Shown: piece after piece, positions 1-7,153 of the stretch | Layout of the letters: every line of letters starts with the position of its first letter | Position numbering within the stretch: position 1 is the first letter of the stretch | Source of the DNA: a virus | Lineage: Duplodnaviria > Heunggongvirae > Uroviricota > Caudoviricetes | Length of the DNA: 7,153 nt | Reading direction: 5' to 3' (one strand) | IMG/VR virus record: IMGVR_UViG_2547132272_000010 | Location: 1 to 7,153 of that record | Translations under genes and position numbers: made by a program | The notes under the pieces: generated by a model | Told to the model about the DNA's origin: nothing | The model's database searches: none | What the model saw: the letters and a program-made list of their open reading frames with translations, nothing else

Positions 1-22
1 CTAAATCAGTAAGTTGGCAGCA

Positions 23-295
23 TCACCCAATAACAGTATACTTTTTCATCACAATATCATCTTTCGAAGCATGAGAAATAATCTGGTTTGATAAAGTATA
101 CTTAAAAAATTTAGCAATATCTGGAGCGATAGGAGCTTTAATGATTTTAAAATCGAATTTATCAACAACTCTTGCGGTTCTACTCATACCCGCTTTAAGA
201 TGTCTAGTAATGAAATACAACGATATTTTCGCCGCATCATCATCCTTAAGTTGCTCAGCATACTCTAATAATTCTTCAAGCTTTAACATTTTCAT
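23..295 (-). CDS. Hypothetical 90-aa soluble protein; second gene of the AT-rich two-gene cargo operon
   Basis: ATG at 295-293 (verified), stop TGA at 25-23. Start overlaps the upstream gene stop in an ATGA arrangement (292-295), implying translational coupling. Same AT-rich composition as the upstream gene. No recognisable motif. Confidence 0.6.
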   Translation of the reverse strand: MKMLKLEELLEYAEQLKDDDAAKISLYFITRHLKAGMSRTARVVDKFDFKIIKAPIAPDIAKFFKYTLSNQIISHASKDDIVMKKYTVIG

Positions 296-906
296 TCCTT
301 ATGGGATTCAGCATAAAAAAGTTTTGGGCCCACGTCCTCAACATCAAGAAGATCATCTTCCTCCAAATACTTTGATTTAGTCAAAACCATACCAGTGCGT
401 TTTTTGTCGCTTTCTAAATCCAAATATGTAACTTGATATAAAGTATAATTAATACTTATTGTAGGATTTATAAGTATCATGCTTGAATTAATATATATTA
501 AAGCCGTTACCGTTAACAATATTGCTATTGGTATAACATTAGTTAAAGTGGATAGATCCTGAAATACAAACGGAATTATATATGTAAAAAGATAGCTTAT
601 TGATTCATTGTTTTTATTTTCAATATCTATAACTCTTACAGTTCTACCACTAGTGGCGCATCGACGTTTTATATTTTTTAAAAAAATTGTTAATCCTACA
701 ATACCAAATAATGATAATACACCAATGACACTGACCGCGCCAAAGTATTTAAAGAAAATAGTTAATGATTCAACACTTATACCTTTCCAATTTAAATAGC
801 TTCTATAAGTATACAATTGCACAAAACACATGATAAAGAATAGGGGAAGGTATGACACTATAAATAGCGAAACTCTAGCACCTAAATGTAGTTTATTTAC
901 TCTCAT
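292..906 (-). CDS. Hypothetical 204-aa integral membrane protein with four predicted TM helices and an acidic C-terminal tail; first gene of the AT-rich cargo operon
   Basis: ATG at 906-904 (verified). Hydrophobic stretches at about residues 12-32, 55-76, 102-115 and 123-147, then a hydrophilic tail rich in E/D/K. Very AT-rich codon usage unlike the neighbouring prophage genes. No catalytic motif recognised. Confidence 0.65.
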   Translation of the reverse strand: MRVNKLHLGARVSLFIVSYLPLFFIMCFVQLYTYRSYLNWKGISVESLTIFFKYFGAVSVIGVLSLFGIVGLTIFLKNIKRRCATSGRTVRVIDIENKNNESISYLFTYIIPFVFQDLSTLTNVIPIAILLTVTALIYINSSMILINPTISINYTLYQVTYLDLESDKKRTGMVLTKSKYLEEDDLLDVEDVGPKLFYAESHKE

Positions 907-1168
907 AACTACCCCACAGCCTACACGTCTAGTATTTTATGTTATTTCGAATAATTATGCATCAGATTACCATCCTACAATTGTGCATAAAACGAGCATT
1001 TTGCTGATTTTTCTGCGGATGCCTGAGACAGACAACCTCAAGCACCCGCAGCAATTCTACTTAACTCTCCTTTTCCCGCAAACCGTTTTTATCCCCATCG
1101 GCAAATCGAATACACCACCAGCGCCACCGCCATCGCAATTCCTACCGTGGTGAATGCCTCAGGCCGGG

Positions 1169-1792
1169 TCATTGATTCACCTCCTGCGGTGGTTCCGGTA
1201 GCGGCATCCAGTGAGTTGAGCTCTCTACTTCGACGCCGTCTTTGTCCACAAAAGCCATCTTATTCCCGCCACGAGTGGGGCAAAAAACCTTATCCCATGA
1301 ACCGGGGAATACATTCCCGAGATCATCGCGAAGAATCACATCGCAATATTCAGCAGGAACTGCATCACTACAGCTTATCCAGCCAGCCGGAGTTCCCGGG
1401 GAGCTGGTTGACGTTTCCGAGATTTCCCGAAAATTGTTGGTTGACGAATTCTTATTTTCCCGGAAGTTTCCGGCCTGAAGCATGGCGACGCGGCAGGCGT
1501 TCCAGCCATCAGCATATGTTTCAGTTACACCGTCGAGATGACAAGTAAGCAAATCCATTTCATCAGGCACTACCATCGCTGGCGGCGCTGCGTAAAGCGG
1601 TGTTATTTCTGCCCGAAAGTCACCTATTTCATGCAGTCGCACACACCGCTCGACTTCTGCTTTGTCAGAATACATAGTGGTGAACGTATTATATTCATTG
1701 TCAATTTGCGTGAAGGTTGCCTTCCACGCCACTGGCTCTGCTTCCAGTGATGCCAGTGCTATTTTGAATAACTCGCACTCTACCCATGCCAT
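1169..1792 (-). CDS. DUF551-domain phage protein (C-terminal ...GWIS...THWMPLPEPP motif)
   Basis: C-terminal HWMPLPEPP motif typical of DUF551 proteins in enterobacterial prophages. The ORF track extends to 1963 but that start is TTG, lacks an RBS and overlaps the 72-aa ORF; the first in-frame ATG is at 1792-1790. An N-terminal extension (to 1963) cannot be excluded. Confidence 0.65.
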   Translation of the reverse strand: MAWVECELFKIALASLEAEPVAWKATFTQIDNEYNTFTTMYSDKAEVERCVRLHEIGDFRAEITPLYAAPPAMVVPDEMDLLTCHLDGVTETYADGWNACRVAMLQAGNFRENKNSSTNNFREISETSTSSPGTPAGWISCSDAVPAEYCDVILRDDLGNVFPGSWDKVFCPTRGGNKMAFVDKDGVEVESSTHWMPLPEPPQEVNQ

Positions 1793-1874
1793 CTCTGAAT
1801 TGGGGTGACATTTCGCAACCGCTATTTTTAATTTGGCTTCTTCAATTAATTGTTCTTTGGTTAATTCAGTTATT

Positions 1875-2093
1875 TCAGTTTTCCTTATATGGATTAATTT
1901 TGTTGTGTAGCGCCCTGAATGGTTCCCATACCATATCGATATACAGTTCAACAATCGGCTCAAATATTTTTCCGATTATCCAAATCAGAAACAGCAGGTT
2001 TATCGGTATCATCAACACGATAAACAGAATGAGAAACAGAAATTCTGTTGTTCTACTCTTTCGCGGATATTTTTTTCTAAATAATGTGACCAT
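1875..2093 (-). CDS. Small (72 aa) single-pass membrane protein in an AT-rich islet; possible moron
   Basis: ATG at 2093-2091 (verified). Basic N-terminus (RKKYPRKSR) followed by a ~24-residue hydrophobic helix, consistent with the positive-inside rule. Weak RBS; AT-richness inflates hydrophobic ORFs, so confidence is modest. Confidence 0.4.
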   Translation of the reverse strand: MVTLFRKKYPRKSRTTEFLFLILFIVLMIPINLLFLIWIIGKIFEPIVELYIDMVWEPFRALHNKINPYKEN

Positions 2094-2187
2094 TCATTAC
2101 CGCCCTTTCAGGCGGCCTCCCGATGTTCTGAGGGTGCAGAAATCCCTCCGGTTAAGGATTAAATTTTATTTACAACACTAAATTTAA

Positions 2188-2742
2188 TTATTCAGGCGCG
2201 CGAATCTGTTCCGCACAATGCAACAATGCTTCTGTCACTTCCTTAAGCGTTACGGTATCGGCATCATCCAGTCCTGCAACTTTTGCGTGCCTGACAAACG
2301 CCGCGCGAAGCTCGTTAAACGCCACCGCCCGTACATCAGCCAGGAAAGCATCTGTAGCCGAGGTTTGCGGCATACCTCCGTCTGTTGCGCAGATATACGC
2401 ATCAGATAGTTCATCCTGCTCGCCATCAAACACGTAGCAACTCTGTACGATAAATTTATTCAGCTCCGCATTCTCCGCCGCAAGTGCAGCAAGATTAGTC
2501 TCCAGCTCTGCAATGCGTTTGCTTTGGGCTTCCCGTTCATCAAGCACTGCCAGCACGGTAGCCGGATTGGCTGCTGCTATGAATCGCTTATTGGCGCGAT
2601 TATCTGGTCCTGAGCATGATGCTATGTAGTAATTTGCGTTCAGTCCGGCATCAGCAATTAACCCATAATCATCAGAACACCATTCGCCAGGGGTTGCATT
2701 TTCTGCCGCCATTCGCAGTGCCTGGTAATTAATGTTGCTCAC
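2188..2742 (-). CDS. ead/Ea22-like family phage protein
   Basis: N-terminal ...[18 protein letters not shown]... resembles the ead/Ea22-like family, with a coiled-coil-like middle ([20 protein letters not shown]). The ORF-track start at 2772 is TTG; GTG at 2742-2740 is preceded by AGGAGG at good spacing and is preferred; ATG at 2712 is an alternative. Overlaps the upstream gene end. Confidence 0.65.
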
Positions 2743-3472
2743 TGGTTTCCTCCTGGCAAAGCTGGGCGACAATATCGCGATATTTATTCAGCTCCCGCAG
2801 CGCGCCACAGACTCGCTCCCATTTCCGGATATCACTTTTCGCCCGACGCAGTTCGCGGTTTGCCTGTCGCAGCGATGGCAGAACCAGATTATCCACTCGC
2901 TTCTCAAGCGGCTGCACAATGTCCGCCACAGTTTCTGTTTTAATATCTTCCTGTGTTGCAGCTTCCTGTACTGGTAACGCAACACATGCAGGCTGAGGAA
3001 AGGCTTTACCATCAGTTTCCGCTACCGATGCCGTTTTCGGCTCTGCTGGTAAATTACCGCCCGGCATGCAGTAACGAAATTTACCGTTCTGATTAACACG
3101 AATCAGACGACCTTTGCTGATTGCCATTGCCAGCGTTGAAGCCACTTTGCGGGATGTTGTACCGAACAGCGTAGCCAGTTCATCCGCCGTTTGTGATCCG
3201 CGTTGTTCAATCGTCGCGGTTAAATCGCACTCTGAGATTTTCGCTACTGTCGCCGTGGTGGTTTCTTCCGGCTGTTCTTCTGGCGCTGGCTGTTCCTGCT
3301 GAACGTTGTTATCAGCCACACGCCAGGTGTATACGCTTTTATCAACGAAGCCAGCCTTTTTCAGTTCCCACAGCTCGTTCAGTACTTCTTCACGACTGAT
3401 ATCAAGTCGCGCAGCCAGCTCTACCGACGTGGCTTTTCCCATCGCTTTCAGTGCGTCAAAAACAGTCTCCAT
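2729..3472 (-). CDS. Phage winged-helix protein, DUF1627-like (two wHTH-like segments separated by an acidic/Q-rich linker)
   Basis: ATG at 3472-3470 (verified), preceded by GGGAGG. N-terminal ...[28 protein letters not shown]... and a second HTH-like ...[28 protein letters not shown]... Family name is from memory, not a search. Confidence 0.7.
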
Positions 3473-3492
3473 AAATTTCCTCCCGGTAAAAA

Positions 3493-4239
3493 TTACTTTT
3501 CAATACCTGGCTGACCAACATTCGGGCGCCAGCTCTCCCAGTTAAAATTCACCCAGCGCCCGCCGTTCATGGTCATGCGATCCATAATCCGCTCGCCGAG
3601 CAATGTTTTCATGGCCTCATAGTTCAGGTTTGTCAGCATTCCCACGCTACGCATCGACGCTGTCCGTCGATCAATAATCTGGTGCAGTACCACCTGCTCG
3701 TTTTTCGTCTCGCGCTGAATGCCAATTTCATCAAGAACCAGCAGCTCCACTTCGCACAGTTCCCGCAAAAATTTTTCGCCTGACTGCCCGTCGTCATAGC
3801 TGGCGTGCAGGGCGCTCATAACATCAGCCACGGTAACCACAATCACTGTCTGACCGTCTTTCAGCAGGCGATTCCCGATAGCTGCCGCTAAGTGATTCTT
3901 CCCGGTACCAGGTTTTCCGCTGAATGCAAAATTTGTACACCCGGTCATCAGTTCATCGGCGATGGATTTCGCCTGGCTTAACGCGTATCGCTGGCCGTCG
4001 TTCTGCACCTGGTAATTCGCAAACGAGCATTTACGGTGCAACGGCTGGATGCCTGAGCGATTCAGAATTTTTTCCACCCGCAACTGGCGATTCAGGCGGT
4101 TGATCTCCTCGCTACGTTTCTGGCCTTCAGCAAGTTGCCACTCGCGCCACTCCGCAACCGTTCTGAATGGAGCGGTTACATGTGGTGGGGCCAGTCTGCG
4201 GATACGCTCCAGAACGCCTCCTGTCGCAATATTTTTCAT
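3493..4239 (-). CDS. ydaV: DnaC-like replicative helicase loader (phage P-equivalent), AAA+ ATPase
   Basis: 248 aa; Walker [18 protein letters not shown] (the GKN variant also found in E. coli DnaC), Walker B LLVLDEIG, and a C-terminus closely resembling DnaC (...GERIMDRM...). ATG at 4239-4237 (verified) with an upstream AGGGGG. Confidence 0.88.
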
Positions 4240-4245
4240 GGTCTG

Positions 4246-5034
4246 TTACCCCCTGAAGCCTGGCGGGATCGCACTGTCCGGCAACGAGACGGTGTTAACC
4301 TGTCGGAGCAACGTCTCAGGCCGAACACCTTTCGGCGCGAACAGGCCCTGGTATTCATTGGCGATGCTGTGTCGAATCACCTGCTCAGGTGTAAAACCCT
4401 GCTGACGGAATTTTTCCAGTTCCCGTATCGCCCCGTTAGCGCCCTGCTCCGTTCGAATCGGTTTTCGCAATGCCTGTCTGAACCGGACCCACTCATGCCA
4501 GAGTGTTTCCGGCAACCAATCGGGCAGCTCAATAGCCTCCGGCTCGAATTTTTTAGACGCTCGTTTTTGGCGAGGGGGATTTAGGGGGAGATCAGTATTT
4601 AGATCTTCCTCTTCCTCTTCCTCTGGTAACGCTTTTTGATCCGTTTGTGTAACGCCGGCAGCGTTACCTTTTCGTTTCAGTTCACGTATTTTTGTAACTC
4701 GCTCGTTTGTAACCGCCCGTTTTTTAGAGCTTTTTCCGTTATGGCGTTCAAAGTTAGGTAGAGAAAGCCCAACGTCATTTTCGACCAGCCATCCAACCTG
4801 AATTAACGCATCAGCAAAACCAGCCATAAAAGTGATGCGATCTATTGCACTTTTTGTAACGCCGCGAGCGTTACAATCTGCATTACCGTCTATCATTTGT
4901 TGATCCGCCCATGCCCAGAAGCGAATAACCTTCCCTAATGCGGCATCTGGATCAATATTCAGAATCTCAGCAAGCCTGAATATTTCCGGCTTATCCGGCG
5001 TAATAACCTCGAGCTTTATCCAGTTTGAAGCCAT
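4246..5034 (-). CDS. ydaU: YdaU-like replication initiation protein (lambda O-equivalent), two domains joined by an EEEEEE linker
   Basis: Sits between the CII-like gene and the DnaC-like loader, as O sits before P. ATG at 5034-5032 (verified), AAGGTGA RBS. Contains internal 21-bp palindromes and an acidic linker, as in ori-within-O genes. Family assignment is by synteny and memory. Confidence 0.75.
   Translation of the reverse strand: MASNWIKLEVITPDKPEIFRLAEILNIDPDAALGKVIRFWAWADQQMIDGNADCNARGVTKSAIDRITFMAGFADALIQVGWLVENDVGLSLPNFERHNGKSSKKRAVTNERVTKIRELKRKGNAAGVTQTDQKALPEEEEEEDLNTDLPLNPPRQKRASKKFEPEAIELPDWLPETLWHEWVRFRQALRKPIRTEQGANGAIRELEKFRQQGFTPEQVIRHSIANEYQGLFAPKGVRPETLLRQVNTVSLPDSAIPPGFRG
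4648..4668. repeat. 21-bp palindrome TGTAACGC-CGGCA-GCGTTAC(C), copy 1, inside the ydaU-like gene
   Basis: Read directly from the sequence. Flanked by further GTAACGC / TTGTAAC half-sites at 4626-4632, 4692-4698 and 4707-4713. Confidence 0.7.
4855..4875. repeat. 21-bp palindrome TGTAACGC-CGCGA-GCGTTACA, copy 2, inside the ydaU-like gene
   Basis: Perfect 8-bp arms; read directly from the sequence. Encodes NARGVT on the coding strand. Confidence 0.7.
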
Positions 5035-5046
5035 TTGTTTTCACCT

Positions 5047-5067
5047 TGTAACGCTCGCAGCGTTACA
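5047..5067. repeat. 21-bp palindrome TGTAACGC-TCGCA-GCGTTACA, copy 3, in the ydaT-ydaU intergenic region just upstream of the ydaU-like RBS
   Basis: Perfect 8-bp arms; lies about 13 nt upstream of the ydaU-like start codon, adjacent to the AAGGTGA RBS. Confidence 0.7.
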
Positions 5068-5111
5068 TTTAACTGATACCGAACAAAACAATCCGGCACG
5101 ATTAATTTCAA

Positions 5112-5534
5112 TCAATGCACTACGACAGAATCACCGGACGACCCACCACCGCTGAAATGTGCTTTCCGGTAAACGGCCTGGACTGCATCATCATGCGCAT
5201 CAATTGCCGTACTCAACGCTTCCTGCGCCGCCAGTAATGCACGGCGTTCCAGGGTATCGAAGATGCAGAGTCGGTGACGCAGCTCGCGCGGAAGAATTGC
5301 CAGAACCGCAGGGATCAGTGTCTGAATTTTTTCCCTTTGCGCTTTCGTTTCACCTTTTAACCAACGGTGATAGATGTTCTGCTGATTATTCCAGTCCTTG
5401 CCTGGTACCAGGGGCAATTCGCCGCCCCCCTGGCGCAGATATTCTTCAGTAATTGCATTGGCTACCCATGCCTGCCCTTTTTCAGCGGCCAGGGCTAACA
5501 GCACTGATTCGATGTGCTCATGCCTGATTTTCAT
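5112..5534 (-). CDS. ydaT: YdaT (140 aa), CII-like regulator / reported toxin of Rac-type prophages
   Basis: 140 aa, matching YdaT length; immediately downstream of the Cro-like gene and overlapping it by 17 nt. ATG at 5534-5532 (verified) with AGGAG about 9 nt upstream. Confidence 0.82.
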   Translation of the reverse strand: MKIRHEHIESVLLALAAEKGQAWVANAITEEYLRQGGGELPLVPGKDWNNQQNIYHRWLKGETKAQREKIQTLIPAVLAILPRELRHRLCIFDTLERRALLAAQEALSTAIDAHDDAVQAVYRKAHFSGGGSSGDSVVVH

Positions 5535-5793
5535 GAATCAACTCCTGTGCATTTTGTGTGTTAGCCTTACATCCAACAGGTAAACCATCGGTCGGATTCG
5601 GGTAGATATCAGGCCGGAGTTCATGAGGTGTAACCTCGAAATTCGTAGCCTCTGCGATACGCAATACCTTTTCAGGGCTTAACTGACTACGTCCAGTAGC
5701 AACGAGGCTAATCATTGATTGCGAACAACCAGCCAGCGCGGCCAAACAAGACTGTCGTACACGATTTTTTTTCAAATATTCATCTAATGTCAT
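5518..5793 (-). CDS. ydaS: YdaS, Cro-like HTH regulator (XRE/YdaS family)
   Basis: HTH segment QSCLAALAGCSQSMISLVATGRSQ and a ...TPHELRPDIYP... motif. The ORF-track start (ATG 5832) has no RBS; the in-frame ATG at 5793-5791 is preceded by AAGGTGA, so the shorter 91-aa form is called. Divergent from the repressor gene. Confidence 0.8.
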   Translation of the reverse strand: MTLDEYLKKNRVRQSCLAALAGCSQSMISLVATGRSQLSPEKVLRIAEATNFEVTPHELRPDIYPNPTDGLPVGCKANTQNAQELIHENQA

Positions 5794-5897
5794 AAGGGTC
5801 ACCTTAGTAATATTCGCCAAAATATTAACCATACTAATTTAAATGATCAATACTTATATCAGTTTGAGATTATGAGCTGTGTTCATAAGATGGTGGT
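5794..5897. promoter_or_regulatory. Divergent control region between ydaS (-) and racR (+), with two inverted-repeat operator candidates and predicted promoters
   Basis: IR1 TAATATT-N6-AATATTA at 5808-5827; IR2 TTATGA-N7-TCATAA at 5870-5888. Predicted minus-strand promoter for ydaS: -35 TTGATC (complement of 5845-5850), 17-nt spacer, -10 TAATAT (complement of 5822-5827), overlapping IR1. Possible racR promoter: TTGAGA-like -35 near 5865-5870 and TAAGAT-like -10 near 5887-5892. Confidence 0.5.
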
Positions 5898-6362
5898 ATG
5901 AGAAGAAAACGCGAAGAAATCGCATCGCCAGAAGCTACGCAGCGTCTACGCGGAATATGGGATGCAAAAAAAAGAGAGCTCAAATTGACTCAGGAGCTTG
6001 CTGCCGAGCTAATGGGCTTTGAGACGCAATCTACGGTTAGCCACTATCTCAACGGAAAGGCTCCACTTAACACTGATGCGGCATTAAAATTCGCAGTATT
6101 GCTAAGAGTTAAGCCTGAAGACTTGAGGCCTGATTTAGCTGATCTGATGAATTACGTCCGTTCATCTGGAACTTATGACGAAAGTTTCGAAGGCGAAGGG
6201 TGGCGGATGGTTAACAAGCAACAAGCTGATTTACTGGATCTTTTTGATATCCTCCCCGAATCAGAAAAAGCAAAACTAATCGAAAGGCTTAAAGGCCAGA
6301 ATGAACTCTACAAAGAAGCGTTTGAAAATATGCTGGCAGCTCAGAAACGCATGAAGAAATAG
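5898..6362 (+). CDS. racR: RacR-like prophage repressor (CI-equivalent), HTH protein
   Basis: 154 aa; HTH-like segment LTQELAAELMGFETQSTVSHYLNGK. Divergent from ydaS-ydaT, the classic Rac immunity arrangement. ATG at 5898 with stop TAG at 6360-6362, followed by an intrinsic terminator. Confidence 0.82.
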   Translation: MRRKREEIASPEATQRLRGIWDAKKRELKLTQELAAELMGFETQSTVSHYLNGKAPLNTDAALKFAVLLRVKPEDLRPDLADLMNYVRSSGTYDESFEGEGWRMVNKQQADLLDLFDILPESEKAKLIERLKGQNELYKEAFENMLAAQKRMKK

Positions 6363-6382
6363 CCCCCACTACCTCGTAACTA

Positions 6383-6407
6383 AACCGCCATCCCTGGCGG
6401 TTTTTTT
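6383..6407 (+). terminator. Rho-independent terminator downstream of racR
   Basis: Perfect 8-bp stem AACCGCCA / TGGCGGTT (6383-6390 with 6395-6402), 4-nt loop TCCC, followed by a T7 run (6401-6407). Confidence 0.85.
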
Positions 6408-6477
6408 GTCCCCTGCGCCCCCATCGCCTTACTTTTTTATCAAAAAAAACACTAAAATTTTCATTAGGATAGTACAT

Positions 6478-6540
6478 TTTTATCAACAAAATGCATATTT
6501 ATGTTGATCATCAATATGAATATAACTAATATTATTGCAG
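6478..6540 (+). promoter_or_regulatory. Putative promoter and operator for the ydaG-ydaF small-gene pair
   Basis: -35 TTGATC (6504-6509), 17-nt spacer, -10 TAATAT (6527-6532), the same hexamer pair as the predicted ydaS promoter. Inverted repeat ATCAACA-N13-TGTTGAT (6482-6508) overlaps the -35. AT-rich UP-like tract upstream. Inferred by eye. Confidence 0.35.
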
Positions 6541-6598
6541 AAGCAGCACGGCGCTGTAGGTTTTAGTTCCGCCACCCGGCGTTAAGGGGAGAGATAAG

Positions 6599-6733
6599 AT
6601 GGTGCATTACGAAGTAGTTCAGTATTTGATGGATTGTTGCGGTATCACTTACAACCAGGCTGTGCAGGCTTTACGCAGCAACGACTGGGATCTCTGGCAG
6701 GCAGAAGCCTCTATCCGCAACAACAAAATGTGA
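6599..6733 (+). CDS. ydaG: YdaG-like small protein (44 aa)
   Basis: ATG at 6599, stop TGA at 6731-6733; SD AAGGGGAG about 8 nt upstream. Translation MVHYEVVQYLMDCCGITYNQAVQALRSNDWDLWQAEASIRNNKM. Absent from the ORF track (below its size cutoff). Position downstream of racR matches Rac synteny. Confidence 0.65.
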   Translation: MVHYEVVQYLMDCCGITYNQAVQALRSNDWDLWQAEASIRNNKM

Positions 6734-6743
6734 GGTGCGAAAA

Positions 6744-6896
6744 ATGCAAAAAATCGACCTCGGCAATAACGAATCCCAGGTGTGCGGCGTGTTCCCCAAC
6801 CAGGATGGAACGTTCACCGCCATGACTTATACCAAAAGCAAAACATTTAAAACAGAAACAGGCGCACGTCGCTGGCTTGCCAGAAATACTTGCTAA
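6744..6896 (+). CDS. ydaF: YdaF-like small protein (50 aa)
   Basis: ATG at 6744, stop TAA at 6894-6896; SD GAGGTG 5 nt upstream. Translation MQKIDLGNNESQVCGVFPNQDGTFTAMTYTKSKTFKTETGARRWLARNTC. The supplied 6634..6825 ORF is in a different frame and lacks an RBS. Confidence 0.65.
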   Translation: MQKIDLGNNESQVCGVFPNQDGTFTAMTYTKSKTFKTETGARRWLARNTC

Positions 6897-7153
6897 TCCA
6901 TTATTTGGATTAATTCAATATTCTCGCTGTAGGGGTATAGCAGAAACCACCAAAGCCCGGAGGTGGTGAAATAAAACCGGGCACAACACGAAGGCGCATT
7001 TCCGATATCCATAAAGAGTCGGTCTTGTCTGTTAAATTTAAATGGTGGGAGTGCGCCTCCGGTTGTGAATAACAACACTGCTGTGTGTAGTCTTGGCGGC
7101 ATCAGTTTTTTCTTGAAGTTCGACTGATGTCCGCCCTTTTTAAAGTGAATTTT
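6893..7153 (-). CDS. 3' end of a minus-strand ORF running off the right edge; possibly a sieB-like superinfection-exclusion gene (partial)
   Basis: The reading frame is open from the window edge (7153) to stop TGA at 6895-6893, with no stop in my hand translation. Convergent with ydaF, stop codons overlapping. Identity as sieB is from Rac synteny only; the translation is not clearly protein-like. Confidence 0.3.
   Translation of the reverse strand, partial: KIHFKKGGHQSNFKKKLMPPRLHTAVLLFTTGGALPPFKFNRQDRLFMDIGNAPSCCARFYFTTSGLWWFLLYPYSENIELIQIMD

Follow-up and report, generated by a model that had tools for sequence, protein, structure and literature searches.

The locus raises the question of what the AT-rich block at its left end encodes. 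The original prediction had described there two coupled minus-strand genes, for a membrane protein with an acidic tail and for a soluble protein of 90 aa, had found neither assignable to a family and had proposed the pair as a candidate for an undescribed defence-like system carried as separately acquired cargo. The window (the whole stretch of DNA analysed, 7,153 nt) shows a large step in composition. Computed on the whole window, the G+C fraction was 0.309 at 28-1018 vs 0.482 at 1019-7153, and the lowest value of any 991-nt segment within 1019-7153 was 0.414 or above. Windows of 300 nt gave 0.28-0.35 across 1-1050 and about 0.50 beyond. The AT-rich block that had been predicted is thus present, with its end at 1018/1019 and not at 1010. 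A second AT-rich patch, with a G+C fraction of 0.34-0.39, was observed at about 1800-2250. The features of the left-hand block and its border are as follows.

1..27, no strand assigned: terminal 27 nt of IS1 with the insA-proximal inverted repeat (by identity to IS1A), the rest of IS1 lying to the left of the window.
23..295, minus strand: chimeric 90-aa ORF, in which a 5' fragment of kwaB is read through into IS1 (ORF list and PADLOC KwaB model).
28..289, minus strand: 5' fragment of kwaB, a pseudogene remnant (identical to kwaB of the intact CEA224S locus).
292..906, minus strand: kwaA, intact, for the 204-aa Kiwa membrane protein (PADLOC KwaA model and RefSeq identity).
907..1018, minus strand: AT-rich leader preceding kwaA in the Kiwa cassette (by comparison of loci with and without Kiwa).
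1019..1060, no strand assigned: mosaic border where the cassette meets the prophage backbone (alignments of Kiwa-less prophages and of free phages begin only at 1019).

The larger of the two ORFs was identified by profile searches and by database identity. The 204-aa protein matched the PADLOC KwaA model PDLC00212 over residues 1-203 (E=1.3e-101) and also 11 further models of KwaA subfamilies. It has the same sequence as RefSeq WP_001265627.1, whose label is 'KwaA family protein' in NZ_CP015074.2 and 'hypothetical protein' elsewhere. PF28043 KwaA was assigned to it in precomputed gene calls. The match to the NCBIfam KwaA equivalog NF041622 (81.1 bits, E=8.3e-23) fell under the 100-bit cut-off of that model, which is apparently built around a different subfamily of KwaA, and the PDB entry 'Kiwa protein KwaA' 9mrg was matched with E=3.1e-6 in an alignment spanning residues 61-185. 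In the copy of Pfam that was searched, neither the 204-aa nor the 90-aa ORF had a match, in keeping with neither having been recognised in the original prediction; this negative is misleading because that copy is without the newer KwaA family and because the domain of KwaB lies beyond the truncation described below. Strong hydrophobic segments were located at residues 8-34, 48-79 and 118-147 by a plain Kyte-Doolittle scan, in which a fourth was not resolved, and nine of the last 35 residues are D or E, in agreement with a multi-pass membrane protein with an acidic tail, for which four TM helices had been predicted. ECOR49-type Kiwa was ruled out on residues 76-78 of KwaA, which are L-K-N vs K-V-N.

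The second gene follows on the same strand, with the start of kwaB at 295 or 289 directly after kwaA. An ATGA stop/start overlap between kwaA and the 90-aa ORF is indeed present at 292-295, and the two ORFs exist as predicted, but the RefSeq start of KwaB is two codons downstream of the ATG of this overlap and the alignment to the PADLOC KwaB profile likewise begins at residue 3 of the 90-aa ORF. kwaA and kwaB may therefore in truth be separated by a gap of 2 nt instead of overlapping. The 90-aa ORF matched the PADLOC KwaB model PDLC00223 with E=4.2e-34, over profile positions 1-87 of 339 only. Because this match covers the first quarter of KwaB only and the ORF stops 22 bases short of the edge of the window, a truncation was suspected. 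Counted from the RefSeq start, the fragment consists of codons 1-87 plus 1 nt, of 340 codons, and its DNA shows 100% identity to the gene for the intact KwaB of the CEA224S locus, WP_000915482.1 (340 aa). That intact protein aligned to positions 1-338 of 339 of the PADLOC profile (E=1.5e-159), matched the KwaB structure 9mrx in the PDB with E=1.5e-5 and carries PF16162 (KwaB/DUF4868) at residues 130-317, wholly past the break at residue 87. In the 90-aa ORF the final Gly codon, GGG, takes its first base from kwaB and its last two from IS1, and the TGA stop is formed by IS1 bases 3-5. The 90-aa ORF is, on this comparison, kwaB by descent, and its predicted product is without the defining PF16162 domain. 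No record of the exact 90-aa product was found in a sequence look-up, whereas the 88-aa form from the RefSeq start was found. A PHROG 'holin' match (E=0.004) and a PtuB match (E=0.032) of the same ORF were discarded as noise vs the KwaB match at E=4e-34 and the 100% DNA identity to kwaB.

The assignment of both ORFs to Kiwa by the profile searches (PADLOC KwaA and KwaB) reverses the view that the pair belongs to no family, and the short protein is no separate gene product: it comprises KwaB residues 1-87, a Gly completed by IS1 and a stop supplied by IS1. A complete, undescribed two-gene module for defence, exclusion or toxin-immunity, made of a four-TM protein and a genuine 90-aa soluble partner, retains hardly any probability at all. 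Two co-directional, tightly coupled ORFs in AT-rich cargo and the lack of a Pfam match for either in the copy searched would agree with such a module, but the strong Kiwa model matches for both ORFs speak against it, as does the composition of the 90-aa ORF, of which all but the Gly-codon end and the stop is the first 262 nt of a 1023-nt kwaB; KwaB has 340 aa in every intact copy examined. A relation to defence was correctly anticipated; Kiwa, however, is already described and has a published mechanism.

The nature of the truncation was established from the edge of the window. Positions 1-27 coincide (27/27) with the final 27 nt of IS1A, as annotated at 19796-20563 in E. coli K-12 MG1655, and this IS1 end reads GGTGATGCTGCCAACTTACTGATTTAG on the kwaB sense strand. 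A base-by-base comparison of 28-1150 with the intact CEA224S locus gave 0 mismatches. The insertion point is situated after nt 262 of the 1,023-nt kwaB, i.e. after codon 87. The suspicion that the module continues past position 1 was right in spirit.

A megablast search of 1-1150 against 5,426 complete E. coli genomes found the cassette in 156 of them (those with at least 80% of the query covered). Among the matches listed, the top ones begin at about base 21 and never at base 1; the top listed complete genomes with the cassette, the best rows of the 156, are all intact at the IS1 site, and there the gene after kwaA encodes a 340-aa 'Kiwa anti-phage protein KwaB-like domain-containing protein'. 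The kwaB-IS1 junction was present in no complete E. coli RefSeq genome of this collection (5,426). Window positions 1-60 gave about 73,000 matches in 4,975 of the 5,426 genomes, with a median of 10 per genome, as expected for the end of an IS. The 88-aa product is on record on five contigs, and among those listed the junction occurs in at least three places from three samples (ENA ERZ27241745, Logan ERR273781 and Logan SRR5487539), whose three contigs all end in IS1. One of the matching assemblies, a 41-kb metagenome contig from ENA (L004), is 100% identical to the entire window and runs on into IS1 for another 137 nt, of which 136 match IS1A; a Logan contig of 7,160 nt is the window with 7 additional nt. 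Short-read assemblies break at IS1, and this accounts for the position at which the window ends.

The same property of IS1 could have produced a chimeric short-read join between kwaB and IS1 while the real locus is intact, and such an artefact would fit with three junction contigs examined that all stop inside an assembly-breaking repeat and with the absence of the junction from the complete E. coli RefSeq genomes of the collection. It is nevertheless very unlikely: a base-identical junction was obtained in at least three independently assembled samples, those named above, with different assemblers, and its position is the very first base of the inverted repeat of IS1, which is expected for real transposition and not for a random point in a repeat. 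We therefore regard the kwaB-IS1 junction, judged by its recurrence in independent assemblies, as real. If insertion was the only event, the second junction is predicted to consist of the right end of IS1, ...GGAGTCATTACC, an 8-9 bp duplication, CTGTTATTG, and then ATGATGATATTGAC...; an IS1-mediated deletion or rearrangement would instead have joined IS1 to unrelated sequence. The distal three quarters of kwaB may still be present beyond IS1 and, in principle, expressible.

We attribute the segment 28-1018 to the proximal part of a Kiwa cassette in which kwaB was broken by IS1 and which is most likely inactive for defence, with a probability of roughly 0.93. Kiwa was first tested from E. coli O55:H7 RM12579, and five systems were tested by Zhang, Todeschini et al. 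(PMC11785009). KwaA is a tetrameric four-TM protein, and KwaB combines an N-terminal Rossmann-like domain (1-185 of the solved 315-aa protein) with a C-terminal DUF4868 that binds DNA; tetramers of KwaA and dimers of KwaB form a membrane supercomplex, which localises to phage attachment sites, and KwaB on the incoming DNA stalls replication and late transcription (PMC11785009). Deletion of either gene abolished defence in the ECOR8 system; mutation of the 100-103 loop, of Y157 or of the DNA-contacting residues 134-233 of KwaB abolished defence or DNA binding; the loop of KwaB in contact with KwaA is 96-108 (PMC11785009).

Transferred to the locus studied here, an intact copy would hold KwaB dimers on inner-membrane KwaA tetramers in a supercomplex, and KwaB would bind the incoming DNA via DUF4868 and bring replication and late transcription to a stall. 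The insertion of IS1 after nt 262 of kwaB leaves an intact kwaA and a KwaB stub of 88 or 90 aa, which ends inside the N-terminal Rossmann-like domain and is devoid of the whole DNA-binding domain. The DNA-contacting residues 134-233, the KwaA-contact loop 96-108 and Y157 are all C-terminal to the break at residue 87. As both genes are needed (PMC11785009) and kwaB is truncated, defence activity has most likely been lost in the window copy, and the pair in its present form is most likely no working system. The residue-level statements are homology transfers from the solved O55:H7 system, to which this subtype is distant (E of about 1e-5 to 1e-6). The mechanism and the requirement for both genes come from the literature, and the family, the IS1 junction, the truncation point, the boundary and the recurrence from the comparisons made here.

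A broken kwaB need not mean a broken system if the two pieces were both expressed and reassembled, the distal one being transcribed from an outward-reading IS1 promoter or by read-through. KwaB is naturally split in 70 of 9,797 loci, with several independent origins, and is divided there at the domain boundary (PMC11785009); in the window, too, the coding capacity for KwaB falls into two pieces, one N-terminal and one C-terminal. When the distal junction was reconstructed hypothetically, on the assumption of a target duplication of 8 or 9 bp, the distal frame remained open, and an in-frame ATG at residue 100 of intact KwaB would give a predicted ORF of 241 aa starting at M100. The natural splits, however, separate the folded domains at the Rossmann-like/DUF4868 boundary (about residue 185 of the solved protein) and involve no IS, whereas the break in the window is at residue 87, within the N-terminal domain, and is caused by IS1. 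A restart at M100 would moreover drop residues 88-99, and the pieces are separated by a 768-bp IS with genes of its own. A functional split Kiwa has accordingly been given very little probability.

It is also unlikely, though conceivable, that the IS1 insertion represents an adaptive or functional state. Loss of Kiwa could have been selected, as intact Kiwa also lowers plasmid conjugation, and this would explain why the junction is shared by several samples; in another version, KwaA would be an orphan with a role independent of KwaB, e.g. in exclusion or membrane sensing, as a tetramer with or without an 88-aa stub that carries some KwaA-contact residues.

For the preferred reading, a disrupted and most likely inactive Kiwa cassette, the boundary towards the prophage was obtained by comparison with related loci. 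The closest prophage backbones (e.g. RM11911, 97.6% identity) match 1019-7153 only and are without Kiwa, and free phages including 933W and other Stx phages match about 1019-1148 only. In RM11911 hokD directly follows the DUF551 gene with nothing between them; in CEA224S kwaA-kwaB is found between the DUF551 gene and a Hok/Gef gene, and Ecol_745 has this cassette behind a queH gene, in another backbone. The expectation of separately acquired cargo is supported by Kiwa-less backbones that match from 1019 only and by the same cassette in different backbones. The slot of the cassette, as read from these relatives, is between the DUF551 gene and, in the intact relatives, the hok/sok module. Segment 907-1018 was found in all Kiwa-bearing loci and was absent from Kiwa-less backbones; on this distribution, the leader is a part that travels with the Kiwa cassette, and the native leader is kept in the window copy. 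A promoter/terminator scan returned no consensus sigma-70 promoter upstream of kwaA and no terminator; transcription of kwaA may come from a weak promoter of its own or from read-through of the early-right operon.

The BLAST comparison placed the intact cassette at 6021-7997 of the CEA224S locus (L001), with a length of about 1,977 bp and a G+C fraction of 0.32. It is bracketed by imperfect direct copies, with the core CCTCAAGCACCCGC, at 5979-6020 and 7998-8039, and the sequence with this core is single-copy at the empty site, at 5001-5042 of the related locus L007. In the window, an imperfect copy of the hok/sok 5'-edge sequence with the same core is located at 1019-1048, and in intact loci this sequence borders the other side of the Kiwa cassette. 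The Rfam sok family RF01794 matched L001 at 5833-6007 (113 bits), adjoining the cassette, and L007 at 4855-5029 (118 bits), at the empty site; the repeat can therefore be assigned to the 5' edge of the hok/sok module. Since the backbones of the intact copies differ from that of the window, the cassette is mobile between backbones, and the comparison suggests that it does so between lambdoid backbones by recombination at the short conserved CCTCAAGCACCCGC-core sequence. As part of the whole explanation favoured above, and with the confidence attached to it, the Kiwa cassette is interpreted as a moron of a Rac/Qin-like lambdoid prophage, located within its early-right operon.

The Rfam scan of the window itself gave no match. 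In the two related prophage loci, outside the window, weak, sub-threshold matches to isrK were observed immediately downstream of hokD, at L001 5591-5672 and L007 4615-4696 (26.7-31.4 bits vs a gathering score of 50), and these may represent a diverged homologue of isrK, a prophage-borne sRNA in Salmonella.

Compared with the Kiwa system of O55:H7 RM12579, the window has the same order of kwaA then kwaB, tightly coupled on one strand, a full-length match to a subfamily of KwaA in PADLOC, a family described as having four TM helices, and a kwaB fragment identical to the start of the gene for a genuine 340-aa KwaB with PF16162/DUF4868. Unlike that system, it has a kwaB interrupted by IS1 after codon 87, the DNA-binding domain being missing from the window, and its subtype, PDLC00212/PDLC00223, is remote from the solved O55:H7 proteins (E=3e-6 for KwaA and 1.5e-5 for KwaB, the latter via the intact CEA224S protein). 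Intact copies of the cassette include those of CEA224S (NZ_CP166080.1, with WP_001265627.1 and WP_000915482.1), which is 100% identical in nucleotides to window 28-1150, and of Ecol_745 (NZ_CP015074.2). They sit upstream of hok/sok in lambdoid (Qin/Rac-like) prophages and differ from the window in having no IS1, a 340-aa KwaB and otherwise different prophage backbones. Like about half of the Kiwa loci, which are on mobile elements, the window copy is prophage-borne; Kiwa was reported in 9,582 of 223,143 RefSeq genomes, 1,713 of them E. coli (PMC11785009).

Kiwa is represented in PADLOC, NCBIfam, Pfam and the PDB (9mrg, 9mrx, 9o0i), and this subtype, which occurs commonly in E. coli, already bears the name Kiwa in RefSeq. 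The system is already known, and the sole feature specific to the window is the disruption of kwaB by IS1, an ordinary event. The proper label is 'Kiwa system, kwaA intact, kwaB disrupted by IS1 (pseudogene)' and not a new defence system, and beyond this correct annotation the locus is of little importance. Programs that count kwaA plus a KwaB-profile match could mis-score it as a complete Kiwa, and short ORFs that end a few bases from a contig edge should be compared with IS termini before they are called genes. The locus is also a clean case of a defence cassette in a slot beside the hok/sok of lambdoid prophages, and a relative with the empty site exists with which it can be compared.

The remainder of the window is, by its gene content, the early region of a lambdoid (Rac/Qin-like) prophage. 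Genes for a DnaC/IstB-like loader, DUF1627, Ead/Ea22 and DUF551 proteins are also present, the last three directed leftward toward the module. Two further features were assigned in this region.

4246-5034, minus strand: O-like replication initiator, 262 aa (phrog_2509 'replication initiation protein', full-length, E=8.5e-89).
5898..6362, plus strand: cI-like HTH repressor, 154 aa.

The 262-aa initiator, which lies upstream of the DnaC-like loader gene, had no Pfam match. YdaS-like (Cro-type HTH) and YdaT-like genes at 5112-5832 on the minus strand are divergent from the cI-like repressor gene, and YdaS/YdaT opposite a cI-like repressor is an arrangement typical of Rac/Qin-type cryptic prophages. 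Beyond the window, contig L004 carries genes for YdaE, DUF1482 and RecE (exonuclease VIII).

Several short ORFs were noted in addition. A 72-aa ORF at 1875-2093 on the minus strand, inside the second AT-rich patch and with the hydrophobic core MVTLFRKKYPRKSRTTEFLFLILFIVLMIPINLLFLIWIIGKIF..., matched phrog_1832 over its full length (E=2.4e-38) and was found by tblastn in 125 phage records, at less than 80% identity and mostly in Stx and other lambdoid phages. Its annotations are inconsistent ('hypothetical', 'released from the phage upon host infection', 'putative sugar acetyl transferase inhibitor'), and it is missing from the gene calls of the identical contig L004. The first 29 or so codons of the DUF551 ORF (1169-1963, minus strand, TTG start, 260-264 aa) overlap this ORF in another frame; PHROG matches of the DUF551 ORF start at residues 29-32 and its Pfam DUF551 domain is at 194-260. 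The annotated N-terminus of the DUF551 protein is probably too long, and no canonical start for its gene was found just after the stop of the 72-aa ORF. Downstream of the repressor gene, within 6599-6896 on the plus strand, a conserved 44-aa ORF matched phrog_14709 (E=2.7e-36) and a conserved 53-aa ORF matched phrog_751 (E=1.3e-34), the latter corresponding to a 50-aa DUF1391/YdfA-like gene call on L004.

Follow-up and report, generated by a model that had tools for sequence, protein, structure and literature searches.

The AT-rich patch at positions 1793–2187 of the window (the whole 7153-nucleotide stretch of viral DNA that was analyzed) contains a genuine, already catalogued gene of the DUF4014 family, which encodes a protein of 72 residues and is under purifying selection. 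Related prophages either carry the gene or lack it as one exact, gene-sized unit, with a conserved leader on one side and the DUF551 gene on the other, and the patch is probably an interchangeable accessory-gene cassette in the early operon of a Rac-like lambdoid prophage. The leader is reused in front of other genes, and its geometry suggests a split ribosome-binding site.

Results

Genomic context and base composition of the patch

The window covers the early region of a Rac-like lambdoid prophage, with its gene order running along the minus strand (Table 1). The nearest complete Escherichia coli genomes align to it over positions 1019–7153, with gaps in the accessory-gene region from DUF1627 to DUF551, and carry hokD at the place of the AT-rich DNA at 1–1018 of the window. 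A Kiwa defense system is also found in this neighborhood, which is a hotspot; the Kiwa genes lie downstream and are truly foreign.

Table 1. Features of the window discussed in the text (coordinates are positions in the window)
Feature	Coordinates	Strand	Details	Basis
Repressor gene	5898–6362	plus
cro-like gene	5518–5832	minus
ydaT	5112–5534	minus
ydaU/O-like gene	4246–5034	minus
ydaV/DnaC-like gene	3493–4239	minus
DUF1627 gene	2729–3472	minus
Ead/Ea22-like gene	2188–2772	minus	upstream neighbor of the 72-aa ORF	Pfam PF13935, E = 8.5e-19
AT-rich spacer	2149–2187	minus	from the Ea22-like stop (2188–2190) to the leader	20.5% G+C
Conserved 67-nt leader	2094–2160	minus	AAUCCUUAACC, hairpin 1, GGAG, hairpin 2, 5–6 nt, AUG
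Hairpin 1	2130–2148	minus	GAGGG, 9-nt loop, CCCUC	−7.2 kcal/mol
Shine–Dalgarno sequence	2117–2122	minus	GGGAGG (AGGAGG in most relatives)	read from the sequence
Hairpin 2	2099–2116	minus	6–7 bp G+C-rich stem, GAAA tetraloop, between Shine–Dalgarno and AUG
DUF4014 gene	1875–2093	minus	72 aa plus TGA stop	ORF list, Pfam PF13198, PHROG 1832
A7 run	2070–2076	minus	codons 6–8 of DUF4014, frameshift-prone	A6 in 19 of about 205 loci
ATA at the ancestral DUF551 ATG position	1871–1873	minus	one base past the DUF4014 stop	alignment of relatives
DUF551 gene	1169 to about 1873	minus		Pfam DUF551, E = 1.6e-18
DUF551 from the first remaining in-frame ATG (1790–1792)	1169–1792	minus	207 aa	ancestral frame reaches 1873

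The initial annotation described an AT-rich patch of ~400 bp amid phage genes of ~50% G+C, and the measured values bear this out: the G+C content is 36.2% over 1793–2187, compared with 50.2% in the remainder of DUF551 (1169–1792) and 51.3% over 2188–5534. Within the patch, G+C amounts to 34.7% in the 72-aa coding sequence (1875–2093), 32.9% in the first 27 codons of the DUF551 frame (1793–1874) and 58% in the G+C-rich, structured part of the leader (2094–2148). The conserved leader begins at 2160 and overlaps the AT-rich spacer at 2149–2160, and the spacer varies among relatives that have different upstream genes. The further description of the patch as an islet does not hold for its composition, however. 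G+C at the first, second and third codon positions of the 72-aa gene is 0.37, 0.25 and 0.425, respectively, and the last value is near the 0.46–0.49 of the neighboring genes, in contrast to the 0.22–0.28 of the downstream Kiwa genes. The 72-residue protein contains 11 I, 10 L, 7 F, 6 K and 4 N, so the low G+C of the patch results from a protein rich in these residues, acting through codon positions 1 and 2, together with the AT-rich spacer. The patch is no compositional island, and its third-position composition is not foreign.

Identity of the 72-aa frame

The 72-aa ORF matches the Pfam family DUF4014 (PF13198) over its full length (residues 1–72 on profile positions 1–72) with 83.3 bits and E = 1.6e-23, where the gathering cut-off is 23.2 bits, and it matches PHROG 1832 with 131 bits and E = 2.4e-38. 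It has 107 close homologues, and 48 blocks of an assembly collection contain the identical protein; the gene itself is not new, the window protein being identical to proteins in public assemblies. Across 39 distinct alleles, the pN/pS of the DUF4014 frame is 0.24, the lowest of the six frames.

As two alternative ORFs are open in the window, we considered that the 72-aa frame might be spurious and the real gene either DUF551 read from a TTG at 1963 or a plus-strand ORF of 131 aa (1786–2181). The antisense ORF is open in 36 of the 39 alleles with a pN/pS of 0.33, but both properties are expected from the geometry, since its third codon positions are common with those of the sense frame and just four sense codon contexts could produce an antisense stop; the antisense ORF has no other support, and the Pfam match belongs to the sense frame. 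The extension of the DUF551 frame overlaps DUF4014 in this arrangement only, DUF551 in relatives begins one base past the DUF4014 stop, and the whole cassette is missing as a unit in E. coli RM11911 (see below). A longer DUF551 gene starting at 1963, which the initial annotation had named as the outcome that would overturn its proposal, is ruled out by the starts in relatives, the empty site in RM11911 and the pN/pS values, and it is extremely unlikely that the 72-aa frame is spurious.

The run of adenines near the start of the gene is A6 in 19 of about 205 loci (~9%), where the frame is truncated to 26 codons; the gene is dispensable, because it is frameshifted in about this proportion of the sampled loci.

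Predicted topology, conservation and distribution of the protein

Residues 1–17 of the 72-aa protein include six K/R and one D/E, residues 18–41 form a 24-residue transmembrane segment with zero charged residues and a 19-residue Kyte–Doolittle maximum of 3.08, and residues 42–72 constitute a 31-residue amphipathic tail. By the positive-inside rule, the product is predicted to be a bitopic inner-membrane protein of N-in/C-out orientation with its acidic amphipathic tail in the periplasm, and AlphaFold2 returns a single long helix over residues 14–66 (pLDDT 83). The full-length Pfam match, the hydropathy and the pN/pS thus agree with the single-pass membrane protein with a basic N terminus that had been read from the ORF. 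Down to the 50%-identical homologues in Salmonella phages, 28 columns are invariant, including K7, Y9-P10-R11, R14 and E17 in the N-terminal part; L19, F20, L23, F24, L27, P30, W38 and G41 in the membrane part; and E45, E49, Y51, W56, F59, L62-H63-N64-K65, N67-P68-Y69 and E71 in the tail. Invariant residues on both sides of the membrane as well as inside it suggest specific contacts, not a mere membrane anchor.

The DUF4014 family is narrow, and temperate phages that infect Escherichia, Shigella or Salmonella are the only ones to carry it. When 1.84 billion representative proteins were searched exhaustively with a profile, 22 reached E ≤ 1e-3, all of which belong to the same narrow family or are fragments or fusions of DUF4014, and a scan of one genome per species has E. 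coli, Shigella and one 427-bp Xanthomonas contig among the matches listed, the last probably contamination. Phage homologues occur in 933W (L0066/L0067 region) and many other Stx phages, ArgO145, D6, HK225, ES18 (gp39), epsilon34, g341c (gp23) and epsilon15 (gp46); g341c gp23 and epsilon15 gp46 are 51% identical to the window protein (over 72 residues for gp46). The members from epsilon15, 933W, g341c and ES18 match the window protein in their length of 72 aa and in the topology signature, and the motifs KxYPRxSR, LF..LF..L..P in the transmembrane segment, E45/E49/Y51/W56/F59 and LHNKxNPY are common to DUF4014 members and the window protein. In the known phages and the window alike, the gene lies behind an Ead/Ea22-like gene and ahead of a DUF551 or HNH gene. 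The coding sequence alone matches at least 634 of 5426 complete E. coli genomes by megablast (at least 12%); a count of 2504 of 5426 genomes was rejected as a measure of gene prevalence, as the query also held the leader and the Ea22 end.

Presence and absence of the cassette in related prophages

The comparison across related prophages that the initial annotation had proposed gave a clean result in support of the 72-aa frame. An exact empty site, in which the leader runs straight into DUF551 (...GGGCGGTAATGAAAAATGACTGAATTAACC...), is present in E. coli RM11911, which is among the three nearest relatives with complete genomes; in the window and in strain JB2, the 72-aa gene lies precisely between the leader and DUF551 points that are joined in RM11911. 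TGA(A)ATG-like microhomology is present at both ends of the cassette, which may thus be gained and lost by recombination at the stop–start linkers. The arrangement TGA-N-ATG, in which a single base separates the DUF4014 stop from the start of the next gene, was present in all loci examined, whichever gene follows, and at least 10 different N-termini were found downstream of the stop. DUF4014 occurs in early-right contexts, behind replication genes as in the window, and in early-left contexts, behind recombination genes and before xis/int.

The product had been likened to moron-type exclusion or lysis-timing factors. A moron-type islet would be acquired AT-rich DNA with its own expression signals, encoding a lysogen membrane protein that excludes phages or tunes lysis, and the low overall G+C, the predicted small bitopic membrane protein, the presence/absence polymorphism and the location in a hotspot that also houses Kiwa would all suit it. 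However, scans of 1600–2500 on either strand found no sigma-70-like promoter and no intrinsic terminator, and the stop of the gene is coupled to the next start by TGA-N-ATG, so the locus lacks moron anatomy. The third-position G+C is likewise normal, the gene is on the early-operon strand and translationally coupled within the operon, and the protein has no match to PADLOC defense families at E ≤ 0.01. The lysis genes are far away: DUF4014 belongs to the early operon, with the replication genes on one side of it and DUF551 on the other, not to the late lysis cassette (endolysin, spanin), and nothing ties it to that cassette. We consider the moron-type origin improbable. DUF4014 is, instead, an operon-embedded early accessory gene of the 'ea/nin' kind, as follows from its normal third-position G+C, the lack of a promoter or terminator, the TGA-N-ATG junction and its early-operon contexts.

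The start codon of DUF551

The doubt that the initial annotation cast on the start of the DUF551 gene proved well founded, as the ancestral ATG is ATA in this lineage. Relatives read AAC-TGA-A-ATG-ACT-GAA across the junction, and the window has ATA at 1873–1871. Among the ~205 loci first sampled, ATA was found in the window only, the other junctions having ATG; the identical DUF4014 protein is encoded in eight further assemblies, every one of which has ATA, and a second, P22-like backbone is among them. Its occurrence in eight further assemblies and on two prophage backbones indicates that ATA is no sequencing error but a trait of the lineage that recombination has spread. The change from ATG to ATA is recent, since the 27 codons from 1873 to 1792 have remained intact. 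DUF551 must either start at the ATG at 1792, with the loss of 27 residues, or be translated weakly. Gene callers in the ATA assemblies chose the ATG equivalent to 1792 (207 aa in assembly L362, with the same start in L363) or a start further downstream, or made no call.

Structure and reuse of the 67-nt leader

The leader ahead of DUF4014 has a mean column identity of 93% across 62 distinct variants. Its Shine–Dalgarno sequence is separated from the ATG (2091–2093) by 22 nt, and all four GGAG columns are invariant in 62/62 variants. Hairpin 2, which lies in between, has the sequence CCGCCU-GAAA-GGGCGG (2100–2115), extended by a closing G.U pair to 2099–2116. In the window it has a folding energy of −12.9 kcal/mol (z = −2.8, equalled by 3 of 200 shuffles) and in the consensus −15.5 kcal/mol (z = −3.6). 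Changes in its stem are mostly C to U, with G.U kept, along with one G-C to A-U double change, and its loop variants include GGAA and GGCA (both GNRA) as well as UAAA and AAAA. Hairpin 1 is conserved in sequence, but was rejected as a supported structure, because its stability is that expected by chance (z = −1.05, equalled by 36 of 200 shuffles), no compensatory change was seen and several variants break a pair. The fraction of cells that are paired is 96.3% in hairpin 2 and 97.6% over both hairpins, against 43–51% with the partner slid. Covariation is not significant in either hairpin (160–263 of 500 shuffles reach the observed values) and is no proof of structure, so the case for structure rests on thermodynamics and conservation. 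A scan of the whole window against Rfam at E ≤ 1 gave no match in the leader. Two other readings of hairpin 2 were dropped: a nut-like boxB, as there is no boxA-like sequence upstream and the element is always at a start codon, and an intrinsic terminator, as a U-tract is absent on both strands.

Three architectures were found upstream of DUF4014. Type A, that of the window, consists of hairpin 1, AGGAGG, hairpin 2, 5–6 nt and ATG; type B has AGGAGG and hairpin 2 only, with the similarity starting just 5′ of CAGGAGG behind an unrelated gene; and type C, in 31 distinct contexts, is a conventional AAAGGAGAGTGAT-ATG junction (AAGGAG) with no hairpins. The leader is also found ahead of at least seven gene families, with a gap of 5–10 nt from hairpin to ATG each time. 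These families include a 60-aa acidic DUF7167 protein, DUF551 itself and proteins that start with MAELTK, MGITKE/MEITKE or MQEIKE, and the two families MGITKE/MEITKE have a GGAG of their own after the hairpin. In some phages the unit of GGAG plus hairpin occurs twice, ~1 kb apart, each time at a start codon. The two hairpins that the initial annotation placed upstream of the 72-aa gene therefore both exist as described, in the ribosome-binding region, but they are not private to this gene, the leader being common to at least seven families.

Discussion

A possible role for the leader

DUF4014 would be transcribed by read-through from the early rightward promoter, and its leader would form a split ribosome-binding site, in which hairpin 2 brings the strong GGAGG from 22 nt to about 6 nt from the start codon (6 nt remain once hairpin 2 folds, or 5 nt with the closing G.U pair). 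The same leader may act as a recombination joint that lets different genes swap behind it. This combination of read-through transcription, split-site translation and recombination has, in our judgment, an even chance of being correct. For the leader taken on its own, the geometry makes a split ribosome-binding site the most likely role, although we would hold to it with no more than evenly balanced confidence: the Shine–Dalgarno sequence is 22 nt from the start, farther than the roughly 15 nt past which the distance would be non-functional, and the stable hairpin would leave a functional spacing of 5–6 nt.

Split sites have been described in phage T4, where 22 nt are closed to 5 nt in gene 38 and 27 nt to 11 nt in gene 25 (PMC3014915). 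The window leader resembles these T4 genes in that a strong Shine–Dalgarno sequence is too distant from its start codon and a stable hairpin between the two would restore the spacing. In contrast to the T4 examples, this putative site is portable, as temperate enterobacterial phages have it ahead of at least seven unrelated genes; DUF4014, unlike T4 genes 38 and 25, also occurs with a conventional ribosome-binding site.

The leader may also be compared with the boundary (linker) sequences of lambdoid phages. Comparisons of the HK97/HK022 and HK620 genomes reportedly revealed short conserved boundary sequences where mosaic joints fall, and the TGA-N-ATG junctions, the AAAGGAGAGTGAT-ATG junctions and the 67-nt leader are likewise short conserved joint sequences. 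The leader differs in being longer than the typical lambdoid stop–start overlap and in containing a thermodynamically strong hairpin.

Hairpin 2 may not bridge at all. The leader could be mainly a recombination linker, the hairpin could protect the mRNA after cleavage in the AU-rich spacer or mask a weak Shine–Dalgarno sequence so as to keep a potentially toxic membrane protein low, and more than one of these could apply; a candidate for such a masked site is AAAGGG, which spans the loop and the 3′ arm of hairpin 2, and the hairpin would then be inhibitory. Many different genes are found joined to the leader on its upstream and downstream sides, covariation is not significant, an AU-rich spacer lies directly 5′ of the leader, and among the RNAalifold predictions is a UCCU:AGGA helix in which the upstream Shine–Dalgarno sequence would be sequestered, all of which are consistent with a role other than bridging. 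Since DUF4014 has 31 other contexts with no hairpin, this gene can do without the hairpin, whose conservation could be due to recombination alone; and since the MGITKE/MEITKE families carry their own GGAG after the hairpin, bridging cannot be its only purpose. Against this, the GGAG core is invariant, GGAG and hairpin are kept together in the minimal leader type and always 5–10 nt from the start codon, even when doubled, and the geometry is the same as that of T4 gene 38. Taking both sides together, we lean against the non-bridging alternatives, while granting them an appreciable chance, and retain the split ribosome-binding site as the working model.

Possible functions of the DUF4014 protein

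The product would insert in the inner membrane with its basic N terminus in the cytoplasm and its tail (E45, E49, Y51, W56, F59 and LHNK-NPY) in the periplasm, and would bind a component of the host or of an incoming phage, either at the membrane or on its periplasmic side. Its most likely effect, exerted in lytic growth rather than in the lysogen, would be to alter an envelope process (superinfection exclusion or O-antigen modification). From these features we tentatively infer a putative modulator that works by binding and affects an envelope process from the inner membrane in the course of lytic growth, while regarding this as the less probable side of the question. Small bitopic early proteins such as T4 Sp act at the periplasmic face to stop superinfecting phages. 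T4 Sp and Imm, HK97 gp15 (superinfection exclusion), Iap of D3/epsilon15 (an O-antigen polymerase inhibitor) and Gnarl1–3 are like the window protein in size class and membrane location, and also in expression from an accessory region and in a proposed action by binding rather than catalysis; the likeness is architectural only, with no sequence or fold similarity found. An HMM search against PDB sequences returned nothing significant, and Foldseek against viral models (BFVD) gave no significant fold match. In the literature, no functional study of any DUF4014 protein, of L0067 or of epsilon15 gp46 was found, and two DUF4014 peptide motifs and the terms 'DUF4014' and 'PF13198' are absent from the supplements of an accessory-gene screen (PMC12373910).

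An old label of epsilon15 gp46 would make the protein an inhibitor of a host O-antigen acetyltransferase of the AT3 family. The 51%-identical homologues in epsilon15 and g341c are both so labeled, the Gnarl1–3 proteins, small phage proteins of 40–90 aa, can alter the O-antigen unaided (PMC12373910), and the conserved periplasmic tail would suit a periplasm-facing target. Yet the epsilon15 gene sits behind an Ead/Ea22-like gene and far from the integrase, the family is found in many prophages regardless of host serotype, and RefSeq has dropped the label. The 'O-polysaccharide / sugar acetyltransferase inhibitor' labels trace to the original annotation of epsilon15 gp46, and a review states that the proposed AT3 acetyltransferase inhibitors of epsilon15 have not been investigated (PMC9558356). 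For the PHROG label 'released from the phage upon host infection', no source was found in the literature. Neither family label, 'acetyltransferase inhibitor' or 'released from the phage upon host infection', has an experimental basis that could be found in the literature, and we judge inhibition of an AT3 acetyltransferase to be unlikely. The broader assignment as a putative binding-type modulator of an envelope process is the one that we carry forward.

Implications

The gene itself is of little weight, as it is one more copy of a catalogued family. For annotation, the results mean that neither of the two labels carried by the family has experimental backing and that DUF551 in this lineage is without a canonical start. 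In the most far-reaching proposal, which we put forward as a doubtful one, the leader (GGAG, GNRA-loop hairpin, AUG) would be a portable split ribosome-binding site and a recombination joint that shuffles at least seven early accessory-gene families, and DUF4014 would be a small membrane effector acting on its own to remodel the host envelope in lytic growth, by modifying the O-antigen or by blocking the entry of phage DNA. If true, the portable split site would be the first of its kind beyond the T-even phages. The reusable leader and the presence/absence pair are modest leads: this prophage and RM11911 form a clean natural pair for the presence and absence of DUF4014, and the reused hairpin leader is a cheap target for learning how lambdoid phages translate and exchange their accessory genes.

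Downstream flank of the DUF551 gene

The AT-rich DNA that lies 3′ of the DUF551 gene is identified by its profile matches as a Kiwa anti-phage defence system (coordinates are compiled in the table). The window KwaB is broken off after codon 89, from which point the sequence continues as an IS1 terminal repeat; in relatives, KwaB is intact (340–342 aa) and is followed by hok. A 30-nt query from the IS1 end of the window has approximately 73,000 matching places in E. coli genomes, and an IS1A transposase gene adjoins one of these E. coli matches.

Features mapped in the window
Feature	Position	Strand	Remarks
IS1 end	1-27	-	IS1 terminal repeat
AT-rich DNA 3′ of the DUF551 gene	1-906	-	
KwaB N-terminus	26-295	-	match E = 4e-34, profile positions 1-87 of 339 only
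KwaA	292-906	-	match E = 1.3e-101
A7 homopolymer	2070-2076	-	codons 6-8 of DUF4014
Shine-Dalgarno sequence	2117-2122	-	
Leader 5′ end, containing the invariant UCCU	2141-2160	-	
Repressor gene	5898-6362	+	
DicF-like small RNA	7082-7136	+	Rfam RF00039

Close to the right end of the window, past the repressor gene, a DicF-like small RNA was matched at 42.8 bits (E = 6e-7), slightly under the gathering score of 48 for its family.

Junctions and reading frame of DUF4014

Unrelated genes neighbouring DUF4014, the small membrane protein gene, have in common recurrent stop-start linkers: in many loci the 5′ junction reads AAAGGAGAGTGAT-ATG and the 3′ junction AAGGAAAACTGA-N-ATG. The AAGGA ribosome-binding sequence of the next gene is encoded within the final DUF4014 codons (K-E-N). 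Near the other end of the gene, the A7 run is replaced by A6, with the frame cut to 26 codons, in 19 of the approximately 205 related loci, and some DUF4014 proteins in the database carry other, frame-shifted N-termini (MCLHYSEK..., MKHYLEK...) that return to frame at the transmembrane segment. A DUF4014 fragment with 73% identity was also found on a 427-bp contig of a Xanthomonas pisi assembly (L089), most likely as enterobacterial contamination of that assembly.

Variation in the conserved leader and the start codons behind it

RNAalifold paired the Shine-Dalgarno AGGA with the invariant UCCU at the 5′ end of the leader, in a helix that encloses hairpin 1; the modeled pairing is possibly a sequestering helix. 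In four loci (L221, L250, L283 and L290), the unit of GGAG and hairpin 2 occurs in two copies per phage with ~1064 nt between them, both immediately 5′ of a start codon.

In a further locus (L254), the leader is followed by AATAAAAATAGCTGAA, with ATG changed to ATA at the start of a MAELTK-family gene. This is a second, independent ATG-to-ATA change, in another leader-driven gene; leader-driven cassettes may repeatedly lose their start codon or tolerate ATA in its place.

Follow-up and report, generated by a model that had tools for sequence, protein, structure and literature searches.

The window (the whole 7,153-nucleotide stretch of Caudoviricetes DNA that was analysed) carries a replication-initiator gene in the gene order racR, ydaS, ydaT, initiator and ydaV, which matches the K-12 Rac prophage in both type and order. 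The predicted initiator has 262 aa. In the AF2 model, residues 1 to about 125 form a winged-helix-like N-domain and residues of about 125-170 a disordered linker, which is followed by the C-domain. The product of ydaV matched IstB_IS21 (9.5e-20) and Bac_DnaA (9.1e-08), and the gene is also annotated as ydaV in a near-identical relative. The features of the locus are as follows.

3493-4239, minus strand: ydaV, coding for a DnaC/IstB-like AAA+ helicase loader, immediately downstream of the initiator gene
4246-5034, minus strand: initiator gene (262 aa; N-domain, linker and YdaU-type C-domain)
4569-4603, minus strand: stretch of lowest duplex stability in the gene; contains CCCCCTAAATCCCCC and two GATC sites (4590-4593 and 4602-4605)
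4604-4624, minus strand: polypurine tract AGAGGAAGAGGAAGAGGAAGA (gene strand), forming the P-EEEEEE-D codons, gene offset 410-431
4626-4632, minus strand: half-site GCGTTAC (gene strand), directly 5' of the purine tract in the arrangement GCGTTAC-C-AGAGGAAGAGG
4648-4668: site L, TGTAACGC-CGGCA-GCGTTACC, within the linker codons of the initiator gene (codons 123-129, gene offset 366-386)
4693-4698 and 4708-4713, minus strand: two half-sites GTTACA (gene strand), 15 bp apart
4855-4875: site N, perfect palindrome TGTAACGC-CGCGA-GCGTTACA, in the N-domain coding part, gene offset 159-179
5047-5067: site U, perfect palindrome TGTAACGC-TCGCA-GCGTTACA, between ydaT and the initiator gene

Three 21-bp palindromes of the form TGTAACGC-N5-GCGTTAC(A/C) start at 4648, 4855 and 5047 and are accompanied by three half-sites, as an earlier note on this DNA had described. 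We scanned the window for TGTAACGCNNNNNGCGTTACA with up to two mismatches and recovered exactly three matches, at 4648-4668 (one mismatch, the last base C), 4855-4875 and 5047-5067. The same scan gave no match in any of 200 dinucleotide-preserving shuffles of the window. GTAACGC occurred nine times in the window against 0.78 expected, with seven of the nine within 4626-5066, and TGTAAC occurred 11 times against 2.67 expected, which upholds the claim that the clustering exceeds chance. The half-site at 4626-4632 is an exact GTAACGC, and those at 4693-4698 and 4708-4713, which are among the TGTAAC occurrences, lie upstream of site L in gene orientation. Site L and the three half-sites together occupy gene offset 321-408, and the other full palindromes are 207 and 399 bp away from site L. 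The palindromes in the window are dispersed inverted repeats that lie within the initiator gene or at its start.

The earlier note placed two copies next to the EEEEEE codons. This holds for the copy at 4648, but site N is about 230 nt from those codons, within N-domain codons 54-60, where it encodes C-N-A-R-G-V-T in a low-confidence loop (loop 51-57, pLDDT below 50). Site U adjoins the AGGTGA ribosome-binding site and ends 12 nt before the ATG, so the third copy does abut the ribosome-binding site of the gene. No further palindrome was found, at up to three mismatches, in 50 kb of a 99.7% identical relative that covers the prophage and its host flanks (L458).

Comparison with K-12 Rac showed 91-93% identity at 3023-4607 and 5114-5540 and unrelated sequence in 4608-5113. 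Every palindrome and half-site falls in this 506-bp cassette, together with the tract and the codons of the N-domain, and the cassette swaps the DUF1376 half of K-12 ydaU for an unrelated winged-helix-like N-domain (PHROG 2509). The 4569-4603 sequence is common to K-12 Rac ydaU, with K-12 homology resuming at 4607. At the protein level the initiator and K-12 YdaU could be aligned only from about residue 96 on, with 64% identity over 179 residues and near identity over the last ~90, and DNA identity is about 91% both for ydaV and for the part that encodes the C-terminal ~120 residues. The name ydaU-like is therefore apt for the C-terminal ~120 residues only, since the N-terminal half is unrelated to YdaU/DUF1376. 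The two prophages also differ in repeat motif, and K-12 Rac is without the site next to the ribosome-binding site that the window has as site U. An O157:H7 relative keeps the cassette and all three palindromes, while its immunity genes are different. Judged from these comparisons, the palindromes are inherited as one cassette with the N-domain of the initiator.

The initiator matched PHROG 2509, 'replication initiation protein', over its full length (E 8.5e-89, residues 1-262 against profile positions 1-277), and the corresponding proteins of epsilon15, TL-2011b and VW-6S matched the same family. PHROG 6451 and PHROG 18589 matched the C-terminal half. No Pfam match was returned for the window initiator, unlike K-12 YdaU, which matches DUF1376 at 2.7e-26, and HHalign gave the N-domain profile a probability of 0.2% against YdaU. 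The HHalign probability against lambda O was likewise 0.2% (BLASTP E 1.3), and by sequence the N-domain is not Phage_rep_O. No sequence relation of the N-domain to any solved structure was found, and a Foldseek search with the full-length model returned nothing below E = 1. N- and C-domains are shuffled among relatives. Our literature search found no paper on the PHROG 2509-type initiator family and none on the tract or the palindrome in a phage context.

We then turned to relatives. Among 120 IMG/VR contigs with the exact palindrome, a set that like the tract-selected set is biased toward carrying the pattern, 104 had an N-domain homologue, with identity from 100% down to 31%, and in these 104 the palindrome was inside or next to the gene of the homologue. 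At least 15 N-domain loci were present among the 120 matches listed in a GTDB scan, including loci from Planctomycetes, Verrucomicrobia, Kiritimatiellae and Oscillospiraceae. In IMG/VR relatives selected by protein, all three sites were present in 76 of 80, with site L in 79, site N in 80 and site U in 77. Across 61 N-domain variants the palindrome was found at the site L position (aa 114-130), with frames 0, 1 and 2 all used. The site N position (aa ~46-54) is conserved in relatives as well, most of which have a copy about 200 bp upstream of the linker site. The earlier note regarded this ~200-bp spacing as an unusual layout unlike the tandem iterons of lambda; it does differ from lambda, but it is family-wide rather than singular, and it follows from the placement of the sites in two structurally tolerant protein segments, the loop and the linker.

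Among the N-domain homologues the arms are invariant and the spacer is free. We used minor-allele frequencies, in place of column-wise polymorphism counts blurred by alignment shifts, and the means were 0.018 for arms, 0.127 for spacers and 0.129 for other third codon positions. From this pattern of variation, the palindromes are constrained at the DNA level. Isolated phages selected by protein at about 37% identity or more had GTAACGC half-sites in the linker part and, with the exception of SAC, at the loop position as well. Site U was found at -33/-34 in relatives with at least 83% identity and is specific to an E. coli/Shigella subgroup; in the tract-selected GTAACG clade it was present in 1 of 28. 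The family typically has three to five half-sites in the 95 nt 5' of the tract, and some relatives have two tandem palindromes 23 bp apart. The neighbouring genes vary, with a methylase, KilAC, peptidase or ydaT upstream and a DnaC-like gene, DnaB, a P-like gene or none of these downstream, and the N-domain is the only constant partner of the palindromes among relatives.

Clades with other N-domains carry other half-sites in the same places (GTCCGC, GTCACG, GTAGAC, GGGGAC and more), and at least eight half-site classes were seen. The class of the loop palindrome was that of the linker site in 24 of 30 cases for GTAACG and in 10 of 15 for GTCACG, with one off-diagonal case; the GTCCGC clade had a loop site in 0 of 35. 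In these comparisons, a change of N-domain clade goes with a change of site sequence at the loop as well as the linker position.

The purine tract lies directly downstream of the sites. All 21 nt of 4604-4624 are purines, and this stretch is the local version of a family-wide tract, AGAGAAGAGAAGAGAAGAGAAGA. Phages of Salmonella, Xanthomonas, Ralstonia and Pseudomonas share an identical 23-nt tract, which without exception is on the coding strand (median offset 398). Three observations indicate constraint on the tract: its exact nucleotide identity, the retention of its AGA Arg codons even in phage loci at 58-65% GC, and a purine-only composition that stays while the encoded peptide changes among relatives. 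An argument from reading frame was dropped, since each of the three frames of a 5-nt repeat yields one and the same cyclic peptide. Across clades, the last half-site regularly lies right beside the tract (GTTACC-AGAG, GCGGACC-AGAG and GTGACC-AGAG), and its end is always 1-2 nt before the (AGAAG)n tract. Next to the tract, the least stable 30-mers inside the gene start at 4578-4596, although the loss of stability is modest (-34.7; window mean -39.9, sd 4.2). On this comparative evidence the EEEEEE codons, which the earlier note had read as a protein linker, are themselves a conserved DNA element of the candidate origin. The tract at 4604-4624 would serve as its unwinding or helicase-entry element.

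The palindromes are probably the sites of the initiator itself, and together with the adjacent purine stretch they would form a lambda-style origin inside the initiator gene. Most likely the origin is the linker cluster with the purine tract, laid out like the lambda ori in gene O. Its core would comprise site L, the three half-sites around it (4626-4713), the polypurine tract (4604-4624) and the neighbouring stretch of lowest stability (4569-4603). The N-terminal winged-helix-like domain is predicted to bind the 21-bp palindromes, and their dyad symmetry suggests that it would do so as a dimer. By analogy with lambda, the initiator at the linker cluster would destabilise the adjacent purine-rich stretch, to which the YdaU-type C-domain would recruit the DnaC-like YdaV and host DnaB; the N-domain would thus have the role of ori binding and the C-domain that of loader recruitment. 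Sites N and U may be auxiliary sites of the initiator that enlarge or loop the nucleoprotein complex, and site U could in addition limit the read-through of transcription into the initiator gene.

The likeness to lambda suggested in the earlier note extends to several details. In both systems the sites are in the linker part, between an N-domain that binds DNA and a C-domain that recruits the loader (predicted roles in the window), and the loader gene is directly downstream, although the loader is DnaC/IstB-like in the window and P in lambda. The lambda iterons have dyad symmetry, TCCCTC-N5/6-GAGGGA (PMC7466680), and the sites in the window are also dyad-symmetric, with GTAACGC-type arms. The iterons lie at O offset 348-432, against 366-386 for site L and 410-431 for the tract, and a purine tract of lambda, ACAAAAGAAAAAAGAAAAGA, follows directly after the iterons in a place equivalent to that of the window tract. 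The analogy with an origin in the linker-coding part of gene O is thereby strengthened, and the comparative evidence supports the proposal of initiator-binding sites as a candidate lambda-like origin. However, the core here is one full palindrome plus half-sites rather than four tandem iterons (~20-24 bp spacing), extra full sites are present about 200 and 400 bp upstream (in the loop codons and at the ribosome-binding site), and the tract is a G/A repeat, G/A-rich and not A/T-rich. For lambda in vitro, it is enough to have the two iterons closest to the AT-rich tract (PMC7466680). In sequence comparisons, the lambda-style layout with switched site sequences recurs in phages of many bacterial phyla.

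We weighed four other explanations. The palindromes could be operators for autoregulation of the initiator or a partner, with the origin elsewhere in the prophage. Site U adjoins the ribosome-binding site, dimer-type palindromes are typical operators, and intragenic sites can act as transcription roadblocks. However, site U is limited to the E. coli/Shigella subgroup while the linker site is family-wide, and in every case a conserved purine tract, for which an operator has no use, adjoins the linker site at the lambda-ori offset. A promoter at site U was rejected, as no promoter-like site was found in 4500-5200. We consider autoregulation as the sole function unlikely. It is very unlikely that another protein (YdaT, a RacR- or YdaS-like regulator or a host transcription factor) binds the palindromes, even though they adjoin ydaT and the immunity region. 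In Lachnospiraceae the same 16 bases do act as a promoter operator ahead of RelB/DinJ-like antitoxin genes, and in Acidobacteria they do so ahead of the gene for a 255-aa protein; the matches listed in the GTDB scan included at least ~41 unrelated promoter operators in Firmicutes and Acidobacteria. The palindrome sequence alone is therefore not diagnostic, since unrelated regulators in other phyla use it. The YdaT box is (A/T)TGATT-N6-AATCAA (PMC9986795, PMC11879457), and a YdaT-type box is at 5524-5541 rather than at the palindromes, whose arms differ. K-12 Rac has ydaT (93%) and ydaV but is without the palindromes, and the O157:H7 relative keeps them despite its other immunity genes; YdaT, RacR and YdaS were rejected as binders on the specificity of YdaT and this cassette comparison. 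The occurrence in hosts from several phyla argues against a single host factor, as does the switching of site class with the N-domain clade against any binder other than the initiator. Co-occurrence with the N-domain, class switching, varying neighbour genes and a different YdaT box together lead us to read the palindromes as the predicted sites of the initiator.

A role of the palindromes as RNA hairpins of the early transcript, with an effect on mRNA stability, initiator translation or termination, is highly improbable. Site U can form a 9-bp hairpin of -12.6 kcal/mol just 5' of the Shine-Dalgarno sequence, but this energy is ordinary (z -0.93, with 32 of 200 shuffles folding as well). Site L, with the CTTTTCGTTT that follows it on the plus strand, did receive a terminator-like score, but such matches numbered 1 against 0.8 expected. 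We rejected a hairpin or terminator with energies and counts at chance level; moreover, the arms are invariant within a clade, without compensating pair changes, and every cluster contains isolated and directly repeated half-sites that cannot pair. The remaining explanation, repeats without function that arose by chance, from a repeated or mobile element or as recombination joints of module exchange, is improbable in the extreme. The cassette boundary with K-12 Rac does fall exactly at the purine tract, and conservation of a tract where two domains join could promote recombination. Against this stand the shuffles without a match, arms about 7-fold better conserved than spacers, and position and class switching that are conserved down to 31% identity. 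The earlier note would have seen a palindrome common throughout the genome as a host site or repetitive element; with copies in three places only within 50 kb of the near-identical relative, a repeat common in the host was rejected.

If the preferred reading of a lambda-style origin holds, the likely origin of the widespread Rac-like prophage type and of epsilon15, TL-2011b, CP2 and VW-6S type phages is placed within ~150 bp. The protein segment expected to bind is now named, and the candidate origin is directly testable. A gene can apparently carry the predicted sites of its own product in a disordered loop and linker, with the peptides G-N-A…V-T and EEEEEE/REEKRRE dictated by the DNA element and not the reverse, which matters for the annotation and interpretation of 'low-complexity linkers'. 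Initiator/site classes that share one invariant tract could serve as orthogonal replication modules, and the series would be a clean system for the evolution of winged-helix specificity.

Iteron plasmids (RK2 TrfA, F RepE and R6K pi) likewise have a winged-helix initiator and repeated sites beside an unwinding element, both of which are predicted here. Their sites of 17-22 bp are direct repeats in tandem and lie outside the rep gene, unlike the inverted repeats embedded in coding sequence in the window. Plasmid Rep proteins show sequence-specific binding to a single strand of the unwinding element, whose repeats are required for its activity (PMC4081077). By analogy, this one-strand binding offers a possible model for the invariant tract. 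Tentatively, the tract might be read sequence-specifically as single-stranded DNA, either by the invariant basic segment of the family (PNFERHNG-S-KKRA, residues 93-107) or by the loaded helicase.

In bacterial oriC, DnaA boxes are at a fixed short distance from DnaA-trio repeats, which have a period of 3 nt and are read single-stranded. The last half-site of the phage loci is similarly fixed 1-2 nt before a short-period repeat, although the protein family is different and the repeat has a longer period of 5-6 nt. A single-strand reading, if true, would be a phage counterpart of DnaA-trios or of Rep one-strand binding and would yield predictable orthogonal origin/initiator pairs. It is conceivable, though doubtful at present, that the loci represent a very large cross-phylum origin class in which switchable, clade-specific half-sites are set in the loop and linker codons of the initiator gene and the last of them lies 1-2 nt from a near-invariant (AGAAG)n or (GAGGAA)n tract. 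K-12 ydaU has its own repeat, TGTTCAAACA, which is present together with its inverse in the linker codons and at about codons 48-52 and is then followed by an A-rich stretch.

The window covers the early region of a Rac-like prophage of E. coli, and the chromosome of strain RM11911 matched its positions 4200-5900 at 99.7% identity. The genes of this region and the purine tract were as follows.

3493-4239, minus strand, ydaV, DnaC/IstB-like
4246-5034, minus strand, 'hypothetical' initiator gene, 262 aa
4604-4624, minus strand, purine tract AGAGGAAGAGGAAGAGGAAGA, forming the EEEEEE codons
5112-5534, minus strand, ydaT
minus strand, Ead/Ea22-like gene
minus strand, DUF1627 gene
minus strand, ydaS-like HTH gene
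plus strand, racR-like repressor gene

The earlier note had described three clustered palindromes with additional half-sites, and these proved to be real. With up to two mismatches allowed, TGTAACGC-N5-GCGTTACA matched at 4648-4668 (one mismatch; site L, linker codons), 4855-4875 (site N, loop codons) and 5047-5067 (site U, beside the RBS), and 0/200 shuffles had a match. GTAACGC occurred in nine copies against 0.78 expected, seven of them within 4626-5066, and the TGTAAC half-sites were confirmed at 4693 and 4708. The palindrome was not common in 50 kb of near-identical RM11911 (prophage and flanks, up to three mismatches): it was found at the same three places only, with half-sites elsewhere at background level.

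The initiator protein had no Pfam match, but at full length it matched PHROG 2509 'replication initiation protein' (E 8.5e-89). Its likeness to K-12 YdaU, which has an N-terminal DUF1376 domain, was confined to the C-terminal ~120 residues. The C-half matched PHROG 6451, 18589 and 678, and lambda O matched the N-part of PHROG 678. The YdaU-type C-domain therefore occurs joined to different N-domains, which is the modular O-type architecture. AlphaFold modelled the N-domain confidently (helices 16-25, 29-46, 61-68 and 73-80; hairpin 84-91), with loop 47-60 at low confidence, residues ~125-170 disordered and a helical C-domain.

An exact palindrome scan of IMG/VR gave at least 120 contigs, and 104 of the 120 listed carried an N-domain homologue (100% down to 31% identity). 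Among 61 distinct variants in these matches, the palindrome lay at two recurrent spots, in N-domain codons (aa ~46-54) and, using all three reading frames, in linker codons (aa ~114-130), with a second palindrome 23 bp off in some; the arms were invariant and the N5 spacer freely variable. The RBS-adjacent copy was present only in a subgroup of at least 85% identity; among the matches listed, positions -44 and -56 held two loose analogues. Among the GTDB matches listed, the palindrome stood beside an N-domain homologue at 15 loci, including Shigella, Serratia, Rahnella, Photobacterium, Paraburkholderia, Dyella and Stieleria, as well as Verrucomicrobia, Kiritimatiellae, Anaerolineales and Oscillospiraceae. 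Selection by protein, which is unbiased for the palindrome, gave at least 545 IMG/VR contigs with an initiator relative. In the best 80 of these (at least 71% identity), all three sites were present in 76, the loop site in 80 and the linker site in 79, and mean minor-allele frequency was 0.018 for the arms against 0.127 for the spacers and 0.129 for the remaining third codon positions. The palindromes are real, constrained at the DNA level and part of the initiator N-domain cassette. In one IMG/VR contig with a truncated 78-aa ORF, three palindromes of identical spacer (TGTAACGCTCGCGGCGTTACA) lay at -34, 159 and 352 from the ATG, exactly 193 bp apart, as if the site N segment had been duplicated in tandem.

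Among isolated phages, tblastn found 59 records with initiator relatives (epsilon15, SPN1S, TL-2011b, Xanthomonas CP2 and their relatives; Ralstonia, Pseudomonas, Vibrio and Cobetia phages), of which 16 were examined. Those with at least ~37% identity kept GTAACGC/GCGTTAC at the linker spot and, except for SAC, at the loop spot. The more distant ones had different half-sites at the corresponding spots: GTCAC/GTGAC in Vibrio, GTAGAC/GTCTAC in Raharianne, and GTCCGC/GCGGAC in epsilon15, SPN1S, BUCT711, phiPSA1, Carin1 and RPZH3. The tract-selected IMG/VR loci listed fell into the classes GTCCGC (42), GTAACG (32), GTCACG (16), GTAGAC (4) and GTCACA (2), with GGGGAC, GTCCCG and others having single members. 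In these loci, the loop palindrome was of the linker class in 24/30 GTAACG, 10/15 GTCACG and 1/3 GTAGAC members, with one off-diagonal case, and was found in 0/35 GTCCGC members. That two sites ~200 bp apart switch sequence jointly, each tracking the N-domain clade, is best accounted for by a single reader of both, which would be the N-domain.

Directly after the half-site cluster, 13 of the 16 phages had AGAGAAGAGAAGAGAAGAGAAGA or an all-purine variant nearly identical to it; in SAC, Vibrio 1.211.B and Carin1 the tract was purine-rich but interrupted. The identical 23-mer, with its AGA codons, was preserved in phage loci of 58-65% GC, and the purine-only character was retained through a peptide shift from EEKRRE to EEEEEE, so the constraint is on the nucleic acid. 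A 23-mer scan of IMG/VR gave at least 120 contigs. In 90 of the 119 listed, the 23-mer lay inside the gene of an N-domain homologue, always on the coding strand and at a median offset of 398 nt from the ATG, and the 75 nt 5' of it nearly always held repeated half-sites in the loci listed, typically two direct, then two inverted. The other 29 listed contigs had no N-domain homologue by tblastn, a few of them (L356, L410 and L411) being cut by contig ends. Immediately 5' of the tract, several of the 29 had short tandem repeats of other kinds (loci such as L354, L360, L368, L380, L385, L434 and L438), and the same tract may serve further initiator families. Seven contigs (L342, L350, L364, L379, L387, L440 and L450) shared a markedly different, AT-rich upstream sequence (…ACTAGAGG(A/T)T…CTAG(A/T)AG…) that lacked an obvious half-site cluster, and are possibly an unrelated gene family with a chance tract. 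Initiator residues 93-107 (codons ~4714-4758; P-N-F-E-R-H-N-G-x-S-x-K-x-R-A) were nearly invariant across half-site classes, a conservation that parallels the purine tract and not the variable half-sites.

The lambda record has four iterons at O-gene offset 348-432, inverted repeats of the TCCCTC-N5/6-GAGGGA type followed by ACAAAAGAAAAAAGAAAAGA; the corresponding offsets in the window are 366-386 for site L and 410-431 for the tract. Ori-lambda, in the middle of O, consists of iterons and an AT-rich tract. In vitro the two iterons closest to the tract are enough, and the tract in its single-stranded form is bound by O (PMC7466680). Plasmid initiators of the winged-helix type show sequence-specific binding to one of the two strands of their unwinding element (PMC4081077). 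The least stable 30-mers within the initiator gene started at 4578-4596, beside the tract, although the dip was modest. We consider it probable that the palindromes are binding sites of the initiator and that 4569-4713 is the core of a lambda-type origin. Sites N and U would be auxiliary, and site U, which is subgroup-specific, could also be autoregulatory. The lambda-type origin is already known as a kind; new, as far as we found, would be the putative origin of this initiator family, with sites scattered through loop and linker codons and an invariant purine tract.

The one serious rival left, that the palindromes are operators only, bound by the initiator with the origin elsewhere, is improbable, because the fixed junction with a purine tract at the lambda offset would have no role there. 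YdaT was rejected as the palindrome binder: it recognises (A/T)TGATT-N6-AATCAA, and a box of this type (CTGATT-TTCATG-AATCAA) lies at 5524-5541. The spacer of this box contains the ydaT start codon, an arrangement also described in K-12 Rac and CP-933P (PMC9986795, PMC11879457). An RNA hairpin at site U, before the Shine-Dalgarno sequence, forms, but its energy is unremarkable. No promoter-like site was found in 4500-5200, and the one terminator-like match there was at chance level.

Most of the listed GTDB matches without an N-domain are not chance: ~41 were TTGACA-TGTAACGC-N5-GCGTTACAAT promoters, upstream of RelB/DinJ-like antitoxin genes (Lachnospiraceae, Clostridia) or of a conserved 255-aa protein (Acidobacteria). 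At these loci (e.g. L142, L159, L173, L206 and L248) the palindrome had an AT-rich spacer and lay between the -35 TTGACA and a -10 that its own end GTTACAAT supplied. The palindrome thus serves unrelated regulators elsewhere, and in this prophage context decides, not sequence alone.

The window and K-12 Rac (L002) were alignable at 3023-4607 (91%) and 5114-5540 (93%), with zero alignment in 4608-5113, a 506-bp cassette that contains the purine tract, all palindromes and half-sites, and the N-domain codons. An O157:H7 relative had 2769-5545 in common with the window and kept all three palindromes, with changes in one spacer only, while its immunity genes differed. From these two comparisons, the sites do not track with ydaT, with ydaV or with the immunity module. 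K-12 ydaU has its own repeat TGTTCAAACA with the inverse TGTTTGAACA, at L002 3446-3517, 3662-3676 and 3747-3761, in linker codons and, near aa 48-52 and 76-81, in DUF1376 codons, with an A-rich stretch after them. Laid out as in the window, this family is a candidate for the oriJ core at the sequence level. Window 4569-4608 and L002 3375-3410 share the junction AAGATCTAAA(T/A)AC(T/A)GATC(T/C)CCCCCTAAATCCCCC, with two GATC sites. Homology begins exactly at the purine tract (4607), so the tract may double as a recombination joint for N-domain cassette exchange.

The RM11911 prophage (positions 15810-49901 of the 50 kb) lies at the Rac attachment site beside ttcA. It has terminase, portal-region and lysis genes alongside several frameshifted genes, and prophages of this type may have decayed less than K-12 Rac. 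The left end of the window (1-906) is AT-rich and, on the minus strand, encodes a Kiwa defence pair, with KwaA at 292-906 (minus strand; PADLOC E 1.3e-101). ORF 23-295 matched positions 1-87 of the 339 of the KwaB profile and then ended. Window 1-27 resembles the IS1 terminal inverted repeat; if it is an IS1 end, kwaB would be cut by the insertion.

What the first reader, a model, noticed from the sequence alone, without database searches (positions are those of the whole stretch)
5794..5897. Compact immunity switch: divergent racR versus ydaS-ydaT with two palindromic operators overlapping predicted promoters
The 104-bp divergent region contains IR1 (TAATATT-N6-AATATTA, 5808-5827) overlapping the predicted ydaS -10, and IR2 (TTATGA-N7-TCATAA, 5870-5888) between the candidate racR -35 and -10. 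This matches the known Rac logic, in which RacR represses the ydaS-ydaT operon and derepression is toxic to the host, and YdaT has been described as a CII-like DNA-binding protein. The two operators differ in sequence, suggesting two different binding proteins (for example repressor and Cro-like) rather than one.
Basis: partly seen in the sequence, partly recalled or inferred. Interest (0 to 1): 0.45.

Follow-up and report, generated by a model that had tools for sequence, protein, structure and literature searches.

The report
Heteroimmune Rac-like prophage immunity switch
This is the lysis/lysogeny control region of a Rac-like prophage carrying a different repressor from E. coli K-12 Rac; one of the two reported palindromes (IR2) is a conserved operator, the other (IR1) is an accident of this sequence that partly overlaps the real operator, and the design is an ordinary lambda-type switch.

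Summary
Both inverted repeats exist exactly where stated. Repeats of this size arise by chance in about a third of shuffles of this AT-rich spacer, so the case rests on conservation. IR2 (5870-5888) passes: across 22 distinct relatives its 12 arm bases never vary while 6 of 7 spacer bases do, and it lies between the -35 and -10 of a promoter predicted to start transcription at the repressor's ATG (leaderless). IR1 (5808-5827) fails: its left arm varies and the repeat is perfect only in this window. The conserved site is a dyad shifted 14 bp, ATATTA-N7-TAATTT (5822-5840), inside the Cro-like gene's promoter TTGATC-17-TAATAT. The same promoter-plus-dyad recurs downstream of the repressor gene (6504-6532, PL/OL-like). 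All sites share a 17-bp core, TATKA-N7-TMATA, so they look like one operator family rather than sites for two proteins. The "racR" label is wrong: the repressor has no similarity to RacR. It combines a lambda-CI-like DNA-binding domain with a DicA-like tail, inside a 1-kb immunity cassette (5541-6562) swapped relative to K-12. ydaT (95% identical) and its YdaT-box are retained. Verdict: a new, uncharacterised member of a well-known kind, of modest interest.

The parts
5541..6562 (.). Immunity cassette: the block with no similarity to K-12 Rac. It holds the Cro-like gene, the OR region, the repressor gene, its terminator and the PL/OL region.
   Evidence: blastn against K-12 Rac: homology covers 5114-5540 (93%) and resumes at 6563 (94%), with nothing in between. 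The block is found in 75 of 5426 E. coli genomes.
5112..5534 (-). ydaT, the CII-like regulator (140 aa)
   Evidence: 95% identical to K-12 YdaT. Pfam YdaT_toxin 42.5 bits against a cutoff of 21. PHROG 163, CII-like activator. PDB relatives 8bt1 and 3c4r.
5524..5541 (-). YdaT-box. On the ydaT strand it reads TTGATT-CATGAA-AATCAG, with the ydaT ATG in the spacer. Presumed activator site for a reverse, PRE-like promoter.
   Evidence: One mismatch to the published TTGATT-N6-AATCAA. It aligns base for base with the footprinted K-12 box ATGATTCATGAAAATCAA (PMC11879457).
5518..5793 (-). Cro-like HTH gene (91 aa), a distant YdaS-family member
   Evidence: Pfam YdaS_toxin 40.6 bits against a cutoff of 30. 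42% identical to K-12 YdaS over 50 aa. AAGGTG lies 5 nt upstream of the ATG. RefSeq annotates the same start. The in-frame upstream extension to 5832 is absent or variable in relatives.
5808..5827 (.). Not a conserved dyad: the left arm and spacer lie in the predicted 5' UTR of the Cro-like mRNA.
   Evidence: Left arm 4/7 and spacer 5/6 columns variable; perfect in 1 of 22 distinct relatives.
5822..5850 (-). PR-like promoter for the Cro-like gene and ydaT: -35 TTGATC (5850..5845), 17-nt spacer, -10 TAATAT (5827..5822). Predicted start near 5815.
   Evidence: The exact composite TTGATC-N17-TAATAT occurs twice in the window against 0.07 expected. Relatives have TTGACA there. K-12 PydaST is TTGACA-18-TAATAT, and its start site is mapped (PMC9638921, PMC11879457).
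5822..5840 (.). OR1: conserved dyad ATATTA-N7-TAATTT (17-bp core 5823-5839), lying between the -35 and overlapping the -10 of the PR-like promoter
   Evidence: Arms 0/12 variable against spacer 4/7. A match at -67 to -70 from the repressor ATG (-64 in Rouxiella L012) is present in 16 of the 17 repressor-family loci scanned; it is missing in L058. In Pseudescherichia it is a perfect 13-bp-arm palindrome.
5864..5891 (+). PRM-like promoter for the repressor: -35 TTGAGA, 16-nt spacer, -10 TAAGAT. Predicted start at about 5897-5899, i.e. a leaderless mRNA.
   Evidence: Promoter scan. There is an in-frame TAA at 5886-5888 and no conserved Shine-Dalgarno sequence (5892-5896 vary). The 6-7 nt distance from the -10 to the ATG is kept in relatives. 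Leaderless repressor mRNAs are shown for K-12 racR and CP-933P paaR2 (PMC9638921, PMC8630535).
5870..5888 (.).
   Evidence: Arms 0/12 variable against spacer 6/7, p=2.6e-4. Same register (-16 to -23) as the second operator-family match in every lineage.
5898..6362 (+). Immunity repressor (154 aa): lambda-CI-like N-terminal HTH domain plus a DicA-like helical C-terminus. No S24 peptidase domain. Not RacR.
   Evidence: PDB lambda CI N-terminal domain E 2.5e-7. Foldseek 1LMB, target TM 0.79. NCBIfam DicA C-terminus 35.8 bits. No similarity to RacR. The start codon is supported by 25 homologues.
6382..6403 (+). Intrinsic terminator after the repressor gene
   Evidence: 9-bp stem followed by a T-run; the stem is conserved.
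6480..6498 (.). OL2 candidate: TTATCA-N7-GCATAT
   Evidence: Two mismatches to the core. It reads TTATGA-N7-GCATAT in L045. Arms vary at 3/12 columns and the spacer at 4/7. Weaker evidence than for the other sites.
6504..6532 (+). PL-like promoter TTGATC-17-TAATAT with an embedded OL1 dyad, ATATGA-N7-TAATAT (6514-6532)
   Evidence: Exact second copy of the PR composite. Zero mismatches to the core. TATGA and TAATAT are invariant while the spacer varies at 5/7 columns. It lies inside the cassette, 30 bp before K-12 homology resumes.

Best explanation
The region is the OR control region of a lambdoid (Rac-like) prophage whose immunity cassette differs from that of K-12 Rac.

Two back-to-back sigma-70 promoters share the 104-bp spacer. 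A leftward PR-like promoter (TTGATC-17-TAATAT) drives the Cro-like gene, ydaT and the replication genes. A rightward PRM-like promoter (TTGAGA-16-TAAGAT) starts at or next to the repressor's ATG, giving a leaderless mRNA.

Each promoter carries one 17-19 bp dyad of a single operator family (core TATKA-N7-TMATA) between its -35 and -10. Two more sites, OL2 and OL1, control an identical promoter downstream of the repressor gene.

Inferred mechanism: dimers of the CI-like repressor occupy OR1 and OL1 to silence the lytic promoters. At higher concentration they occupy OR2 and limit the repressor's own synthesis. After derepression, the Cro-like protein binds the same sites, probably preferring OR2, and shuts off repressor synthesis. 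YdaT bound at the YdaT-box over its own start codon drives a reverse, PRE-like promoter back toward the repressor gene.

IR1 is not an operator. Only its right arm, the PR -10 and the left half of OR1, is functional.

Shown here: the sequences, their conservation pattern, their positions, the protein homologies and the cassette boundaries. Inferred: the transcription starts, which protein binds which site, and the order of occupancy.
For: - IR2 arms are invariant while its spacer varies; the same holds for OR1.
- The exact TTGATC-N17-TAATAT composite occurs twice, flanking the repressor gene in PR/PL topology; expected 0.07, and 0 of 200 shuffles reach two.
- The core pattern with <=1 mismatch hits only 5823, 5871 and 6515 in 7153 bases.
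- In nine lineages tested (repressor identity 48-100%, including a functional Stx2a phage with a LexA-type CI), family matches sit at -64 to -70 and -16 to -23 from the ATG. Both are reached in <=2 of 3000 shuffles for each lineage.
- Lineage-specific half-sites recur at all sites of a lineage, for example CGAATA in the 52% group.
- The repressor's N-terminal domain is homologous to lambda CI's. From prior knowledge, lambda operators have the same 17-bp TATCAC-N5-GTGATA geometry.
- The operators lie inside the swapped cassette together with the two HTH genes.
- The K-12 control shows the same OR + OL layout with RacR's own dyads.
- Experimental precedent exists in K-12 Rac and CP-933P for leaderless repressor mRNA, overlapping repressor and YdaS footprints, and a YdaT-box-dependent reverse promoter (PMC9638921, PMC8630535, PMC11879457).
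Against: - No binding or transcript data exist for this module; every assignment of a protein to a site is by analogy.
- Within the window, OR1 and IR2 are only 7/12 identical in their arms, so a shared family rests largely on relatives and on intermediate sites.
- The core pattern was written after seeing the sites, so searches are partly circular.
- The PR-like promoter scores 8/12 and was not reported by the generic scan.
- A 48-bp spacing with no clear middle site differs from the three-operator lambda and Rac layouts, so cooperativity and any PRM activation are unknown.
- In K-12, YdaS does not repress racR and YdaT also binds the spacer (PMC9638921, PMC11879457), so lambda logic does not always transfer.
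Confidence: 0.72

Rival explanations
1. Division of labour. OR1 (ATATTA type) is the repressor's site, and IR2 (TTATGA type) is recognised only by the Cro-like protein or another factor. This keeps the spirit of the reader's two-protein idea but with the corrected left site.
For: - IR2's half-site differs from OR1's by a symmetric T-to-G change, and IR2 is a perfect palindrome only in the window-type lineage.
- G-containing half-sites occur only in lineages whose Cro-like recognition helix is CSQSMIS, namely the window type and L049.
- In CP-933P, YdaS prefers the PRM side (PMC8630535).
Against: - Those same lineages also share the repressor helix QSTVSHY, so the covariation cannot separate the two proteins.
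- Mixed sites exist: OL1 is ATATGA...TAATAT, L049 OR2 is GTATTA...TCATAA and L049 OR1 is ATATTA...TCATAT.
- Other lineages have ATATT-type sequences at the OR2 position.
- Known lambdoid repressor/Cro pairs share operators.
Confidence: 0.15
2. One reading: IR1 and IR2 are the two operators, bound by two different proteins.
For: - Both repeats are perfect in the window.
- IR1 overlaps the Cro-like promoter's -10.
- A weak family-like match recurs near -82 to -84 in some lineages: TATGC...AAATA in L006, L007 and L013.
Against: - IR1's left arm and spacer are the most variable columns of the spacer, and the dyad is perfect in 1 of 22 sequences.
- A 7-nt-arm repeat arises in 10% of shuffles.
- IR1's right arm is fully explained as the -10 plus the left half of OR1.
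Confidence: 0.05
3. Neither repeat is an operator. The conservation reflects promoter elements, or YdaT or host-factor sites, in AT-rich DNA.
For: - Inverted repeats are common in this composition.
- IR2's right arm overlaps the -10 by 3 nt.
- In K-12, YdaT and OxyR also bind the spacer (PMC11879457).
Against: - Promoter hexamers do not explain the invariance of 5870-5875 and 5883-5885, which lie in the promoter's spacer next to highly variable bases.
- There is no YdaT-box match (<=2 mismatches) in the spacer.
- The same dyad family recurs at PL and in distant lineages at fixed positions.
Confidence: 0.05

Closest known systems
E. coli K-12 Rac immunity region (racR / ydaS-ydaT)
   Same: - Same prophage backbone and gene order.
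- ydaT is 95% identical, with a homologous YdaT-box over its start codon.
- Divergent repressor and Cro-like genes across a spacer of about 100-120 bp.
- Strong PR with -10 TAATAT.
- Leaderless repressor promoter, mapped in K-12.
- Operators both in the spacer and downstream of the repressor gene (PMC9638921, PMC11879457).
   Different: - The repressor is unrelated in sequence to RacR.
- The Cro-like protein is only 42% identical over 50 aa.
- Operators are TATKA-N7-TMATA rather than TAGGC-N3-GCCTA.
- Two clear OR sites instead of three, and none overlaps the repressor's coding sequence.
CP-933P (E. coli O157:H7) PaaR2 / YdaS / YdaT switch
   Same: - A short, non-S24 CI-like repressor made from a leaderless mRNA.
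- A YdaS-family Cro and a YdaT acting as CII.
- Repressor and YdaS footprints overlapping both divergent promoters.
- An extra PL/OL region (PMC8630535, PMC9986795).
   Different: - No paaA2-parE2 toxin-antitoxin genes follow the repressor here; a terminator sits at 6382-6403.
- Operator consensus differs: GTTTAGTAA-type 18-bp palindromes, four of them.
- PaaR2 did not appear among homologues of this repressor; a direct comparison was not made.
Bacteriophage lambda CI / Cro / CII with OR and OL
   Same: - The repressor's N-terminal domain is homologous to lambda CI's.
- 17-bp pseudo-dyad operators beginning TAT (lambda operator sequence from prior knowledge).
- Back-to-back PR and PRM, a leaderless repressor mRNA, OL/PL on the far side of the repressor gene, and a CII-type site over the start of the cII-equivalent gene.
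   Different: - No RecA-cleavable S24 C-terminal domain.
- Two rather than three OR sites, at lambda's OR1-OR3 spacing (48 against 47 bp; the lambda value is from prior knowledge), with no OR2-like site next to the PRM -35. Repressor-activated PRM is therefore unlikely.
- The Cro analogue is an HTH_3/YdaS-type protein, not a lambda Cro fold.
Rac-SA53 (LT-II prophage) 'dicA/dicC' module, and Qin DicA
   Same: - Rac-SA53 carries a 70% identical repressor and a homologous Cro-like gene in the same layout, with family operators at -68 and -19.
- The repressor's C-terminus matches the DicA C-terminus.
   Different: - The N-terminal DNA-binding domain is CI-like and not DicA-like; the full-length DicA model scores 35.8 bits against a cutoff of 101.
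- Rac-SA53's OR2 is ATATTG-N7-AAATAA, not the TTATGA palindrome.
CI of Stx2a phage Lys12581Vzw (organism field Lyz12581Vzw; genus Oslovirus)
   Same: The DNA-binding domain is 52% identical. Its cI-cro spacer has ATATTA-N7-TGATTT within TTGACA/TAATAT, and TATTT-N7-TAATA after TTGATA.
   Different: It is a full LexA-type S24 repressor of 239 aa and has a Shine-Dalgarno sequence (GGAGG) before cI, so its mRNA is not leaderless.

Membership tests
RacR (K-12 Rac repressor) | Sequence membership in the NCBIfam equivalog NF049929, or detectable similarity to K-12 RacR | tested here: not met
   BLASTP E=4.5. The window protein does not hit NF049929, while K-12 RacR scores 244.6 bits.
RacR (K-12 Rac repressor) | Operators (T/A)TAGGC-N3-GCCTA(T/A) in the spacer (PMC9638921) | tested here: not met
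   The pattern occurs five times in K-12 locus L003. No such dyad was seen on reading the window's spacer; no pattern search for it was run on the window.
YdaS family (Cro-like HTH) | Pfam PF15943 above its gathering score, positioned divergent from the repressor and upstream of ydaT | tested here: met
   40.6 bits against a cutoff of 30. 42% identical to K-12 YdaS over 50 aa. Position shown.
YdaT (CII-like) | Pfam PF06254 and similarity to characterised YdaT proteins | tested here: met
   42.5 bits against a cutoff of 21. 95% identical to K-12 YdaT. PDB 8bt1.
YdaT (CII-like) | YdaT-box TTGATT-N6-AATCAA over the ydaT start codon | tested here: met
   5524-5541, one mismatch; aligned with the footprinted K-12 box (PMC11879457).
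Lambda CI-type repressor | CI-like N-terminal HTH domain | tested here: met
   phmmer against PDB lambda CI N-terminal domain, E 2.5e-7 to 1e-5. Foldseek 1LMB, target TM 0.79, 34% identity.
Lambda CI-type repressor | C-terminal S24 (LexA-like) self-cleaving domain | tested here: not met
   The protein is 154 aa and its only Pfam hits are HTH_3 and HTH_31. The model shows two C-terminal helices, and that region resembles DicA.
Lambdoid immunity region (functional class) | Divergent PR/PRM with operators overlapping both, and a second operator set at PL on the other side of the repressor gene | tested here: met
   by sequence and conservation only.
Lambdoid immunity region (functional class) | Repressor and Cro bind the operators and give bistable control | not testable with these tools
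   Needs EMSA or footprinting and reporter assays.
Lambdoid immunity region (functional class) | Three adjacent OR operators | tested here: not met
   There are only two conserved sites, 48 bp apart. The middle region matches the core only at 2 mismatches and varies among relatives.
DicA (Qin repressor) | Full-length match to NF007257 above its cutoff | tested here: not met
   35.8 bits against a cutoff of 101, and the match covers only residues 105-154.

The most novel reading that the evidence does not exclude
This module could be a minimal two-operator version of the lambda switch. In it, a CI-type DNA-binding domain fused to a DicA-type tail, with no RecA-sensitive domain, would work without an OR2 and therefore without positive autoregulation. 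The symmetric T-to-G change that distinguishes IR2 from OR1 would be the single determinant that reverses repressor versus Cro-like preference. Induction would then depend on something other than repressor cleavage, such as an antirepressor, YdaS titration or dilution.
Probability: 0.25. Interest if true: 0.4.

Novelty: new member of a known kind. Interest (0 to 1): 0.27.

Why it matters
The finding corrects an annotation-by-position error. Rac-like prophages carry several unrelated immunity cassettes, and K-12 results on RacR operators, RacR essentiality and C-protein cross-talk cannot be transferred to the roughly 1.4% of E. coli genomes with this cassette (75 of 5426), which include Shiga-toxin-producing (STEC) and enterotoxigenic (ETEC) E. 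coli strains.

It also gives precise, testable operator and promoter coordinates for an uncharacterised immunity type. That type shares its DNA-recognition domain with the CI of some Stx2a phages, so cross-immunity or cross-repression between these prophages and Stx phages is conceivable. Beyond that, it is a standard lambdoid design.

Tried and rejected
- **Third OR site.** I looked for one between OR1 and IR2. The only candidate is a 2-mismatch match centred at -48 (5842-5858), and it varies among relatives. Rejected as unsupported.
- **IR1 position as a weak extra site.** Matches at -82 to -84 recur in some lineages. In the window-type group these columns are the most variable in the spacer, so this is kept only as a caveat.
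- **YdaT binding in the spacer.** There is no YdaT-box match with <=2 mismatches there. Only the -35 TTGATC resembles a half-site.
- **RNA-level roles.** Rfam finds nothing in the spacer. IR2 lies upstream of the predicted start, and IR1 straddles the predicted start, so hairpins are unlikely to matter. The conserved leader at 6538-6600 shows no significant fold (z = -0.01).
- **The 104-aa form of the Cro-like ORF** (start at 5832). The extension is absent or highly variable in relatives, and RefSeq uses 5793.
- **Separating repressor from Cro-like specificity by covariation.** Both recognition helices change together across lineages, so this was uninformative.
- **Jobling 2016 (PMC4957749) on Rac-SA53.** The paper is not held.
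- **Literature on this module.** A full-text search for Rac-SA53 found nothing on its immunity region.

Full report
**Observation.** The two inverted repeats are present exactly as described. IR1 is TAATATT (5808-5814)-N6-AATATTA (5821-5827), and IR2 is TTATGA (5870-5875)-N7-TCATAA (5883-5888). They lie in a 104-bp spacer (5794-5897). On one side is a minus-strand HTH gene whose ATG is at 5793, preceded by AAGGTG. On the other is a plus-strand HTH gene whose ATG is at 5898. The spacer is only 31% GC. In 5000 dinucleotide-preserving shuffles, 32% contain an inverted repeat with arms >=6 nt and spacer 2-12 nt, 10% contain one with arms >=7 nt, and 11% contain two or more. The repeats alone are therefore not evidence of function.

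**What the genes are.** ydaT (5534-5112) is genuine: 95% identical to K-12 YdaT. The minus-strand HTH protein (91 aa) passes Pfam's YdaS model (40.6 bits, cutoff 30) but is only 42% identical to K-12 YdaS over 50 residues.

The plus-strand repressor (154 aa) is not RacR. BLASTP against K-12 RacR gives E=4.5. It does not hit NCBI's RacR equivalog model, which K-12 RacR hits at 245 bits. Its residues 12-82 are instead homologous to the lambda CI N-terminal domain (PDB E 2.5e-7; Foldseek 1LMB, target TM 0.79 and 34% identity). Its residues 105-154 match the C-terminus of DicA. It has no S24 peptidase domain.

blastn against K-12 Rac shows homology through ydaT up to 5540, none from 5541 to 6562, and homology again from 6563. 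This is a classical "imm" cassette substitution. The cassette occurs in 75 of 5426 complete E. coli genomes. Relatives occur in Salmonella, E. albertii, Hafnia, Enterobacter, Serratia, Citrobacter, Pseudescherichia and others, and in the LT-II prophage Rac-SA53, where the gene is annotated dicA.

**Conservation footprint.** I collected 93 related loci and aligned the 22 distinct window-type spacers. Overall, 38 of the 104 spacer columns vary.

| Element | Variable columns |
|---|---|
| IR2 arms | 0 of 12 |
| IR2 spacer | 6 of 7 |
| IR1 left arm | 4 of 7 |
| IR1 spacer | 5 of 6 |
| Shifted dyad arms (5822-5827, 5835-5840) | 0 of 12 |
| Shifted dyad spacer | 4 of 7 |

For IR2, Fisher's test gives p=2.6e-4 for arms against its own spacer and p=0.003 for arms against the rest of the spacer. 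IR1 has all seven pairs in only one of the 22 sequences, the window itself (p=0.36). IR1's invariant right arm belongs to a different conserved dyad, ATATTA (5822-5827)-N7-TAATTT (5835-5840). In Pseudescherichia this dyad is a perfect palindrome with 13-bp arms, CCAATAATATTAG-ttatg-CTAATATTATTGG.

**Promoters.** On the minus strand, TTGATC (5850..5845), 17 nt and TAATAT (5827..5822) form a PR-like promoter. Relatives have TTGACA at the -35. The experimentally mapped K-12 PydaST is TTGACA-18-TAATAT (PMC9638921, PMC11879457). The shifted dyad, which I call OR1, sits between the -35 and -10 and includes the -10.

The exact composite TTGATC-N17-TAATAT occurs a second time at 6504-6532 on the plus strand. 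That position is after the repressor's terminator (6382-6403) and before ydaG. The expected count is 0.07, and none of 200 shuffles reached two copies. This second copy carries the dyad ATATGA-N7-TAATAT (OL1), and a weaker site, TTATCA-N7-GCATAT (OL2), lies 34 bp upstream.

On the plus strand, TTGAGA (5864-5869), 16 nt and TAAGAT (5886-5891) form the repressor's promoter, and IR2 exactly fills its spacer. The -10 ends 6 nt before the ATG. An in-frame TAA lies at 5886-5888. The bases 5892-5896 vary and show no conserved Shine-Dalgarno sequence. The -10-to-ATG distance is kept in relatives. The mRNA is therefore predicted to be leaderless, as has been shown for lambda cI, K-12 racR (PracR3) and CP-933P paaR2 (PMC9638921, PMC8630535).

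**One operator family.** The core TATKA-N7-TMATA with <=1 mismatch matches only 5823-5839, 5871-5887 and 6515-6531 in the whole window. Across 17 repressor-family loci scanned, with repressor identity down to about 50%, matches sit at -64 to -70 and at -16 to -23 from the repressor ATG. The upstream match is missing only in L058. Two more matches lie in the PL region, and K-12 Rac has none. In each of nine lineages tested, <=2 of 3000 shuffles reach both upstream matches. The pattern was written after seeing the sites, so this test is partly circular.

Lineage-specific half-sites recur at all sites of a lineage, for example CGAATA in the 52% group. Intermediate sites link the ATATTA and TTATGA types: OL1 is ATATGA...TAATAT, L049 OR2 is GTATTA...TCATAA, and L049 OR1 is ATATTA...TCATAT.

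A functional Stx2a phage has a LexA-type CI whose DNA-binding domain is 52% identical to this repressor's. Its cI-cro spacer has the same arrangement. From prior knowledge, the 17-bp 6-N5-6 geometry and the TAT start match lambda's TATCAC-N5-GTGATA, which fits the CI-like domain and its conserved Gln44-Ser45.

As a control, K-12 Rac shows the same logic with its own dyads. There are three TAGGC-N3-GCCTA sites in the spacer and two flanking a TTGACA just downstream of racR.

**Mechanism (inferred).** The repressor bound at OR1 and OL1 occludes the two lytic promoters. IR2, which is OR2, lies inside the leaderless repressor promoter. It would mediate negative autoregulation by the repressor, shut-off by the Cro-like protein, or both, as OR3 does in lambda. 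The 48-bp spacing between OR1 and OR2 equals lambda's OR1-OR3 distance (47 bp, from prior knowledge), but no conserved middle site exists, so repressor-activated PRM is unlikely.

YdaT binds its box (5524-5541). On the ydaT strand this reads TTGATT-CATGAA-AATCAG, which aligns with the footprinted K-12 box. It presumably activates a reverse, PRE-like promoter, as shown in K-12 and CP-933P (PMC11879457, PMC8630535). Which protein prefers which operator cannot be decided from sequence, because the repressor and Cro-like recognition helices co-vary across lineages.

The switch architecture and IR2 are right. The racR/ydaS naming is wrong for the repressor and loose for the Cro-like gene. IR1 is a window-specific coincidence that overlaps the true OR1 by one arm. 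The argument that different sequences imply two proteins is unnecessary.

**Novelty.** This is an uncharacterised heteroimmune member of the known Rac/lambdoid switch family, of modest interest.

Noticed in passing
window 7082-7136 (+): DicF-like small RNA: Rfam RF00039, 42.8 bits (gathering score 48), E 1.5e-7, full-length match to the model. It lies in a segment 96% identical to K-12 Rac between sieB and kilR.
   Followed up: partly
window 5541/5542 and 6562/6563: The mosaic joints of the immunity cassette are sharp. The left joint abuts the YdaT-box and the ydaT start. The right joint lies about 30 bp downstream of the PL-like -10, where a leader conserved across heteroimmune groups begins.
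   Followed up: yes
window 6876-6921: The superinfection-exclusion gene sieB is missing. About 554 bp of K-12 Rac (L003 4926-5479, containing sieB) is replaced here by 46 bp. The near-identical strain A41 still has sieB.
   Followed up: partly
window 4608-5113 (-): The N-terminal half of the YdaU-like replication protein (262-aa ORF 4246-5034, no Pfam hit) and its upstream region have no K-12 homology, while the C-terminal half does. This looks like a second mosaic segment, possibly carrying origin or initiator specificity.
   Followed up: no
window 5845-5848 and 6506-6509: Both TTGATC -35 hexamers (PR-like and PL-like) contain a GATC Dam methylation site. The one in the spacer is part of a TGATCA palindrome. 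They are mostly, but not strictly, conserved in relatives.
   Followed up: no
window 372, 3089, 5098, 5715 (besides 5524): There are five matches to the YdaT-box TTGATT-N6-AATCAA at <=2 mismatches, against 0.72 expected (0 of 200 shuffles reach five). One lies just past the ydaT stop codon (5098-5115) and one inside the Cro-like gene (5715-5732). These may be secondary YdaT sites.
   Followed up: no
window 6543-6590 (+): The leader of the PL-like transcript is almost invariant across window-type and Rac-SA53-type relatives, and K-12 shares it from 6563. It shows no significant predicted RNA fold (z = -0.01) and has no Rfam match. It could be a nut- or put-like or translational element for ydaG.
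   Followed up: partly
window 5902-5926: A tandem 11-mer, GAAGAAAACGC / GAAGAAATCGC, lies at the 5' end of the repressor ORF. A terminator-like hairpin with a T-rich tail lies on the minus strand (5926..5908), ending at the repressor ATG. Its function is unknown.
   Followed up: no
In the window-type group these columns are highly variable.
   Followed up: partly
L011 and L014 (Pseudescherichia): In these loci the repressor homologue is not paired with a YdaS-family gene; the divergent ORF lies more than 200 bp away and is unrelated. They nevertheless carry the most perfect OR1 palindrome and two perfect OL sites.
   Followed up: no

Follow-up and report, generated by a model that had tools for sequence, protein, structure and literature searches.

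Two small ydaG-like and ydaF-like genes at the probable start of the early-left transcription unit of a Rac-type lambdoid prophage

The window, that is, the whole 7,153-nt stretch of phage DNA analyzed (IMG/VR record IMGVR_UViG_2547132272_000010, positions 1 to 7,153), contains two tandem small ORFs with well-spaced Shine–Dalgarno (SD) sequences downstream of the terminator of a racR-like gene. A preliminary description of the sequence had reported such a pair, and both ORFs were found where it placed them. The genes and features of the region are listed below.

5822–5850, minus strand: predicted PR-like promoter of the ydaS (cro)-like gene (−35 TTGATC at 5850–5845, 17-nt spacer, −10 TAATAT at 5827–5822)
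5898–6362, plus strand: racR-like immunity repressor gene (154 aa; N-terminal HTH_3, DicA-like C-terminal region)
6382–6410, plus strand: intrinsic terminator of the repressor gene (hairpin at 6382–6403, followed by the T-run TTTTTTTGT)
6482–6508, no strand: inverted repeat ATCAACA-N13-TGTTGAT (arms 6482–6488 and 6502–6508, the right arm overlapping the −35 of the PL-like promoter)
6494–6518, no strand: CATATT-N13-AATATG, an alternative candidate operator dyad centred on the same −35
6504–6532, plus strand: predicted PL-like promoter (−35 TTGATC at 6504–6509, 17-nt spacer, −10 TAATAT at 6527–6532)
6514–6532: further putative dyad, overlapping the PL-like promoter
6540–6598, plus strand: predicted 5′ leader (small hairpin HP1 at 6543–6557, conserved block TAGTTCCGCCACCCGGCGTTAA at 6564–6585, SD AAGGGGAG at 6584–6591)
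6599–6733, plus strand: ORF 1, ydaG-like gene (44 aa), identified by RefSeq annotation, phrog_14709 and frame-specific selection
6744–6896, plus strand: ORF 2, ydaF-like gene (DUF1391, 50 aa), identified by Pfam PF07151, phrog_751 and frame-specific selection
6897–7081, plus strand: structured untranslated spacer with a long hairpin at about 6983–7068
7082–7141 (also given as 7082–7136), plus strand: DicF-like small RNA with a terminator hairpin and T-run (Rfam DicF)

The SD sequence of the ydaG-like ORF was separated from its ATG by 7 nt. The ydaF-like ORF starts with an ATG at 6744; an alternative in-frame GTG at 6735 would extend the product to 53 aa. The SD sequence of this ORF, GAGGTG (6732–6737), overlaps the ydaG stop codon. 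Both genes are annotated in RefSeq in a 98.8%-identical genome (RM11911) and in K-12 (ydaG and ydaF), and the ydaG-like protein had 93% identity with K-12 YdaG. The two ORFs are thus genuine prophage genes, conserved and previously annotated as ydaG and ydaF/DUF1391; both belong to named families and they are not new. They were indeed missing from the ORF track, as had been noted before: its default minimum length of 60 aa drops genes of 44 and 50 aa, and the only ORF passing it here was an out-of-frame one of 63 aa (6634–6825). The lesson for annotation is that this cut-off conceals two conserved prophage genes and substitutes a spurious ORF for them.

We analyzed the variation of both genes in related loci, one of the checks that the preliminary description had proposed. 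The pN/pS ratio was low only in the annotated frames: 0.18 for ydaG, against 1.4 and 0.68 in the other two frames, and 0.14 for ydaF, against 3.2 and 2.5. Frameshifts and stops were not scattered through these frames in homologous prophages, an intact ORF being present in 81 of 82 related loci for ydaG and in all 105 for ydaF; the out-of-frame 63-aa ORF was interrupted in most relatives. The 10-nt gap between the genes was retained in 69 of 77 loci. The coding signal of both ORFs is clearly beyond chance, and purifying selection acts on them in a frame-specific manner, at the protein level.

It could still be argued that the ORFs, one or both of them, encode no functional protein and are conserved as parts of a long untranslated or leader RNA feeding the DicF-like RNA and kilR; in a variant of this explanation, ydaG might be only an upstream ORF serving translational coupling. 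Relatives of ydaG are confined to Escherichia prophages, and an exhaustive HMMER search of 1.84 billion representative proteins for distant YdaG homologues gave only close Escherichia relatives and spurious repeats. Identity was 89–95% with the listed full-length Escherichia proteins, 80% with one divergent member and lower for two partial matches. The third-position excess in ydaG was weak (7, 9 and 13 variable sites at the first, second and third codon positions, respectively), alternative first cistrons stand in for ydaG in some relatives, and neither protein has a known function. All this would fit a non-protein role, but the frame-specific pN/pS values do not, nor does the retention of the pattern QYLMD...QALR.N.WD in a ydaG homologue with only 41% identity (locus L067). 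Conservation of DUF1391 extends to phages of Salicola, Pantoea and Serratia, with identities as low as 55%, both proteins have compact predicted folds, confident for their size, and both ORFs are preceded by strong, well-spaced SD sequences. We consider a non-protein role very unlikely and treat ydaG and ydaF below as protein-coding genes.

YdaG matched phrog_14709 over its full length (124.5 bits, E = 2.7e-36, positions 1–44 of 44). It also scored 23.7 bits (E = 4e-5) with the Pfam family UBA_4 (PF14555), above the cut-off (gathering score) of 21.8, and K-12 YdaG scored 24.1 bits; the 41%-identical homologue had no UBA_4 match. The AF2 model consisted of three helices (pLDDT 73), and its top Foldseek matches in the PDB were UBA-like (HYPK, the N-terminal domain of EF-Ts, NAC and p47), all with E > 0.9. 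A PDB sequence-profile search with YdaG gave no match. YdaG looks UBA-like, with three predicted helices. The pair of cysteines pointed out earlier is present as C13–C14 and is not conserved: C14 is replaced by Y in several variants and C13 by S in a divergent homologue.

YdaF scored 96.6 bits with PF07151 (DUF1391; cut-off 27.3, profile positions 1–47 of 48) and matched phrog_751 (E = 4e-34). We found 287 homologues, every one of which contained PF07151. The AF2 model of YdaF had a small beta-beta-beta-alpha fold (pLDDT 81). Fold searches gave no match at E ≤ 0.001 for either protein against the PDB or for YdaF against BFVD, and functions assigned to these proteins are therefore guesses. By analogy with other early-left lambdoid products, YdaG and YdaF are most likely small accessory proteins binding host or phage partners. 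The beta-beta-beta-alpha core of YdaF resembled, with non-significant scores, domains in several phage proteins labelled “HNH endonuclease” and the N-terminal domain of lambda Int. The label “head-DNA stabilization protein D”, attached to DUF1391 in some phage records, is supported by neither Pfam nor PHROGs and is regarded here as a mis-annotation, and the plasmid “ydfA” of PMC12111858 is an unrelated gene bearing the same name.

DUF1391 occupies a promoter-proximal position in the early-left operon, beside the repressor gene, in the window, K-12 Rac, Qin, mEp460 and Serratia phage OS31, as well as in 105 IMG/VR loci. Because they are widespread and hold the slot of lambda gene N, YdaG and DUF1391 pose a modest puzzle in lambdoid phage biology.

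The gene preceding this pair encodes a repressor with a Pfam HTH_3 domain (E = 6.5e-9), residues 105–154 of which matched the NCBIfam DicA model; it is annotated as a helix-turn-helix protein in RM11911. A promoter-like sequence, TTGAGA-16-TAAGAT, ends 6 nt before its ATG, and the repressor mRNA may be leaderless, here and in CP-933P. The terminator of the gene has a 9-bp stem (5 G–C pairs) and a 4-nt loop.

The preliminary description had proposed that ydaG and ydaF have their own promoter, TTGATC-N17-TAATAT, with hexamers identical to those of the ydaS promoter. The identity of the hexamers was confirmed: the two promoters have in common not only the hexamers but also the extended blocks TTGATCAT (8-mer) and TAATATT (7-mer) at a 17-nt spacing, located on the minus strand at 5850–5843 and 5828–5822, respectively, on the ydaS side. 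Repressor types B, C and D all retain both blocks. The true start of the ydaS-like gene (MTLDEY, 91 aa as in RefSeq) is at 5793, so that the −10 on this side lies upstream of the gene. Homology with K-12 Rac starts only at 6563, a mosaic joint downstream of the ydaG promoter; the promoter therefore belongs to the immunity module. Its hexamers are invariant in three related immunity types, and the switch proteins that act on the ydaS promoter probably control it too, a possibility that the preliminary description had raised.

The possibility that ydaG and ydaF have no promoter of their own and are transcribed only by readthrough of the repressor-gene terminator, TTGATC-N17-TAATAT being a chance match in AT-rich DNA, deserves consideration, since the sequence is weak against the sigma-70 consensus (8/12) and was left unlisted by a scan with a 9/12 threshold. 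About one site of this kind is expected in 194 nt so rich in AT; in 6405–6598, three were observed against 0.9 expected from shuffles. Nevertheless, TTGA and TAATAT did not vary among 33 unique sequences from three repressor types, whereas the spacer and flanks did, and equivalent promoters occupy the same place in K-12 Rac (TTGACA-N17-TATAGT, 11/12), Qin (dicBp) and mEp460. Readthrough is opposed by the good terminator between the repressor gene and ydaG and by the behavior of K-12, where a fall in the racR transcript is accompanied by a rise in ydaG and ydaF, contrary to what co-transcription would give (PMC6765115). A chance match with readthrough is thus very improbable. TTGATC-N17-TAATAT is best read, from its sequence, as a lambda-PL-like promoter, with a predicted start of transcription near 6539–6540. 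It lies past the 3′ end of the repressor gene and points away from it, toward the kil, recombination and int genes; position and orientation are those of an early-left promoter, and activity is predicted.

The inverted repeat described earlier over the −35 is present; its significance did not hold. Dinucleotide shuffling of these 194 nt produced an inverted repeat with 7-bp arms and a spacer of up to 20 nt in 30% of cases. In type-C relatives, the outer arm positions 6–7 vary without compensation; type D lacks the left arm, and the closest sister immunity type does not have the repeat. We rejected this repeat as an operator on the grounds of its frequency in shuffles and the lack of compensatory changes. 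Taken alone, neither the promoter nor the repeat is significant; comparison among relatives supports the promoter but not the repeat. The core CATAT-N15-ATATG of the alternative candidate dyad was retained in all type-C and type-D sequences.

We searched the two control regions, 5796–5900 and 6406–6545, for exact dyads (arms of 5–6 bp, spacer up to 14 nt) and found none common to both. In K-12, which served as a control, the same search gave TAGGC-N3-GCCTA in both control regions; these dyads flank the K-12 Rac promoter and recur in the racR–ydaS intergenic region, which is bound by RacR (PMC5700373). The only k-mers common to the two control regions of the window were the promoter blocks and the 8-mer ATGAATAT, the other copy of which is located inside the ydaS coding sequence. 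Nine other immunity types, counting the positive controls K-12 Rac, Qin and seven more, had type-specific 8–14-mers common to OL and OR. The CP-933P operator consensus GTTTAGTAA was not enriched in the window. These searches identified no operator for this immunity type; the segment 6470–6540 is the place to seek the left one.

The leader contains a block, TAGTTCCGCCACCCGGCGTTAA, found downstream of at least seven repressor types and upstream of at least four alternative first genes in IMG/VR loci. The whole leader was no more stable than its shuffles (z = +0.8), and an Rfam search of 6533–6598 gave no match. In the RNAalifold consensus of a MAFFT alignment, only the invariant CCC (6575–6577) was paired, with the GGG of the SD sequence. 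HP1 recurs with four different sequences across leader classes, a weak signal (combined p ~0.03), and HP2 (6570–6581) has C-G, U-G, U-A and G-G variants without consistent compensation. There is a slim chance that the conserved block of ~45 nt is a functional RNA element, beyond a recombination joint and ribosome-binding site, acting with YdaG and/or DUF1391; it could be an SD-sequestering switch (CCC 6575–6577 with the SD) or a 5′ stabilizing hairpin. If so, the leader and YdaG/DUF1391 would control the translation of kilR-recET-int, or readthrough into them past the DicF-type terminator, a protein-plus-RNA control of early genes distinct from N/nut and HK022 put.

The same data bear on another explanation, in which ydaG and ydaF act with the leader hairpins and the DicF-type terminator in antitermination, N/nut-like or other, the small proteins allowing RNA polymerase to continue into kilR-recET-xis-int. 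It is suggested by the location of the genes, first after PL as gene N is, of the conserved leader at the position of nutL, and of an intrinsic terminator between ydaF and kilR. In mEp460 and Serratia phage OS31, too, DUF1391 heads the early-left genes, with no N annotated in the inspected stretch. On the other hand, no N homologue, arginine-rich protein or nut site in the lambda or P22 sense was found after the promoter of the window, and neither YdaG nor YdaF has an arginine-rich N-terminal motif. The leader had no boxA or boxB match, its hairpins are of only 4–5 bp, and the absence of an Rfam match, the stability no better than that of shuffles and the behavior of HP1 and HP2 speak against it as well. 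Antitermination of this kind is extremely unlikely.

Downstream of ydaF, the fold of 6897–7153 was much more stable than expected (z = −4.4; none of 200 shuffles was as stable), and the spacer was ~97% identical to the sieB–kilR gap of K-12 Rac. The DicF-like RNA scored 42.8 bits (E = 6e-7) with the full-length Rfam model RF00039, under the gathering score of 48; its 3′ hairpin and flank align clearly with Qin dicF, and the 5′ part differs. In RM11911, kilR is located ~180 nt downstream of this RNA, and genes on the same strand continue from kilR to intR in this 98.8%-identical genome.

Altogether, the repressor-controlled early-left (lambda-PL-like) transcription unit of this Rac-type lambdoid prophage very probably starts in this region, with ydaG-ydaF as the head of a long early-left operon rather than a self-contained two-gene unit. 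The repressor gene would end at its own terminator (6382–6410), and a sigma-70 promoter ~95 nt beyond it, a near-copy of the divergent ydaS/cro-like promoter, would start a transcript near 6540. This transcript would begin with a conserved leader of roughly 60 nt, followed by two translationally coupled small genes, ydaG (UBA-like) and ydaF. The structured spacer and DicF-like RNA would come next; the hairpin and T-run would halt part of the transcripts, and the rest would read through into kilR, ydaE, racC, recE, recT, ralR, xis and int, all beyond the window. In the lysogen, the immunity repressor, and possibly the Cro-like YdaS, would shut the promoter via overlapping sites, as at lambda OL/PL. 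The original observation is correct but ordinary, because both ORFs are already annotated genes opening such an operon. Its importance outside annotation is slight; the genes are now placed as the first cistrons of an operon in which a DicF-type RNA and the genes for the division inhibitor KilR and RecET recombination follow.

In lambda, the position and orientation of PL/OL relative to the repressor gene are the same, the promoter is likewise a paralogue of PR, and the operon extends to xis and int by way of kil-type and recombination genes. The window differs in that a three-operator array was not found and the first genes encode proteins of 44 and 50 aa. In CP-933P of E. coli O157:H7, PL933P is located past the operon of the CI-like repressor; its −35 and −10 hexamers are the same as in the divergent PR, and it is repressed ~100-fold by PaaR2 (CI-like) and YdaS (Cro-like) (PMC8630535). 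CP-933P differs in repressor specificity and in the paaA2-parE2 toxin–antitoxin pair after the repressor gene, which is absent from the window.

K-12 Rac contains orthologous ydaG-ydaF genes (b1355, b4527), and its DNA is ~95% identical from 6563 on, with the same order racR, ydaG, ydaF, the same leader and SD sequences and the same 10-nt intergenic gap. Depletion of RacR in K-12 raises ydaG and ydaF ~40-fold and also raises kilR, racC, recET, xisR and intR (PMC6765115, PMC11014345, bioRxiv 10.64898/2026.09.06.749655). The immunity of K-12 Rac is different: the 154-aa repressor of the window and the 158-aa RacR have unrelated sequences, and the promoter/operator DNA differs. The leader is ~170 nt long in K-12 Rac versus ~60 nt in the window, and sieB, present between ydaF and the DicF-like RNA in K-12 Rac, is absent from the window.

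The DicA-repressed dicB operon of Qin (dicBp-ydfA-ydfB-ydfC-dicF-dicB-ydfD) has a homologous leader, CAGTTCCGCTACCCCAGCGTTAAGGGGA, followed by a DUF1391 gene. The order is the same: repressor gene, sigma-70 promoter with repressor sites, leader, DUF1391, further small genes, a long structured spacer, a DicF-type RNA with terminator and a cell-division inhibitor gene (PMC10448788, PMC5069750). DicA repression of this early-left promoter is documented, and transcription of the operon begins upstream of ydfA and gives rise to DicF (PMC10448788). In contrast to the window, Qin has DUF1391 (ydfA) as the first gene, and the two genes after it, ydfB and ydfC, bear no relation to ydaG; cell division is inhibited by DicB instead of the KilR of the Rac-type operon, and the RNAs differ in the 5′ single-stranded part, that of the window being the one scoring under the Rfam gathering threshold. 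The viable phage mEp460 has the promoter–leader–DUF1391 layout of Qin and the window, and the same promoter–leader–gene layout recurs in many immunity types.

The end of the window is the immunity region of a Rac-type lambdoid prophage of E. coli, with a repressor of type C, one of three related immunity types (B, C, and D). The following features were recognized in it:

5112-5534, minus strand: ydaT-like gene
5832 (start of the mechanical ORF, 104 aa), minus strand: ydaS/cro-like gene; likely true start, ATG 5793 (RefSeq, strain RM11911)
5898-6362, plus strand: helix-turn-helix repressor gene, 154 aa
6382-6403 and T-run, plus strand: clean intrinsic terminator 3' of the repressor gene, followed by an AT-rich spacer
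6504-6532, plus strand: predicted PL-like (left) promoter, TTGATC (6504-6509), 17-nt spacer, TAATAT (6527-6532)
6599-6733, plus strand: ydaG-like ORF, 44 aa; Shine-Dalgarno (SD) sequence AAGGGGAG at 6584-6591
6744-6896, plus strand: ydaF-like ORF, 50 aa; SD GAGGTG at 6732-6737, overlapping the ydaG-like stop codon
6897-7081, plus strand: structured untranslated spacer with a long hairpin (about 6983-7068)
7082-7136 (feature to 7141), plus strand: DicF-like RNA, hairpin and T-run

Both small ORFs are genes. A 774-nt query (6380-7153) matched 1925 complete E. coli records; in the best of them, strain RM11911 (98.8% identity), RefSeq annotates both ORFs, as a 44-aa hypothetical protein and a DUF1391 protein. 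Their counterparts in K-12 MG1655 are the 44-aa ydaG product (only 'phage protein' in the RefSeq record) and ydaF. Substitution patterns were analyzed in 124 loci: 119 IMG/VR loci fetched via a conserved leader word, the window, and four earlier loci. Pairwise pN/pS for ydaG was 0.18 in the annotated frame versus 1.4 and 0.68 in the other frames; for ydaF it was 0.14 versus 3.2 and 2.5. Frameshifts and stops were not scattered among the homologues: the ORF was intact in 81 of 82 loci for ydaG and in all 105 for ydaF, and the 10-nt gap between the genes was kept in 69/77 loci. The 63-aa ORF (6634-6825), the only one listed here at the 60-aa cut-off, is out of frame with both genes, as had been pointed out, and is broken earlier in most relatives. 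The preliminary description was correct in its finding of two genes with SD sequences and essentially right in its interpretation. The CC pair it mentioned in the first protein was not conserved. Both genes were already annotated and belong to named families.

The YdaF-like protein matched Pfam DUF1391 with 96.6 bits, and DUF1391 homologues with 55-65% identity were found in Pantoea, Serratia, and Salicola phages. When 1.84 billion representative proteins were searched exhaustively, YdaG turned up only in close Escherichia relatives; a homologue with 41% identity (locus L067) retains the QYLMD...QALR.N.WD pattern. Both proteins fall in PHROG families of unknown function. YdaG passed the cut-off of Pfam UBA_4 (23.7 bits, cut-off 21.8); its predicted structure was a three-helix bundle (pLDDT 73), and UBA-like domains headed its fold matches, none of them significant. 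YdaF was predicted to form three strands followed by a helix at the C-terminus (pLDDT 81); the structural search gave no significant match. From position and size, our guess is that the two serve the early-left operon as small accessory proteins that bind partners, comparable to Ral, Kil, and CIII of lambda. The label 'head-DNA stabilization protein D', given to DUF1391 in GenBank phage records ON470595, ON470614, ON470616, ON470580, PV340562, and ON470583, is supported by neither Pfam nor PHROGs and looks like a propagated mis-annotation.

Judged from the sequence alone, the evidence for the left promoter was weak: 8 of its 12 hexamer bases agree with the sigma-70 consensus, a 9-of-12 scan did not list it, and the AT-rich 194-nt spacer contains three matches at 8/12 versus 0.9 in shuffles. 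Comparison of relatives supports the predicted promoter much better. Across 33 distinct sequences of types B, C, and D, no change was seen in TTGA of the -35 or in any base of TAATAT, against variation in the spacer, in the flank upstream, and beyond the -10; the promoter on the ydaS side, in the divergent intergenic region, showed the same pattern. The proposed identity of hexamers between the two promoters was also borne out, as the blocks TTGATCAT and TAATATT recur on the minus strand upstream of the ydaS-like gene (5850-5843 and 5828-5822) with the same 17-nt spacing. Both -35 hexamers carry a GATC Dam methylation site (6506-6509 and 5845-5848); the related locus L024 has lost it from the two promoters together (TTGATT and TTGATA), and the type B left promoter has TTGACT.

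K-12 Rac, whose repressor is different, is homologous only from 6563 onward, and type B from 6525, indicating that the promoter moves with the immunity module, and that the leader and the two genes form the next module. The recurrent breakpoints in megablast matches illustrate, within a short stretch, how modules are exchanged at the borders of genes and signals. They lay at 6525 (the -10, type B), 6563 (leader block start, K-12 Rac), 6753 (ydaF start, relatives lacking ydaG), and 6922-6942 (after ydaF).

An operator of this immunity type was not evident: apart from the promoter blocks, the two control regions had a single 8-mer in common, and the CP-933P repeat consensus was not enriched. The inverted repeat reported over the -35, ATCAACA (6482-6488)-N13-TGTTGAT (6502-6508), is present, but a repeat of this type is expected in 30% of shuffles, arm positions 6 and 7 vary without compensation among type C relatives, and the left arm is absent in type D. 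The dyad CATAT-N15-ATATG around the -35 (6495-6518) and the spacer block ATATGAATAT are both kept in types C and D, the latter unusually for a promoter spacer; they are only candidate operator elements.

The layout is that of the well-known lambdoid early-left control region, for which there are direct experimental precedents, and is not novel. In K-12 Rac, TTGACA-N17-TATAGT occupies the equivalent position, flanked by TAGGC-N3-GCCTA dyads; the dyad is found two more times between racR and ydaS, an intergenic region in which RacR binds palindromic repeats (PMC5700373). Lowering RacR raises ydaF and ydaG about 40-fold, together with kilR, ydaE, racC, recET, ralR, xisR, and intR (PMC6765115, PMC11014345, bioRxiv 10.64898/2026.09.06.749655). 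In CP-933P, the hexamers of PL933P and PR933P are identical, the same observation as in the window, and PL933P is repressed about 100-fold by the CI-like PaaR2 and the Cro-like YdaS (PMC8630535). Nine further immunity types, including that of the viable phage mEp460, have type-specific words of 8-14 nt common to the leader-upstream and divergent intergenic regions; Qin is one of the nine (dicBp, TTGACC-N17-TAATCT, with TGTTAGTCAT repeats). DicA represses the Qin polycistronic transcript, which starts from dicBp upstream of ydfA (DUF1391) and from which DicF is released by processing (PMC10448788).

In RM11911, the same strand continues downstream with kilR, ydaE, a racC pseudogene, recE, recT, ralR, a DUF1187 gene, xisR, and intR. 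Together with the structured spacer and the DicF-like RNA, this indicates that ydaG and ydaF are the first cistrons of an early-left operon, not an isolated pair; its counterparts are lambda PL and the Qin dicB operon. The fold of 6897-7153 was far better than that of shuffles (z = -4.4), and the spacer with its hairpin could be a site of RNase III-type processing, of the kind described in the Qin dicF precursor. K-12 has sieB inserted on the opposite strand just upstream of this spacer block. The DicF-like RNA scored 42.8 bits in Rfam (E 6e-7), below the gathering score of 48. This paralogue lies between ydaF and kilR and also occurs in K-12 Rac (L002, about 3530-3600), where no RNA gene is annotated. 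It has the 3' hairpin, the T-run, and some 60 nt beyond them in common with Qin dicF (L124, about 5830-5900), whereas the 5' single-stranded part is GCUGUGUGUAGUCU versus UUUCUGGUGACGUU in Qin; therefore, its targets may differ. By analogy with Qin (PMC10448788), some of the transcripts probably stop at the DicF-type terminator, and readthrough would reach kilR and beyond.

The leader between the promoter and ydaG (6540-6598) contains the block TAGTTCCGCCACCCGGCGTTAA (6564-6585), which with close variants was found downstream of at least seven repressor types and ahead of four or more alternative first genes (ydaG or a divergent ydaG, a 100-aa protein, or directly DUF1391), as well as in Qin and mEp460. 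Across 244 IMG/VR loci (L005-L244), the TAGTTCCGCCACCCGGCGTTAAGGGGA leader block and variants were common to prophages with many repressors and different first genes. It takes in the ribosome-binding site, with which the C-run 6575-6577 is able to pair, and the 5' hairpin (6543-6557) is replaced in other leader classes by three other hairpin-forming sequences (combined p ~0.03). RNA-structure tests gave weak results; a dedicated regulatory RNA is improbable, and the block could be just a joint at which modular lambdoid genomes recombine.

The mechanical ydaS-like ORF of the minus strand starts upstream of the predicted -10, while the product from 5793 (MTLDEY..., 91 aa) has AAGGTGA before its ATG. 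The C-terminal 50 residues of the repressor match the DicA model (NCBIfam NF007257, positions 85-134). No peptidase S24 domain was found in the repressor, making induction by RecA-mediated self-cleavage unlikely; an antirepressor may be needed, as in Qin. Its gene has a promoter-like site of its own, TTGAGA-16-TAAGAT (5864-5891, plus strand), which ends 6 nt before ATG 5898, so the repressor mRNA may be leaderless, like those reported for lambda cI and paaR2 of CP-933P. Between these hexamers lies a dyad, TTATGA-N7-TCATAA (5870-5888), with arms conserved and spacer variable in types C and D.
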